DNA of 64,000 nucleotides from Thalassomonas sp. RHCl1. GTDB taxonomy: Bacteria; Pseudomonadota; Gammaproteobacteria; Enterobacterales; Alteromonadaceae. This document shows, piece by piece, positions 1 through 64,000 of this stretch. The notes under the pieces are model-generated. The model had not been told where the DNA came from and did no database searches. It saw only the letters and a list, made by a program, of their open reading frames with translations. The position numbers and the translations under genes were made by a program. Position 1 is the stretch's first letter; every line of letters begins with the position of its first letter. The DNA is taken from assembly GCF_947387555.1 (NCBI RefSeq), contig NZ_CANDNZ010000006.1:91482-155481 (forward strand), given 5' to 3'.

Positions 1-34
1 TTCTTTTAAATCAAAGAAAGGTATAAGTGTTTAT

Positions 35-1291
35 TTGCCGCAATTAGAGTTGGGCAGAGCCTTGTTCTTTCATGATGCTTACTTGGCTCGAACTGCTTTG
101 GAACCCGATGCGCTGGGTATTGAGTTTGATATTGTTTCTGATGATATATCTGATACAACGACAGTAAATGTATTGCAATCGTCAGGTTACACCCAAAAAT
201 CGTTTGATAATTATGCTGCCAGGAGGGTGTTAAGCTGGATATTGATTGATCCTGATGCACGTAGATCTTATGAATCCATAGGTCGTTATCAAAAGCTGTA
301 TGGAAAAGAAATGAACGGTTACCGGCATTGGGACTTTCAATTTGAACCGCCCCAATTGTCTAATGCTAAATTTGTGCTCAGGGGAAAATTTGATAGGGAA
401 AGTAATAGTGTGTTCGTCTATGAGATTACTACCATTTCTAATATCACCCATAAGGTACCCAGAAAAGTTGAGTTTTATAGCCCTAAATTTAGGGAATATG
501 TTCGTGGGGAAGGTTCTGGCGGTAGTGGCCCTATAAATGAGCGGCCCGAAGAACATAATGTCCAGGATGGTGAAGATGCCAACTCAAATACTGACCACAC
601 ACAATTGTATGCGCCAGTGGTGGGTGTTGAGTTTGATAATCCCTTTGCTACAACCAAGATCTACAAGAAGAAACAAAAAGGCTCAAGTGGCCGTAAAGAT
701 GATGAAGCAAATGAAGCAGGCAAGGACGTAAGTACAGAAGAGGGAGATACTGGCGGTAATCGTCCGCAAGCTGATTGGGATATTGCCGAAGATAACTCGG
801 ATGACGCGCACCTGTATGCAAATAAATTTAGCTGCTTTCAACGCATGTTAGAATTACTTGAATCGGAGTGTGGTTGTAAAATTACCTCCAATCAAATTAA
901 AAAGTTACCAAAAGTAGGACGATCTGGCAGACATATCCTAAAAACAGACGGTTCTCCCCGCTGTTTGTCTGTTGTAACAGTTATTTGTAACGATAGACAG
1001 TATCATATGCTTGAAGTTGATACCTCTGATGACAGCAAATCATTGTCTACTAAATTGTTAGTTGTAAATAAGCCGGCTAAATGGAGTGAACAGCTAATTG
1101 AATTAGAGCAAAAATTGATGAAAAGCTCTCTCAGCTGGCCTACTGAATTTTTAAATCTCATTTGTGGTGATAAGGGACATAAGAGCATTTCACACCCCCA
1201 AACTCCATCTGAAAACAAAGGATTACTGGATCCTGACTCTGTCAATAAGTGGGCGCAAAGGGTTAAAAGTTGGATGTTGGGAGCACAGTAA
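35..1291 (+). CDS. Hypothetical protein, 418 aa as drawn, with an acidic low-complexity middle (GSGGSGP..., D/E-rich). It may be 5'-partial because the frame stays open to the window edge.
   Basis: Long ORF in the AT-rich island. Start as drawn is TTG at 35 and no in-frame stop lies upstream to position 2, so the true start may be outside the window. I recognise no catalytic motif. Confidence 0.45.
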   Translation: MPQLELGRALFFHDAYLARTALEPDALGIEFDIVSDDISDTTTVNVLQSSGYTQKSFDNYAARRVLSWILIDPDARRSYESIGRYQKLYGKEMNGYRHWDFQFEPPQLSNAKFVLRGKFDRESNSVFVYEITTISNITHKVPRKVEFYSPKFREYVRGEGSGGSGPINERPEEHNVQDGEDANSNTDHTQLYAPVVGVEFDNPFATTKIYKKKQKGSSGRKDDEANEAGKDVSTEEGDTGGNRPQADWDIAEDNSDDAHLYANKFSCFQRMLELLESECGCKITSNQIKKLPKVGRSGRHILKTDGSPRCLSVVTVICNDRQYHMLEVDTSDDSKSLSTKLLVVNKPAKWSEQLIELEQKLMKSSLSWPTEFLNLICGDKGHKSISHPQTPSENKGLLDPDSVNKWAQRVKSWMLGAQ

Positions 1292-1395
1292 ATAATAGTA
1301 ATATATTGCTATTAAATTAGCTTCAGAACAGTAAAAATAGAGTATTTCTTATAAGATAGGGTTAAATAGCACAGAAGGATGTTAACTGAGCGTGT

Positions 1396-1851
1396 TTGCA
1401 TGTAGAATTACCCGCTAAACTCGGTGCGTTAATTTATGGAATATGGTTGTTTATGGAATTTTTAGACGCGATTTTTGTGCTAGCTTTTGGCACTGAAGGG
1501 GAATATAAGGGTAAACCTGAGTACGCAATTCTAGTTTTTTCAATAACATCCTCATTTTTCGGTACGCTAGTTGTCATCCTGGACGCTTTGGTCGTTAAAA
1601 CTTTAAATAAAAATAGTTTCTTGAAATTATCCTATCCTGGCTGGAAGGGGCTTTTAGTTTTTCTTTTATGGGGGGTTGGTGCTGGTATTGGGGGATTTTT
1701 AGGCGCAGCTATTGGTATTTTCGAGATTAATAGAATAGCTTGTGTTGTGGTTGGAACATCATGGCCATTGGTGCTTCCGCGCTTATTATCAACAGCAAAT
1801 AGTGAGTTATCCACTGAAAAAATAGATTTAGGAGTAAATACAAATGGGTAA
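1396..1851 (+). CDS. Small integral membrane protein with about 4 predicted TM helices
   Basis: The translation is dominated by hydrophobic stretches (LGALIYGIWLFMEFLDAIFVLAF..., LLVFLLWGVGAGIGGFLGAAIGIF). It overlaps the next ORF by 8 nt, so the two are likely co-transcribed. Confidence 0.45.
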   Translation: MHVELPAKLGALIYGIWLFMEFLDAIFVLAFGTEGEYKGKPEYAILVFSITSSFFGTLVVILDALVVKTLNKNSFLKLSYPGWKGLLVFLLWGVGAGIGGFLGAAIGIFEINRIACVVVGTSWPLVLPRLLSTANSELSTEKIDLGVNTNG

Positions 1852-2278
1852 TTTAAACTTTTTACTTGGTCGCTCCGATTTTAAAGCTGCGTCAGACATT
1901 ATTGAATCTGTGAGTACATTTCCTCAATTCAATGAGAGAAATGAAAATTTGGCTTTGGCCAGTTCTTTGCTTGTATTTAAAAGTCAATCGCAACAGTGTT
2001 GGTTAATTTTTACTTCTCAAAGAATATATTTTGTTGTGGATGATAATGAAGTCTCTGAAACTAAGACTTTATGGGCCAGAGATCGTGAAAAAATTGTGAA
2101 AAATGGTCGTATAGATCTTGATATGAAGATAATTTCTCAATCAAAAGAAAGTAGTAAATTGTTATTTGGTAAAATGAACAAAGGTTTTTTATTTACTAAC
2201 TCACTATTTAAAGATCAGACAATCACGGGTCTTATATTGAAATTAGTTTCAAACCATTTTTTATCTGTAGAAAATTAA
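1844..2278 (+). CDS. Hypothetical soluble protein, 144 aa
   Basis: ORF overlapping the upstream membrane-protein ORF by 8 nt, same strand, 132 bp upstream of the methyltransferase gene. Confidence 0.4.
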   Translation: MGNLNFLLGRSDFKAASDIIESVSTFPQFNERNENLALASSLLVFKSQSQQCWLIFTSQRIYFVVDDNEVSETKTLWARDREKIVKNGRIDLDMKIISQSKESSKLLFGKMNKGFLFTNSLFKDQTITGLILKLVSNHFLSVEN

Positions 2279-2409
2279 TCTTATTTATAAGTTAATGTTA
2301 TCGATACAAGTATTTTTAGGCTTATTGTTTATCGATAACAGAAAGAACTTGAGTTTACTACTATTCATCGATATAAGTTTGTTGTATATATTTAATTTAA
2401 AATGATTTT

Positions 2410-4047
2410 ATGAGTCCTCATTGCGCAATAAAAAAACGGGAGCTTGGTGCATATTATACTCCTCCTGAGTTAACAAAGGTTCTTGTTGATTGGGCTATAC
2501 GCTCATCAAGAGAAACTGTTCTCGAACCTAGCTTCGGTGGTTGCGGTTTTTTAGAAAGTTGTAAAAGCAGGTTGGAGAAATTAGGGACCAAAAGGCCTTT
2601 CACTAAATTATTTGGAGTAGATATCGATGATAAAGCTTTCGATTATTTACATGATATATTTGGACCTATCGTTGTAACTAAACGATTTATAAAAAAAGAT
2701 TTTATTGGTGTTAATGGTAAAGAATTTTCAGTCAAAAAATTTGATGTACTTTTAGGGAATCCTCCATATGTATCACTTCATAATATGACTCCTGAACAGC
2801 GAGAAAGGTGTTTTAAAGTACTTCATTCTTCACCTTTCGCTGATAAAACTATTGGGCGTAATGCAAGTCTTTGGGGGTTTTTCTTGCTTCATAGCTTGAG
2901 CTTTATTCGAGATAATGGACGGATGATATGGGTTTTACCAAGTAGTCTCTTACATACACATTATGCTAAAGCTTTAATTGAAATATATAAGAAGCATTTT
3001 TCTAATATTAAGCTAATTAAGCTAAATCAACGTTTTTTCAAAACTGAAGGTACCGAAGAAGTTTCTGTAATACTAGCCGCGGAAGGCTTTTCTCAAGAAA
3101 TAATTGATCATAACTTAACAGGCCTTTACGTCGCTAAAAGTGTTAATGAATTGAGTGTTATTCTTAACAATAAAGAAATTTTAGAAAAAGACCAGATAGC
3201 TAATCATAAATTAAATTTAGTTAATGAAGATGTTTTAGCGACGTCTGAGTTATTAAAACAAAATTCTGTTAATTTAGGTGATATTAGTAAAATTGTTATT
3301 GGTATGGTGACTGGTGCGAATGACAAGTTTGTTATTAAACCTTCAACATCAAGCAATCTTGGTTTATCTGCTCAAGATATAAGGCCCGTTATTTCTAAAT
3401 TTAAACATCTTTCAGGGATTATTCATGATAAAAGGAGTCATGAAAAACTCATCTCTGAGGATGAAAGATGTCTTTTGGTGTGTCCTTCTGATATACAAGA
3501 AAAACATACATCTGTTCGAAATTATCTAGCTACAATTGACCGGGTAAATAGAAAAACTAACAGAACATTCCCTAAACGAAAATTTTGGTTTTACCCTGAT
3601 GATGAGCAGATACCAGATGCGTTTCTTTCCTATATGATTGATTCAGGTCCTCGTTTAGTTATTAATTCAGCGAAAATAAACTGCACTAATACAATACATC
3701 GTGTGTTTTTTAATGGTGGTATTAGCTTTAGAAAAAAGAAAGCATTAGCTATTTCAATGTTATCAAGTTACACACGTTTTTCTGCTGAAATAGTCGGCCG
3801 TTCATATGGTTCGGGGGTTTTAAAGTTAGAGCCTTCAGCAGCAAAACAGTTAAGCATAATATACAACAATGAGCTATTAGAGCCTTTGTTATCTATTTCA
3901 AAAGAAGTTAATGATTTACTTTCTCGGGGCCTGATTACAAATGCAACGACTATCGTTGATGAATTATTAACAGAGCACTTTGCTATTGATTTTAAAAAGT
4001 TTAGTGATGCAGTTATTGTTTTAAGAAAAGATAGATATGAAAGTTAA
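2410..4047 (+). CDS. N6-adenine-specific DNA methyltransferase, gamma class (TaqI/Eco57I-like)
   Basis: Motif X GAYYTPPELTKVLVDW near the N-terminus. Motif I (AdoMet-binding) LEPSFGGCGFLE. Motif IV LLGNPPYVS (NPPY = amino-methyltransferase catalytic motif). The order X-I-IV defines the gamma class. ATG at 2410. Confidence 0.85.
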   Translation: MSPHCAIKKRELGAYYTPPELTKVLVDWAIRSSRETVLEPSFGGCGFLESCKSRLEKLGTKRPFTKLFGVDIDDKAFDYLHDIFGPIVVTKRFIKKDFIGVNGKEFSVKKFDVLLGNPPYVSLHNMTPEQRERCFKVLHSSPFADKTIGRNASLWGFFLLHSLSFIRDNGRMIWVLPSSLLHTHYAKALIEIYKKHFSNIKLIKLNQRFFKTEGTEEVSVILAAEGFSQEIIDHNLTGLYVAKSVNELSVILNNKEILEKDQIANHKLNLVNEDVLATSELLKQNSVNLGDISKIVIGMVTGANDKFVIKPSTSSNLGLSAQDIRPVISKFKHLSGIIHDKRSHEKLISEDERCLLVCPSDIQEKHTSVRNYLATIDRVNRKTNRTFPKRKFWFYPDDEQIPDAFLSYMIDSGPRLVINSAKINCTNTIHRVFFNGGISFRKKKALAISMLSSYTRFSAEIVGRSYGSGVLKLEPSAAKQLSIIYNNELLEPLLSISKEVNDLLSRGLITNATTIVDELLTEHFAIDFKKFSDAVIVLRKDRYES

Positions 4048-4081
4048 GCTTTAAAATTAATGTAGATCATCAGGAAGATAT

Positions 4082-6463
4082 ATGCTGGATAAGATAATAA
4101 AGGAAAAACTTAATTTTTCAGTCGATGGGCGTTTGATCTCAGAATTAGGTGAAAAGTTAGTTACAAAAAATTACCTGGCTTTAGGTGAATTAATTAAAAA
4201 TTCATATGACGCAGACTCGGAAAATGTAGAAATTAAATTTAACAATGTTCGAGAAGGGAACGGTACAATTGTTGTAAAAGATCTTGGTACGGGGATGTTG
4301 TGGGAAGAAGTCCGAGATTGTTGGATGAGGGTATCAACATCTAATAAAGAAACAAGTCCCGTATCTTTGATATATGGTAGAAAAAAAAGCGGCAGCAAAG
4401 GTATTGGTCGGTTCGCTTGTCAAAAATTAGCCGCGGCGGTGAATCTTAAAACCGTTGCTATTACAGATGATCCGAATATTGCGCAAGTCACTACTCTTGA
4501 TATTGAGTGGGAGGATTTTAAATTAGGTAAAGATTTAATTGAGATTAAATGTAAATCGGAATACTACTTTACCGAGAAGTCAAATGTAACAATAGGCACA
4601 ACGATAACTCTTATCAATTTAAAGCAAAAATGGAACCAAATTAGTTACAACAGTTTGCAAAGACAATTGGCATCTCTTTCAATCTCATCGCCTGTTCGAC
4701 GAGAAGACTTTGAAGAAGATCCTGGTTTTGAAATTTTAGTAAGTGCAGATGAATTTGAAAGTGGTAACTATAAACTGTCGGAAAAAGTTCTAGATGCTAG
4801 TTGGGGGCGCGTCAAAGGTAGTGTCGCTGAAGATGGTACTGTAAAATTATTTTTTGATGGAAAGCTAATAGGAAAGAAAGAACATACTTTACATGAACAA
4901 TTTCCTATTTTAAAACATGCTGAATTTGATGTAAGTTGCCTACCGCATGTGAAAGCATATCAGAGAAACCCTCAATTAATGAATTCTAAGCAAATGAAAA
5001 TAATTGAGGACACACACCCCGGTATAAAAGTATATAGTGAAGGTTTTAGAGTTTACCCGTATGGGCAGGAAGGGGATGATTGGTTAGGGTTAGACCGCGA
5101 TGTAGGTCGTCGTAAAGCCAAAATAGACAATAATGAATTAGGGAAAATAGCATCAAGTTATGGGTTAGATAAAAGTAGGGTTATTCTTGATTTATTTAGG
5201 AATGCTAACATTGTTGGAGCTGTATACATAGATACTAACATCAACCCTGCCTTTGAAATTAAACTCAATAGGGAAGGTTTCGTTGAAAATGAAGCTTCTT
5301 TGATGCTGTCTAAACTTTTGCGTTATATTGTTGAATGGATGACGGTCCAATATTCATATTTTAAAGTGCTTTTTAGTGAGCATGAATTAGAGCAGCTAAG
5401 AAAAGATTTTGATGACAAATTGGGTAGTAACAATTCGGAGGTTGCTGAAAATAAAATCATTTATGATGAAGAACCAGGAGGTGTAATACCAAAACCTCCG
5501 CTTTCTATTGATAATAAAAAAGAGCAATTTGATAAAGCGATGACGCTCTTATTGAATGAAGCAAAATTCAATAGAGAAACTAGTAATAAGTCTTATTTAG
5601 AAGATATTGCACCTGAAAGAGCTAGTGATCAGTCAGTTGCAACAAATAAAGATTCAGAATTACTTGAAGTCGCAAGTAAAATAATAACAACAGAATTTAA
5701 TGCAAATAAAAATGAGTTAACCTTGTTACGCGCCATTGCGTCATCAGGGCCTTTATTTTTTGTTTTTGCACATGAATTTAAAAGTTTAGTTTCAAATCTG
5801 GATACAGATGCAGGGAATATAGAGCAATGGATCTCTAAAAATAGTAAAAACGATACTCGTTGGCTTTCAGAAATAGCCAAATCAATGAGACTTACTCGTC
5901 AACGGTTCTTGTCACTAGAAAATTTAATTGGTGTGTTTGCATCAACGCATAAAATCAAAACTAAGAGAATCAAAGTTGCGCAAGCGATTGAAAAGGTGTG
6001 TGCTGGATTTGAATTTGTTACAAGCAGCAGTAATATTAAAATTGATACTAAAGGTATCGATGCATTATTAAAAACTCAAGAAATTTCAGATGCTGCGTTT
6101 TATTCAATAGTGGTTAATCTTGTATCAAATGCGATAAAAGTTGTTTTAGCGAAAGGGACACGAGAGATTAGAATTACAGCTTTTCGAAAAAATAATCTTG
6201 TTATGAGGGTTGAGGACAAGGGGATAGGGCTACCTGAAGATAAATGGGATGATGTGTTTTTACCACTAGTAACTGATCCAACAGGTGAAATGTATAATGA
6301 GCTATTTGATAAAGTAGGCACGGATGAATTATCAGTTCTTGGACGAGGTACAGGTTTAGGATTGAACATTGTTAAAGGAATGGTACAAGATAATGGAGGA
6401 AGGGTGAAGTTTATAAAGCCTTCTGATGGGTGGAAAACTTGTGTGGAAGTTATACTCCCCTAG
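4082..6463 (+). CDS. Atypical sensor histidine kinase. The N-terminal domain is a GHKL/Bergerat-fold ATPase (MORC/Hsp90/MutL-like). It is followed by an H-box and a C-terminal canonical histidine-kinase HATPase_c.
   Basis: N-terminus: N-box ELIKNSYDA, G1 DLGTGM, G2-like SKGIGRFA. Middle: H-box-like FVFAHEFKSLVSNL. C-terminus: N-box NLVSNAIKV, G1 EDKGIGLPE, G2 GRGTGLGLNIVKGMVQDNGGRV. AGGAAG RBS before ATG at 4082. The stop lies 13 nt before the next gene. Confidence 0.75.
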   Translation: MLDKIIKEKLNFSVDGRLISELGEKLVTKNYLALGELIKNSYDADSENVEIKFNNVREGNGTIVVKDLGTGMLWEEVRDCWMRVSTSNKETSPVSLIYGRKKSGSKGIGRFACQKLAAAVNLKTVAITDDPNIAQVTTLDIEWEDFKLGKDLIEIKCKSEYYFTEKSNVTIGTTITLINLKQKWNQISYNSLQRQLASLSISSPVRREDFEEDPGFEILVSADEFESGNYKLSEKVLDASWGRVKGSVAEDGTVKLFFDGKLIGKKEHTLHEQFPILKHAEFDVSCLPHVKAYQRNPQLMNSKQMKIIEDTHPGIKVYSEGFRVYPYGQEGDDWLGLDRDVGRRKAKIDNNELGKIASSYGLDKSRVILDLFRNANIVGAVYIDTNINPAFEIKLNREGFVENEASLMLSKLLRYIVEWMTVQYSYFKVLFSEHELEQLRKDFDDKLGSNNSEVAENKIIYDEEPGGVIPKPPLSIDNKKEQFDKAMTLLLNEAKFNRETSNKSYLEDIAPERASDQSVATNKDSELLEVASKIITTEFNANKNELTLLRAIASSGPLFFVFAHEFKSLVSNLDTDAGNIEQWISKNSKNDTRWLSEIAKSMRLTRQRFLSLENLIGVFASTHKIKTKRIKVAQAIEKVCAGFEFVTSSSNIKIDTKGIDALLKTQEISDAAFYSIVVNLVSNAIKVVLAKGTREIRITAFRKNNLVMRVEDKGIGLPEDKWDDVFLPLVTDPTGEMYNELFDKVGTDELSVLGRGTGLGLNIVKGMVQDNGGRVKFIKPSDGWKTCVEVILP

Positions 6464-6475
6464 CGTGGAAATAAT

Positions 6476-7528
6476 ATGAATAAGAAATTTAATATTTTGT
6501 TTGTTGACGATGAAGTCAACGGAAATAGAAAAGGTTTAATCGCTAACATTAATTATGATGAGCGTTTTAATGTTACAGAATATCATCCTGTAGACGCAAT
6601 TGAAGATCTTGATAAAGGACTTATTGAAGATAAGTATGCATTAATTATTGTTGACTATAAGTTGAGCCATGAACCAAATAGAAACAATGTATCATGTCAC
6701 TCAAATGGATATTCATTAACTAGCTTGTTTAAAGAAAAACTTCCCAATACCCCTGTGTATTTAATCAGTCAAATTCTAACAGATGATATCTCCATGGGTG
6801 AACATTACGATAAAATGTTTTCTCATAGTTTCCTTACTTCAGAAAAAGGAAGAGATTTATTGGCCTATGACTGTGAAGATCATCAACAACTTTTAAAAGA
6901 AGCTCGAAATTTAAATTCTTTTGAAAAAATATGTGAATTTTTGATGGTACCTAATGAATGTAAAGATGCCTTTAAAGTGGCTTTACCAATTGAGTTTAGA
7001 AAAGGTCTATCAAACAACTTAGATAATAATTCTTCACAAGTCTTAGATAAGGAACGCAGTTTTATAAGGTTTGCTAAATGGATAAATCAAATATTCTTAC
7101 TTAAAAGCGGACCTTTAATTGATGAGTTGGAGGTTGCTGTTTTATTTGGCCTTGATTATGAATATTTTAAAACAAACTTTCGTAAAGAATATGAAAGCGA
7201 TTTAATGGCATGTGAATATAAGGGGATTTTTGCGAAAACGAATGAAAAAAAATGGTGGAGCCAAGCTGTTTTCGATTTTGCGGTTTCTTTAGCTGATGAG
7301 GATTATATTTCATATCCTTGGAAAGTTGTTCCTAAAAAGCTAAATGTTGAAGAAAAATTTTTATCAAAATGTGCTTTATGTCAAGAAAACACCCCTGAGT
7401 GTACGGCATTTGATAGAGATGAAACCGAAGGAAATACGAAATATGCAGCTCATTGGAGCTGCACCGTTGCTGCAGAAGATCAGGTCGATCTAGCTGGGTT
7501 TAATCCTGTTTTATATTTGGATGATTAG
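6476..7528 (+). CDS. Response-regulator receiver (REC) domain protein with a roughly 220-aa C-terminal output domain of unknown function that contains a Cys cluster
   Basis: N-terminus ILFVDDE (acidic pocket) and ALIIVDYKL (putative phospho-acceptor Asp) are typical CheY-like REC motifs. The C-terminus has CALCQENTPEC...HWSC. I recognise no HTH. Confidence 0.7.
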   Translation: MNKKFNILFVDDEVNGNRKGLIANINYDERFNVTEYHPVDAIEDLDKGLIEDKYALIIVDYKLSHEPNRNNVSCHSNGYSLTSLFKEKLPNTPVYLISQILTDDISMGEHYDKMFSHSFLTSEKGRDLLAYDCEDHQQLLKEARNLNSFEKICEFLMVPNECKDAFKVALPIEFRKGLSNNLDNNSSQVLDKERSFIRFAKWINQIFLLKSGPLIDELEVAVLFGLDYEYFKTNFRKEYESDLMACEYKGIFAKTNEKKWWSQAVFDFAVSLADEDYISYPWKVVPKKLNVEEKFLSKCALCQENTPECTAFDRDETEGNTKYAAHWSCTVAAEDQVDLAGFNPVLYLDD

Positions 7529-7536
7529 GAGTTATT

Positions 7537-8280
7537 TTGGCAAAGAAGGATTTTTTTTACGAAGCCTATAAAAAAAATTTATGTAACTTTTTTAAATTTT
7601 TATCAGCGGATACACGTGTTAGTCAAGCTCTTGTAAAAACTCTTAGTGAAATAAAAACTAATCAGCAAGTTCTCCAGGCCGCAACTAAAAGCAAAAAAGT
7701 GAAGGTGGACTTACCAAGCTTTGAAATACCGTTATTAAACTCGGTAAAATGTGGAGTAGATACAGATTCTTTTTTATCTATAGGCGGTAAAATCGAATTT
7801 AATGAGCAAGGTATTGTAAATCAAAGTATATCTGCTTGCCTTATTATAAGGCCCCATGAGGATACAAAAGTTTGTGAAAAGAATGCTACAGGCGTAATGA
7901 AAGCTGGAAATAAGTATATAATAAGGCGTTTTCATTTTGATATAGATTCAAGTCAAACTAGTAAGGATCGGCCAATATCACATGTTCAATATGGTGGAAA
8001 TATTCAAGATGAACAAAAAGGAAGCTCGGAATACCAATTAATCAATTCTATTGATCTGCCTCGAATTCCCTCATTCCCACTAGATGTAGTACAGGTTATC
8101 AACTTTTTAATGGATCAATTCGATACAACTTTGAAACAACAATTCAAATTACCTAGCTGGAGGGGAATAGTTGTGGATAATGATGCAATTTGGAAGAAAT
8201 ATTTTTTTGAAAAAATGATTTCAAAAACAAGTAAGCGTAAGACAATGTATGAATGGGCCTGTGATCCGATTAGCTTTTAA
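7537..8280 (+). CDS. Hypothetical protein, 247 aa, last gene of the methyltransferase / histidine kinase / REC cluster
   Basis: TTG start 6 nt after an AGGAG RBS and 9 nt after the REC gene stop. No recognisable motif. Confidence 0.45.
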   Translation: MAKKDFFYEAYKKNLCNFFKFLSADTRVSQALVKTLSEIKTNQQVLQAATKSKKVKVDLPSFEIPLLNSVKCGVDTDSFLSIGGKIEFNEQGIVNQSISACLIIRPHEDTKVCEKNATGVMKAGNKYIIRRFHFDIDSSQTSKDRPISHVQYGGNIQDEQKGSSEYQLINSIDLPRIPSFPLDVVQVINFLMDQFDTTLKQQFKLPSWRGIVVDNDAIWKKYFFEKMISKTSKRKTMYEWACDPISF

Positions 8281-8527
8281 TAAAGAACTTTATTGTTTTA
8301 ATTTAGATGATTAATTTGAGGATTATTTACATAGTAAAGTTTTACTTTTTTGTGGATATTACAGTAACTAAACGAACAAAAACAAAAGTTGTAATTTATT
8401 TAATTAATAGGGTTTGAAGCGGTCAACTGATTTTGATCACTAGATTTTAAGAATTATACAAAATATGGTTGTTTTTTAATGGAAGTCTATGGCTTTGTTA
8501 GATAATAACCGTTTTGAGTCCTTGGAG

Positions 8528-9151
8528 CTATTGAAACCGCTTACACAGCTCTTCCCAGTTTGGTTGCGCTGTTTTTAAATCTGTCGGCTCGAAGCGATCC
8601 CTATATGGTGAGATTGCAGGTTGCATCCAACAGAGTTGTCTATCTGCCTCATGCTTATCTTCCTTTGTCATAAGCTCTCTGCTCTCAAGATATGTGTACA
8701 AGGCACGAAGGTAGAATGAGTAGAGGTCGTTTAAGTAGGGAGTGCATCCAACACTCGTGTTTTCAGCTCCGCACCCTAAGTTAATCAGATAAGCAGATGA
8801 TTCTCTTACGCTCCGCGTGCCCATCGCTATCTGGTTCAGTGAGATGCGACCTAGATTTTTGTTCGCGAGGTCTACAGCCGTTTGCGCCGCGAAGACCGCT
8901 GCGTTAGCTCTAGTTACCGCTGTTTCGGCTTTTCTTCGTTCCACAGTCGATTCTGAGGCTTGATACAGTGCGATAAGAGCAGCAGCGATTGCAACTATCA
9001 GCCCTAAAATCGCTGGCATACCCGTTGCTGTTATAACGCCAAACCATGATTGGTGGTGGCCACAATGGAGGCATATAACCGCGTCCTTCGGAATTGGACC
9101 TACATGGCACCAGCGACAACGCCGGTCGAGAGCGTTCACGTTTTCTTTCAT
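8528..9151 (-). CDS. Zn-ribbon plus single-TM membrane protein (CxxC...CxxC N-terminus)
   Basis: N-terminal RRCRWCHVGPIPKDAVICLHCGH (four Cys / His zinc ribbon), then the hydrophobic helix MPAILGLIVAIAAALIALY. It is convergent with the upstream cluster. Confidence 0.45.
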   Translation of the reverse strand: MKENVNALDRRCRWCHVGPIPKDAVICLHCGHHQSWFGVITATGMPAILGLIVAIAAALIALYQASESTVERRKAETAVTRANAAVFAAQTAVDLANKNLGRISLNQIAMGTRSVRESSAYLINLGCGAENTSVGCTPYLNDLYSFYLRALYTYLESRELMTKEDKHEADRQLCWMQPAISPYRDRFEPTDLKTAQPNWEELCKRFQ

Positions 9152-9388
9152 AGTGTCTATCGAGCTATAAATTTTTTGATATTTGGGATTAGGTAAAACA
9201 ACTCAAATAATTGCAAATTATTAATCTATAGTCTACTTAGCTTTGTTGAATGAATATGGTGGTATCGTTTAAGTTTAATCAAATAATAAATAAAACCTAA
9301 ATTAATATTGAGATTGAGGGAGCATAGTCTTCTATCATTACTTAAACCAATTTGAAAAATAGCCTAAAAACTAGAGAGGTTCCTCACC

Positions 9389-10684
9389 ATGGCTATATCA
9401 AAACTGTTTATTAGAGTTTTATTGTTTTTTATTTTCTGCGGAATAGCACATGCAACCGTGTGCCGTTTGCCTGGCTTAAATGGTTTTAATGAATCACAAA
9501 TTCGCGGTGAAAAATTTATTAGGTCTACGACATCAAATTTAAAAGACGTAAGTCTATACATTGAGTTGACTGAAAATGGGCCATGGTACCACTCAAATTA
9601 CATTACACCAGGATTTGAACACCCTACTAAGATTGGTAGAGAAGATATTTATGATGCACAACGTGCGTACAATAACATTGCCATAACACAGGAAATACTT
9701 GATAAAGATTCAAGTATAATAGGCCGTTTGGAAAAAGCCTATGAAGAAAACTCTACCATTTATGTTGACCAAAGCGTATTAAATTCAGATGGTACTTCTA
9801 AGATTGATTTTGGAAGAGCCAAGAATCTAATCGCGGTTGATGGTAAAACTGGAAAGCAGTTGAGTGAAATAGTAAAGATTGATCGCACTCTAGGCAGGAA
9901 AACATTGCTAACCGGTCGAGCACTTGGGTGTTGTTTTTTTGTTTTTCCTCCTCATTTTTTAAAGACATTAGTTGCTCAATTAAGGTCTAAATTATTTAAT
10001 TCTAAAAATGTTAATATCGTAAGTTTGGTAAAAGATTCTGCTACTGCTAGGGCATTTAAAGAGAGTAAATTTCTGTCTAAAAATGTTAAGCAACCTGACG
10101 GATTAGAAACTAAAGTCGCTCTGAGAAATCAAATCAAGGATAGCCGTGGAAAAACGCTTATTGTAGTTGGGCATGTTGAAGGCAAAAAGTTTGTCACTAG
10201 GGATGAAGCAGGGAACATGGTCTTTGATTATGATGTTGCTGACTTACATACTTTAGCAAAAAAGAACAACGTGCAACTGATCGCGCTTGGATGTGAAACA
10301 GCAAAAAATGTTGATTTGGCTACAACTGGTAGTGGTGTAGTGAAAAAATTTAACACTGTAGATGCTGTATCTAATTTAGAGGCAGCTTTTTCATCTTCGA
10401 AAAACTATGCAGAGTTTTTCGAAAACCTTACTAGTCCTGATCTAATGTTTGTTGCTGGTGAAACGTTTTTATCAAAGTCTCCAGAAGCTATTGCCAAAGT
10501 TTCCATTTTTTCTAGAATTAAAGGTTCTGTAAGTAAAAGAATACAAGTGGGGGCTGCTTATCTTCTTGGGAGGGGGAGCAAAATAAATTTCTCGAAGCCG
10601 ACTAAAATGGTAGCAGGACAAGAGCTAACCGAAAGTGAACGTCTCAAAATAATATTGGAAAAACTTACTGGTGAGACAAGGTAA
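9389..10684 (+). CDS. Secreted protein with a signal peptide and a possible CHAT/caspase-like His-Cys dyad
   Basis: Signal peptide MAISKLFIRVLLFFIFCGIAHA. LIVVGHVEG, and about 45 aa later LIALGCETAK, resembles the CHAT-domain H...LSACET catalytic dyad arrangement. Confidence 0.45.
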   Translation: MAISKLFIRVLLFFIFCGIAHATVCRLPGLNGFNESQIRGEKFIRSTTSNLKDVSLYIELTENGPWYHSNYITPGFEHPTKIGREDIYDAQRAYNNIAITQEILDKDSSIIGRLEKAYEENSTIYVDQSVLNSDGTSKIDFGRAKNLIAVDGKTGKQLSEIVKIDRTLGRKTLLTGRALGCCFFVFPPHFLKTLVAQLRSKLFNSKNVNIVSLVKDSATARAFKESKFLSKNVKQPDGLETKVALRNQIKDSRGKTLIVVGHVEGKKFVTRDEAGNMVFDYDVADLHTLAKKNNVQLIALGCETAKNVDLATTGSGVVKKFNTVDAVSNLEAAFSSSKNYAEFFENLTSPDLMFVAGETFLSKSPEAIAKVSIFSRIKGSVSKRIQVGAAYLLGRGSKINFSKPTKMVAGQELTESERLKIILEKLTGETR

Positions 10685-10687
10685 TTA

Positions 10688-11311
10688 ATGAAAAATTCTC
10701 CTAGTATACTGACCCCTATAAATGAAGCTGTTAATTTTTTAGAACTCATACAACCAGAACATCTTAGCAAGTTCCGAGAAAGCTACCCGGAACTATCTGA
10801 GGAGTTGAAGCCTGGAATAATTGCCGGTTCAGAGGATTATTCTTCTGAGTTTATTAAGGCTAAGGCAAATATTATGCTACATACCCTGGAGAGAGCTATC
10901 AATGCAGTGAAGATAGGTTCTCGCAAGGCTGCACAAAGGATAACTTGGGTTAATCGTATTCGTACTGGGAGCGAAATATTAGTGCTTGTGGGAAGTTCTT
11001 CAGTTCTGGGAACTATTAACCTTGCAAATGAAACACCACACATTTTGGCTGCTGCTATAACATTAATCGCAAGCTGCGGAAGCCTGCTTGCGAAACATAC
11101 ATCAAGAATAACTTCTCCAAAATTAGGTAATATTAATGTCGCATATACTACGCTATCGACTTTAGTCTTTGAAACGAGTGAATTAATAAAGGAATTAAAA
11201 CTTGCTTTGCGCTTTTCACTTCCATTAGAAGATATTTCTGATCTAATATCTCGAGGTAACCAATTGATGGCCCGGGTAAATAAGTGGGACTCTCAAGTAT
11301 TGAAGATCTAG
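10688..11311 (+). CDS. Hypothetical protein, 207 aa (helical)
   Basis: ORF starting 4 nt after the previous stop, so probably translationally coupled to the secreted protein. Confidence 0.4.
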   Translation: MKNSPSILTPINEAVNFLELIQPEHLSKFRESYPELSEELKPGIIAGSEDYSSEFIKAKANIMLHTLERAINAVKIGSRKAAQRITWVNRIRTGSEILVLVGSSSVLGTINLANETPHILAAAITLIASCGSLLAKHTSRITSPKLGNINVAYTTLSTLVFETSELIKELKLALRFSLPLEDISDLISRGNQLMARVNKWDSQVLKI

Positions 11312-11524
11312 TTATTTAGTGTTTCATTGATATTGTGAGTTGTGTAAAGAACTTTATTGTTTAAATTTTTAGGTTGGAATTGTATCTTGGCTTTATAGTA
11401 AAGCTCTTTATTTTTTAAAGCTCTGAATTTTATAGTCACTTAATAGGTGTTATAGAGGAATTGAGTAAAGGACTTTATTGTTCTCCTACATTACTTGTGG
11501 GTGAGTAATAAAGTATCATACTGA

Positions 11525-11571
11525 AAACGCCCTGCTTTACTCAAAATATGAGTAAAGCAGGGCGTTTTTTA
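11525..11571 (+). terminator. Rho-independent terminator
   Basis: Stem AAACGCCCTGCTTTACTCA, a 6-nt loop, then TGAGTAAAGCAGGGCGTTT followed by a T-run. Confidence 0.6.
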
Positions 11572-11611
11572 TGGCATCGAAAAAAGTCAGTTTACTATTG
11601 TGTGATTATAG

Positions 11612-12805
11612 ATGTTTCTCCGTCTGTCTTTGGCTATAGTTAAACGCTCAACGTTAGTTTTAAAAGGATTTAAAATGACCAGCCCTTCTGTTCAAGAAAA
11701 AGCTATAGAGATTTGCTTTCCGGAAAACAATGCCTTTGCATTGCCGTGCGATCCTAATAACCCTGACGAAATTGCCTGCTTTCGAAAAGATAATCCACAT
11801 ATTAAAAGCACTGTTATTCCTCCAGGTACACCGTATATTCTTCGAAGGGAGTTCGGTGAAAATCCCCAGCCCTGGCAGGAGTTGAGGCCTGATCTCTCTG
11901 ATACCTTTACCCGGCTGAATAATCTGGATGCCGAAACCAGACGTAATATTGCCAATATGAACAAGTCCTTTGGCAGTGAATTATTGGTTGCCTTGTCTGA
12001 ATTCCATCGTGTTGAAATTGCTCCTTTGGTGTTAAGAACTAAAGAATACGCAAAGGATAAGGTATGGAAAACAGTGAATAAGGAGTCTGGCGGTTTGGTT
12101 GGAGCCGGTGTAGGGGCATTGGATAATCGTTTAACCAACTTTAATAAGGCGGTTCTGGAGAGTCAGCGTGCACTGGAAGAAGTACGTAAAGGCTATCAGG
12201 CTAAAATCCCCAAGCTGGAGCTATATAAATTAGAGCAGACCGCTAGAGAGTTGTTGCGTGAAATGAAATATAACTTTCAGGCTGAGCTGACTAAATATAT
12301 GGGCAATGCCAGGGCAAGTGCCAGAGGTACTGTATGGAGCAATCCGGATCGTGCCATAGCTATTGCCAAGAGCGGTCGAACAGCTACTCCTATTCAATTA
12401 TCAAACGCTAAAGAAATGCAAAGGGTTAAGGAATTTGGCATGGTGGGGAAGTTGGCCGGTCCAGGGCTGTTGATACTTGATATTGGAGTTAGAGTTGGCA
12501 ATGTGCATGTAGATCAGATGTCGGGACTAGATTGGCAAAGACGGGCTGTTGTTGAGACTACGGGATTAGGAACTGCCGGCTTTTTGGGAACTGCAGGTGC
12601 ATATGCCGGTGGTGCTGCAGGTACCGCAGCGATTAGTGCTCTTAATGTTGCTTTATTGGCAACACCTGTGGGATGGTGTGTAGTTATCGGTTCGGGCCTG
12701 GCTTTGGGGTATTTGGCTGCTAAAGGAGGTGATACGGCTGGCCAGTGGCTCGCCGGGTTGTTTTATGATGCCAGTGCAAGTATCAAATGGAACCGCTTGT
12801 TTTAA
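11612..12805 (+). CDS. Toxin-like protein with a C-terminal Gly/Ala-rich glycine-zipper membrane domain (putative pore-forming or polymorphic toxin)
   Basis: C-terminus TTGLGTAGFLGTAGAYAGGAAGTAAISALNVALLATPVGWCVVIGSGLALGYLAAKGG has repeated GxxxG/A motifs. A small 2-TM protein gene follows 14 nt later. The gene sits in a duplicated cassette. Confidence 0.55.
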   Translation: MFLRLSLAIVKRSTLVLKGFKMTSPSVQEKAIEICFPENNAFALPCDPNNPDEIACFRKDNPHIKSTVIPPGTPYILRREFGENPQPWQELRPDLSDTFTRLNNLDAETRRNIANMNKSFGSELLVALSEFHRVEIAPLVLRTKEYAKDKVWKTVNKESGGLVGAGVGALDNRLTNFNKAVLESQRALEEVRKGYQAKIPKLELYKLEQTARELLREMKYNFQAELTKYMGNARASARGTVWSNPDRAIAIAKSGRTATPIQLSNAKEMQRVKEFGMVGKLAGPGLLILDIGVRVGNVHVDQMSGLDWQRRAVVETTGLGTAGFLGTAGAYAGGAAGTAAISALNVALLATPVGWCVVIGSGLALGYLAAKGGDTAGQWLAGLFYDASASIKWNRLF

Positions 12806-12819
12806 TTTGAGGCTTTAGC

Positions 12820-13170
12820 ATGATTGAGATTACTACAGAGCTATTGTTTGCCATCATTTTTGCACTATCAATTTTTGTGGCGGGGATTGCTACTTTTTGT
12901 TTTATCCGGATTTCCGGTAAGCATATCGAACGGGAAATGAAGAAGGAAGGAAAGGTACCGCCGGGGTGGGATTCAACTATGGGATTCAGATATGGGCTTT
13001 ATGCCATAACTATTGTTCGTAACTCCATAGGGCCCATGTCATTTGTTGATGATGAAGCTGTGTTGCGCCATGCCCGTAAAAAAGACAGATTTTTAGCGTT
13101 GTTTTTGGTGATTTCTACGATTGTGTTGATGGTTGTAGGTTGCCTGGTTTATTTTTTATATGCGTCCTAG
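12820..13170 (+). CDS. Small 2-TM membrane protein, putative cognate immunity protein
   Basis: 116 aa with hydrophobic N- and C-terminal helices. It lies immediately downstream of the toxin-like gene. An intact paralogue (about 70% identical by eye) sits at 13957-14310. Confidence 0.5.
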   Translation: MIEITTELLFAIIFALSIFVAGIATFCFIRISGKHIEREMKKEGKVPPGWDSTMGFRYGLYAITIVRNSIGPMSFVDDEAVLRHARKKDRFLALFLVISTIVLMVVGCLVYFLYAS

Positions 13171-13383
13171 TTTGGAATTTTTATTCGAATACGAAGACAT
13201 ACATGCCATTTTCAGTATGAAACTTTATTTTTAAAGCCTGGAAAAACTCAACAGAAGAATGGGCCTTGTGAGTAATAAAGTATCATATTAAAAAAGTCAG
13301 TTCACTATTGCGTGATTATAGATGCTTCTCCGCCTGTTTTTGGCTACAGTTAAACGCTCACGTTAATTTTAAAAGGATTTAAA

Positions 13384-13940
13384 ATGACCAGCCCCTCAGT
13401 TCAAGAAAAAGCGATAGATATCTGCTTTCCGGACAATAATGCCAATGCCTTTGCATTACCGTGTGATCACAATAACCCCGATGAGATTGCCTGTTTTCAC
13501 CGAGATAATCCGCATATCAAAAATACCGTTATTCCACCGGGGACGCCTTATATTTTCCGAACGAGGCTGGCGAGAACCCTCGTCCCTGGCAAGAGCTGAG
13601 GCCTGATCTATCCAGTACCTTTACACAGTTGAATAACCTACCTGCGGAAACCAGGCGCAATATTGCAAATATGAATCAGGCCTTTGGCAGCGAGCTGCTT
13701 GTTGCCTTGTCGGAATTTCATCGTGTTGAAATAGCTCCTTTGGTGTTAAAGGCAAAAGAGTACAGCGAGAATAGGATATTAAAAACACTAAATAAGGAAT
13801 CTGGTGGGTTGGTGTATTGTCATAGGTTCGGCAGTAGCCCTGGGATATTTTTCAGCTAAAGCCGGTGATTCGGCGGGACAATTTTTTGCCGGAATATTTT
13901 ATGATGCTAGTGCAAATATTAATTGGAATCGTTTGTTCTA
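13384..13940 (+). pseudogene. Degraded paralogue of the 11612-12805 toxin-like gene, with a frameshift after about codon 57 and a roughly 180-codon internal deletion
   Basis: N-terminus MTSPSVQEKAIDICFP... matches copy 1 and then shifts frame (ENPRPWQELRPDLSSTF in another frame). KESGGLV is fused directly to GWCIVIGSAVALGYFSAKAGDSAGQFFAGIFYDASANINWNRLF*. The roughly 120-bp upstream leader is also duplicated (13269-13383 matches 11574-11690). Confidence 0.7.
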
Positions 13941-13956
13941 ATTTGAGGTTTTATGA

Positions 13957-14310
13957 ATGATTGAAATCACAACTGAGCTAGGGTTTGCCATTTCTTTTGC
14001 TTTATCACTGTTTGCAATGGCTATTGCTACTTTTTGTTTTATCAGAATATCAGGAAAACACATTGAAAGGGAAATGAAGAAAGAGGGGAAGCTACCCCCT
14101 GGGTGGGATTCAACTATGGGGCTTAGGTACGGATTTTATGCAATAACTATTGTACGTAACTCAATAGCACCCATGTCATTTGTTGATGATGATGCAGTGT
14201 TGCGTTTTACTCGAAAAAAAGATCGTTACCTTGCTTATTTCTTTGTCATTACGTCGGCTATATTTTTGCTGATTATTTTTACTGCTTACTTGTTCTTTGA
14301 TTTAGAGTAG
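13957..14310 (+). CDS. Paralogous small 2-TM immunity-like protein, intact (an orphan immunity gene after the degraded toxin)
   Basis: 117 aa, MIEITTEL...FCFIRISGKHIEREMKKEGK.PPGWDSTMG.RYG.YAITIVRNSI.PMSFVDD.AVLR, nearly colinear with the 12820-13170 protein. Confidence 0.55.
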   Translation: MIEITTELGFAISFALSLFAMAIATFCFIRISGKHIEREMKKEGKLPPGWDSTMGLRYGFYAITIVRNSIAPMSFVDDDAVLRFTRKKDRYLAYFFVITSAIFLLIIFTAYLFFDLE

Positions 14311-14346
14311 GAAAAAGGTTTATGTCTTTATTTATATCTACAAGAT

Positions 14347-14430
14347 ATGCCTTATCTTTTGCGTAAAAATATTGATGGTAACTGCCGATCTTGGCAAGAA
14401 TTAAGGCCAGAGCAATCTAATCCCCTTTAA
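14347..14430 (+). pseudogene. Third short remnant of the toxin-like gene
   Basis: Encodes MPYLLRKNIDGNCRSWQELRPEQSNPL*, which matches PYILRREFGENPQPWQELRPDLSDTF from residues 75-100 of the 397-aa toxin. Confidence 0.4.
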
Positions 14431-14706
14431 TTAGCAATCAGGTTTTTATTGAGCCTTGACCAATTAAATGACCCGTTGTAAAGCTTTACTTTTCAACCTA
14501 TTAGATGGTGTTCGCTAGTTGTAAACCTTAAGGGCCACTTTCCAAATTACCAACAAAATAAAACACCAGGCTACTGTTGATTTATCCATCTTTCTAGTCT
14601 TTGCTTATGAGTGCTTACAGCAACCCCTGTAACATAAGCCGCACCCCCTGAGTGCATCAACCACTCAGGAGGTGCTAACCAAAACGAACTACACTAGGAG
14701 TCCGTC

Positions 14707-14991
14707 ATGGCTGAATATCATCATACGTCAGAGCCACGCCCGGCAAAAGCAAAATATCCCACCAGCCGCCAGCTCACGGTGCTGGAAACCGCTTGCCAAA
14801 CAAGTCTTAAGCCCAGGGGCATAGGTGTTAATTATGTGCCGGTCAAGCTGGAGCCTTGTATTGTCCTGAGGGGGAAATGGTTGAAGCAGGCCGGTTTTAC
14901 TATCGGTGAAAAGATCACGGTAACTGCTCTTGGGAGGCAATTAGTGATCCAACCCGCCCAGGTTTTACCTGACTCGGCAGATAAGCGATAA
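14707..14991 (+). CDS. symE: SymE-family type I toxin (AbrB/MazE-fold, SOS-induced endoribonuclease-like)
   Basis: RQLTV...VKLEPCIVLRGKWLKQAGFTIGEKITVTALGRQLVIQPAQ parallels E. coli SymE NRQLTV...[33 protein letters not shown]. A terminator follows. Confidence 0.65.
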   Translation: MAEYHHTSEPRPAKAKYPTSRQLTVLETACQTSLKPRGIGVNYVPVKLEPCIVLRGKWLKQAGFTIGEKITVTALGRQLVIQPAQVLPDSADKR

Positions 14992-15003
14992 GGCATCAAC
15001 CAG

Positions 15004-15038
15004 GCTGCTGCACCTGAAGTTGGTGCAGCACTTTTTTT
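15004..15038 (+). terminator. Rho-independent terminator after the symE-like gene
   Basis: GCTGCTGCACC, loop TGAAGT, TGGTGCAGCAC, then TTTTTTT. Confidence 0.6.
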
Positions 15039-15467
15039 GGCATGTTTTTGCCGTTAACTTTATTGGCGGGATGGAAAATATAGCTGCCATTGTTACTTTA
15101 TTGTTATTTTCACACTCTTCACTTTAAAAGCGGTGCAAAATTTAGTATAAAACTTGTGCTCATTTTATATACAAGGACTGTATTACTGTGGCCCATTCCC
15201 TTTTTGTTATTTTTATCGCTTGCTTTATTGCTGATCTTTACGCCACAGCTCACTCTTTTTTAAGGCTTTTTGCTTACGGCAATAAAGATCCTAAAACCGT
15301 GGATATCACTCCGGACTTTGCCCGTTATCGCGCCGGGGTTAGCCGGGACATCAGCCATCACAGTACATAGTTATTTTAAAGACCTGTGAAGCTCTTGTTT
15401 GTATCTATGTCAGCAGCTGCCATTCAGTGCCGGTTAAGCAAGAGCTCATACTTTATTTACTCACTAA

Positions 15468-16394
15468 ATGAACATCTCAATGGAGGAGAATACAATGAAT
15501 GATATAAACACAACGCTTACCGCGCCTGCACTACCCGGTATCAAAAAAAGGAATGAAATTTTTGATTTTTTATTTTATGACATAGGTTCACTCTCAGCAG
15601 AAGAGAAAAAGAACCTGTCACCCATGGAAAATCACGAAGGCTCAATTATTGTGGTATCGCCTAAAGCAGCAAACAAAGAAATACTGGAGTTTGCCACAGC
15701 TGCCGACTTTATCAAGGCTGCTCCCCGTGAGGTAAAAGCCTTGGTGGTTGCCGGTGTTGGCAGCTCGGTTATTGGCACCGCATCTCTGGCACGTAATGTC
15801 GCAAATACCTACAACATTGCAGTGGCGGGTATTGTTTCCGGATACGGCGCCGCCGATCTGATTTCAGAAGCCTTGGGTGGCTGGTTTTTCTATGGTGCGG
15901 CTGATAAACACCGGCTTAAAATGAGAGAGTCGATGGGAGACTTCAGTTCAATGTTTACTGCGAATCCATTTTTCCAGTCAATGCTGCAAGCTGTACCGCA
16001 GGCTACAGAGCATGATGGAAAAAATACCGATATTGGGGCATTAAATGAAATATTGGCAGCCAAATCCATCGATCTATCGCTTATTGTCGGACACAGCAAA
16101 GGCAACCTGTTGATAGATTATGCTTTAGAGAAATTAGCCAAAAAATTTGCCGACACTGGTCACAGGTATTACGACGCATTGCGTATCGTGTCATTAGGAG
16201 CCGTGACCAATTTTCCTCCGCAATTTACCAATGTCTACCAGTTCCTCGGCGGTATTGACTGGTTTGGCGGACTAAATTCCCGCCTGGGGCTGGAGCATAC
16301 AAAAGTGCCGAGTGCATGGCATCATTTAAACACTGAACTCCCCTATCACATTTCGATCGAATCGCTGTTAAAAGAAAATGTTGCCCTTAGCTAA
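15468..16394 (+). CDS. Alpha/beta-hydrolase-like protein (putative lipase/esterase) with GHSKG nucleophile elbow
   Basis: GxSxG pentapeptide VGHSKGNLL, preceded by a Gly-rich VVAGVGSSVIGTASLA segment. 308 aa. Confidence 0.45.
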   Translation: MNISMEENTMNDINTTLTAPALPGIKKRNEIFDFLFYDIGSLSAEEKKNLSPMENHEGSIIVVSPKAANKEILEFATAADFIKAAPREVKALVVAGVGSSVIGTASLARNVANTYNIAVAGIVSGYGAADLISEALGGWFFYGAADKHRLKMRESMGDFSSMFTANPFFQSMLQAVPQATEHDGKNTDIGALNEILAAKSIDLSLIVGHSKGNLLIDYALEKLAKKFADTGHRYYDALRIVSLGAVTNFPPQFTNVYQFLGGIDWFGGLNSRLGLEHTKVPSAWHHLNTELPYHISIESLLKENVALS

Positions 16395-16708
16395 CTACTA
16401 GTTTTGGCGGAAATATCTGGCGATAAGGTATCACTTTAAAGCTTATGTTGATAAGCCCGGTTGAGAAACCGGGTTTATTCCGGCTTACCCTGTAGTCTTT
16501 GCCTCTGGCGATAGTCCCTCCAGTTCTTAAGGTATTAGGGAAAACCCTGGAGGAATTGGCTTAAGTGCCTGAATTTTATATGTCTTCACCGTTTCTTCAC
16601 TTTAATTCATCAAGATTTCACCGAGTTTAAGCCGCCAGATACTGCATTAAATATCGGTTCTGATAACGTATAACCACAAGTTAACATCACCTAAAACCCG
16701 GGCATTTT

Positions 16709-17950
16709 ATGATAAAAATAATAACCTTAATATTCGCCTTTTTGAGCGTCTTGTTCTCAAAGCTGGCGGCAAGTGAACAAGCTTTACAGACACAGCCGAT
16801 AATCAGCGGCTATCAATACCAGCACTCTTCCAAGCTGCTTGCTCAAGACCGGCGCTATATGGTGTCCCTGCCGGAACGCTACCATATGAGTAACCGCCAC
16901 TACGCCAGTTTGTATGTGATAGATGCCGACTTTCAGTTTCAGCATGTCTCCGCCGTGGTGAAAAACCTGGCCCGTATGGGCAAGTTACCGCCCTTGATAG
17001 TGATCGGTATCGCCAATCAGGGCAGTGATGACTATCTTAAAACCACGACCTGGCCCGACCCCAAAGATGAAGCATTTGGCGGTGCCGAGCAGTTTCATGC
17101 GTACCTTAAACAGGAGTTGGTGCCGTTAATCGACAGCCAATTCCGCACTAAGGGTCAAAAAGCCTTGTCGGGTTATTCACTGGGGGGCTTGTTTACCCTG
17201 TACAGCATGATGCAGCCGGATACGCCTTTTAATGCCTTTTTGGCGATGAGCCCCAGCGCCTGGTTTGACGGCAACAGTTTACCGGGCAAGCTAGAGCCTT
17301 TGCTTAAACAAGGTAAGCTGACTGCACCTGTGTTTATTTCCCTGGCCAGGGAAGAGGGCATGGGGGTTGATAAAGTGGTCGAGGTTTTTGAACAGTCGGC
17401 ACCTGCTGCCCTGAAATGGCAATATAAGCACTACCCGGAAGAAAATCATTTCACCACCGCCTTACCCGCCCTTTATGACGGCCTGCAATTTCTTGCCCCT
17501 GATTATGCTATTGACGGTACCGACATGCTGGCCATAGGCGATTATCATCAGGTCTTGGCGCATTTTAAGGAGCAGCAGAAAAACTGGGCCGGATTCAGGT
17601 TTGAATGGCTGCATGCCTATCAATTTGCCAAATACATGTTCTGGTCAAAACAGTTGGATCAGGTTGACGGTGCCTTACAGGCAATAGGCAAGCAGTTTCC
17701 AGAATCCCTCACCGGGGTAACGATTCAGCTGGCCAATGGCTTTAATAAAAGAAAAGATTTTGAGCGTGTCGCACAGCTTTTGGCAAGAGTGAAAGCCGAC
17801 GGCGAAACCTTGCCCGGCTGGCATAAGCAAATGAGCGTTTATTATCAGGCCATGAATAAACCCGAACTGGCCAGGCAGCACCAACAACAAGCCTTGAAGC
17901 TGGCACAGCAATATCAGCTGGAAAGCTGGGAAGTCTGGGAGCTGAAATAG
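16709..17950 (+). CDS. Secreted esterase (putative esterase / enterochelin-esterase-like family) with a C-terminal helical TPR-like extension
   Basis: Signal peptide MIKIITLIFAFLSVLFSKLAA. Nucleophile motif LSGYSLGGLFTLY, typical of Fes/IroE-like esterases. YVIDADFQF...IVIGIAN resembles the family core. Confidence 0.65.
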   Translation: MIKIITLIFAFLSVLFSKLAASEQALQTQPIISGYQYQHSSKLLAQDRRYMVSLPERYHMSNRHYASLYVIDADFQFQHVSAVVKNLARMGKLPPLIVIGIANQGSDDYLKTTTWPDPKDEAFGGAEQFHAYLKQELVPLIDSQFRTKGQKALSGYSLGGLFTLYSMMQPDTPFNAFLAMSPSAWFDGNSLPGKLEPLLKQGKLTAPVFISLAREEGMGVDKVVEVFEQSAPAALKWQYKHYPEENHFTTALPALYDGLQFLAPDYAIDGTDMLAIGDYHQVLAHFKEQQKNWAGFRFEWLHAYQFAKYMFWSKQLDQVDGALQAIGKQFPESLTGVTIQLANGFNKRKDFERVAQLLARVKADGETLPGWHKQMSVYYQAMNKPELARQHQQQALKLAQQYQLESWEVWELK

Positions 17951-18402
17951 CGTTTTATTTAGGAGCCCGGCAATTTAGTGCTACTTATCTGAATAATAAA
18001 GCCGCTTGTCATGCTACTGAGTTCAATCGGGTGCATTTAAATCTTCTTCAGATGCGTCCGTCTAATCCGCGGGGCTGTTGCTTTTTCAATATGAGACTCG
18101 CAGTATGTAATGGGCAGCAGCTTTTCCCCCCGGCTCTCTTTTTTTCATCGTCGATAGCCACATCTGATAGCCGGATTAGGACCGATGAGCCAGGGCCAAA
18201 AAGTTTAAATTGTGCAACATATGGCGAAAATAATATAACAGCTAAATACGTTATGGCGTATATACTAGTTCCCTGAAAATAAACAAGTCGGCTATTATCA
18301 GCAAACTCGCTAGCTACTTGTATGTGCGGCCGGTGAAAAAGAGCCTTGAAGTTTTCTTTTAAACCGGTACGGTAACAAGCTTACACCTTATTAGGGGATT
18401 AA

Positions 18403-18792
18403 ATGTTTTTTAAGCAAGGTAAGATAATTATCACGCTCTTTATGCTGCTGGCCTTTACCGGTCAGGCGCTGGCGTATAATGCCGAGCCTTGTACTATGCA
18501 TGAACCTGCCCCGCAAAGATCTGCCGAGCTGAGCATGCCTGATGGACAAGCCATGAGTATGCAAAGCGGGCATGAGCAGCATTTAGCGTCCCACAGCCAT
18601 GAAACTATGGCACCAGATGATTGTCAGAATACCTGCTGTTGCCCCATGGGCAGTTGCGTTAGTGCAGCGCTTACCTCTGAAACATCAACTATTGGTGAGT
18701 TGTTTATCAACTCAGCTAAAATCAGCCTGGGGAATAATTTGCTGTTAAGTCGTTACCCAGCTTCCCTTTACCGCCCTCCGATACTGAGTTAA
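18403..18792 (+). CDS. Small secreted Met/His/Cys-rich protein upstream of copA (putative copper-binding or cop-associated protein)
   Basis: Signal peptide, then HEPAPQ...MPDGQAMSMQSGHEQHLASHSHETMAPDDCQNTCCCPMGSC. Its position immediately upstream of copABCD supports a copper link. Confidence 0.45.
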   Translation: MFFKQGKIIITLFMLLAFTGQALAYNAEPCTMHEPAPQRSAELSMPDGQAMSMQSGHEQHLASHSHETMAPDDCQNTCCCPMGSCVSAALTSETSTIGELFINSAKISLGNNLLLSRYPASLYRPPILS

Positions 18793-18943
18793 CGGGGCAG
18801 ATCCGTCCGTTTTTCGGCGGCTGCCCGATTTTGAACTTTAATTAAAGCAGTAATTATCGTTGAGATAACTTTTACTAAAGTCTTAACTCAAGCACGGCAT
18901 CTTGTCTGAATTTTTCAGCAGGCCGTAGCTATTTGGAGGCAGT

Positions 18944-20767
18944 ATGTTTGCCAAAAATAAAGCGATCAGCCCTTTGGGGTTGTCGCGCAGAAGGTTTGTG
19001 CTCGGGGCCGGCAGCGCCCTGCTGCTAACCGCTATCCCCTTTTCGAAAAAAACCTTGGCCGGGGCCGTTAGCCGCGGGCTCACCACCTTGTCCGGCAAAG
19101 TTTTTGACTTAAGCCTGGATTATAAAACCGTCAACTTTACCGGCAGCGAACGCCTGGCCACGGTGATCAACCAGACCTTGCCTGGCCCTGTGCTGCGCTG
19201 GAAGGAGGGGGAAACCGTCACCTTAAGGGTAAAAAATAACCTGGCGGAAACCAGCTCACTGCACTGGCACGGCCTGATCCTGGAGAGTGCGATGGACGGT
19301 GTACCCGGCATCAGCTTTGACGGCATCAAGCCGGGGGAAACCTTTGAATATAAGTTCAAGGTGCAGCAAAGCGGTACTTACTGGTATCACAGCCACTCGG
19401 GCTTCCAGGAGCAAACCGGCATGTACGGCGCTATCGTCATTGACCCACAGGAGCCGGACCCGGTGGCGTATGACAATGAGTATGTGGTGATGCTCACCGA
19501 CTGGACCGATGAAGATCCCACGGATGTTTACGCCAAGCTGAAAAAAATGTCCGGTTATTACAATTTCAGCGAGCGCACCGCTGGCGATTTGCTGGATGAA
19601 ATCAAGAAAAACGGCGTGGTTAATACCTTCAATGCCAGGGCCATGTGGAATAAAGCGCGCATGAGCGACCGGGATCTCTCGGATGTGACCAGCCATACCT
19701 ACACCTATTTAATGAACGGCAATACTCCTGAGCTGGGCTGGCAGGCACTGTTTAATAAAGGTGAAAAGATACGGCTGCGTTTCATTAACGGTGCCGCCAT
19801 GACTATTTTTGATGTCCGGATCCCGGGACTGAAAATGACGGTGGTGGCCAGCGACGGACAAAATATCCAGCCGGTTACCGTGGATGAGTTCCGCATGGGA
19901 GTGGCGGAAACCTATGATGTTATCGTCGAACCGGATAGCGAGCAGGCCTACTGCATCTTTGCCCAGAGCATAGATAGAACCGGTTATGCCGTGGGTAACC
20001 TGACCCCGGATGCTAATGTGATTGCCGAAGTGCCGAAAATGGATACCGCTGCCGTGCTTGGCCATGCGGATATGGGCATGGATATGTCGGCGATGGCGGG
20101 TATGGATCATTCGGCTATGCCTGGTATGAAACAGCCGGAGATGTCCGGCATGAAAAAATCGGGCATGGATCATAGCGGACACCAGATGAAGGATATGGCA
20201 GCCGGTGCTTTAGGCTTGGCGGGCTTTGGCAGTAACAGCGAAATCAAGCATGTGAAGAGTGAGTTTGGCCCGCATGTGGATATGCGCGCCTCCACCCCGA
20301 AAAGTGGTCTTTATGATCCCGGTATCGGATTGAGGCAACACCAAAAAGAGCTGGGCCGCAAGGTGCTCAATTACGGCGATATTGTCGGCCTGCAGCCGAC
20401 GTCGGATCCGCGCGAACCCGGCCGTGAAATTCAGCTGCACCTGACCGGCAATATGAGCCGTTATATGTGGTCGATGAACGGCATTAAATTCGCCGATGCC
20501 GAGCCGTTGCAGCTTAAATACGGCGAACGGCTGCGTATCACCCTGGTCAACGATACCATGATGGCCCACCCCATGCACTTACACGGCATGTGGAGTGAAC
20601 TGGAAACCGGCGAACCCGGTTATATCCCGAAAAAACATACGGTACTGGTACAGCCGGGATCGAAAATCAGTTACCTGGTGAGTGCAGATGCCATGGGCGG
20701 TTGGGCCTATCACTGTCACCTGCTCTATCACATGTTGGGTATGTTCAGAAAAGTCGTGGTCAGTTAA
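18944..20767 (+). CDS. copA: Copper-resistance multicopper oxidase CopA (PcoA)
   Basis: Tat signal SRRRFVLGAGSALL. Copper-ligand motifs HWHGL, HSHSG and C-terminal HCHLLYHMLGM. Met-rich insert MGMDMSAMAGMDHSAMPGMKQPEMSGMKKSGMDHSGHQMKDM. Confidence 0.9.
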   Translation: MFAKNKAISPLGLSRRRFVLGAGSALLLTAIPFSKKTLAGAVSRGLTTLSGKVFDLSLDYKTVNFTGSERLATVINQTLPGPVLRWKEGETVTLRVKNNLAETSSLHWHGLILESAMDGVPGISFDGIKPGETFEYKFKVQQSGTYWYHSHSGFQEQTGMYGAIVIDPQEPDPVAYDNEYVVMLTDWTDEDPTDVYAKLKKMSGYYNFSERTAGDLLDEIKKNGVVNTFNARAMWNKARMSDRDLSDVTSHTYTYLMNGNTPELGWQALFNKGEKIRLRFINGAAMTIFDVRIPGLKMTVVASDGQNIQPVTVDEFRMGVAETYDVIVEPDSEQAYCIFAQSIDRTGYAVGNLTPDANVIAEVPKMDTAAVLGHADMGMDMSAMAGMDHSAMPGMKQPEMSGMKKSGMDHSGHQMKDMAAGALGLAGFGSNSEIKHVKSEFGPHVDMRASTPKSGLYDPGIGLRQHQKELGRKVLNYGDIVGLQPTSDPREPGREIQLHLTGNMSRYMWSMNGIKFADAEPLQLKYGERLRITLVNDTMMAHPMHLHGMWSELETGEPGYIPKKHTVLVQPGSKISYLVSADAMGGWAYHCHLLYHMLGMFRKVVVS

Positions 20768-20777
20768 GGAGTTTGTG

Positions 20778-21485
20778 ATGAAAAAGCAATTAACACTAGT
20801 GTCTTTGGCTTTAGCCGCTGTGCTGGCCAACAGCCCGGTTTATGCGGCAGGCTCGGATGATCCCTTACTGACTAAGGTGATGCTGGATCAGTTTGAAGGC
20901 GATGTGAATAACGACAACGCCACCAGCTGGGCGGCGCAGGCCTGGGCCGGTTATGATCTGGAAAAGCTCTGGATCAAAACCGACGGCGAGCGGGCAAACG
21001 GTAGCACAGAGTCGGCAGAGCTACAGGCCTTATACAGCAAGGCGGTTGCCCCTTACTGGGATCTGCAGTTTGGTTTCCGGCAAGATTTTAAACCTTCCCC
21101 TTCTGCTGAGTGGGCGGTGATTGGTTTCCAGGGACTGGCGCCGTACTTTTTTGAAATGGATAGCGCGCTCTTTATCGGCAAAGAGGGGAAAACCGCACTC
21201 AGGGTAGAGGCGGAATACGAAATCATGCTGACCCAGCAATGGGTATTAAGCCCGGAAATCGAAGTTAACTTCTACGGTAAAAATGACCGGACAACCGGCA
21301 TAGGCTCAGGCTTATCCGACATCGAAGCGGGTCTGCGCCTAAGGTATGAAGTGGTGCGGGAATTTGCTCCCTATATCGGGGTGAACTGGTCGAAAAGTTT
21401 CGGCAATACCGCAGACTTTGCCCGCGCCGAAGGGGAAAGCACCAGTGAAACCCAGCTGGTGCTGGGGTTCAGGGCCTGGTTTTAG
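20778..21485 (+). CDS. copB: Copper-resistance outer-membrane protein CopB (PcoB), short form
   Basis: ATG at 20778 with AAGGA RBS overlapping the copA stop. Signal peptide MKKQLTLVSLALAAVLANSPVYA. C-terminal LVLGFRAWF is a beta-barrel terminal Phe. The position between copA and copC fits CopB. The six-frame ORF starts earlier, at 20682, but that stretch lies inside copA. Confidence 0.8.
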   Translation: MKKQLTLVSLALAAVLANSPVYAAGSDDPLLTKVMLDQFEGDVNNDNATSWAAQAWAGYDLEKLWIKTDGERANGSTESAELQALYSKAVAPYWDLQFGFRQDFKPSPSAEWAVIGFQGLAPYFFEMDSALFIGKEGKTALRVEAEYEIMLTQQWVLSPEIEVNFYGKNDRTTGIGSGLSDIEAGLRLRYEVVREFAPYIGVNWSKSFGNTADFARAEGESTSETQLVLGFRAWF

Positions 21486-21540
21486 CAACAGATATCGTTA
21501 ACAACACAACAATCTAACAATTAAATTAGAGAAGAATTTT

Positions 21541-21942
21541 ATGAAAGTATTCAAAGTATTAACAGTAATGATTTTAGTAACCCTAAGCACTCTGGCTGCG
21601 GCCCACTCCAAACTGAAGGCTTCTATGCCCGCCAACGGCGCCATGCTGAATCACCCGCCGCAAGTAGTATCGCTGGAATTTGTCTCCGATGTCCGCCTGG
21701 TGAAATTAAAGCTGACGGATGAAGCCGGCAAAACCATTAAACTCGGCAGCAAACCGGATAAGGGCTTTGGCAGTAAGTTTCAATTGCCTGTGCCTGATTT
21801 GGCCGTGGGCAGTTACCAGGTGAACTGGCTGGCCATGGGTAAAGATGCCCATAAAATGACCGGTGAATTCAGCTTTATGGTGCATAGCAGCTCGAAAAAA
21901 CGTACCACAGACGACGGTCACAGTAACCACAATCACGAGTAA
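21541..21942 (+). CDS. copC: Periplasmic copper-binding protein CopC
   Basis: Signal peptide followed by mature N-terminus HSKLKASMPANGAMLN (CopC H-x-L-x-S-x-P signature). C-terminal His-rich tail DDGHSNHNHE. Confidence 0.85.
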   Translation: MKVFKVLTVMILVTLSTLAAAHSKLKASMPANGAMLNHPPQVVSLEFVSDVRLVKLKLTDEAGKTIKLGSKPDKGFGSKFQLPVPDLAVGSYQVNWLAMGKDAHKMTGEFSFMVHSSSKKRTTDDGHSNHNHE

Positions 21943-21967
21943 TGGCCGTTTGATGTGAGGAAGTATT

Positions 21968-22882
21968 ATGGAACTCACTGTTTGGGACTATAGCAACCTG
22001 GTTTCCAAATGGCTGATTTATATCGGGGTGGCCGCAGCGGTCGGCGGCCCCTTTATTGCGGCTTTAATTAAACCTGCCAGCCAGGTCAAGGCGGTGATCG
22101 AGTATGTGGTGCTGGGTATTATGCTCGGTATTGTCGCGGTGATCGCCAACTTCTTTATCCAGGTAGGCGCATTTGCCGAAGCAGGATTTGGCGGCATGTT
22201 TGATGGTGAATTGATCGACTTGTTGTGGCAAAGCCCGGTGGGAGATTCGGTGTTCTGGCGCCTGAGCGGCTTTACGCTGTTAGTGTTCGGTGTATGGATA
22301 ACAGGCAGGTTTACGGAGAAGTCCCGGGCCGGATTGCAGAAAATGCAGGGCCAACTTATGGCGGCCTTTTATATTTTCGCCCTGCCGGTCCTGGCTTATT
22401 CCTTTACCTTTATCGGTCATAATGCCGATATCGGCGGGATTGCCAAGTGGTTGATAGCCTTTCATGTCCTGGCCCTTGCCTGGTGGATAGGGGCTTTATA
22501 TCCCTTGTGGCTCAGCTGTCGGATATTAGAGCAAAAAGCCCTGTACGCCCTGATGCACCTATTTGGCCGGCTTGCCATGGTGATTGTCGGGATTTTATTG
22601 ATTTCCGGGGTTAGCTTGCTGGTAATGTTTATGGACAGTCCGGCGGAATTAATCACCACCCCTTATGGCCAGCTGATGCTGTTAAAACTTTTGCTGGTCT
22701 CGGCAATTTTATTGATGGCCGCCTGGCATAAATTTCATTTAGTACCTGCGGTTCATCACGGCAAAAAGCAGGACTGTCAACATCTGCAAAAATCGATCTC
22801 GGTTGAGATCTGGGTGGCGGCGGTGATTTTGGCGGTTACCTCAGTGTTATCTACGGTAATGGGACCGGCCAATCTGGCCTGA
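21968..22882 (+). CDS. copD: Copper-resistance inner-membrane protein CopD
   Basis: Polytopic membrane protein of about 8 TM, 304 aa, immediately after copC. This is the canonical copABCD order. Confidence 0.8.
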   Translation: MELTVWDYSNLVSKWLIYIGVAAAVGGPFIAALIKPASQVKAVIEYVVLGIMLGIVAVIANFFIQVGAFAEAGFGGMFDGELIDLLWQSPVGDSVFWRLSGFTLLVFGVWITGRFTEKSRAGLQKMQGQLMAAFYIFALPVLAYSFTFIGHNADIGGIAKWLIAFHVLALAWWIGALYPLWLSCRILEQKALYALMHLFGRLAMVIVGILLISGVSLLVMFMDSPAELITTPYGQLMLLKLLLVSAILLMAAWHKFHLVPAVHHGKKQDCQHLQKSISVEIWVAAVILAVTSVLSTVMGPANLA

Positions 22883-22933
22883 CTTCATTTACCGTTACTT
22901 ATATAAAAACAGAGAAAATAAACAGGAAAAATA

Positions 22934-23425
22934 ATGAATAAACTAACTAAGAAATTTAGCCTATTGCTGCTGTTCGTGAGCACTTTATTGATGCAAACCA
23001 GTGTTTTTGCCCATGGCAAAGAGCATCATAACAATAAACCTGCATTGTTCAGCGGCTTGGGTAGTGAAGCAGCCAAGGTGGTCAAAACCTTTCACCGGGC
23101 ATTGCAAACCGGTGATGAGCAAACGGCCCGGGATTTATTGGCAGATGATGTACTGATTTTTGAAGGAGGCCGGGTAGAGCGCTCGGCGCAGCAATATGCC
23201 AGCCATCATATGAAAGCGGATATCCAGTATCTGAAGTCGTTGCAGATAAAACCGCTGGAACACCAGGTGCAGGTATCCGGCGATACCGCTGTTTCCATGT
23301 ACCGCGGCCAGATCACCGGTAGCTATAACAGTAAAGCGGTTGATCGGCAAAGCATGGAAACCCTGGTATTAAAGAAACACAAGGGCGGCAGCTGGAAGAT
23401 CACTAAAATTCACTGGTCTGGCTGA
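22934..23425 (+). CDS. Secreted SnoaL-like/DUF4440 (NTF2-fold) protein with a His-rich N-terminus
   Basis: Signal peptide MNKLTKKFSLLLLFVSTLLMQTSVFA. HGKEHHNNKP. NTF2-like pattern ending ...GSWKITKIHWS. Confidence 0.45.
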   Translation: MNKLTKKFSLLLLFVSTLLMQTSVFAHGKEHHNNKPALFSGLGSEAAKVVKTFHRALQTGDEQTARDLLADDVLIFEGGRVERSAQQYASHHMKADIQYLKSLQIKPLEHQVQVSGDTAVSMYRGQITGSYNSKAVDRQSMETLVLKKHKGGSWKITKIHWSG

Positions 23426-23461
23426 TATCGGCTTTTGCGATTGTTGAAGCTACTTTAGCTT

Positions 23462-23505
23462 AAAAAGCCCCTTTAATTGCCATTAAAGGGGCTTTTTATT
23501 TTTCT
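23462..23505 (+). terminator. Rho-independent terminator
   Basis: AAAAGCCCCTTTAAT, loop TGCC, ATTAAAGGGGCTTTT, then a T-run. Confidence 0.65.
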
Positions 23506-23625
23506 GGTTCATATATGCACCACTGTGACCTGTTTTTTGCTGTATCTGTGTATTTATAGACCGAATATACTGGCCCCATATCGATGTTTTACCATCCGGG
23601 TACCGACATTCGTGAGGAGCAAGTT

Positions 23626-24159
23626 ATGAAATTAAACAGAACAGTAATTATCAACAAACCGGTTAACAAGGTCTGGCAGGTGGCGGCAGAAGATTTTGCC
23701 AATGCTTATAAATGGATGACCGGCGTGGTGCACTCATACGAGACTCCGGCTGCTAAGCAAGCTGGCGATGCTTTGCCGGGCCGCATCTGTTACCTGGAAA
23801 ATAAAGAGAACCCGTTTCATGCGGTAGAAAATATCCTTAGCTTTGATGCTGATAACCACAGGCTCGAATTTGAAATTTTTCCGGTGAAAACGTCCGGCGG
23901 CGATATTCCGATTATAAAAAACCATGTGGTGATGCAGTTTAAGTCGACCCCGGATGGCGGCACTCAGGTATTTTGGGATTGTAATGTCGAGCTTAAGTTA
24001 CTGGGTAAAATCTTATATCCGTTGTTAAAACTCGGTTTAAACAAAGGTTTTGACGGCATATTAAATGATCTGAAAGTTTATGTGGAAACCGGTCAGGTGA
24101 GCGCGAAAAAGAAAAAATTTGATAAAAAAATTGGTCCTCTTAAAATCGCCACCGTTTGA
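23626..24159 (+). CDS. SRPBCC (START/Bet v1-like, polyketide-cyclase-like) family protein
   Basis: MKLNRTVIINKPVNKVWQVAAEDFANAYKWM is the typical SRPBCC N-terminus. GAGGAG RBS before ATG at 23626. The six-frame ORF begins at 23584. Confidence 0.55.
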   Translation: MKLNRTVIINKPVNKVWQVAAEDFANAYKWMTGVVHSYETPAAKQAGDALPGRICYLENKENPFHAVENILSFDADNHRLEFEIFPVKTSGGDIPIIKNHVVMQFKSTPDGGTQVFWDCNVELKLLGKILYPLLKLGLNKGFDGILNDLKVYVETGQVSAKKKKFDKKIGPLKIATV

Positions 24160-24265
24160 AGCCTGAGCAGAAAAGATGATCATAAGACAATCAAAACAGC
24201 CGCTTGTGCCTGCTGCGAACTCACCGCGGATATGCCTTAATGCTCTTCTGATAAAGCGATCTAAG

Positions 24266-25486
24266 TTATATTTTCAACCTTTTCACTAATAAAGGGTTGG
24301 TGGTGGCTTGCACAATCAGGGTAAATAAGACTACGCCAAAACCTATGGATTGAATGGTCCACCAGTAGGGCAGCTCGGTAGGCAGCGACAGCACCAGGGC
24401 TATGGTGACGGCACCGCGCAGGCCACCCCAGATCATGATCGGCGGGTACCTGGGATCTATGGTTTGTCCCAGGGTAAATCTGTTCAAGCTGGTGGAGCTA
24501 TAAACGGCAATAAAGCGTGCCACCGTAGCGGCGATCACCGCAAGCCCTATCGCCAGCCAGCGCTCGGTGAACATGTCGACAGAAACCACCAGTCCCAATA
24601 AGACAAAGACGAAGACGTTGGCGATAAAACCGATAGACTCCCAGATACTGTGAAGTTCATCTTCCACCGGGGTGAGGGCTTGTTGGCCGAGCCTTTTAAA
24701 GGCGATGGCGGCAAATAATACCGCGACTATGCCGGAAACATGGAAAAAGTGCTCGCCGATATAAAAACTGCCGTAGGCCAATACCAGGGAAACCAGCACC
24801 AGGGCCGGCACGTTAACCGCCAATAACCTGAGGGAAAAAGCAAACATGCAGCCCATCAGCATGCCGACTAAAATGCCGCCGAAGAATATTTTCAAGAACT
24901 GGACTAAACCCGAGATCACGTCCGGTTCAGCGGCGCCTATGCCGATACTGACCAGGATAGTAAACAGGGCGATGGCCGTGGCATCGTTAAATAAGCTTTC
25001 TCCTTCAATTAGCACATTCAGCTCAGCCGGCGCTTTCAGGGCTTTTAATTGCGCCACCACTGCCACTGGATCTGTGGCGGAAACCACGGCACCGGTGATC
25101 AGGGCGGCGATAAAGGGAAATCCCGGGTGTCCTATGCCGTAAAAAAGTAATACGGCAGTCAGCACAGTTGATAACAGCAAACCTATAGTGGCCAGGGTCA
25201 GTACGTTCGGCAGGAATTTAAATAATAGCTTGCTGTCCAACACAAAGGCTGCTTCAAAAATCAATACCGGCAGCAGTACAAACAGCATCAGATCCTGGAA
25301 GTTGCTGGCCCGGATGCCGCTGTCCCAGTCAAAGATTTCTATGGAGAAAGACAGGATAAACCCCAGCAGCACCAGGGCCAGGGAATAAGGGATTTTTATT
25401 ACACGTATCACCATCAGACCGGTTATGCCGGTCACGGCGAAAATCAGCACAACACCTATGATTTCAATAGCTGTCATATCTTCCAT
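24266..25486 (-). CDS. Na+/H+ (cation:proton) antiporter, CPA1/NhaP-type
   Basis: 406 aa, 11-12 TM helices. Motifs such as ATDPVAV and GESLFNDATAIALF are characteristic of NhaP/CPA1 exchangers. Confidence 0.8.
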   Translation of the reverse strand: MEDMTAIEIIGVVLIFAVTGITGLMVIRVIKIPYSLALVLLGFILSFSIEIFDWDSGIRASNFQDLMLFVLLPVLIFEAAFVLDSKLLFKFLPNVLTLATIGLLLSTVLTAVLLFYGIGHPGFPFIAALITGAVVSATDPVAVVAQLKALKAPAELNVLIEGESLFNDATAIALFTILVSIGIGAAEPDVISGLVQFLKIFFGGILVGMLMGCMFAFSLRLLAVNVPALVLVSLVLAYGSFYIGEHFFHVSGIVAVLFAAIAFKRLGQQALTPVEDELHSIWESIGFIANVFVFVLLGLVVSVDMFTERWLAIGLAVIAATVARFIAVYSSTSLNRFTLGQTIDPRYPPIMIWGGLRGAVTIALVLSLPTELPYWWTIQSIGFGVVLFTLIVQATTNPLLVKRLKI

Positions 25487-25658
25487 CCAAGCACATGGTA
25501 AAGAAGACCTTCTTTCAGCGAAATATTGAATGTGTATTAGTGTAGCTCTTGCTGATAAAAGTGTGAGTTTATATCCGCTTGTGGAGGAAAGCTTGGCAGG
25601 CAGGTTCCCGCCAGGCGTTTAGACCCGGCGGGGAGGAGGAGTGCTTTTCCTTTAACTA

Positions 25659-28600
25659 TCAGTCCTGTATTAATTCATCCGAACTGTTTTCTCTGTCCTG
25701 CACCAGTTCCCGGCTGATTTTCTGAATTTCACTGGTGGCGCTGCGCACTGGCTGTCCCGGTTTAACCTCCAGTGTTTTCAGGGTTTCCACCAGGGCGCTG
25801 TCCAGAGCCTGGTTGTTTTGCAAGGTCGTGACCAGGGGAGTCAGGAAAGCCTCCATTTTTTCGCTGAATATCGCCAGAGTTTTTTCCAGCTCGGCATTGT
25901 TGCCGGCTTCTGCTTTTTGGCCGTTTAATTGGCTGGCCAGTGCCGACAATGACTGACTTATCTGCTCCAAACCGTCTGATTTTGGCTGCTCCAGGGCGCT
26001 GCCTATCTGGCCCAGGCCCTGCTGCAATAACGAAATCTGGCTGGCAATCGAAGCCAGCGGATCATCGCCGCTGCCCAGGTTCTGGTGGCGGACATAATCG
26101 TTTTTGATTTGCTGCCAGCGCTGCTCTTGTTCATCCGTTAACGTTTCTCTTAGTTCCGCCAGTTTTAACAGGTTTTCTTCCGCGCCTACCGTCAGGGTTT
26201 GTGCTTCGCCGCGGTAATGATCTGCAATCAGCAGTTCCAGCTCTTCATCCGTCATCACCGGCACCACTTTTTCCGCCATCTTGTTCATATTGCGGTAGCT
26301 GCCCTGTAATTTAAACGGCGGTTCCACTCGGTATTTATCATCCTGGGCGGCGGAGGCAATATATTGTTCGTTGGCCTTAAGTACGGTTTGCTGGATTTTA
26401 CGGATGCGCTGGATCACCGCGATGATCTCGTTCACTTCCGCCTGGGAATAACCGTGTTTGAGTTCGGTGATCGGCAGCGGTTCGCCGTCGGCCATTTTTA
26501 CCAGTTGGTAGAGGTCGTCCATATCCCGGGTGGCCAGCGGCGCGATATAGCTGTTGCTGGTTAAGCTGTTTTCGATAAAGCTCAACGAGAACTCATGTTC
26601 ACGGCCGCTTAAGGTGTCACCCAGGTTATAGATGTCGGCGCGGTTGGCGAGCATATCCGGGATGGTAAAGGCTTCGCCGGATTCGGTATAAGGGTTACCC
26701 GCCATGACTACGGCAAACTTTTTGCCGCGCATGTCATAGGTTTTGCTTTCGCCGTTCCAGACGCCGTCTACTCGCCTTGAGCCGTCACACAGGGAAATAA
26801 ATTTCTGCAAAAACTCCGGGTTGGTATGTTGGATATCATCCAGGTAGAGCATAACATTATTGCCCATCTCAAACGCCAGGTTGATTTTTTCTACTTCGCT
26901 GCGGGCGGTGGAGTTATTGGCCTGGGCGGGATCCAGGGACAACTGCTCATGGCCGATAGACGGACAGTTGACCTTGACGAAGGTCATACCGAGCTTGCTG
27001 GCGACATATTCTATCAAGGTGGTTTTACCGTATCCCGGCGGCGAGATCATTAATAACAAACCCATGAGATCCGAGCGTTTATTATTGCCGGCGGCGCCGA
27101 TCTGTTTGGCCAGGTTAGTGCCGATAATAGGGAAATAGACGTCGTTGATCAGTTTGTTGCGGACAAAAGACGACAGTGCCCCCGGTTTGAACTCCTGCAG
27201 GCGCAAGCGCTGGCGTTGCTCGGCTAATATCTGCTGTTTCAGCTGGTGGAATCGGGTAAAAGCCGGTACTTGCTCGTTGGTAAAGTTTCTCAGCCGGGCA
27301 ATAAATTCCTGGTAGCTAAATGCCAGTACCTGCTCCTTGATGCGGCCATGTTGCCCCAATAAACCTTTGACCATACCCGAGGTATTGGCGCTGGAGTCAT
27401 AAAATTTCAACGGCTCTTTCAGCGTCATCAGGCTGGCACCTTCAAGGATTAATTCCTGATCGGCATCAATATCCTGATGCCCGGCAAACGAGGTTAACCA
27501 GGCAAGGTGCAGTTTCATTTTCTGCTCCAGGCTGCTGCATCCGGCCAGGGCCGATTGCAGTTGCTGCTCCAGGCTTTTATGTTTGAGCTGGTTTTGTAAC
27601 TGATTTACCAGGCTTTTTGCGGCTTCACGGATCACGTATTGCTGTTTGCCGTCGGCAAATTCATTGATCAGATAATCTGCGGCTAAACGGCTGTCGCAGG
27701 CCAGCCAATTTTGCTCTGTGATCAGCTCGGTTAAGGCTTGAGCCAGTTCATCGCTCAGCTGGGCGCGCAGCTCACTGCTACCGAAAGTTTGCTCCATCAA
27801 ATAGAGGTTGTGACAGCGGTTAACTAATTGCTGGCGTGCCTCATCATTGAGCCCGGTTGCCATATAAACCCATGCCAGGCGGCGCTCGGCCGCGGCATAG
27901 GCTAGCAGGCCTACCGATTGGCGTAAGGCCAGTAATTCGCTCAGGATCAGGCTGGCATCGGCGTCGTGCACCCCTTTGTCATAACCTTCCTGGTATCTGG
28001 GCTCAGCGGCTTTTCGCACCAGCTCGGTTAAAGTGTTTTCTTTTGCCGCACCAAGCAGAGTATCTATGCCGGTGCTGCCTTTGGCTTCGGCCTCGAATAA
28101 GATACTTGCTGCCAGGTATTCGCCGCGGTAAACCTCGGGGCTTTCTGAGATCAGCTCCTGCTGCCATAAATGCTCGGTGCCGGCAAAAAGCTCAGGCGCT
28201 AACGGTTCAAAATAGTCGGTGCCGCTGATATGCAGCACCATAGATTGTTCCCTGGGCAGTAAGGTCAGTTCCAGCTTTTGCCGGTTGACGGAGAACTGGT
28301 GTTCGCCGATTTTTACCAGGCTGCCGTCGGCGGAATAAATATCGGTTTTGTCGCGCAAGGCACGTATGCCCTGCTCTTTGGCGTTTTTCAGTTGGGCGTC
28401 GACATCGTCGGCACGCACGTTATCGTCCAGATCCCGCAACTGCTCCGTCAGCTGTCTTAATTTCGCCACCATAGGGTCGGCGGCAAAATAGCTGTTGAGC
28501 TTATTAACGTCGTTAAAGTCCTGGCTGCGGCGGTTGATGCCTTCGAGGATACGGTCGGCGGCGGTTTTCAGGTTTAAACAGCGTCTTTGCTGGGCATCCA

Positions 28601-30887
28601 TTAACTGCTGTTTATGCTGCTCGAAGTTGTCGTAAATTTCGTCCCGTTTGGCGAGGATTTCCTGGTAGAACTCATCATAGTCGCTGAACTGGCTTTCCAG
28701 TTCTTCCAGCTGGATCAGCAAGGTCGATAACTGCTGATCACAGGCCTGCGGCGTATCGCTGGCATTTAAGGCACTGGTGACACTTTGTCCCAGCAGCTTA
28801 AAGCGGGCGCCAAATTCTGCACGGGCTTCTTCTGAACCGACATTTTTCGCCGCCAGCTCGGCGCTTGCCTTAACCCGATTGATTTGGCTGAAAACGGTGG
28901 AGATATCTTCCAGTATCCGGGTGCGTTGCCGGCTGTCTTCGATATTCAGCGACAGCATGGTATGGTTGAGCAGTTCCAGCCCCTGTACCTGCTCGTCTAT
29001 GGCGGCACGTATCGGTTTTAATGCGGTGATCGATTCGCTTGCTGCTATTTCTTTTTCCAGTTGCTCGATTTTTTCCTGATAAGGCTTCAGTGCCTGGTCT
29101 TGCTGGAGAAAATCTGCCGTGGCCTGGCTTAAGGTGAGTGTTAATGCTTCTAACTCGTCCTCCATGGTGTCGATTTGTGCGAGATCTATATATTTCAGAT
29201 CTTTATGGGAGATCAGCTCTCCTTTAAAGGCGGCAAGATCCGTCAGCCCCTGGACATATCCTTCGGCGCTGTCGAAACTGGCTTTTTCACAACGTTTGAT
29301 TATCTCTGCTTGTTTTTGTCTGGCCTCGAGCATGACCTGATCGGAAGCCGCCTTGATACTGGCGACTTTTTCAAATTCATCCAGCACCAGCTCTGAGGTG
29401 TTGATCACTTGTTTGATCAGCTCATTGAGGGCTGATAACTGGGGGTCGGTTAACCAGTGATATTTATCCAGCAGCTGCGCCGACTCTTTTACCAGGTCGT
29501 TGAAGTGATGCACGCTCGGGGTTTTGACATTGATCAGCTTAACTACGCCGTATAAGTCAGAAATGCCCCGTACCAGCTCCGGGTTGCCGATTTTGCCGAA
29601 CAATCCGCTTTCTTTTGGTTGTTCGCTGGCATATTCGTCACTGCAGAACGGTGTTTGCCAGATTTGCATGGCGTGGATGCGTGACGGCTCCGACTCGGCG
29701 TTAAACACCACGGCGCGACCGTTATTGGCCAGACTCTGGCCGTGGCCGTATATGGGGTTTTGCAGGGTACGGGTGATCAGGTTATAACCGAACAGCGCAT
29801 ACTGGCCTTCATTTGGCTCGTAAAAGATATAAAGAAAGTCTTCGCCGTTGGGGGATTTTACTACCCGGTGCAGCTGAAGGTCTTCGGCGTTGTCGTCAAA
29901 GCTTTTGTTTTCACCGCTTTGCAGGTAATAACCGCCGGGGAAAATAATGCCGTGATCTTCCGGTAGCTGGACACAGGCATGCTCTATGGCGTCCTGGCGC
30001 AATACTTCTTGGGTTTTGCAGTTAAAAATCAGGTGGCGGGTTTGCTGCTCCCGGTAGGGTTTGATTTTTAACAGGATCAGCTCGCCAACCTTGGCATAAT
30101 GGATTTCGGCATCGTCCAGCGATTGATGGGCGTCGTCGACTTCTTCGCTATAGATGCCCTGGCCGTCTTCGGTATTGTTTTCAACCTTGAGGGTTAGGCT
30201 GCCGTTGATGGCTTCAACAAACAAGGTATCGAATAAATTGTAATGGGGGTGTTTGCCGGTTTCCTGCTGCTCGCGGCTGACTTTTTGCCATTCAAAGTCG
30301 AAATTTTCCGGCTGTTTGATATTGCGCTCGCCGCGGTTGTCGATATAACGGACTTCGCCGTCGGCGGCTATGCCCCACTGGAATACCCGGATATCGTCGA
30401 GGCGCTCGCCGATCTGGAATACGGCAAAGACCTTGCTGCCCTGGCGGTAAACATGGGCAAGAAAGGTTTTTTTATAATAGGTGTAGAGTTCGTCAAAGTC
30501 GCGGATAAAGTCGGCGTGGTCTAAAAAGCTGCCGGCAAAAGGCACGTCCACCATTTCCAGCTCGCCGTCATTGTCAACCAGCTTATGCAGGCTGAAAACA
30601 TCCGCTACCGTGATATTGCGTTTCAGGCCGAGGAAAACGTTATAACCAAACAGCAATAACTCGCCGATGGCGGCGATATCCCGGGCGACACAGTTATGTT
30701 CGGTGCGCACCCTGACCCTGGCTTCAACCTTCATGTCGGTTGAACCGAACAGGGATATACGATCATCATTAAGCTGTTTAAGCTGGCCGGTGAGGTCTTC
30801 ACCTAAGCCCTGCAACCGGCGCTGGATCAATTCATAGGAGCCGCCCTGGGCTACGGCTTCATTATCGACATTTTCCATCTCGGACAT
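25659..30887 (-). CDS. Giant (1742 aa) AAA+ ATPase co-operonic with flotillin. The AAA_5/MoxR-McrB-like module sits near residues 1150-1300 and most of the rest is long helical/coiled-coil.
   Basis: Walker A MISPPGYGKTTLIEY. Walker B NNVMLYLDDIQ. Sensor-1-like FAVVMAGNPYTESG. The gene lies immediately downstream of the SPFH gene, same strand, 120-bp gap. No transposase or nuclease motif recognised. Confidence 0.65.
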   Translation of the reverse strand: MSEMENVDNEAVAQGGSYELIQRRLQGLGEDLTGQLKQLNDDRISLFGSTDMKVEARVRVRTEHNCVARDIAAIGELLLFGYNVFLGLKRNITVADVFSLHKLVDNDGELEMVDVPFAGSFLDHADFIRDFDELYTYYKKTFLAHVYRQGSKVFAVFQIGERLDDIRVFQWGIAADGEVRYIDNRGERNIKQPENFDFEWQKVSREQQETGKHPHYNLFDTLFVEAINGSLTLKVENNTEDGQGIYSEEVDDAHQSLDDAEIHYAKVGELILLKIKPYREQQTRHLIFNCKTQEVLRQDAIEHACVQLPEDHGIIFPGGYYLQSGENKSFDDNAEDLQLHRVVKSPNGEDFLYIFYEPNEGQYALFGYNLITRTLQNPIYGHGQSLANNGRAVVFNAESEPSRIHAMQIWQTPFCSDEYASEQPKESGLFGKIGNPELVRGISDLYGVVKLINVKTPSVHHFNDLVKESAQLLDKYHWLTDPQLSALNELIKQVINTSELVLDEFEKVASIKAASDQVMLEARQKQAEIIKRCEKASFDSAEGYVQGLTDLAAFKGELISHKDLKYIDLAQIDTMEDELEALTLTLSQATADFLQQDQALKPYQEKIEQLEKEIAASESITALKPIRAAIDEQVQGLELLNHTMLSLNIEDSRQRTRILEDISTVFSQINRVKASAELAAKNVGSEEARAEFGARFKLLGQSVTSALNASDTPQACDQQLSTLLIQLEELESQFSDYDEFYQEILAKRDEIYDNFEQHKQQLMDAQQRRCLNLKTAADRILEGINRRSQDFNDVNKLNSYFAADPMVAKLRQLTEQLRDLDDNVRADDVDAQLKNAKEQGIRALRDKTDIYSADGSLVKIGEHQFSVNRQKLELTLLPREQSMVLHISGTDYFEPLAPELFAGTEHLWQQELISESPEVYRGEYLAASILFEAEAKGSTGIDTLLGAAKENTLTELVRKAAEPRYQEGYDKGVHDADASLILSELLALRQSVGLLAYAAAERRLAWVYMATGLNDEARQQLVNRCHNLYLMEQTFGSSELRAQLSDELAQALTELITEQNWLACDSRLAADYLINEFADGKQQYVIREAAKSLVNQLQNQLKHKSLEQQLQSALAGCSSLEQKMKLHLAWLTSFAGHQDIDADQELILEGASLMTLKEPLKFYDSSANTSGMVKGLLGQHGRIKEQVLAFSYQEFIARLRNFTNEQVPAFTRFHQLKQQILAEQRQRLRLQEFKPGALSSFVRNKLINDVYFPIIGTNLAKQIGAAGNNKRSDLMGLLLMISPPGYGKTTLIEYVASKLGMTFVKVNCPSIGHEQLSLDPAQANNSTARSEVEKINLAFEMGNNVMLYLDDIQHTNPEFLQKFISLCDGSRRVDGVWNGESKTYDMRGKKFAVVMAGNPYTESGEAFTIPDMLANRADIYNLGDTLSGREHEFSLSFIENSLTSNSYIAPLATRDMDDLYQLVKMADGEPLPITELKHGYSQAEVNEIIAVIQRIRKIQQTVLKANEQYIASAAQDDKYRVEPPFKLQGSYRNMNKMAEKVVPVMTDEELELLIADHYRGEAQTLTVGAEENLLKLAELRETLTDEQEQRWQQIKNDYVRHQNLGSGDDPLASIASQISLLQQGLGQIGSALEQPKSDGLEQISQSLSALASQLNGQKAEAGNNAELEKTLAIFSEKMEAFLTPLVTTLQNNQALDSALVETLKTLEVKPGQPVRSATSEIQKISRELVQDRENSSDELIQD

Positions 30888-31007
30888 TTAACTCTCCACG
30901 GGATATATTTTAGCCCTTGCCCGGACAGGGGAAGGGCTTAAGCTGATGGCATAAATTTGTGCTCGCCCGCTCTTTGGCAGCAGGCGATGTTTTTCGGGAT
31001 AAACCGG

Positions 31008-32993
31008 CTATTTAACGTCTGAGGTATTTTTACCACCTAAGCCGCTGAGCAGGCTGGCTATTGCCCCTTTCTGGCTGTCATCGGCATTGTTCAGGCTGGA
31101 CAATAACTTGGCCATATTGATGTTTTTCAGGGTTTCGCTGGAATCGGAAGCCCCCGCCAATACACCTTTCAAGTCGTCCATGATGTTACGGTCGCCGTTT
31201 AACTGATCTTTAAACAGGGTTTGTACCGTCTCGCTTTCGCTGACTAAACCATCCAGGGATTTACCTACGGTAATGGACTTCATGAACTGGCGTAAGAAGT
31301 CGCCGTCGCCGCCCATGATGTTGATGTTGGCTTCGCCCAGGGCTTTGGCCAGGACTTCCGCCTGTTTCTCGGCCAAATCAACGCTGTTGTCCAGCTTCGC
31401 CAGGGTCAGCTCTCTCTCCTGGTTCAGGCGCAGGCCGAAGGTTTCAAAGTCACGCGCAGAGTCGGTCATGGCATCGAGCACTTCCTGCTTCTCGCGCAGG
31501 CCTGTGGCTTCTGCCAGGGCTTTTTCTTCAATGCCTTTGGCTTCTGCGGTTAGTTTCAGCTCCAGCGATTTCGCTTCTGCTTCGCCGTGTCTTTCCTGGG
31601 CATCCGCCTGGGCCAGGGTCACTTGTGCTTCTGCCAGGCCGAGTGAAGCCGCTTCCGCCTGCTCCCCTTCGGCGAGGATTTTCTTCGCTTCCGCCTGTTT
31701 GCTGGCGGCTTTTAATTCTGCTTCGGCTATGGTTTGCAGCTTGCGGGCTTTGTGCTCTGCCGCCTGCTCTTCCGCCTTGGCGGCTTCGATATCTTTTACC
31801 AGGGCTTCTTCGGCTTCTGCCTTGGCCTTGATTACCTGCTCTTCTTTTAAACGGTTGGCTTCAGAAACCACACGCAGATCTTTGATGTTCTCTTCTTCTT
31901 CCGCGACGCTCTTCTCCACCGCAATACGTTCTTTTTGTACTTCGGCGATATTTTTACGTTCGATTTCAAGCGCTTTTTCTTTGTCTATGCGCAGGGTTTC
32001 TACCTCTTTTTCCCGGTCGATGGCTTCGATCTGGCGGGCGCGTTTGACTTTTTCTTCCTCGATGGCAACCGCCCTGAGCTTGTTCTGCTCGGCGATCTCT
32101 GCTTCACGCAGCTTGTTTTCTTCGGCTACGGCAATCACCTGCTCGGTGTCGATTCTCGCCTGTTCGGCCTTGCTGCGCTCTTCTTCCATGATTTTCGCGG
32201 TTTCCGCTTCTTCGCGGGCTTTTACCGTCGCTACTTCCCTTTGTTGTTTGGCTTCGGCGTCTGCCAGCTGGCGTTCCAGTTCCAGGGCTTTTTCTTTGGC
32301 GTCGATGTCCTGGCGTTTGATGCGGATTTCTTCCTGGCGCTTAAGGTCGTTGGTTTCTACGCTTTGCTGGGCGGTCAGCTCAGTGATGCGGCGGATACCT
32401 TCGGCGTCCATGATGTTGTTGGGATCAAGATCCCGGATAGAGGTTTGCTCAAGGAAATCGATGGCAACATCTTCTAATACATAACCGGATAAGTCCTGGC
32501 CGATCACTTCTTTGATTTTATCGCGGAAGCTGTTGCGCTGGGTAAATAACTCGGTAAAGTTCAGTTGCTTACCTACGGTTTTCAGGGCTTCCGAGAACTT
32601 GGCTTCGAACAGTTCCTGCAAGGTTTCCGGGTAGGAAGAACGATCGCAACCCACTTGTTTCGCCACCCGTAAGATGTCTTCCTTGGTTTCATTGACCCGG
32701 ATATAAAAGGTGATGATGATATCGGCGCGGATATTATCCTGGCAGATCAAACCCGAACGCCCTTTACGCTCGAGCACCATACGTTTGGTGGAGATGTCCA
32801 TGATTTCTTTTTTATGGATCACCGGAATCACCATGCCGCCGGTGGTGCTAACTTCCGGCTCGGCGCGTAATTTATTAATGATCAGCGCCTGACCCTGTTC
32901 AACCTTGTTATAAAACTTGGCGACCATGATCAGGAGTGAAAAGACGAACAATACGCCTATGCCAATTGCTAAAAAAAGTGGTTCCAAAACCAT
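31008..32993 (-). CDS. yqiK: Flotillin-like SPFH-domain protein (YqiK family) with a long Ala/Glu/Lys-rich coiled-coil
   Basis: N-terminal TM, then the SPFH core (YNKVEQGQALIINKLRAEPEVS...), then EA-repeat coiled coil (AEAKQQREVATVKAREEAE...). 661 aa. Confidence 0.8.
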   Translation of the reverse strand: MVLEPLFLAIGIGVLFVFSLLIMVAKFYNKVEQGQALIINKLRAEPEVSTTGGMVIPVIHKKEIMDISTKRMVLERKGRSGLICQDNIRADIIITFYIRVNETKEDILRVAKQVGCDRSSYPETLQELFEAKFSEALKTVGKQLNFTELFTQRNSFRDKIKEVIGQDLSGYVLEDVAIDFLEQTSIRDLDPNNIMDAEGIRRITELTAQQSVETNDLKRQEEIRIKRQDIDAKEKALELERQLADAEAKQQREVATVKAREEAETAKIMEEERSKAEQARIDTEQVIAVAEENKLREAEIAEQNKLRAVAIEEEKVKRARQIEAIDREKEVETLRIDKEKALEIERKNIAEVQKERIAVEKSVAEEEENIKDLRVVSEANRLKEEQVIKAKAEAEEALVKDIEAAKAEEQAAEHKARKLQTIAEAELKAASKQAEAKKILAEGEQAEAASLGLAEAQVTLAQADAQERHGEAEAKSLELKLTAEAKGIEEKALAEATGLREKQEVLDAMTDSARDFETFGLRLNQERELTLAKLDNSVDLAEKQAEVLAKALGEANINIMGGDGDFLRQFMKSITVGKSLDGLVSESETVQTLFKDQLNGDRNIMDDLKGVLAGASDSSETLKNINMAKLLSSLNNADDSQKGAIASLLSGLGGKNTSDVK

Positions 32994-33098
32994 AGGTTTT
33001 TCCTCTTATTAATATTGGCTGCCGGCGTGCAGACCGGCAGCGTAAGTTTTTAATCTTGTGTTTAAATTGATATAAAAATAATTATTGACTACAAATGG

Positions 33099-33737
33099 TT
33101 AGCCTGGAAACGGCGCAACTATATAGGTATGGCTGTCCTGCTGGTATTCGATCAGCAAGACCTTATCTCCCATGCTCAGCTGATGTTGGGGATCACAACG
33201 GACATCAAGTAAGATTTCTGCGCCGTCATTAAAAACTTTTGCCTGGCCAAAGGTTTCACTGACCGACCCTGTGGCGATAGTGGCGTCTTTGCCTACCAGG
33301 TTGTTGCTGCTGGCGGTTTCGACACTGTTGAACATGCCTTTTAACGGCCGGATCAAAATCGCGGTAACAGGTAAGGAGATTAAAAATACCACGAAACTTG
33401 CCGCTGTGGCGGCCAGGTAGTAAAGCCAGCCGTCCGGCAGCCAGGTCAGCAGATAAAATTGTAGGTAAAAACTAATCAGCCAGCACACCAGGATAATAAT
33501 GCTGATAACCAGGGTAAAAGGTACTCCGGTCAAGCCAAAGGTCAGTAATAAACCGGTTAAGCCGCCGACACTGGCATCAGCATCGACATCTGCGTCGACA
33601 TCAACATCAATATCGCCGGAGAAATCTAAGTCGATAAGTCCGAGCATGCCCACCAGCCAGTAAATGACAACTACGGCTAATAATACGGTGTAGATAACGG
33701 TAGGAAACTGGCTGGCAACGGTAAAGACTTGCTGCAT
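33099..33737 (-). CDS. yqiJ: NfeD/YqiJ-like inner-membrane protein (flotillin partner) with an acidic (DV)n repeat loop
   Basis: Membrane helices. DFSGDIDVDVDADVDADASVGG. C-terminal OB-fold-like tail. The gene lies directly upstream of the flotillin gene, as in E. coli yqiJK. Confidence 0.65.
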   Translation of the reverse strand: MQQVFTVASQFPTVIYTVLLAVVVIYWLVGMLGLIDLDFSGDIDVDVDADVDADASVGGLTGLLLTFGLTGVPFTLVISIIILVCWLISFYLQFYLLTWLPDGWLYYLAATAASFVVFLISLPVTAILIRPLKGMFNSVETASSNNLVGKDATIATGSVSETFGQAKVFNDGAEILLDVRCDPQHQLSMGDKVLLIEYQQDSHTYIVAPFPG

Positions 33738-34055
33738 ATTTTATCCTTAAATAAATTATTGTTATTGCTTGATAATGCTTGTGTTTGTTGCTTATACGGG
33801 TTTCGAATGAACCGTCATCAATGACTGTGGCTGATATTATGTCAGCCATGTTCGTGTTTGAACATTACGGCGGATTACCGCCGCTTCATTTCGGAATGCT
33901 TAGCTAAAATAAGATGCGAATTTTTCTCTGTTTAGGGTAAGATATCAGGAAATTAGGCATGTTTTTATAGCTGTTGCTTGCTACTTTAACATACTATTAA
34001 CCGTATAAAATAGATTATGGCGCTCAGGTCGTAAAAATACCCAAAGGATACTCAA

Positions 34056-34607
34056 ATGATGAAATGCACAAGTTGTAATGCGGGTGAATTAGTGCCCAGT
34101 TTTATTGACGGGCTGTTCAGGGCGCATACCTGCTCTAATTGCCAGGGTAATTGGATCCTCATCGAAGATTATGTGGCCTGGAAAGAACGTAATCCGGAAT
34201 TCACCTTTGATGATAATGTTAATTATGAAGTGGAAGATACTAAAAAAGCCATTTTATGTCCGGTCACCGGCACAATTATGAGAAAATTCCGTCTTACTGC
34301 CAGTAATACTTATCGTATCGATTACAGTGCCGGGGTTGGTGGTGTTTGGTTAGACAGCGGTGAGTGGGAGTTGTTGAAAGAAGAAGGTTTGGCGGGCTCG
34401 TTAAATGCAGTATTAACCAGTCACTGGCAAAAAAATATACGTACTGTTAGCACCAAAGATAATTTTTATGAAATTTATCTGGATAAATTCGGCCAGGAAA
34501 CTTATGAAAAAGTTAAAGAACTAAGAAATTGGCTGGAAAAGCAACCCAACAAAGCTGATTTACGTGCCTACCTGTTAGCGGAAGACCCGTATTCAGCAGA
34601 AAAATAA
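34056..34607 (+). CDS. Zn-ribbon domain protein (CxxC...CxxC N-terminus), function unknown
   Basis: MMKCTSCNAGELVP...HTCSNCQGNWIL is a four-Cys zinc ribbon. 183 aa. Confidence 0.45.
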   Translation: MMKCTSCNAGELVPSFIDGLFRAHTCSNCQGNWILIEDYVAWKERNPEFTFDDNVNYEVEDTKKAILCPVTGTIMRKFRLTASNTYRIDYSAGVGGVWLDSGEWELLKEEGLAGSLNAVLTSHWQKNIRTVSTKDNFYEIYLDKFGQETYEKVKELRNWLEKQPNKADLRAYLLAEDPYSAEK

Positions 34608-34677
34608 ACCTTTGCTCTGGTGTCTGGGTTAGTCAATTTAAATGATATGGGCTAATCCAGGTGAATTTCAGAGCCGC

Positions 34678-36381
34678 TTAACTGAGCGGAGCCGCTTCCC
34701 CAGCTTTAAAAAATGCCAGTTCACTACTGAGTTGATTTTCCTTGTTTTGCTTTTGTTTCATGCGGGTAAGCACACGATTAAAGCTGTCAGAGGTTTTCAG
34801 CGGCTGAAACAGGGGCTGCTGTTCAACTTTGTTTATCTGGGTTAGGCCCTGTTCCAGCGCTTGCACCAGGTAGCGGATGGCTTGTTGTTCCTGTTCTTGC
34901 CGGGCGTATATCAAGGCCAGTTGATAACTGAGGCTGGCCTTATCCGAACCTTCATAAAGGCTGTTTTTCAAGGAGGTTGTTAAGGCGGAGATTTCCTTTG
35001 CCGGCAATGTTGGTGCTGTCAGTAAAAACATTAAACGCACCCGGGGCAGCACCTTGTTTTCCTGTTTAATCATGATGTCCTGGTAGGTTTTATGGGCCAA
35101 ATCTGTCTGGCCGTTATAAAAATAGCTGTCTGCCAGCCCTTCGGACAATAAGGCATGATCCTGATAGCGCGCCAATGCATCCCGGTAGGTTGTGATTGCC
35201 TGTTGGTATTGTTTTGTTCTCAGTTGTACCTGTCCCAGGTGGTAGCTGGCCAGCAGGTAATCCGGCTGCAGGTCTATCGCTTTATTAAACCAGGTTTTTG
35301 CCAGTTGTTCGTGACCTAACAGGCTTAAGGTTTGGCCGGCATGCACCATAGTCACTACATGGCCGGGATCGATAGCCAGCGCTTTTTTATGCCAGTCGAC
35401 GGCTTGTGCCAGTTTACCCTGTTCGCTGTAAATAAATCCCAAATTCGAGATGGTTTCCAAATTATCAGGGGCCAGCGACAAAGCTTTTAAATGGGCATTA
35501 ATGCTTTTAGAGAGCCAGCCGGAAACATAATAAGCAATACCGAGCGCCTTGTAGGCATCTGCCGAGTCATTGTCGAAAGTGATGGCCTGGTAGGCATTGT
35601 CTATGGCTTTTATTTTATCGCTTTCTTCGCCGTTAAACTGGAACAGTTGCTGGCTGTACGCCTGGCTTAATCCGGCATAGGCCAGGGAAAATTTGGGATC
35701 TTTGGCCAGGGCTTTGTGGAAAAACTCTATGGCGATGCTGTTATCGATTTTACGGTAGCGTTGATAGTACTCTTTTCCTTTGAGGTAATAGTCGTTGGCA
35801 ATTTCTTTTGTCGTTAATACCTGAGGGGCATTGTTGGTTTGCTTGGCAGCAAGCTGAACGGGAGCTGCCGGTGTTGTCGAATATAGCTGTGAATATAATG
35901 CCGTTAGCAGGCTCAGGCTAATAATAAGGGTCAGCCCTAACCGGGATATTCTGCGCCAGATGCCGGTCAATTGCTGGTAGGTTATATTGGGAAAGTGATC
36001 ATTGGCGGCCAAATCAACAATGGCTGCCGGTGCCTGGTTTATCACGCATTCGCATTTTACCTTGGGACGCAGGCGATATCCCCGTCCGCGGATGGCTTCG
36101 ATATATCTGGGATTACCGGCGTCATCTCCCAGGGATTTGCGTAACAGTTTTACCCTTTGTTTTAAGGTTTCATCACCAATTACCCGGTCGGGCCACACTT
36201 TTTCCATCAATAACTGTTGGCTTAATAATGCCGGAGACGATTCAACCAGGGAGACTAATAGATCGTAACTGAGTTTGGGCAGGTGGATTTCTTCGTCATT
36301 CCTCAATAACCTGCCTTGCTGGATATCCAGGATCAGGTCATCGAACAGGTAGCGGGTAACCCTTGTTTTCTTCTCCCCCAT
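34678..36381 (-). CDS. ToxR/CadC-like transmembrane transcriptional activator: N-terminal OmpR/PhoB winged-helix, one TM, periplasmic TPR repeats
   Basis: Winged-helix N-terminus (YLFDDLILDIQQGRLL...LSYDLLVSLVES...IEAIRGRGYRLRP). TM LGLTLIISLSLLTALY. Repeated TPR-like A..Y..AL motifs afterwards. Confidence 0.7.
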   Translation of the reverse strand: MGEKKTRVTRYLFDDLILDIQQGRLLRNDEEIHLPKLSYDLLVSLVESSPALLSQQLLMEKVWPDRVIGDETLKQRVKLLRKSLGDDAGNPRYIEAIRGRGYRLRPKVKCECVINQAPAAIVDLAANDHFPNITYQQLTGIWRRISRLGLTLIISLSLLTALYSQLYSTTPAAPVQLAAKQTNNAPQVLTTKEIANDYYLKGKEYYQRYRKIDNSIAIEFFHKALAKDPKFSLAYAGLSQAYSQQLFQFNGEESDKIKAIDNAYQAITFDNDSADAYKALGIAYYVSGWLSKSINAHLKALSLAPDNLETISNLGFIYSEQGKLAQAVDWHKKALAIDPGHVVTMVHAGQTLSLLGHEQLAKTWFNKAIDLQPDYLLASYHLGQVQLRTKQYQQAITTYRDALARYQDHALLSEGLADSYFYNGQTDLAHKTYQDIMIKQENKVLPRVRLMFLLTAPTLPAKEISALTTSLKNSLYEGSDKASLSYQLALIYARQEQEQQAIRYLVQALEQGLTQINKVEQQPLFQPLKTSDSFNRVLTRMKQKQNKENQLSSELAFFKAGEAAPLS

Positions 36382-36569
36382 AGTTTCTTAATCCTTTAGC
36401 CTCGGAAAGCTCATCATTACTGCTTTTTCACCAAACTTCAAGCCTTGCATCCGGCCTTCACCAAAGCTTCACCCAAGTTTTTATCCTCCTTCACCTTCTC
36501 TTCAAGTCAGTGTTTCCTAAAGATTTATGCTTAATAGCAGCAAAAGAACAAGCCTATCAAGGAAAAACG

Positions 36570-38093
36570 ATGACAACATTAGATGCAACCGGGCAAGAGG
36601 CAGGGCTTACTAAGCAAAACTGCCAATATGATGATTTATGGGGACATCCCAAACCTTTGTGGATGTTATTTATGGCGGAGTTTTGGGAGCGTTTTGCCTT
36701 TTATGGTATCCGCTGGGCCCTGACTCTTTATATCGTTGCACAATTTTTTAACGGTGATGCCAGCGGACAAACTTTCGCTGCCAATACCTATGGTGCCTAC
36801 CTGGCCCTGGTGTATGGCAGTGCTATTTTTGGCGGTTATGTTGCTGATAAAATCATTGGCTCGCAACATGCCATTTTAACCGGGGCCTTGATCATGGCGG
36901 CCGGTTTATTTCTGCTGATGCTGCCGGATCAGACCTTTTTTATGCTCGGGCTGGCCACGGTTATTATCGGTAACGGCCTGTTTAAGCCGAATATCTCCAA
37001 CCTGGTAGGCAAGATTTATCAGCAGGGAGATCCGCGCCGTGACCGGGGCTTCAGTATTTTTTATATGGGCATCAATGCCGGGGCCATGGTGTCGCCGATT
37101 GTGACCCAGTATCTGGCCAGCACTTTAACCGATACTCCTATGATGGATAACTATAAAGTGGTGTTTGCCGCCGCCGGTATCGGCATGGTGATCAGCTATT
37201 GCTGGTTTTACCTGGGGCGACGTCAGCTAAAAGGCACGGGAGCGATAGTAAAAAGTCCGCGGCGCAGTAAAAATTTGGCCTATGTGATCATTGGATCCGC
37301 CGCTTCGATAGTGCCGGTTTATCTGCTGATGGCTTATGCCGGTGCCCAGGTGTTGGCCTGGATCTTATTTATTTTATTTGTCGGCCTGGCTGCGGTGCTG
37401 ATTAAAGGGGCGAAGCGGGAAGGTAAAATCGCGATGGATCGGGTGTTGGCGTGCCTGATCATGTGTGGCTTTAATGTCATCTTTTTTATGTTTTTCGAGC
37501 AGGCGGGCAGTTCCTTTACCTTTTTGGCGCAAAACCTGGTGGACAGGAGCCTGGGCGGTGGTTTTGAGTTTAAACTTGCCTGGTTCCAGTCGGTGAATGC
37601 CGTGGCTATTTTGCTGCTGGCACCCGCGCTTTCACTGATCTGGCTGAAAATGTCCAGGCGTAACATCGAGCCTAATATTCCGCAGAAGTTTGCTTTGGGG
37701 CTGCTGGGTACCGGGGCCGGTTTTTTGGTGCTGGTGTTTGCCCTGGAAAACCTGCTGGATGCCAATCAGCTTATTCCGTTATGGCCGCTGGCGGCCTGTT
37801 ATGTGCTGCATACGGTGGGAGAATTATGTTTATCGCCGATAGGTTTGTCTATGGTCAGTAAGCTGGTGCCGGCTTCCATGGCGGGCCTGGCTTTTGGCGG
37901 CTGGTTTTTAAGCACCGCCATCGGCAATAATTTCTCCGGCATTCTAGCCGGCAGTATCAGCGGTGAAACCGGTATGACGGTGGCTTCAGCCATCAGTGGC
38001 TTTGATTTCAGCTTCTGGCTGCTGACCGGCGGCGGGTTATTGCTCTTTATCCTTGCCCCGCTCATTAACAAGCTCATGCACGGGATAAAATAA
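36570..38093 (+). CDS. Proton-dependent oligopeptide (POT/PTR2) family di-/tripeptide transporter
   Basis: PTR2 signature FWERFAFYGIRWALTLYIV. Second motif GNGLFKPNISNLVG. About 14 TM. ATG at 36570 after an AAGGA RBS. The six-frame ORF begins at 36510. Confidence 0.85.
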   Translation: MTTLDATGQEAGLTKQNCQYDDLWGHPKPLWMLFMAEFWERFAFYGIRWALTLYIVAQFFNGDASGQTFAANTYGAYLALVYGSAIFGGYVADKIIGSQHAILTGALIMAAGLFLLMLPDQTFFMLGLATVIIGNGLFKPNISNLVGKIYQQGDPRRDRGFSIFYMGINAGAMVSPIVTQYLASTLTDTPMMDNYKVVFAAAGIGMVISYCWFYLGRRQLKGTGAIVKSPRRSKNLAYVIIGSAASIVPVYLLMAYAGAQVLAWILFILFVGLAAVLIKGAKREGKIAMDRVLACLIMCGFNVIFFMFFEQAGSSFTFLAQNLVDRSLGGGFEFKLAWFQSVNAVAILLLAPALSLIWLKMSRRNIEPNIPQKFALGLLGTGAGFLVLVFALENLLDANQLIPLWPLAACYVLHTVGELCLSPIGLSMVSKLVPASMAGLAFGGWFLSTAIGNNFSGILAGSISGETGMTVASAISGFDFSFWLLTGGGLLLFILAPLINKLMHGIK

Positions 38094-38129
38094 TAACGCC
38101 GGCAAGTAAAGGTAAGCAGCAGCCTGAGT

Positions 38130-38819
38130 TTAACCTCGGGTTAAATCCTGCGTTAACAGTTGCTGCAGCTCTGTCAGTGAAGTTACCTGATAATGGGGAT
38201 CTATGCCGTCGGGTTTGTCTTGGTTATGGCGGTTAAGCCAGCAGGTGTCGATTCCGGCATTAAGGCCGCCGAGAATATCGGAATGGGGGTTATCCCCTAC
38301 CATAAGCACCTGCTCTTTTGCCGGATTATCCATCAGCTCGAAGGCATGTTCAAAAATGGCGACATCCGGTTTGGCCGTGCCCACCTGCTCGGAGATGATC
38401 AACGGATAAAAAGTATCTTTTAGCCCGGTGCGCTCCAGGCGTATGCTTTGCAGTTCGGTAAAACCATTGGTGATGATGCCCATATTGACTTTACCTTCCA
38501 GCGCCTGGATTAATTCCCGGGCACCGGGTAGTAGCGAGCAGATATCCGCCATGGCATTGAGAAATTCGCTGTTGAGGGTTTGCGTGCTGACTTCGAGTTT
38601 TTCTGCCCAGCCTTGGAAGCGGATGTTTTGCACCTGGTGGGCGGTTTTTTTTCCGTCCTGATAATCATCCCACAGCGGCTTGTTGACGGTTTGGTAATGG
38701 TGAAAGTCATCCCGGGAAAAATCAATATCAAAACGGGAAAACATCAGTTTTAAGCCCTGGTAGGCATCGAAATGAAACAGGGTTTCATCGGCGTCAAAAA
38801 GTATCCATTGGTATTTCAT
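38130..38819 (-). CDS. yjjG: HAD-superfamily pyrimidine 5'-nucleotidase, YjjG-like
   Basis: HAD motif I ILFDADETLF. Motif IV-like MVGDNPHSDILGGLNAGI. About 229 aa. Confidence 0.7.
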   Translation of the reverse strand: MKYQWILFDADETLFHFDAYQGLKLMFSRFDIDFSRDDFHHYQTVNKPLWDDYQDGKKTAHQVQNIRFQGWAEKLEVSTQTLNSEFLNAMADICSLLPGARELIQALEGKVNMGIITNGFTELQSIRLERTGLKDTFYPLIISEQVGTAKPDVAIFEHAFELMDNPAKEQVLMVGDNPHSDILGGLNAGIDTCWLNRHNQDKPDGIDPHYQVTSLTELQQLLTQDLTRG

Positions 38820-38936
38820 TTAGTTACGGCTCGCTTTATCTGGATAACGGGGAAACCTGGCGGGAGGGCATATTAGCAGGGATCTGCCTGCTGCGGATAG
38901 CAAAAAAAGCAAATACTTCCAGGAAGGCGGGGGCAA

Positions 38937-39680
38937 TTAATCCCGTTGCCGGCTGTTGATTAAAGGTACAAAGCGCACTGGCAGGATTTTGCGTTTGAAT
39001 ATTTTCCCTTCATCATCTTTAGTGATCAGGGTCAGATACTGGGTTTCATAGAAACCGCCTACGGGAATGATCATAGTGCCGCCGGGTTTTAACTGCATCA
39101 GTAACTGCTCAGGAATTTCGCCGCCGGCGGTGACGATTATGCTGTCGAACGGCGCCTGCTCCGGCCAGCCGAGATAACCGTCTCCTGCACGTACATAAAC
39201 GTTATTATATTCCAGCCGTGCCAGGGTCTTTTTCGCCGCTATTGCCAGTTCGGCAATGATCTCTATGGTATAAACCTGGTTAACCAGGCGGGATAATATT
39301 GCCGCCTGGTAGCCCGAGCCGGTGCCTATTTCCAATACCTTGTGATCCGGCTGCGGGTCGATCAGCTCTGTCATGATGGCAACGATATAAGGTTGGGAAA
39401 TGGTCTGGTTATGGCCTATCGGCAACGGACTGTTGATATAAGCCTGTTGGCGCATCAGAAAAGGTACGAATTCGTGTCTGGGTACGGTAAGTAAAGCCCG
39501 TATCACGTTGGCAGCTAAAACTTCCCTGCCGGTATAGCTAGCGGTTTCGGCAACTTCATAAGTGATAGTGTCTACCATTTGTTGCCTGTCTACTCGATAG
39601 AGATCGCTGGTGTCAGCCGGGGTTGCGATGATCAGTACTCCGATAAGTAAAATATTCACTTTCATGGTAAAGCTAGGCAT
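38937..39680 (-). CDS. pcm: Protein-L-isoaspartate O-methyltransferase paralogue with an N-terminal signal peptide (likely periplasmic)
   Basis: PCMT motifs GHNQTISQPYIVAIMTE and VLEIGTGSGYQAAILS. Hydrophobic N-terminus MKVNILLIGVLIIATPA. Confidence 0.8.
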   Translation of the reverse strand: MPSFTMKVNILLIGVLIIATPADTSDLYRVDRQQMVDTITYEVAETASYTGREVLAANVIRALLTVPRHEFVPFLMRQQAYINSPLPIGHNQTISQPYIVAIMTELIDPQPDHKVLEIGTGSGYQAAILSRLVNQVYTIEIIAELAIAAKKTLARLEYNNVYVRAGDGYLGWPEQAPFDSIIVTAGGEIPEQLLMQLKPGGTMIIPVGGFYETQYLTLITKDDEGKIFKRKILPVRFVPLINSRQRD

Positions 39681-39875
39681 ATGAAAGACGGCTTTAACGC
39701 AAGCTGTGTCTTTATTATAGGTTTTAAAAAGCTCGCTGTTAGCGGTTTAGGTGAAAAAATGCCCTGCCGCAATGCTGTTTGTTTTTTGTACCGGTATACG
39801 CTTGACCCTAAGTGCTAACTGCATTTATAATCTCATTCGAATAATGTTCGAATGTAGTTCACTATAGGTGTAAAT

Positions 39876-40598
39876 ATGGCGCCCGCCCCTAAATTCAGCA
39901 TGCAGGAACAAGAGCAAATGATCCTGGATGCAGCAGAAAAAAGCATTGAAAACAGCTCGCTACTTGATTTTACTATGTCTGCCATTGCCAAAGGTGCCGG
40001 ACTGTCCATGGGCTCGATCTATAAACATGTACAAAGTAAAGAAGATGTGCTGGTTGCCCTGGCAGCCAATATGTATGCCAATGAAGCGGCCATGTACCAC
40101 ACAGTGTTGACCTTGCCGCTGACAATACCGGAAAAGATTATTGCTACTAATCTTATCGACCGCAGCAAGGTACAAACCTACAGTTTTGAAGGCCAGCTGG
40201 ATAACCTGGTGAGCAGTGCGGCGTTATTAAAGCGCGGCTCCCCCATGTGGCTTGATCGCATGAGAAACAACAGCAAAAAAATCGAACAGGAGTTTGATCT
40301 GCTTTTTTCGAATGCTGCCCAAAGCGGTGAGTTTATCAGCGGCATGGAAGCGGTAGAGGAAATCGGTTTGCTGCTGTGGTCGTTAACCGCGGGCTATTTC
40401 CAGCTGGTACGCCAGCACCAGAGTTTATTGCAGGGGGATAATGCCGCTGCCGGCGGGGCGATTGTGGCGATAGCGCCGGATGCCCCCCATGTTCGCGGTC
40501 TGAAAAGAATATTAAATGCCTATGAGTGGCAGCAACCCTTGACGCAGCAGGGAATAGAAAAGGCCTGCCGTTTGCTTGAAGACATTGGCTTCAGGTAA
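39876..40598 (+). CDS. TetR-family transcriptional regulator (likely repressor of the downstream RND pump)
   Basis: TetR HTH LLDFTMSAIAKGAGLSMGSIYKHVQSKEDVLVAL. Located immediately upstream of the MFP/RND genes. Confidence 0.75.
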   Translation: MAPAPKFSMQEQEQMILDAAEKSIENSSLLDFTMSAIAKGAGLSMGSIYKHVQSKEDVLVALAANMYANEAAMYHTVLTLPLTIPEKIIATNLIDRSKVQTYSFEGQLDNLVSSAALLKRGSPMWLDRMRNNSKKIEQEFDLLFSNAAQSGEFISGMEAVEEIGLLLWSLTAGYFQLVRQHQSLLQGDNAAAGGAIVAIAPDAPHVRGLKRILNAYEWQQPLTQQGIEKACRLLEDIGFR

Positions 40599-40645
40599 CA
40601 AGTTTTAGCTAAGCAATTTTAAGTTTTATCCGAGGTAGAAGAAAT

Positions 40646-41755
40646 ATGAATATTAGTCGCTGGGTTATTACCCTGGTTATCTTGCTGCTCGGCGTGGCAG
40701 GTATATTTGGTTATAAAGAGTCGCTGAACACGGCCCGGGCACAACAGGGACAAGGCATGCCGGAACCGTCGGCAACTGTGCTTGCCGAGCTTGTTCAAAC
40801 AGTAAGTTATCAGGCAAGCACTAAGGTCAGCGGGGAAGTACAGGCTTATAAGCAGCTGGAGCTAAATAATGAACTGGCGGGTAAAATCAGCAAGCTTAAC
40901 CTGGTCTCCGGCAGCCGGGTAGAGGCCGGTGATTTGTTGTTGGAGCTGGATCACAGTGAAGAAAGCGCCCGGGTGATCGGGGTAAAAGCACGCCTGGAAT
41001 TAAACCGCCACACCTACAAACGTTACCTGAGACTGCAAAAAAATAATGAAATCAGTGATGAACTGGTGGATCAGGCCAGGGCTGACGTTGAGATCGCTCA
41101 ATCTGAATTGGCGGTATTACAGGCCAATATTCGTAAGAAACAAATTAGTGCCCCTTTTACCGCCCATGTCGGTATTCATAACCTGGAAGTGGGGCAATAT
41201 CTTGACAGCAATACTACTATCACTAAATTGATTGGGGTTTATGACTATACCTGGGTCGACTTTAGCTTGCCTCAGACTTATGGCGAATTAGCCTTGGGCA
41301 CCCAAGTTGAAATCAGCACCATAGCCGATAACAGCCAGGTTTTTCAGGCGGAAATTATTGCTGTCGATCCCCAACTGTCCAGCAGTTCAAGGCAACTGAA
41401 GTACCGGGCACAATTTGCCAAAGCTACGGGTTTTTTAAAGCCTAATACTTTAGTGACTGTTGCAGCACCGGTGGCAAAGGCCCGTGACCTGGTGGCGATT
41501 TCTGACCTTGCCATTACCCGGGATCACCTGGGAGAATATGTTTTTGTGTTAGAAGATGAAGGCAATAACAGCTACCGGGCCAAGCGCCAGAAAGTGATGC
41601 TGGGGGATCGCCGCGGCGATCAGGTCATGGTAACAGACGGTCTGGCACCGGATACCCTTATTGCGACTAAGGGAGCATTTAAACTCAGGCCCGGCCTTAA
41701 GGTTTTTATCACAGATGAAAATGCTGAAACAAACGCCGCCGATACCGCCTCATAA
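40646..41755 (+). CDS. RND efflux periplasmic adaptor (membrane-fusion protein, HlyD/AcrA-like)
   Basis: N-terminal TM anchor plus lipoyl/beta-barrel pattern. Sits between the TetR and RND permease genes. Confidence 0.8.
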   Translation: MNISRWVITLVILLLGVAGIFGYKESLNTARAQQGQGMPEPSATVLAELVQTVSYQASTKVSGEVQAYKQLELNNELAGKISKLNLVSGSRVEAGDLLLELDHSEESARVIGVKARLELNRHTYKRYLRLQKNNEISDELVDQARADVEIAQSELAVLQANIRKKQISAPFTAHVGIHNLEVGQYLDSNTTITKLIGVYDYTWVDFSLPQTYGELALGTQVEISTIADNSQVFQAEIIAVDPQLSSSSRQLKYRAQFAKATGFLKPNTLVTVAAPVAKARDLVAISDLAITRDHLGEYVFVLEDEGNNSYRAKRQKVMLGDRRGDQVMVTDGLAPDTLIATKGAFKLRPGLKVFITDENAETNAADTAS

Positions 41756-41772
41756 GCCCCGGGAGATACTTT

Positions 41773-44700
41773 ATGTTGCAAGTTAATCAGCCGGGGCAGG
41801 AAAAAAACTCGGTTATGGATATTTTTGTCCACCGTCCCGTGGTCGCTCTGGTATTGTCGATTATCATCTGTCTGGCGGGCCTGTGGGCGGTGACCAAGAT
41901 CCCGGTGCTGCAGTTTCCAAAAATTGAAAGCTCTTCCCTGGTGATCAGCACTAACTATACCGGCGCTTCAGCCAGTGTGGTACAGGGCTTTGTCAGTGAG
42001 CCGATAGAAAGGGTTGCCGCCAGCGTGCCCGGGGTGGAATATGTCGACTCCGTTACCAACTCAGGACATAGTACCGTGACCGCCTGGTTGAAACTCAATG
42101 AAAACAGCACTCATGCCTTGGCTGAGCTCAATGCGAGATTAAGTCAGATACGTTTCGAGTTACCGCCGGGGGCGGAAGATCCCGTGGTGTCGGTGAGCCG
42201 TACCGACCGGCCGTTTGCGGTTTTCTACCTTAATGTCCATGCCAAAGATATCAGCCGCTCCGAGCTGACGGATTATCTTACCCGTCAGGTGAATCCTATT
42301 ATCAATGGTATCGAAGGGGTGCAAAGAGTGGGCATTGAAGGGGGCAGGACCCCGGCGATGCGGGTGTGGCTTGATGCCGAGCGCCTGTCGGTGTTTAACC
42401 TCAGTGCCGAAGAAGTTTATAACGCCCTGGCGGCCAATAATACCATTGCCACCTTAGGTTACAGTGAAAACAACCGCCAGCGCATTGATATTATTGCCAA
42501 CAGCCAGTTATCGAAAGTCAGTGAATTTGAACGCCTGGTGGTGAAAAAAATCGATAATGCGGTGATTTATCTTAAAGACGTGGCCAAAGTGGAGTTGGGG
42601 GCGGAAGAAGCCAGCGTAACCGCACGTCTGGATAAAGAAGATACCGTATATATTTCCGTATGGCCCCTGCCCGGCGCCAATGAAATTGCCATCGGCGACC
42701 GTTTGTACCAGGTGCTGGATGAAGTTAATGCCTCTTTGCCGTCGGGTATGATGATTGACTTTGCCTATGACGGCACCCTGTATATGCGCGATGCCTTAAA
42801 AGAAATCTTTTCCACCCTGACTGAAACCGTGGTGCTGGTGGGCCTGGTAGTACTTATGCTGATGGGCTCGTTCAGAAGCGCCCTGGTGCCTTTGGTCACT
42901 ATTCCTATTTCTATTTTAGGGGCGGTAGCCGCGATGTCGGCGATGGGTTTTTCATTAAACCTGTTAACCGTGCTGGCCATCGTATTGTCTGTCGGTTTAG
43001 TGGTGGACGATGCTATCGTCGTGGTGGAAAATGTTGCCCGCTTTATGCGCCAGGGCATGTCACGGACCCGGGCGGCGTTGCTCAGCTCACGCCAGCTGTT
43101 GGTGCCTATTATTGCCATGACCCTGACCTTGGCCGCCGTTTACGCCCCGATAGGCTTTTTATCCGGCTTAACCGGGGTCTTGTTTAAGGAATTTGCCTTT
43201 ACCCTGGCAATCGCCGTGATCATTTCCGGGGTGGTAGCGGTGACGTTGTCGCCGATCATGAGTGCTTATGTCTCTCCCAAAGGTGGGGAAGAAGGCTGGT
43301 TAACCGCCAAGGTTAACGGCATTTTCGAACGGGTGCAGGTGAAATATGCTGCCATACTGGCCCGGGCATTCCACTGGCAGGGACAGATTTTCCTGGTGGC
43401 CCTGGTGGTCTCCCTGATGGTGATCCCGTTTTATCTGTTTTCGGCAAAAGAATTGGCGCCGATTGAAGATCAAAGCAGTATTAATGTCGTGGTACAGGCG
43501 CCGCCCGAGTCTTCCCTGAGCTACAATGTCGGCGAAATGCAGCAGGTGGTCTCAGACCTGCTTGAGGTGGAAGGCGGTACCCATATGTGGCAAATCGTAC
43601 AGAATTCCGGAGGTTTCGGCGGACTGGAACTGGTGCCCAGCGATGAGCGGGATTTCAGCCCGCAGGAAAAACTGCCGGAAGTTTACGGCCGTTTATCCGG
43701 CATTGCCGGTCTGGATTTACTGCCGATATTGCCGGGCTCTTTGCCGACTGCCGGCCAGTTTGAAATTGAACTGGTGGTTAAATCCAGCGACCCCTATGAA
43801 AAAATGAAGCTTTATGCCGACCAGCTGGTGGGCGCCGCCTTCCAGAGCGGTAAATTTCTTTTTGCCGATACCGATCTGAAAATAGATTTGCCGCAAATCG
43901 AATTAAAACTGAACCGGGAAAAAATAGCCGATCTCGGCATGAATATTTCGACCGTAAGTGATCAGCTGGGTATTTTGCTTTCCAGTAATTATGTCAACCG
44001 CTTTGATGCCAACGGCAAGGCGTACCGGGTGATCCCTATTGTCGGCGACGAGGTGCGCAGTAAACCGGAGAGTATCTTAAACCTGACCTTGAAATTACCC
44101 GGCGGTGAGTTGATCCCGGTATCTGCCATTGCTGAACTGAAATGGCTGACCGGGCCGAGAAAATTAGGCACTTTCGGGCAACAAAAGGCGTTCCGGATTT
44201 ATGGCGGTGTCCTGCCGGGCACCACCAAGGAAGAGGCCCTCTCGACCCTGGAAGCGGCGGCGGCAGAAATCTTACCGCCTTCCTACAGCCTGGATTATGC
44301 CGGCGAATCGCGTCAGCTAAGAAAAGAAGGCAATACCTTGCTGGCGGTGCTGGCGGTATCTTTGCTGATTGTTTACCTGGTGTTGGCGGTGCAGTTTAAC
44401 AGTTTCCGCGACCCCCTGGTGGTGTTGCTCGGCTGTGTGCCGCTGGCCTTATCCGGTGCCTTGTTGTTGCCTTATCTCGAGCTGACCACCATCAATATCT
44501 ATTCCCAGATAGGTTTGATCACTTTGATCGGCCTGATTGCGAAAAACGGTATCCTGATCGTTGAATTTGCCAACCATATGCAGGAGCAAGGCATGGATAA
44601 ACTGGCGGCGGTGACCGAAGCGGCCACCACACGTTTGCGCCCTATCCTGATGACCACGGCAGCCACGGTGCTGGGGCATTTCCCGCTGGTATTGGTTAGC

Positions 44701-44871
44701 GGTGCCGGCGCCGAAGCCCGTAACAGTATCGGCATTATCTTGGTGGCGGGTATGCTGATAGGCACGATATTTACCTTATTCGTGCTGCCGGCATTTTATT
44801 TATGGCTGGCAAAAAAGCGTGATAACACCACAGTGGAAGCCGTGGCTTTAACGCCGGACATGGCAGCTTAG
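41773..44871 (+). CDS. RND multidrug efflux transporter permease (AcrB/AcrD/AcrF family)
   Basis: 1032 aa, 12 TM with two large periplasmic loops. Conserved VLSVGLVVDDAIVVVEN and GIILVAGM...FVLPAFY motifs. Confidence 0.9.
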   Translation: MLQVNQPGQEKNSVMDIFVHRPVVALVLSIIICLAGLWAVTKIPVLQFPKIESSSLVISTNYTGASASVVQGFVSEPIERVAASVPGVEYVDSVTNSGHSTVTAWLKLNENSTHALAELNARLSQIRFELPPGAEDPVVSVSRTDRPFAVFYLNVHAKDISRSELTDYLTRQVNPIINGIEGVQRVGIEGGRTPAMRVWLDAERLSVFNLSAEEVYNALAANNTIATLGYSENNRQRIDIIANSQLSKVSEFERLVVKKIDNAVIYLKDVAKVELGAEEASVTARLDKEDTVYISVWPLPGANEIAIGDRLYQVLDEVNASLPSGMMIDFAYDGTLYMRDALKEIFSTLTETVVLVGLVVLMLMGSFRSALVPLVTIPISILGAVAAMSAMGFSLNLLTVLAIVLSVGLVVDDAIVVVENVARFMRQGMSRTRAALLSSRQLLVPIIAMTLTLAAVYAPIGFLSGLTGVLFKEFAFTLAIAVIISGVVAVTLSPIMSAYVSPKGGEEGWLTAKVNGIFERVQVKYAAILARAFHWQGQIFLVALVVSLMVIPFYLFSAKELAPIEDQSSINVVVQAPPESSLSYNVGEMQQVVSDLLEVEGGTHMWQIVQNSGGFGGLELVPSDERDFSPQEKLPEVYGRLSGIAGLDLLPILPGSLPTAGQFEIELVVKSSDPYEKMKLYADQLVGAAFQSGKFLFADTDLKIDLPQIELKLNREKIADLGMNISTVSDQLGILLSSNYVNRFDANGKAYRVIPIVGDEVRSKPESILNLTLKLPGGELIPVSAIAELKWLTGPRKLGTFGQQKAFRIYGGVLPGTTKEEALSTLEAAAAEILPPSYSLDYAGESRQLRKEGNTLLAVLAVSLLIVYLVLAVQFNSFRDPLVVLLGCVPLALSGALLLPYLELTTINIYSQIGLITLIGLIAKNGILIVEFANHMQEQGMDKLAAVTEAATTRLRPILMTTAATVLGHFPLVLVSGAGAEARNSIGIILVAGMLIGTIFTLFVLPAFYLWLAKKRDNTTVEAVALTPDMAA

Positions 44872-44884
44872 CTCTGTATCAGTA

Positions 44885-45970
44885 TTACCCGGCGTCAGTG
44901 TTAAGCTGAGGCAAGCGTTCTAAAACGGAAGACGACAGCCCGGCAGCGGACAGGGCTGTTGTCGCCACCTCCTTGTTATTGCCTGCGGCTATTTGGCTGG
45001 TCTCGGCTCCCAGGACAGTGTCGGTGATGCCGTCAAACAGCCCCCGATAATCAAAATTAATCACGGTATTGTTAATGGAATTTCCCGTGATGCCTTCCAG
45101 GGTCAGGTCCGCCGCGGATACGGCGAGTCCCACAGGTCCGCCATATAAAAAGCCGCCGGTTAATTTGGCTACGGCGCTCATATCCTGTTCGGTGACCTGT
45201 TGGTAAATACCGGAAACGACGGGAATATGTTGCAGTATATTCACCGAATCAAAGGCATCGGTTAATTCCAGGCCGTTATCGCCAAAGGAAAATTCGCTGA
45301 GCGTGTCTATCAGTGAGGAGTCGCCATCGACCTGGGCTGTCTGTTCACCGCCAGCTGTTTGTTCCTGGTCCGTGCCGGTTTCACTGTTCTCAGCCTGTCG
45401 GGCTTTGCCGCTGAACAGGTTGGCCTGTAATGAAGACAGGAAAGCCCCCTGCAAGGCGTCTAACGAACTGGCAGAAGTGATATCTTTGCTATCCAGGCCT
45501 TCGGCGTCGGTGAAGTTCAGTCCCAGGGTCGACAATATCTGCTGCTGGATATTGGTTGCGGCATCCGGTGATGTCGCTTTCACTTCAGGCTCTTTAGCTG
45601 CTTTTTGGGGAGCCGTGTTGGTCTCATCCTTAGCAGCTGCCGCGGCCGTTCTGGCAGCAACACCGGCTGCTATTTTTGCAGCATGTTCGGTATTATTGGC
45701 CATGGCGGGATCATTCGGGTCGGCGGGCGTTAAATGGGTGATTGGCGATGAAGCTGGTGTTTGCGGGTCTGTCAGCTGTGAGTACAGTTTGCTAAAGCCC
45801 TGCCCCAGATCATTGAGGCCTCCCAGTGCCCGATCCGCCACTTGCTCTAACTGGTTTAAGCCGCTATCAAACATGGATTGACTAACGGGGGCTGAAGCTT
45901 GTTGGTTGGGTATTTTCACTGTACCTCCCGGGCACCAAAAATGTGCCTTGCTTGTATAAGGGTATAGCAA
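44885..45970 (-). CDS. Hypothetical Ala/Thr/Gly-rich protein
   Basis: ORF convergent with the RND gene. Low-complexity middle (AAKIAAGVAARTAAAAAKDET...). Start uncertain, with an alternative at MFDSGLNQ. Confidence 0.35.
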   Translation of the reverse strand: MLYPYTSKAHFWCPGGTVKIPNQQASAPVSQSMFDSGLNQLEQVADRALGGLNDLGQGFSKLYSQLTDPQTPASSPITHLTPADPNDPAMANNTEHAAKIAAGVAARTAAAAAKDETNTAPQKAAKEPEVKATSPDAATNIQQQILSTLGLNFTDAEGLDSKDITSASSLDALQGAFLSSLQANLFSGKARQAENSETGTDQEQTAGGEQTAQVDGDSSLIDTLSEFSFGDNGLELTDAFDSVNILQHIPVVSGIYQQVTEQDMSAVAKLTGGFLYGGPVGLAVSAADLTLEGITGNSINNTVINFDYRGLFDGITDTVLGAETSQIAAGNNKEVATTALSAAGLSSSVLERLPQLNTDAG

Positions 45971-46116
45971 TATTGTTAATTATATCAGTGGCATGTCAAT
46001 GAAGATTACACTCAGTTACAGCTTTGACACTTGTTTACCCGGTTATAACAAAAGGCTACAGAACCAAGTCCAAAGCGCTGCAATAATAAGATCAAACTCT
46101 GCCTGAGCTGAAACTT

Positions 46117-46863
46117 ATGAAAAACCGGATTTTTATACTTGCCCTGTTAAACAGTTTGTTATTTGCCTGTAGCACTACCGGCGAACTGGATAAAGAGATC
46201 ATCAGTGACAGCCCCACCAACCCTAAGGTCAGTCAGCGACCGGCGCAAAAACAAAGCGAAGAAGTGATGCCGGATGCGCCCGCCTACCGGCCGATAAGGG
46301 GCAGCCGGATAGAAGTGGTGCAGCTGCCGACCGGTTCTTTGTTTAATCCCCGTCGGGCGATAGGCCTGTACCAGCCCAGCAGCCATTATCAGGTGGGCGA
46401 TATGATCCTGATCCGGCTGGAGGAGAAAACCACGGCGAAAAAATCGCTGGATTATAAAACCGATAAAAACGGTCATTTTGAATTGCAGCCGGTGACCTTT
46501 AATGCCGGTAATATCCAGGTGGGGGATAATGATTTAAGCGCCGCATTCGAGCAGGAAAATACCTTTGACAGCTCGGCGCAAACCAAGCAAAACAACTCCC
46601 TGACCGGCGATATCACCGTCTCTGTGCGTGAACTCTTACCCAACGGTAACCTGATTGTCAGCGGGGAAAAATGGCTTACCTTAAATACCGGCGATGAATA
46701 TATCCGCTTTTCCGGGCAAATCCGGGCCAGTGATATCGACAGCGATAATTCCATCAGCTCGGTTAAGGTCGGCAATGCCCGCATCGAATACAGCGGTAAG
46801 GGAGAGCAGCAGGCGAACCAGGAAAAATCCCTGCTGGGTAAATTATTCGGCATCCTGGAATAG
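46117..46863 (+). CDS. FlgH-like outer-membrane lipoprotein (flagellar L-ring protein family paralogue) outside any flagellar cluster
   Basis: Lipobox LLFAC|S. C-terminal half NGNLIVSGEKWLTLNTGDEYIRFSGQIRASDI...VGNARIEYSGKG closely parallels the FlgH consensus (…GEK…IRFSG…ADARIEY.G.G). Confidence 0.6.
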   Translation: MKNRIFILALLNSLLFACSTTGELDKEIISDSPTNPKVSQRPAQKQSEEVMPDAPAYRPIRGSRIEVVQLPTGSLFNPRRAIGLYQPSSHYQVGDMILIRLEEKTTAKKSLDYKTDKNGHFELQPVTFNAGNIQVGDNDLSAAFEQENTFDSSAQTKQNNSLTGDITVSVRELLPNGNLIVSGEKWLTLNTGDEYIRFSGQIRASDIDSDNSISSVKVGNARIEYSGKGEQQANQEKSLLGKLFGILE

Positions 46864-46874
46864 GAACCTGACTT

Positions 46875-48050
46875 ATGTGGCCGGTGTGTATGCGATTGTT
46901 ATTTCTTTTTATCCCCTTTATTTTCCCGCTTGCGGCAAGCGGACAGTGGTATCAGGGTAGCGCGCAAGTGGCCGTTACCGGTTTTGATTTTGATGAAGTG
47001 CGCACCAGGGCAATCAAAAGGGCCATCACCAATGCTTCGTTTCAGGCCAGCAGTTATATCAATGCCGAGGAAATTGTGCTTGACGGTTTATTGCAAAGCA
47101 GTAAATCCGCGATCCGCAGCGAAGGGCGGCTCAGGCGGGTGGAAATCCTCAGTGAAACTGTGCTGGATGATATGCTCACGGTGGAAGTTCGGGTGGACTT
47201 TGAACCCCAAATGGGCTGCGCCGGCGATGAATATCGTAAAAGCCTGGTGATCGCCCAGATGCCTTTGCTTAATGCCGCGCAAGGGGCTAACGGCGGCATG
47301 TTTAATATCGGCAGCCATGTCAGTAAAAGGTTTGAGCAGCAGCTGCTGGCGCAGGAAAATGTTGCTATCGGCCAGTTGCTGAACCAGGCTTTTCTGCCCC
47401 ATAACAGCATGCAGCAAATTGACTACCGGGAAGCAGCGGAAACCGCGCGTTATCTGGCGGGGGAATATGCCAGCCAGTTTATTTTGTTCGGTTTTATCCG
47501 GGATATCAGTTTATTTGAGCAGGTCAAAGATCAGTTGCTCTTTGATGACGTTAAACTCAGGCGCAATTTTACCATGCAGATCTATCTGTTCGACGGTATC
47601 CGCGGCAGTATCCTGATGCAAAAAGAATATCACGGCGAAAGCGATTGGTTATTTGCCGCCCATGAAACTGTAGATACCTATAACAGCCTGTTTTGGCGCA
47701 GCGATTACGGACGCATGATGCTCAATACCATTAACGGTGCGGTGACTGATATCGATGATGCCCTAAGGTGTCAGCAAAGCCTGGCACAGGTGATCAGCAA
47801 GGGAGAGCACGAGCTGGTGATCAATATGGGCAACAAGCATGGTTTAAAGGCCAGGGATGAGTTCAGGTTGATGAAATATCGGCTGCTGGTCGGTGCCAAC
47901 GGGCAAAGCCTGCCGTTATTGTCGGCCAATGAACAGAGGTTTTTCACTGTTTCCCGGGTAGACAGCCAGAGTGCGGTATTAACCAGCGCCAGTGCCAGCC
48001 TGCTCGAAAACAGCCACCTATTTGACTTTGTCAGCCCCAAAACCCAATAA
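46875..48050 (+). CDS. Secreted hypothetical protein (391 aa), downstream partner of the FlgH-like lipoprotein
   Basis: Signal peptide MWPVCMRLLFLFIPFIFPLAASG. The gene starts 11 nt after the upstream stop. The N-terminus QWYQGSAQVAVTGFDF is faintly reminiscent of Vibrio FlgT, a memory-based and unverified comparison. Confidence 0.45.
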   Translation: MWPVCMRLLFLFIPFIFPLAASGQWYQGSAQVAVTGFDFDEVRTRAIKRAITNASFQASSYINAEEIVLDGLLQSSKSAIRSEGRLRRVEILSETVLDDMLTVEVRVDFEPQMGCAGDEYRKSLVIAQMPLLNAAQGANGGMFNIGSHVSKRFEQQLLAQENVAIGQLLNQAFLPHNSMQQIDYREAAETARYLAGEYASQFILFGFIRDISLFEQVKDQLLFDDVKLRRNFTMQIYLFDGIRGSILMQKEYHGESDWLFAAHETVDTYNSLFWRSDYGRMMLNTINGAVTDIDDALRCQQSLAQVISKGEHELVINMGNKHGLKARDEFRLMKYRLLVGANGQSLPLLSANEQRFFTVSRVDSQSAVLTSASASLLENSHLFDFVSPKTQ

Positions 48051-48078
48051 AACCTAACTTTGGCGATGAAAGCTTAAA

Positions 48079-48300
48079 AGCGATTTTTTGGGTACTGGGG
48101 GAAGAGGCCCATATAGTCACACCAGGTGCTGATATTTGAGCCTGGCATGAAAGGGTCAGAAGCGTTTTTTTTGGTATTGGGGGTAGAGTTCCATATAGTC
48201 GCACCAGGTGCTGATATTTCAGCCTGGCATGAAAGGGTCAGAAGCGTTTTTTCTGGTATTGGGGGTAGAGTTCCATATAGTCGCACCAGGTACTGAAATG
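48079..48300. repeat. Tandem direct repeat, about 82-bp unit x about 2.7 copies, duplicating the 3' end (last ~27 codons plus stop plus T-run) of the 48238-48567 gene
   Basis: AGCG(A)TTTTTTGGTA(C/T)TGGGGG(A/T)AGAG(G/T)(C/T)CCATATAGTC(A/G)CACCAGGT(G/A)CTGA(T/A)AT(T/G)... units start at 48079, 48161 and 48243. Each unit on the minus strand encodes ...STWCDYM(E/G)L(Y/F)PQY(Q/P)K(K/N)RF*. Confidence 0.8.
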
Positions 48301-48567
48301 ACTGGCATTAAAGCGGGTATCTGTGGCCTTGTACCATTTCGAACTGTTTAACGGCGGCAGGCGGAATTTTATCTTATAGCCGTTGATAGCGACATAACAC
48401 AGCAGTTCTTCCCGGGTTTCATTGGTGATGCGTACCCGGGCATAATCCTGGGTATTGCGGTCATGGACGATTTTTATTTTCGGCATGGCATTAAGTTCAA
48501 AGGGAAGCAAGCATATTACGCATAGCCAGCAAATGACAGCCAGTGCCCGTGAAGTCGTTGTCAACAT
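48238..48567 (-). CDS. Small secreted/TM-anchored protein (109 aa) whose 3' terminus is tandemly duplicated downstream
   Basis: N-terminal hydrophobic LAVICWLCVICLLPF. C-terminus FSTWCDYMELYPQYQKKRF. The repeats downstream carry variant copies of that C-terminus. Confidence 0.5.
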   Translation of the reverse strand: MLTTTSRALAVICWLCVICLLPFELNAMPKIKIVHDRNTQDYARVRITNETREELLCYVAINGYKIKFRLPPLNSSKWYKATDTRFNASHFSTWCDYMELYPQYQKKRF

Positions 48568-48595
48568 CTCTTGCCTCCTTTGTTATCCCCTGTCC

Positions 48596-49456
48596 TCAGT
48601 CTACCTTATTTTCCAGCCTTTGGGTGATTTGTTGCGCCCAGTACAGGCTGATAATGATCAAGCCCCCGCCTACGGCCAGCCGGGTGATATCGGCGCTTTC
48701 ATTAAATAGCGTCAAGGCCAGCAAGACCGCCAGCGGGACATAAGCGTTGTTCATGATGGCCAGCAAGGGGGCGGAAACCTGTCTGGCCCCCAGGTTCCAC
48801 AGGAAAAATCCCAGGCCTGAAGCGATCAGCCCGAGATAAACCAGTACCGCCCATTGGCGCTGGCTGATCACTATATCGCTGCCTATGGCCTGGGGCAGCG
48901 CCGCCAGTGCCGTTAACAGCATAGCTCCCAGGTACATGGACGCCATGTTGACCTTATGCGGGCTGTCTAAAGTCACAGAATAATGTTTATAAGCCACCTG
49001 GCCAAAAGCAAACGCCAGATTGGCCAGCTGTAAAATCGCAAATCCGGTGACGACTTGCCCGGAGTCCGGCATTTTAAAGACTATGATGGCGGTGGCTAAA
49101 ATCGATAATAATACCGGTAGCAGCAGCACGGCGTTGAAACGCTTTGTCAGCAGGGCATCGAAAAGCATTACATATAAGGGGGTGAAGATGGTAAAAACCG
49201 CCACCAGGTAACCGGGTAAATACTGATAAGAGGCGATATAGGCGAGATACATCATGCCAAACTGTATGCTGCCCAGCAGCACCAGGCGCAGGTTAGGCCG
49301 ATACTTTTTTGCCATCAATGCCAGCGGCATAAACAGGAGAAAACAAAAGCCCAGGCGAATAAACGCCACCAGTGCCGGGGGGATGCCGGTGAGCTCCCCT
49401 TTAATTAAACCGAAAGAAAATGCCCAAAGCAGCGATACTGCGAATAATGCCAGCAA
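48596..49456 (-). CDS. DMT-superfamily (EamA-like) transporter
   Basis: 286 aa, 10 TM helices arranged as two EamA repeats. Confidence 0.75.
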   Translation of the reverse strand: MLALFAVSLLWAFSFGLIKGELTGIPPALVAFIRLGFCFLLFMPLALMAKKYRPNLRLVLLGSIQFGMMYLAYIASYQYLPGYLVAVFTIFTPLYVMLFDALLTKRFNAVLLLPVLLSILATAIIVFKMPDSGQVVTGFAILQLANLAFAFGQVAYKHYSVTLDSPHKVNMASMYLGAMLLTALAALPQAIGSDIVISQRQWAVLVYLGLIASGLGFFLWNLGARQVSAPLLAIMNNAYVPLAVLLALTLFNESADITRLAVGGGLIIISLYWAQQITQRLENKVD

Positions 49457-49696
49457 AGTATATTACCTTTTTATCTTTCCCTGCCCGCTAAAGCATTTGG
49501 CGCGGGGATATAAATTAATTTTGCCGGTTATTGTACTGAATTTCTTTAAAAACAAATGGGGTTAATCAAAGAAATGCGGATTTTTTCCGGTTAATTTGAA
49601 AAAGACCATTGAAAGCGCCGGCCTATGTCGCCATTATAATCGGCAACATTATAAAAATATGCTGCAGTTGCAGCGATCAGAGAAAGAGATTTATTC

Positions 49697-50455
49697 ATGG
49701 CTAAAATGGTTCCAGTAAGAAAAGAACAACATCAAAATTTAAAAGTGGCGGCAAAGCGTGATTTATCTCATGTTGCTAACCAGCATATCGTACCGGTAAA
49801 TGCAGTTGAGTTTGCCCAGGCGGCGACCAGCTTCCCTGTTGTTATCGTAAAAGATCCCGACTCTAACCGTTTCCGCTCTGTAGCTATGCTAGGCTTAGAA
49901 ACCGGCGAAAACCTGTATTACAGCAAGGAAAAATGGAATGCGATCTTTGTTCCGCAAAGCATCGGCATGGTGCCTTTTGCCTTAGGTCTGGATCCGGAAA
50001 AAGAAAAAACCCTGACCGCCTGTATCGATATGGACAGTGCCTTTGTTGGTGAAGACAAAGAAAATGCCTTGTTTGATGACAAAGGTGAAGAAACCGAATT
50101 CTTGAAAAAAATTCAGGAATCACTGGGTCGTTTATATGACAATGAAGTGGCTTCTGAAAAATTCATCAAGGAATTAGTAGATAATGATCTGCTGCAAGAG
50201 CTTGAGCTGAACATGTCACTGGTTAGCGGCGAGAAGAAAAAGCTGGTAGGTATCTACACGGTTCACGAGAAGAAATTACAGGAACTGAGCGATGAAAAAG
50301 TTATCGACTTCCACAAGCGTGGCTTATTCGTACCTTTACATGCCATGTTAGGTTCTATTGCCCAGGTTAACCGTTTGGTGCAATTACGTAACGAAAGCTC
50401 AGACAACAAAATCAACGGCATTCAGATCAGCCCGATCGCCGCTGAAGAAAAATAA
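49697..50455 (+). CDS. SapC-family protein
   Basis: Roughly 250 aa with PVNAVEFAQAATSFPVVIVKD and MLGLE...YYSKEKWNAIFVPQSIGMVPFALG, which resemble the SapC (PF07277) pattern. From memory, unverified. Confidence 0.5.
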   Translation: MAKMVPVRKEQHQNLKVAAKRDLSHVANQHIVPVNAVEFAQAATSFPVVIVKDPDSNRFRSVAMLGLETGENLYYSKEKWNAIFVPQSIGMVPFALGLDPEKEKTLTACIDMDSAFVGEDKENALFDDKGEETEFLKKIQESLGRLYDNEVASEKFIKELVDNDLLQELELNMSLVSGEKKKLVGIYTVHEKKLQELSDEKVIDFHKRGLFVPLHAMLGSIAQVNRLVQLRNESSDNKINGIQISPIAAEEK

Positions 50456-50576
50456 AGCTGACGTTTATCGTCAGTAATGGTTAAGAGGCGTTATTCAGGC
50501 GAATGTCGCCTCTTAATTGACATCTTATATATACTAAAAAATATACATAAGCAGATATTCACGGCATAATAGTCTG

Positions 50577-51212
50577 ATGGAACAGATCAAAAATGTTGAT
50601 GCCATTTTGGCACAATTAAAAAACCGGGGGCCCATGACCTCGGGTAGCTTAGCCGACATCCTGGATATGACCAGTATGGGGGCGCGTCAGCATCTGTTAC
50701 GCCTGGAAAAGCAAGAACTGGTTTCCTCCTTCTCCCAGAGAGCCGTGGTCGGCAGACCGAAAAAATTATGGCAACTCACCGCCAAGGCCCATGCAAAATT
50801 CCCCGACCGTCATGCGGATTTAACCCTGCACCTGATTGATTCCGTGAAAGTCATTTATGGCGACAGCGGTTTGGATAAGCTGATCAGCGCCCGGGAAGAG
50901 AAAATCATCGTGTTATATAAAGCCTTGCTGGATAAATGCGAAGACTTAGCCGGAAAAGTCGCGGCATTAGCTCATCAGCGCTGTGAAGAAGGTTATATGG
51001 CCACGGTGGAGTCGGTGAATGACCATGAGTTTCTGTTGATAGAAAACCACTGCCCTATCTGTAGTGCCGCCAAAGCCTGCCAGAATTTTTGCCGTTCTGA
51101 GCTGGATATTTTTCAACACAGTTTTGGCGATAATTATCTGGTGGAACGCCAGGACTACCTGCTAAACGGCGACCGCCGTTGTAGCTACAAGATCACAAGT
51201 ATTACCCGCTAA
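50577..51212 (+). CDS. Winged-helix transcriptional regulator with a C-terminal Cys-rich (CPxC...C...C) putative metal-binding domain
   Basis: N-terminal wHTH GPMTSGSLADILDMTSMGARQHLLRLEKQELV...VGRPKKLW. C-terminal ENHCPICSAAKACQNFC...RRCSYKI. Confidence 0.5.
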   Translation: MEQIKNVDAILAQLKNRGPMTSGSLADILDMTSMGARQHLLRLEKQELVSSFSQRAVVGRPKKLWQLTAKAHAKFPDRHADLTLHLIDSVKVIYGDSGLDKLISAREEKIIVLYKALLDKCEDLAGKVAALAHQRCEEGYMATVESVNDHEFLLIENHCPICSAAKACQNFCRSELDIFQHSFGDNYLVERQDYLLNGDRRCSYKITSITR

Positions 51213-51285
51213 AAACCAACAGTCGGTCAATCCTGTGCTAATTTAAAGTTATTACTTGTTAAATCAGCCCGGAAATGAGGATGGT

Positions 51286-52671
51286 ATGGCGGATTCGCGC
51301 AAGCTGCCCAAGGAATTAGCAGAACAAATACAAACGATAGCCGGCAGTGTTTATGTACAGGTGGAAGAAGAGCTCACCACTTTACTTGCCGGACAAGTCC
51401 CTCCCGAAATCAAAATAGCAGATATCAGCCGTGAGCAGTTGGCCCAGCATCCGGATTATCAGGTGCTGGAAACACAAATATCATCTCTCAAGGAGCAAGT
51501 TGCATCACTGGAGGCAACATATGATGACTTGGCTGATAGCAGCAAGAAAGCATTACTAGATCAAAAGCAGGATCAAAAGCTGGAGCAAGAGAAAGATCAA
51601 GAGCAGCTTCAGGCAGTATTGGAACAGCAAAAGCAAACCATAGCCAGCCTTGAAATCAGTGAAGGTAAACTCAGTAAAGATAATGCAGCCAAAGCGGCTA
51701 CTTTAGATATTCAGAATAAGCAAATCTCTTCCCTGCAGCAGGAATTAAATGAAACCGCCAGTGAACTGGAGCGGGTGAAATCAGATGCCAGACAAGAGAG
51801 TGAATCTGCCCGTGAACAGCAAGAGGCTCAGCAGCAACAAGTCGCCGAATTAAGCCAAATTAATCACATGCTGAATAAACAATTGGCACAAACACAAAGT
51901 GAACTGGATTTGGCTGTTTCAACGGCGGGGCAAGATAAGCTGTCGGCTAAAGAGCAACAACAGGCACTGCAGCAAGAATTGTTTGAGTTAAGCAAAAGTA
52001 ACAACAAGATCACCGGAGATTTACAGTTAAAAGCAGCCGAGCTGAAAAAGCTGCAGAGTGTCTTAACCAATAAAGATAGCGTGATTAAGCAGTTCACCGT
52101 TGAAGCCGAAGCCTTGCAAGCGGAAAAAAGACAACAAAGCCAACTGATTGCCGAACGGGAAGAGCAGCTCCAACAACAGGCGGGGGAGATTGAACAGATG
52201 TTAAAAGATGCCGGGCAGCGCGAACAGGTTTTGAAGGAAAACCTGGGTAAAGCCGATGCCCGGCTGGGATCTCAGCAGGAAGAATTAGCAGGGTTAAGGA
52301 AGAAGTTGCAAAGTGAGCAGGATAAATGGGCATTGCAGCTAAGTGACGGGCAAAGCAAGCAAGAGGAGTTGATAGCAAAACTTAAGCAAAGCGATGAGCA
52401 AGTTAGCCAATATCAACAGCAATGTGATGAGCTTGAACAAAAAGTTTCCGGGTTGAACAATACCCTGAAAAAAGCTGAGCAAAGGCTGGAGAAAAATCGG
52501 GAAAAATTCCAGGCTGATGGCGATAAAGCCAGGGAAACCATTAAATATCTGAGGGATGAAAACTTTGAATTAAATTCCCGCCTGGAAACCGAGCTGGGGG
52601 AATTAGAAAGTAAATTGACGGAATATCGCTTACGTTTCGAATATGCGCAAAAGCAGCTGGAGAAAAATTAG
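51286..52671 (+). CDS. Long coiled-coil protein (Q/E/L/K-rich, SMC/myosin-tail-like heptads)
   Basis: About 460 aa, almost entirely heptad-repeat (LQQELNETASELERVKSDARQESESAREQQEAQQQ...). ATG at 51286 after GAGGATGG. The six-frame ORF starts at 51256. Confidence 0.5.
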   Translation: MADSRKLPKELAEQIQTIAGSVYVQVEEELTTLLAGQVPPEIKIADISREQLAQHPDYQVLETQISSLKEQVASLEATYDDLADSSKKALLDQKQDQKLEQEKDQEQLQAVLEQQKQTIASLEISEGKLSKDNAAKAATLDIQNKQISSLQQELNETASELERVKSDARQESESAREQQEAQQQQVAELSQINHMLNKQLAQTQSELDLAVSTAGQDKLSAKEQQQALQQELFELSKSNNKITGDLQLKAAELKKLQSVLTNKDSVIKQFTVEAEALQAEKRQQSQLIAEREEQLQQQAGEIEQMLKDAGQREQVLKENLGKADARLGSQQEELAGLRKKLQSEQDKWALQLSDGQSKQEELIAKLKQSDEQVSQYQQQCDELEQKVSGLNNTLKKAEQRLEKNREKFQADGDKARETIKYLRDENFELNSRLETELGELESKLTEYRLRFEYAQKQLEKN

Positions 52672-52738
52672 CGCGCTGCGCACTTAGCCGGAATTTTTGA
52701 TATAATAGCCTAAATATCAATAAAAAAGTCTTATTCCT

Positions 52739-53353
52739 GTGGCCATTCACCTACCCTTATCCCGCTTAAGCCAGTGGCAGCAAGTTACCTTTTGCGCCGC
52801 GTTATTAGAGCGTATGTTACCTAATTACCAGATGTTTTCTCAGGCCGTTGATTTTGGCGATGGCAAGTTATTGCGCAATCAGCTGGATCTGTTGTGGCAA
52901 TGGCTGGATAAAAATAGCCGCACTAAAATTAATTTTGAGGCGCAGCTGAATAAACTCGAAGCCGCTACCCCGAATCCCGAGCATTTTGATACCTATGGCG
53001 TATTTCCCGCTTTAGATGTTTGTATGGCCCTGATGTCGGTATTCCAGGGGATCCAGGATAAGAACAGTGCCGACTTTGCCAGTGTCGCTCGCCTGTCCGC
53101 CAACAGTGTTTATGGCTATGTTGAATTGCTGTTGGTTGAGGAATTAGTTGAAGAAAGCGGTGAAGAAAGCGATGAAGGGCTCACTGTTGCACCGGAGGCC
53201 CTGGAGCAACATCCGCTGGTGCAATGGGAAGTGGCCACACAAAATGAGTTATTCGATTTCCTCAAAGAGGCCCCGGAAAATAAAAAAACCTGTGAACAAG
53301 CCAAACAGATGGTGATGGAAGAAGGCTTGTCCAATTTAGGTATTGAAGTGTAA
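52739..53353 (+). CDS. yjaG: DUF416 family protein YjaG
   Basis: LSRLSQWQQVTFCAALLERMLPNYQMFSQAVDFGDGKLLRNQLDLLWQ matches E. coli YjaG LERLESWQHVTFMACLCERMYPNYAMFCQQTGFGDGQIYRRILDLIWE. Acidic C-terminus. Confidence 0.8.
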   Translation: MAIHLPLSRLSQWQQVTFCAALLERMLPNYQMFSQAVDFGDGKLLRNQLDLLWQWLDKNSRTKINFEAQLNKLEAATPNPEHFDTYGVFPALDVCMALMSVFQGIQDKNSADFASVARLSANSVYGYVELLLVEELVEESGEESDEGLTVAPEALEQHPLVQWEVATQNELFDFLKEAPENKKTCEQAKQMVMEEGLSNLGIEV

Positions 53354-53407
53354 GGCCGATATCCGGCTATTAATAGCCGGATATCTGTTAGGTGTCACAG
53401 TCTTATT

Positions 53408-54019
53408 TTATTCCGGGCAATAACGGTATAGCCGGTAACTTACCTGCCCTGCGGTTTTTTCTTTTAACAGCTGCCAGTTTGCCGGCAGCTGTTGGCTGCT
53501 GTTTTGCTCGGTTTCCACATAAATAATGCAATTGTCTGCCAGGCATCCGGCATTTAATAAAGCTGCCGCTTGCTCGGCCAATTGTTTATTAAAAGGCGGG
53601 TCGAGAAAAACCAAGTCAAATAGTGTTTCATTTCCTTTTTTGCGGGCAGCCGGTAAGTCGCGTAAATAACTCAGGCTGTCGGTATGCACTATCTGCATAT
53701 TTTCCGCTTTTAACAGCTGTTGATTTTGCCTTAGCTGGTTTGCCGCTGCTTTATTAAGCTCCAGCAAGGTGACCTGCTCAGCCCCTCGGGACAAGGCTTC
53801 AAAGCCTAAACTGCCGGAACCGGCAAAGCAGTCAAGGCAAACGCTTTGCTGTATATAAGGCATCAGCCAGTTAAATACCGTTTCTTTTACCCTGTCTGTG
53901 GTTGGTCTCAGGCCTTCCGCCAGGATCACGGGTAATTTTCTGCCCCTGTGCTTGCCGGCGATGATGCGAATATTGCCTTTGGCTGCTGTTTGTTTGCTTT
54001 TTTGCGGTCGTTTATTCAT
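53408..54019 (-). CDS. rsmD: 16S rRNA (guanine966-N2)-methyltransferase RsmD
   Basis: IIAGKHRGRKLPV...LRPTTDRVKETVFNWL...CLDCFAGSGSLGFEALSRGA...DPPF. Divergent from ftsY, as in E. coli. Confidence 0.85.
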   Translation of the reverse strand: MNKRPQKSKQTAAKGNIRIIAGKHRGRKLPVILAEGLRPTTDRVKETVFNWLMPYIQQSVCLDCFAGSGSLGFEALSRGAEQVTLLELNKAAANQLRQNQQLLKAENMQIVHTDSLSYLRDLPAARKKGNETLFDLVFLDPPFNKQLAEQAAALLNAGCLADNCIIYVETEQNSSQQLPANWQLLKEKTAGQVSYRLYRYCPE

Positions 54020-54137
54020 CTTGATGACAGCTTTTGTTTTTCGTATTGATTTATGATGCTATTATACCGGCAATTTTATCCTTGTTTGATGCGTGAATAC
54101 TAATAGTATTGATACGCCATGATTGAATTTATTCTAT

Positions 54138-55622
54138 ATGTCTAAGAAAAAAGGTTTATTTTCCTGGTTAGGTTTAGGTGGCCAGAAGAAAGAAAAGCAA
54201 AATGAAGCCGAGCTTGAAGCAGAAAAATTAGCGGCGGAAAAAGCCGAAGCAGAGCGCCTTGCCGCCGAGCAGGCAGAAGCGGACAGGTTAGCGGCGGAAA
54301 AAGCCGAAGCTGAGCGAATTGCCGCCGAGCAGGCAGAAGCGGATAAGTTGGCGGCGGAAAAAGCCGAAACAGAACGCCTTGCCGCTGAGCAGGCAGAAGC
54401 GGATAAGTTGGCGGCGGAAAAAGCCGAAGCAGAGCGCCTTGCCGCCGAGCAGGCGGAAGCGGATAAGTTGGCGGCGGAAAAAGCCGAAGCAGAGCGCCTT
54501 GCCGCCGAGCAGGCAGAAGCGGACAGGTTAGCGGCGGAACAAGCCGAAGCTGAGCGCATTGCTGCCGAGCAGGCGGAAGCGGACAGGTTAGCGGCGGAAC
54601 AAGCCGAAGCAGAGCGCATTGCCGCCGAGCAGGCAGAAGCGGACAGGTTGGCGGCGGAACAAGCCGAAGCAGAACAAGCGGAAGCCGAAAAGGCCAAACC
54701 TAAAAAAGCCGGCTTTTTCACCCGATTAAAACAAAGCCTGACCAAGACCCGGCAGAACCTGGGTGGCGGGATCTTTGATTTGTTCCGTGGCAAAAAGATC
54801 GATGATGAATTATTCGAAGAATTAGAAACTCACTTGTTACTGGCGGATGTCGGGGTGGACACCACCACTAAAATTATCGATTCCCTGACCGAGTCTGCCA
54901 GCCGCAGCCAGCTAAAAGATGCGGAAGCGCTTTACGATTTGCTTAAGCAGGAGCTGAAAAAAGTGATCGAACCGGTGAGTCAGCCGCTGGAAATTCCGGA
55001 TACCCAAGGTCCTTATGTGATCTTAATGGTGGGGGTTAATGGTGTCGGTAAAACCACCACCATAGGTAAGCTGGCGAAACAGTTCCAGGCCCAGGGCAAG
55101 TCGGTGATGCTGGCTGCCGGCGATACTTTCCGCGCCGCCGCAGTGGAGCAGTTGCAGGTTTGGGGTGAGCGTAACGATATCCCTGTGATTGCCCAGCATA
55201 CAGGTGCAGACAGCGCCTCGGTGATTTTTGATGCCATCAGTGCCGCCAAAGCCCGCGGGGCGGATATCTTGATCGCCGATACCGCAGGTCGTTTGCAGAA
55301 TAAAAATCACCTGATGGAAGAATTGAAAAAGGTGGTGCGAGTCATGAAAAAACAAGATGTTGCCGCGCCCCATGAAGTGATGCTGACCCTGGATGCCGGT
55401 ACCGGACAAAATGCCCTGAGCCAGGCTTCCTTGTTTGATCAGGCGGTTGGTTTAACCGGTTTAACCTTGACCAAGCTTGACGGTACAGCCAAAGGCGGGG
55501 TTGTCTTTGCCATCGCCGATAAGTTTGCCATGCCCATTCGTTATCTTGGCGTAGGGGAAGGTATAGATGATTTAAGGCCTTTTAACGGTGATGATTTTAT
55601 CGATGCGCTTTTTGAAAAATAA
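54138..55622 (+). CDS. ftsY: Signal-recognition-particle receptor FtsY with an expanded acidic repeat A-domain
   Basis: N-terminus [17 protein letters not shown] matches E. coli MAKEKKRGFFSWLGFGQK. NG domain [20 protein letters not shown] and [10 protein letters not shown]. The six-frame ORF begins at 54123. Confidence 0.95.
54226..54670 (+). repeat. In-frame tandem repeat inside ftsY, with a 60-bp unit (two 30-bp half-units) x about 7 encoding (LAAE[KQ]AEA[ED]R)n
   Basis: GCGGCGGAAAAAGCCGAAGCAGAGCGCCTTGCCGCCGAGCAGGCAGAAGCGGACAGGTTA recurs with minor K/R, L/I, E/Q substitutions. Confidence 0.85.
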
Positions 55623-55711
55623 AGCCTGGCTTAGTTACGCAAAAAGAACAGTGCAGTAATAGCCGAATCGTCATAATTTTAAATAACAAAAAGAATTAAG
55701 TATTAAACGTT

Positions 55712-56416
55712 ATGATCCGCTTTAACAATGTTAATAAAACCTATCCCGGGGGGTATATCGCCCTCAAAAGGGTGAGCTTTTCCCTTGAGGCCGGTGAAAT
55801 GGCTTTTTTAACCGGTCATTCCGGGGCCGGGAAAAGTACTTTGTTGAAGCTGATCAGCCTGATGGAAACCCCGACTTCCGGCAGCATAGAGATTAACGGT
55901 ACTGAGCTGTCCAGCATCAAATACCGGCAAATACCTTTTGTGCGCCGGGGTATCGGCATGATCTTCCAGAACCATAACCTGCTCATGGATCGCACCGTTT
56001 TTGATAATGTTGCCTTACCTTTGGTTATCGAGGGATACAGCCAGAAAGAAATCAGCCATAGGGTGGAAGCTGCCCTGGATAAGGTGCACCTGAGCGCTAA
56101 ACTGCGCTGTTTCCCTTATATGTTGTCCGGCGGCGAACAGCAAAGGGTGGGGATTGCCCGTGCCATAGTCAACAAACCGCCGATATTGCTGGCGGATGAA
56201 CCTACCGGCAACCTGGATCCTAAATTATCTTTAGATATTATAAGGTTATTTGAGGAGTTTAATGCCTTGGGTATTTCGGTATTAATCGCCACCCATGATT
56301 TGGGCCTAATCGCCCGGATGAAGTATCGTACCTTGACCCTGAAAAGCGGCACTATGATCACCGACGGTATTGTTGATGGCTTAACCACCGCCGAGACGGG
56401 AGCTGCCGATGTCTGA
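55712..56416 (+). CDS. ftsE: Cell-division ABC transporter ATP-binding protein FtsE
   Basis: Walker A GHSGAGKST. ABC signature LSGGEQQRV. Walker B ILLADEPTGNLD. Overlaps ftsX by 8 nt. Confidence 0.95.
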   Translation: MIRFNNVNKTYPGGYIALKRVSFSLEAGEMAFLTGHSGAGKSTLLKLISLMETPTSGSIEINGTELSSIKYRQIPFVRRGIGMIFQNHNLLMDRTVFDNVALPLVIEGYSQKEISHRVEAALDKVHLSAKLRCFPYMLSGGEQQRVGIARAIVNKPPILLADEPTGNLDPKLSLDIIRLFEEFNALGISVLIATHDLGLIARMKYRTLTLKSGTMITDGIVDGLTTAETGAADV

Positions 56417-57383
56417 GCGCACAGAGATGGCCAATAGCCGACAATCACCTTTGCTGCGGCTTTTATATGTGTTGCCGCTGCGGCATTTGCAGCAAGCCAT
56501 AGGCAGTTTGGGAGACTTATGGCGGACCCCGCTGTCATCGGTGATGACGGTGTTGGTGCTCGGGATCAGTTTGACCCTGCCGGCGACCTTACATTTATTT
56601 GTTAAAAACTCGAAAGTGGTTACCGAGCAATGGGATTCGGCCTCCGAAATAAGTTTGTTCTTAAAGCTTTCGGTAGACGATAAGGCGGCGAAAAACCTGG
56701 TGCAACGGCTTAAGCTGTATCCCGAGATTGCCCAGGTGCAGTATATTTCCGCCACGGATGCCTTAACCGAGTTTAAATCCCTGTCCGGGTTTGGCCAGGC
56801 GCTGGATTATCTGGATACGAATCCCCTGCCGGCAACCGTGCTGGTGACGCCGACAAAACGGGCGGCACAGACCCAGGCGGCCAGAGAGCTGTTGGCGAAG
56901 CTGGAGCAGGAGCGGGAAGTAGAGCTGGGCAAGCTGGATTTAGAATGGTTGTCACGGCTTGAAGCCATGGCGCAGCTGGTGGAAGATATAGTGATCGGGG
57001 TCGCGGTACTGCTGTGCCTGTCTGTGGTGCTGATCATCGGCAACACCATACGGTTGGCAATTATGCAGCAAAAAGATGCGATCGCGGTGATGAAGCTGGT
57101 AGGGGCTACCGACAGTTTTATTCAACGGCCGTTTTTATATTGCGGTATCTGGTATGGTATTTTCGGTGGCCTCTTTGCCTGTATTGCCGTGGCCGCTTTG
57201 GCAGAATACCTCTCGGGGGCGATCTTTAAACTGACCCAGCTTTACCACAGCAGCTTTGTGTTAACGGGCTTATCTTTCAGTGAAGGATCTGTGTTGATCC
57301 TTTATGCGGTGTTATTGGGGCTGATCGGCAGTTATATCTCGGTGCGTCAGCATATTAAAGAGATCGAGCCCACCGCCGACTGA
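56409..57383 (+). CDS. ftsX: Cell-division ABC transporter permease FtsX
   Basis: 324 aa, four TM, periplasmic loop. Canonical ftsYEX order. Confidence 0.9.
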   Translation: MSERTEMANSRQSPLLRLLYVLPLRHLQQAIGSLGDLWRTPLSSVMTVLVLGISLTLPATLHLFVKNSKVVTEQWDSASEISLFLKLSVDDKAAKNLVQRLKLYPEIAQVQYISATDALTEFKSLSGFGQALDYLDTNPLPATVLVTPTKRAAQTQAARELLAKLEQEREVELGKLDLEWLSRLEAMAQLVEDIVIGVAVLLCLSVVLIIGNTIRLAIMQQKDAIAVMKLVGATDSFIQRPFLYCGIWYGIFGGLFACIAVAALAEYLSGAIFKLTQLYHSSFVLTGLSFSEGSVLILYAVLLGLIGSYISVRQHIKEIEPTAD

Positions 57384-57399
57384 TCCTTTTCAAAGATGC

Positions 57400-57591
57400 A
57401 AAAGGATCCGTTAAGGGATCCTTTCGCGACCGCCCTGTTACAAAATCAAACATTTTTTTACTCTCTGTTTCTCATTATTATGTCATTTGGCATTGTTTTG
57501 TCCTGTTGGCTGGGGTAATGTTGTCCTACAATACTCGCCAGGTAATATAAAGCGTGTTAAAATCGCGAGTGAATAATAGTAATGGAGTTTT
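57400..57591 (+). promoter_or_regulatory. rpoH upstream regulatory and leader region (expected multiple promoters; the mRNA 5' region in E. coli forms an RNA thermometer)
   Basis: 192-bp intergenic region between ftsX and rpoH. The hairpin AAAGGATCCGTTAAGGGATCCTTT at 57402-57425 may be the ftsX terminator. Individual -10/-35 boxes are not confidently assignable by eye. Confidence 0.35.
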
Positions 57592-58458
57592 TTGATGAGT
57601 AACATAACGCAATCAATGGCACTGACCGTCCCTCAAAGCGGCAGCATTGAAGCATACATGCAGTCGGCGTATAGCATACCTATGCTCAGCGCTGAACGTG
57701 AGCATGAGCTGGCAACTCGTCTTTATGAAAGTAATGACCTGCATGCAGCCCAGGAGCTGATCATGTCGCATTTACGCTTCGTTATTCATATCGCCAAAGG
57801 TTATGCCGGTTATGGCTTGCCGCAGGCGGATCTGGTGCAGGAAGGCAATGTCGGTTTGATGAAAGCGGTTAAGCGCTTTAACCCGGAAGTGGGTGTTCGC
57901 CTGGTATCTTTTGCCGTTCACTGGATCAAAGCTGAAATTCATGAGTTTGTGCTGCGCAACTGGCGTATCGTTAAAGTCGCTACCACCAAAGCCCAGCGGA
58001 AATTGTTTTTTAACTTACGTAAAAATAAAAAGCGCCTTGGCTGGTTCAGCAATGAAGAAATCAGCACAGTAGCCGATACTCTCGGGGTTACAGAGAAAGA
58101 TGTCATGGAAATGGAGTCTCGTATGAGCAACCAGGACCAGGCGTTTGAATTGTCTTCCGATGACGACGACAGCGGCGCCGGCCTCGGTAATTTTGCTCCG
58201 GCGCAATATCTGGAAGACAAGCAATCTGATCTGGCCACCAGCGTCGAAGATGCCAACTGGGAAGATCATGCCAATCAGCGTTTATCCACGGCACTGGTTG
58301 CTTTAGACGAGCGTAGCCAGGATATTATCCGTACCCGCTGGTTAAATGAAGACAAATCCACCTTGCAGGAGCTGGCAGATAAATACCAGATCTCGGCAGA
58401 GCGTGTCAGACAGCTGGAAAAGAATGCCTTGGGTAAACTGAAAAGTACCATGGGGTAA
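57592..58458 (+). CDS. rpoH: RNA polymerase sigma-32 heat-shock factor RpoH
   Basis: Near-identical blocks to E. coli RpoH: [84 protein letters not shown] (includes the RpoH box), and [22 protein letters not shown]. Confidence 0.95.
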
Positions 58459-58475
58459 TTTGTTACCTTGTTTGA

Positions 58476-58502
58476 GAAAACCGGCATTAGCCGGTTTTTT
58501 TA
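58476..58502 (+). terminator. Rho-independent terminator of rpoH
   Basis: AAAACCGGC, loop ATTA, GCCGGTTTTTTT. Confidence 0.65.
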
Positions 58503-58826
58503 TACATGGAAGTATTTATCCTGCGAGTAAATGGATTTACAGGAGCAGGGTTTATGCCCTGGACGGGCTGTGTGACACGAACTCAGGGATGAATAGGAGC
58601 GGCGGAGTATGGAAGTTTTTCAGTGTATATGATTTCGGCGCAGGCTAAGTACTTACCTCCTGTAAGTCATTAACCGTGATTAACACCGGCTAAAAAGTAA
58701 TATCGTCCGGGTATTACTTTTTCTTGCAATAACAGGATGATTAATTTCACTTTGCGCTGGCAATAGCAGCATAATTTGATAGACTAATCGCTTAAAAATA
58801 ATACTAATAACAAAAATGAGCAGTCC

Positions 58827-61436
58827 TTGAGAGAATCCGAGGAAAAAGATGACTTGCGCGCCCTGCGCCAACTTCCAAAACTTAAGTCATTACTAAAGAA
58901 GTACCGGCATGTTAAAAACATCCAGTCCGGGCTATTGCAGCTGTCGGAACTGGCCAGTACCGTTACCGAGATGGAAAGTTTTTACCCGTCTCTGGTTTCC
59001 CTTATCCGCTCTTTATTGGCCAGCGAATATTTCCATATCTGTTTGTCGGATGCCGATAACCGTCTGACCCTGGCGTATGCCCATAGTCCCGAAACCTCTT
59101 CGGCCAAACCTGCCGGGCTTTCACCCGATTGTTTAAGCCAGCGGGTGTTCAACCAGGAGGGCCCTTTACATGTGAATGTCGGGCAAATGGAGCAGCTCAA
59201 AACATCCGGAAAAATCCAGGCGTTTGAGTCGGCCTGTATCGATTGGCTTGGTGTGCCGTTAATGCGCGGCCGGGAAGTGATCGGGGTGATCGCATTGCAA
59301 AGTTATCAGCCCGGCAGCTTTTTCGCCGAGCGGGATAATCAGCTGCTGCAGTTTATTTCCGAGCATCTGGTGACGGCCATCGACCGGATAAATCGCCGGG
59401 AACTGTTGGAACTGAGTATCAAGCGCAGGACCGGCAAGCTAATCCAGACCAATTTAGAACTGCAGCGGGAAATTGCCGAGCGGCAAAAAGCGGTAAAAAT
59501 GCACCAGGCCTTGCTGGCGATGTCGGAAATCACCGCCGGCACCCATGAGATAGATATTTTTTACCAGCTGCTCCATAGTGAAGTGAAAGGGCTGATTAAT
59601 GCCGACAACTTTTATATTGCCTTGCTTTGTGAAGATAAGGTTCGCTTGAACTTTCCCTATTATATCGATGAGTTTAAGGCGGCGCCTAAATCGAGAAAGC
59701 TGGCCGGCGGCTTAACAGAAATGGTGTTGAATAAAGCCTGTCCTGTCCTGATATCATCGGGGCAGCTCCATGCCTTATCGGAGCAAAATAAACAGCAATC
59801 AGAGCCTTTTGCTTATTCGGGGACCCATGGACGCCTGCCTAAATCCTGGCTGGCGGCACCGCTGATGGAGCAGGATAAAATTTTTGGCGTGTTGGCGATC
59901 CAGGATTATCATAACGAAAATGCCTATCAAGAATCGGATATGGAGCTGATCCGCTTTGTCGGACAGCATATCGCTACGGCCATATTACGCAAACGGGATT
60001 TGACCAAAAACCTCGAGCATAAAGCCGAACTGGAGCGCCTGGTGAATGACAGGACGCAGGAGCTGCAGGCGAGCAATCTTAATTTGCGCATGCAAATCGA
60101 AGAAAGGCGTAAAGCGGAAAGCCAGTTATATTACGATGCCCATCATGATGCCTTGACCAAGCTGGCCAACCGGGCGATGTTTTCCGATCGGCTTACCTAT
60201 GCCATACGGCATTTGAAACGCCATCCCGCCTATAAGTTTTCGGTATTATTTATCGATCTTGATCGCTTCAAGTTAATTAATGATACCTTGGGCCATCATA
60301 CCGGTGATTTATTCCTGGTTGAGATAGCCGCCCGGCTAAAAGAGTGTGTCCGGGAAAATGATGTCCTGGCCCGGCTGGGGGGGGATGAATTTGTGGTGTT
60401 GCTGGATGCGATCCAGTCCCAGGACGATGTTGAAGATATCGCAACCCGTATTATTGAACGTATTGCCCAGCCCTTTGAGCTTGACGGGCAAATTCTACAT
60501 TCCAGTGCCAGTATCGGTATTTCCCTTTGCCATCATCACTACCAGGACGCCAATGAAATCCTGCGTGATGCCGATGCCGCCATGTATCAGGCCAAGAGCC
60601 TGGGCCGCGGTCGCTATGTCTTTTTTGACGAAAGTATGCGCGAGCAGTTACTGGCCAGTATGACCCTGGAGCAGGAGCTGAGGGTCGCCATAAACCAGCA
60701 GCAGTTTGAACTGCATTACCAGAAGATTTCTAACCTTGAATGCAGTCAGATCATAGGTTTTGAAGCCCTGTTGCGTTGGCAGCATCCGAAAAAAGGCCTG
60801 CTGACGCCGAGTGAATTCCTGTTTATGGCGGAAGAAACCGGCATGATACTGGAAATTGAAAACTGGGTGATTGAGGAAGTGTCCCGTCAGTTGCTAAGCT
60901 GGCAATATGGCAGTGAATTCGATAATGCTTTTATTGCCGTCAACCTTTCCGGCAGGCACTTAACCCAGGTGAGTCAGCTGTCTAAACTTATTGATAACAT
61001 AAGAAAAAATATAGTACTGCCGCAGCGCTTGATCTTGGAGTTTAACGAATCTGCTTTTGAGCAGCATAATGAACAGGCGCTTAAGGGCTTAAGAAAATTA
61101 AAGGCCCTTGGGGTGAAATTGGCTTTGGATGATTATGGCGCCGGTTTGTCTTCCCTGAACTTTTTATATAGCTACCCGTTTGAGATCATTAAACTCGATC
61201 GCAGTTTTGTCCGTTCATTGAAAAACAATGAAAAGAATTTGTCGGTGATACGGGCTTTGCATGAGTTAGGACAAGACTTTGGTTATCGCCTGGTGGCGGA
61301 AGGCATAGAAAATGAAGATACCCTGCAGAAATTGCATGCCGCCGGCTGTGAATTCGGCCAGGGATATTATCTCAATCGCCCGGTCAAGATCGTCAGGGAT
61401 GACTCGTCTGAAGACGATAACAAACATTACGCCTAA
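58827..61436 (+). CDS. Signalling protein with two GAF domains, a GGDEF diguanylate cyclase and an EAL phosphodiesterase
   Basis: GGDEF active site RLGGDEFVVLL. EAL motif FEALLRWQHP and later DDYGAG / KLDRSF. Two GAF-like segments upstream, separated by coiled linkers. Start ambiguous: TTG at 58827, or ATG at 58971 (MESFYPSL). Confidence 0.85.
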   Translation: MRESEEKDDLRALRQLPKLKSLLKKYRHVKNIQSGLLQLSELASTVTEMESFYPSLVSLIRSLLASEYFHICLSDADNRLTLAYAHSPETSSAKPAGLSPDCLSQRVFNQEGPLHVNVGQMEQLKTSGKIQAFESACIDWLGVPLMRGREVIGVIALQSYQPGSFFAERDNQLLQFISEHLVTAIDRINRRELLELSIKRRTGKLIQTNLELQREIAERQKAVKMHQALLAMSEITAGTHEIDIFYQLLHSEVKGLINADNFYIALLCEDKVRLNFPYYIDEFKAAPKSRKLAGGLTEMVLNKACPVLISSGQLHALSEQNKQQSEPFAYSGTHGRLPKSWLAAPLMEQDKIFGVLAIQDYHNENAYQESDMELIRFVGQHIATAILRKRDLTKNLEHKAELERLVNDRTQELQASNLNLRMQIEERRKAESQLYYDAHHDALTKLANRAMFSDRLTYAIRHLKRHPAYKFSVLFIDLDRFKLINDTLGHHTGDLFLVEIAARLKECVRENDVLARLGGDEFVVLLDAIQSQDDVEDIATRIIERIAQPFELDGQILHSSASIGISLCHHHYQDANEILRDADAAMYQAKSLGRGRYVFFDESMREQLLASMTLEQELRVAINQQQFELHYQKISNLECSQIIGFEALLRWQHPKKGLLTPSEFLFMAEETGMILEIENWVIEEVSRQLLSWQYGSEFDNAFIAVNLSGRHLTQVSQLSKLIDNIRKNIVLPQRLILEFNESAFEQHNEQALKGLRKLKALGVKLALDDYGAGLSSLNFLYSYPFEIIKLDRSFVRSLKNNEKNLSVIRALHELGQDFGYRLVAEGIENEDTLQKLHAAGCEFGQGYYLNRPVKIVRDDSSEDDNKHYA

Positions 61437-61516
61437 ACATAACCACTGGGCAGTTAATGGCCAGGGAGCTTGTTAGCGGCTCCCCTGTTTATTTTTTAGA
61501 ATCTATTTTTTAAAAC

Positions 61517-62581
61517 TTATTTTTTGGAGAAATAGCCTTCCACCCTTAAGGCGATGCCCGGGGTGGTTTTATGATCCACCTCTTCAGGCCATTCGATAAA
61601 AGGTTCGATGTCGAAAAACAGCCACTCTCTCAGGGCATTGAAACGATAGCGGTAACTCAGGGTATAATTATCGATTAAAAAGCCGTTTTCGCCGTTTCTT
61701 TCCCCTTCCACCAGCAGGCCGAGTACGGCGGCGCGGTCATTGGCTATTTGCTGTAAATGATAAAAGCCGTGTTTCCAGCGGATGCCGCTATAGGATTCCG
61801 AGCCCCTGATGCTGTAATTGATCCTGAATTGTTCTTTTTCATTAAGCTGGTAATCGTATTCCAGCAATAAACGGGCGCCGAGACCGTCATCAAGGAAATA
61901 AAATACCGAGGGCTCTATCTTAAAACCATGAACATCTTGCCAGCTATAACGGCTTCTGTGGCGGGACTTTAAAAAGATATCGCCACCGGACAAACCCAGC
62001 CGGGTATCGGTAAATTTCTCAGTCGTATTGGTGTGTATTAAGCGCACCGCGGCGGCAAAAGGTTCATCATTTATTTCAGATTTGGCCTTGATGCTGGTTT
62101 CCAGCGGCAACTGACTTAATTCATCGTCACTGTCATCGGAGAGGATAAGGTCAAGTTTGTTTTTAAAATGGGGCAATTTCACTTTCACCCTGAAACGGGT
62201 GTCAAATTCTGCCAGGTCTCTGCTTCTCGGTTCCCAGGCCAGGCGGATCCTGGCGGTTGTCTGGGGTGTTTGCTCCTGGCTGTCATCATGGCTGAAAAAG
62301 CCGTCAAACCATACCGCACTCTGGTATACCGAGTTGGAGATAGTATCGTGAAAACTGTGCATCCAGTCGTCGGCCGGCGGTAAATCTTGATCGCTTTCTT
62401 CTGCCGGAGCCTGGTAATCCCTGTCGGGAAGCTTTTTGTTTATTTCGGATGAATTATTATTTGCTATTGTCTTAAAAGAGGTGACAGTAAAAATGAAAAT
62501 AACGGCATAAAAAATCGGAAACGGCTTTTTGATTAATCTTTTACTCAAAGTTTGTTTTACCTCATAAATAAGCTTATTCAA
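61517..62581 (-). CDS. Hypothetical secreted / outer-membrane protein (354 aa)
   Basis: N-terminal hydrophobic signal/anchor FPIFYAVIFIFTVTSF. Alternating beta-strand-like C-terminal half. No motif recognised. Confidence 0.4.
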   Translation of the reverse strand: MNKLIYEVKQTLSKRLIKKPFPIFYAVIFIFTVTSFKTIANNNSSEINKKLPDRDYQAPAEESDQDLPPADDWMHSFHDTISNSVYQSAVWFDGFFSHDDSQEQTPQTTARIRLAWEPRSRDLAEFDTRFRVKVKLPHFKNKLDLILSDDSDDELSQLPLETSIKAKSEINDEPFAAAVRLIHTNTTEKFTDTRLGLSGGDIFLKSRHRSRYSWQDVHGFKIEPSVFYFLDDGLGARLLLEYDYQLNEKEQFRINYSIRGSESYSGIRWKHGFYHLQQIANDRAAVLGLLVEGERNGENGFLIDNYTLSYRYRFNALREWLFFDIEPFIEWPEEVDHKTTPGIALRVEGYFSKK

Positions 62582-62640
62582 AGGGTGCTTTTTACGGCTG
62601 AAACCTTATAATGATCCCATATAGATTATAGGAGTTTTTT

Positions 62641-62871
62641 ATGGCTGGCATCAGTATTTGGCAATTATTAATCATAGCGGTAATTGTAATTTTATTATTT
62701 GGTACTAAAAAGTTACGTAACATGGGAACAGACCTGGGCTCTGCCGTGAAGGGGTTTAAAAAGGCGGTGTCTGAAGAAGGTGAAAAATCCACTGACGCAC
62801 TGGCAGATAAGTCGGCGGCATCTGAAGATCAGGTGAAAACCTCGGCCGAAAAAGAAAAAGATCAGGCTTAA
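62641..62871 (+). CDS. tatA: Twin-arginine translocase subunit TatA
   Basis: [42 protein letters not shown] is the canonical TatA/E N-terminus. Confidence 0.9.
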
Positions 62872-62874
62872 TCA

Positions 62875-63360
62875 ATGTTTGATGTTGGCTTTTGGGAATT
62901 AATACTGATTGCGATTATCGGTTTGGTGGTGTTGGGGCCGGAGCGTTTGCCTGTGGCTATCCGCACCGTGCGTTCCTGGATTGCCGGGGTACGTAAGTTC
63001 AGTGACAACGTCAAATCTGAATTAACGGAAGAGCTACGTATTCAAGAGTTGCATGAGAATTTGAAAAAAGCCGAACAGTCTAACTTAAAGGATTTAAGTC
63101 CTGAAGTGGCCGAGTCGTTAAAATCATTGCAGGATGCGGCAAAAATGGTGACCCGTCCCTATGAAAAGTCGGCAGGCGATGAAAACGGACAGGCGGCTTC
63201 AGTACCCGAAAAGGCGCCGGTAGCGCAGGAAAAGTTGGCTGCTGCATCAGATGAAGTATCATCACCTTCTCTGTCAGCTGCTTCTTCTGACTCTGTATCA
63301 GATTCAGCCTCTGGCTCTTCATTAGACTCTTCATTAGACAAAGAGAAGCAAAAACCATAA
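62875..63360 (+). CDS. tatB: Twin-arginine translocase subunit TatB
   Basis: [36 protein letters not shown] matches E. coli Tat[37 protein letters not shown]. Acidic/Ser-rich tail. Confidence 0.9.
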
Positions 63361-63362
63361 GT

Positions 63363-64000
63363 ATGAGTTCACAACCCCAATCAAGCCTGTTTGACCACCT
63401 ACTGGAATTACGCAACCGATTATTACACTCAGTACTCGGGGTGTTAGTGGTTTTTTGTTGCCTGGTATATTTTGCCCAGGATATTTATCAATACCTGGCG
63501 CAGCCCTTGTTGGCCACTATGCCGGATGGCGCGCAAATGATCGCAACCGATGTTGCCTCCCCCTTTTTCGCCCCTTTTAAATTGACTATGGTATTGTCTT
63601 TTTTCCTGGCAATGCCTTATATCCTGTTCCAGATCTGGTCGTTTATCGCGCCTGGCCTGTATCAAAATGAGAAAAAACTGATTGCTCCCCTGATGTTCGG
63701 CAGTACTTTTTTATTTTATGCCGGTATTTCTTTTGCGTACTTTGTTGTTTTCCCGCTGGCGTTTGCATTTTTCACTTCGGTGGCGCCGGAAGGGGTCACC
63801 ATAGCCACGGATATCAGTAGTTATCTGGATTTTGTCTTAAAGCTGTTTTTTGCTTTCGGGGCCACCTTTGAGATCCCGGTCGCGATCGTCTTATTGTGTT
63901 GGACCGGGGTCACTGAGCCTGCCAGTTTACGAGCCAAACGTCCTTATGTTATCGTGGGTGCCTTTGTTATTAGTATGCTGCTGACGCCTCCGGATGTCAT
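63363..64000 (+). CDS. tatC: Twin-arginine translocase subunit TatC, 3'-truncated by the window end
   Basis: ATG at 63363. [50 protein letters not shown]...[16 protein letters not shown]...[21 protein letters not shown] is colinear with E. coli TatC. The six-frame track omits it because no stop falls inside the window. Confidence 0.9.

What the first reader, a model, noticed from the sequence alone, without database searches (positions are those of the whole stretch)
48079..48567. 82-bp tandem repeats that re-duplicate the 3' end (C-terminal ~27 codons, stop codon and T-tract) of a small secreted-protein gene
There are three head-to-tail units at 48079, 48161 and 48243, the last merging into the intact gene at 48238-48567 on the minus strand. 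Each carries a variant C-terminus (…STWCDYMELYPQYQKKRF, …STWCDYMGLFPQYPKNRF, …) and its own stop and poly-A/T tract. Tandem duplication confined to a gene's 3' terminus with coding variation looks like a cassette reservoir for C-terminal swapping by slipped-strand recombination or homologous recombination. An alternative is repeated terminator units. The protein itself (Cys-rich signal/anchor, W/Y-rich tail) is unassigned.
Basis: seen in the sequence. Interest (0 to 1): 0.55.

Follow-up and report, generated by a model that had tools for sequence, protein, structure and literature searches.

The report
Decaying tandem copies of a gene's tail
The last ~80 bases of a small secreted-protein gene in a marine Thalassomonas bacterium were copied head-to-tail by replication slippage, leaving untranslated, decaying copies between two converging genes; this is an ordinary variable-number repeat, not a system for swapping protein tails.

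Summary
An 82-bp unit occurs 2.7 times at 48078-48296 (92% matches), and the last unit is the true 3' end of a 109-aa gene (48238-48567, minus strand). The window is Thalassomonas sp. RHCl1.

- **Origin:** the tail motif FSTWCDY..P.Y is conserved across the protein family in Colwelliaceae. The repeats therefore derive from the gene, not from an inserted element.
- **Copy number in relatives:** it varies. T. viridans and several metagenomic relatives have 0 extra units, one relative has a degenerate remnant, T. actiniarum has 1, and T. haliotis and this window have 2.
- **Not coding:** the extra units lie after the stop codon, and 82 is not a multiple of 3. Both T. haliotis extra units carry an in-frame TAG. 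Junctions diverge at about the neutral rate.
- **Turnover:** units resemble each other within a genome more than across genomes.
- **Mechanism:** a short direct repeat, CGCTTT(T)AA (codons R85-F-N and R108-F-stop, 69 nt apart), is also present in single-copy relatives. One T. haliotis junction is an exact fusion at it, which points to slipped-strand mispairing.
- **Excluded:** no excess RNA structure, no Rfam match, no convincing terminator.

Verdict: an ordinary lineage-specific minisatellite. The cassette-reservoir reading is not supported.

The parts
48238..48567 (-). Intact gene for a 109-aa small secreted protein (Sec-type signal peptide, mature part from about M28, conserved Cys57 and Cys95); AAGGAGG lies 7 nt upstream of the ATG
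   Evidence: ORF. 37 homologues, with invariant N49 T51 C57 G63 W78 Y79 W94 C95 D96. Exact match to WP_281559130.1 of Thalassomonas sp. RHCl1. AlphaFold2 model pLDDT 88, small beta-sandwich.
48238..48319 (-). Unit 3: the gene's own last 82 nt (codons ~T83 to F109 plus TGA), the source copy of the array
   Evidence: The tail motif FSTWCDY..P.Y is conserved family-wide, so this copy is ancestral coding sequence.
48156..48237 (-). Unit 2: young untranslated copy. Its 27-nt junction part is followed by a 55-nt tail that is 53/55 identical to the gene tail, encodes the same amino acids and keeps the TGA.
   Evidence: 51/52 over the 52-nt core.
48074..48155 (-). Unit 1: older, decaying untranslated copy (44-46 of 55 identical to the other tails). 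It keeps the ancestral TTT TAA ending and would read ...TWCDYMGLFPQYPKNRF*.
   Evidence: 39-44 of 52 to every other tail in any genome.
48051..48073 (.). Residual original intergenic spacer between the last unit's stop and the stop of convergent flgT
   Evidence: The homologous spacer is 17-28 nt in single-copy relatives.
48310..48315 (-). Internal copy of the short direct repeat CGCTTT(AAT), codons R85-F86-N87. It lies 69 nt upstream of the terminal CGCTT(C/T)T(G/A)A at 48241-48246, and is repeated at 48159-48164 and 48077-48082.
   Evidence: Both copies are present in all Thalassomonas relatives, including single-copy T. viridans. The T. haliotis junction AACGCTTTTAATGCCAGG is a fusion of the two.
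46875..48050 (+). Convergent neighbour flgT (391 aa), whose 3' end faces the array
   Evidence: Pfam FlgT_N, FlgT_M and FlgT_C.
48596..49456 (-). Upstream co-directional EamA-family transporter gene, ending 28 nt before the small gene's ATG

Best explanation
This is a lineage-specific minisatellite (a variable-number tandem repeat) made from the 3' end of a conserved small secreted-protein gene. Replication slippage or unequal exchange between short direct repeats that pre-existed in the gene duplicated the last ~70-82 nt head-to-tail. These repeats are CGCTTT-AA at codons R85-F-N and CGCTTT-TAA at R108-F-stop, followed by GCC-rich sequence. Once two units existed, homologous mispairing between units added and removed copies, so arrays differ between sister species and units are homogenised within each genome. 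The extra units lie downstream of the stop codon in the spacer between two convergent genes. They are not translated and decay at the neutral rate. Their only certain effect is to lengthen the spacer and 3' UTR from about 20 nt to 187 nt. Shown: the repeat itself, its derivation from the gene, copy-number variation, lack of coding constraint and lack of RNA structure. Inferred: the slippage mechanism and the neutrality of the array.
For: (1) The array is real: period 82, 2.7 copies, 92%; 0 matches in shuffles. (2) The tail is ancestral to the protein: FSTWCDY..P.Y with invariant W94 C95 D96 in 28 aligned homologues. (3) The distance from the gene's stop to the flgT stop is 17-28 nt with no copy in T. 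viridans, L076, L003-L010 and L011. It is 55 nt with a degenerate ~33-nt remnant in L002 (0 of 2000 shuffles score as well), 105 nt with 1 extra 82-nt unit in T. actiniarum, 188 nt with 2 extra units of 85 and 73 nt in T. haliotis, and 187 nt with 2 extra units here. (4) Of 73 loci of the family examined, including 61 genome loci from Colwellia, Thalassotalea, Litorilituus and relatives, only T. actiniarum showed a tail duplicate at E <= 1e-3. T. haliotis and T. viridans were fetched afterwards and read directly. (5) There is no coding constraint: both T. haliotis extra units read WCD*KY. Unit lengths of 82, 85 and 73 are not multiples of 3. Junction divergence between the window and T. actiniarum is 6-7 of 27 nt, against 16-22% at 4-fold sites in the flanking genes. 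(6) Turnover and concerted evolution: tails are 49-51 of 52 identical within a genome but 41-48 across genomes. The distal window unit is 39-44 to everything. (7) Microhomology: CGCTTT at gene positions 253 and 322 in all relatives, and the T. haliotis junction CGCTTTTAA|TGCCAGG is a fusion at that repeat. A (TTAATGCC)x3 microrepeat sits in another junction. (8) No structured RNA.
Against: The exact breakpoint of the first duplication cannot be reconstructed. The 27-nt junction resembles both the gene-internal sequence and the 3' flank (best chimera models give 16-18 of 27), and relating it to the gene needs small indels. Persistence of some form of the array in at least three species could hint at a benefit, such as spacing convergent transcription, which I cannot exclude. 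Copy-number variation is shown between species, not between strains of one species. No expression data exist.
Confidence: 0.8

Rival explanations
1. Cassette reservoir: the downstream units are silent variant C-termini that are recombined into the expressed gene to diversify the protein's tail.
For: The units share more than 50 nt of homology with the gene tail, so in-register recombination is physically possible. The distal unit would change 4 residues (E98G, Y100F, Q104P, K106N). Within-genome homogenisation shows that sequence is exchanged or re-copied between the gene tail and the extras.
Against: There are only two extras, and one is identical at the amino-acid level. The T. haliotis extras carry an in-frame stop. 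Relatives have 0-1 copies. Divergence is at the neutral rate. No recombinase or invertase is among the five neighbouring ORFs scanned against Pfam (FlgH-like, FlgT, EamA, SapC). The family's tail positions that differ are already variable.
Confidence: 0.05
2. Functional 3' UTR or terminator array: each unit supplies a hairpin and a U-tract (the complement of the Lys codons) that terminates flgT or insulates the two convergent transcripts.
For: The consensus scan finds CTGGCATGAAAGGGTCAG followed by AAGCGTTTTT twice on the + strand, once per extra unit. In total 4 terminator-like sites are found against 1.6 +/- 1.2 in shuffles. The array lengthens a very short spacer between convergent genes.
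Against: The stems have only 5 pairs with 3 G-C, and the T-run starts after a 5-nt AAGCG spacer. Folding energy of the region is no better than shuffles on either strand (z -1.20 and +0.38). There is no Rfam match. The hairpin sequence is not conserved between the window and T. actiniarum (6-7 of 27 differences with different pairing). Most relatives manage with a 17-28 nt spacer.
Confidence: 0.08
3. Assembly artefact (an expanded repeat) in this genome.
For: Units 2 and 3 are nearly identical (53/55 in the tail), which in principle could mislead an assembler.
Against: An 82-nt unit is shorter than typical reads. The distal unit is clearly diverged. Two independent complete genomes have arrays at the same site with their own species-specific substitutions.
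Confidence: 0.02
4. A mobile or dispersed repeat element (REP/BIME or MITE-like) that inserted at the gene's 3' end and now supplies its C-terminus.
For: Each unit has an imperfect palindrome (CCAGGCTGAAATATCAGCACCTGG).
Against: The tail sequence is conserved across the protein family in genera that lack the repeat. The unit occurs nowhere else in the 64-kb window. Part of the palindrome is inherited from codons A-S-H-F-S-T-W.
Confidence: 0.02

Closest known systems
Bacterial minisatellites / VNTR loci (as used in MLVA typing), generated by slipped-strand mispairing and unequal recombination
   Same: Head-to-tail units of tens of bases, copy number differing between close relatives, homogenisation within an array, and origin at short direct repeats.
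   Different: This is a single locus with only 2-3 units. The unit is a copy of a gene's terminal codons plus stop, rather than anonymous intergenic or in-frame coding sequence. Variation is shown between species only.
Mycobacterial interspersed repetitive units (MIRU), from my own knowledge of the literature: 46-101-bp intergenic tandem repeats whose units contain stop and start codons overlapping adjacent genes
   Same: The unit size is similar, and each unit carries the upstream gene's stop codon.
   Different: MIRUs are dispersed at tens of loci and sit between co-directional genes of operons. This array is found at one place in the 64-kb window and lies between convergent genes.
Silent-cassette or orphan-module systems (pilE/pilS; CdiA-CT and Rhs orphan C-terminal modules)
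   Same: Partial 3' gene copies lie downstream of an expressed gene, with homology that could allow recombination.
   Different: There are no diverse cassettes, no maintained reading frames (an in-frame stop in T. haliotis), no immunity genes and no recombination machinery. The variable part is about 18 residues of low conservation.

Membership tests
Minisatellite / VNTR | Perfectly head-to-tail units, period about 10-100+ bp | tested here: met
   TRF: period 82, 2.7 copies, 92% matches, 0 indels.
Minisatellite / VNTR | Copy number varies among related genomes | tested here: met
   0 extra units (T. viridans, L003-L011), a remnant (L002), 1 (T. actiniarum), 2 (T. haliotis, window). Strain-level variation was not tested.
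Minisatellite / VNTR | Units homogenised within an array (concerted evolution or turnover) | tested here: met
   Tails are 49-51 of 52 identical within a genome against 41-48 between genomes.
Silent-cassette C-terminal variation (pilS-like, CdiA-CT/Rhs orphans) | Several sequence-diverse cassettes with maintained coding potential | tested here: not met
   One extra unit is identical at the amino-acid level and one has 4 changes. Both T. haliotis extras have an in-frame TAG.
Silent-cassette C-terminal variation (pilS-like, CdiA-CT/Rhs orphans) | Associated immunity genes or recombination functions | tested here: not met
   The neighbours scanned against Pfam are FlgH-like, FlgT, EamA and SapC family. 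No recombinase was seen among them.
Intrinsic (Rho-independent) terminator | Stable G+C-rich hairpin immediately followed by a U-tract | tested here: inconclusive
   Only 5-pair stems with 3 G-C, with the T-run after a 5-nt AAGCG spacer. Fold energies are not better than shuffles. Function is not testable here.
REP/BIME or MITE-type dispersed repeat | Many dispersed copies in the genome; palindromic units | tested here: not met
   No copy elsewhere in the 64-kb window at up to 3 mismatches. The unit sequence is ancestral coding sequence. The whole genome was not scanned.
MIRU-type repeats | Dispersed at many intergenic loci within operons, with overlapping stop and start codons | tested here: not met
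   Single locus in the window; it lies between convergent genes.
Known RNA family (Rfam 15) | Match to a covariance model | tested here: not met
   0 matches at E <= 1 in 47800-48800.

The most novel reading that the evidence does not exclude
The pseudo-tails are not merely debris. Repeated gene conversion between them and the expressed tail (suggested by within-genome homogenisation) could let mutations accumulate silently downstream and then be copied into the gene. That would speed up evolution of the exposed C-terminus of a conserved secreted beta-sandwich protein, a miniature unprogrammed cassette mechanism.
Probability: 0.05. Interest if true: 0.45.

Novelty: new member of a known kind. 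Interest (0 to 1): 0.15.

Why it matters
It matters little beyond this locus. It is a clean, well-dated small example of how a short direct repeat inside a gene seeds a 3'-terminal tandem duplication that then turns over independently in sister species. It could serve as a length marker for typing Thalassomonas isolates. It also warns annotators that repeated 'C-terminal ORFs' downstream of a stop codon can be decaying copies rather than cassettes.

Tried and rejected
- **Terminator or structured RNA:** RNA folds of 48040-48300 on both strands gave z -1.20 and +0.38. Rfam gave no match. The consensus scan found only weak stems.
- **Invading repeat element:** rejected, because the tail is conserved across the protein family and the unit is unique in the window.
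- **More examples in metagenomes:** one scan with the degenerate core CTGGTGYGAYTATATGGRNCTCTWYCCCCA returned only a contig already held, with 0 extra copies.
- **Genome collection scan:** it gave 61 loci but no Thalassomonas. T. haliotis and T. viridans were reached instead through cluster members.
- **Exact duplication breakpoint:** gene/flank chimera models gave at best 16-18 of 27 and were ambiguous, because the gene-internal and flank sequences resemble each other.
- **Function for the protein:** Pfam gave nothing significant (Isoamylase_C, E 0.054, below cut-off). Foldseek against PDB gave no hit at E <= 0.001; the best were de novo Ig-like domains and Cj0090.
- **Literature:** a search on tandem duplication and microhomology between convergent genes found nothing specific.
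- **Selection on the distal pseudo-tail:** not testable, because there are too few substitutions.

Full report
**Observation.** The region was read directly. Tandem Repeats Finder reports a single array at 48078-48296 with period 82, 2.7 copies, 92% matches and no indels (score 368). A 50-nt core of the unit matches only inside this array in the 64-kb window, and never in 100 shuffles. The 109-aa ORF at 48238-48567 on the minus strand exists and has AAGGAGG 7 nt before its ATG (read). I phase the units so that each ends on its stop codon. Unit 3 (48238-48319) is the gene's own tail, unit 2 is 48156-48237 and unit 1 is 48074-48155. A 23-nt spacer then runs to the stop of the convergent flgT gene, which occupies 46875-48050 (+) and matches Pfam FlgT_N/M/C. 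The tails read TWCDYMELYPQYQKKRF* (gene and unit 2) and TWCDYMGLFPQYPKNRF* (unit 1). The 'A/T tract' is the pair of Lys codons.

**Which came first, gene or repeat?** The protein has 37 database homologues. An alignment of 28 of them shows that the duplicated part is the most conserved stretch of the family: FSTWCDY..P.Y, with W94, C95 and D96 invariant. An AlphaFold2 model (pLDDT 88.4) places STWCDY as the last beta-strand of a small beta-sandwich. The repeat is therefore derived from ancestral coding sequence, not from an element that invaded the gene.

**Source organism and relatives.**
- The exact protein is WP_281559130.1 of Thalassomonas sp. RHCl1.
- The locus is 92-94% identical in DNA to T. 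actiniarum CP059735.
- I fetched the same locus from T. actiniarum (L001), T. haliotis CP059693 (L074), T. viridans CP059733 (L075) and 12 metagenomic contigs (L002-L011 and L076).
- I also fetched 61 genome loci of the family from Colwellia, Thalassotalea, Litorilituus and related genera.

**Copy number.** The distance from the small gene's stop to the flgT stop varies as follows.

| Locus | Distance (nt) | Extra units |
|---|---|---|
| L011 | 17 | 0 |
| T. viridans and L076 | 20 | 0 |
| L003-L010 | 28 | 0 |
| L002 | 55 | degenerate ~33-nt remnant of a second tail (local score 26; 0 of 2000 shuffles as good) |
| T. actiniarum | 105 | 1 unit of 82 nt |
| T. haliotis | 188 | 2 units, 85 and 73 nt |
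| Window | 187 | 2 units of 82 nt |

In a BLAST test of each gene's last 84 nt against its downstream 700 nt across 73 loci, only T. actiniarum gave a hit at E <= 1e-3. T. haliotis and T. viridans were fetched after that test and read directly. The array is thus confined to one young Thalassomonas clade and differs in every member.

**Are the extra units coding or constrained?**
- They lie after the stop codon. Their lengths (82, 85, 73) are not multiples of three, so read-through would not reproduce the tail.
- Unit 2 here is 53/55 identical to the gene's tail, and both differences are synonymous.
- Unit 1 differs at 9-11 of 55 positions, with 4 amino-acid changes at positions that vary in the family anyway.
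- Both T. haliotis extras read WCD*KY, with an in-frame TAG.
- The 27-nt junction part differs between the window and T. actiniarum at 6-7 positions. This is like the 16-22% divergence at four-fold degenerate sites of the small gene, flgT and eamA.
- These are the signatures of untranslated, neutrally decaying DNA.

**Dynamics.** I built a 52-nt tail identity matrix.
- Units group by genome: window gene and unit 2 are 51/52, the T. actiniarum pair is 51/52, and the T. haliotis trio is 49-50/52.
- Across genomes the values are 41-48.
- Species-specific substitutions are shared by gene and extras, for example the T. haliotis TAT CTC TAT.
- The distal window unit is equidistant from everything (39-44).
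- The junction sequences of the window and T. actiniarum are nevertheless homologous: 20-21 of 27 identical, against 7-12 to the gene-internal sequence.
- The array is therefore old, and L002 keeps a remnant of it, but its units are continually re-copied and lost. This is classic concerted evolution of a tandem array.

**Mechanism.** CGCTTT occurs at gene positions 253 (codons R85-F86, followed by AAT GCC AG) and 322 (R108-F109, followed by TAA). The two copies are 69 nt apart in every Thalassomonas relative, including the single-copy ones. One T. haliotis junction, AACGCTTTTAA|TGCCAGG, is exactly the fusion expected from mispairing of these two copies. Another junction contains (TTAATGCC)x3. 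The 82-nt junctions carry an extra CC(C)TTTCA/CCTGTTAA block that resembles both the preceding GCTTTTAA and the original 3' flank. Chimera models could not fix the breakpoint. I infer slipped-strand mispairing at short direct repeats as the origin, followed by unit-level slippage or unequal exchange. This step is inferred, not shown.

**Alternatives tested.**
- RNA folds of 48040-48300 are no more stable than dinucleotide shuffles on either strand (z -1.20 and +0.38).
- Rfam gives no match.
- The terminator scan finds only a 5-pair stem (3 G-C) followed by AAGCGTTTTT in each extra unit on the flgT strand. A weak accessory terminator role cannot be excluded, but nothing supports it.
- No recombinase or immunity-like gene is among the five neighbouring ORFs scanned against Pfam.

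**The protein.** It remains unassigned. It has a signal peptide and a small Ig-like beta-sandwich with two conserved cysteines. There is no significant Pfam hit and no PDB fold match at E <= 0.001. Its conserved genomic partner is not flgT but a divergently oriented SapC-family gene. That gene was detected in 64 of the 73 loci searched, including 60 of the 61 genome loci from other genera. The flgT adjacency is seen only in Thalassomonas and its close metagenomic relatives.

**Verdict.** The feature is real and correctly described, but it is an ordinary lineage-specific minisatellite built from a gene's terminal codons. It is not a programmed cassette system or a terminator array. Interest is low.

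Noticed in passing
window 54231-54673 (+), inside ORF 54123-55622: A second, larger tandem array: period 60, 7.4 copies, 92% matches. It is in frame and encodes about 20-aa [20 protein letters not shown] repeats in the N-terminal part of a 499-aa protein. From its C-terminal sequence the protein looks like the SRP receptor FtsY; this is my reading of the sequence and was not tested.
   Followed up: partly
window 48238-48567 (-) and 49697-50455 (+); loci L012-L072: The small secreted protein is linked to a divergently oriented SapC-family (PF07277) gene, detected in 64 of the 73 loci searched across Colwellia, Thalassotalea, Litorilituus and relatives. An EamA transporter gene lies between them only in Thalassomonas and some Thalassotalea. 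The flgT adjacency is Thalassomonas-specific. This suggests a functional pair of unknown role.
   Followed up: partly
window 48238-48567 (-): The AlphaFold2 model (pLDDT 88) is a small beta-sandwich. Cys57 and Cys95 are invariant in the family and may form a disulfide. The three further Cys residues lie in the signal peptide and are not conserved. Public records annotate the orthologues with different starts (82, 98, 102 and 109 aa), and one UniRef entry names one 'KTSC domain-containing protein', which the Pfam scan here did not reproduce.
   Followed up: partly
L074 (T. haliotis CP059693) about 1831-2018: The junction after the gene's stop contains an 8-bp microsatellite (TTAATGCC)x3. A partial junction copy also follows the last unit, so the same few bases are a hotspot for several independent small slippage events.
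   Followed up: partly
window 46117-46863 (+) and 46875-48050 (+): A FlgH-family (flagellar L-ring, PF02107) protein of 248 aa, which from its N-terminal sequence looks like a lipoprotein, is encoded immediately upstream of flgT. The pair is conserved in all Thalassomonas loci fetched.
   Followed up: no
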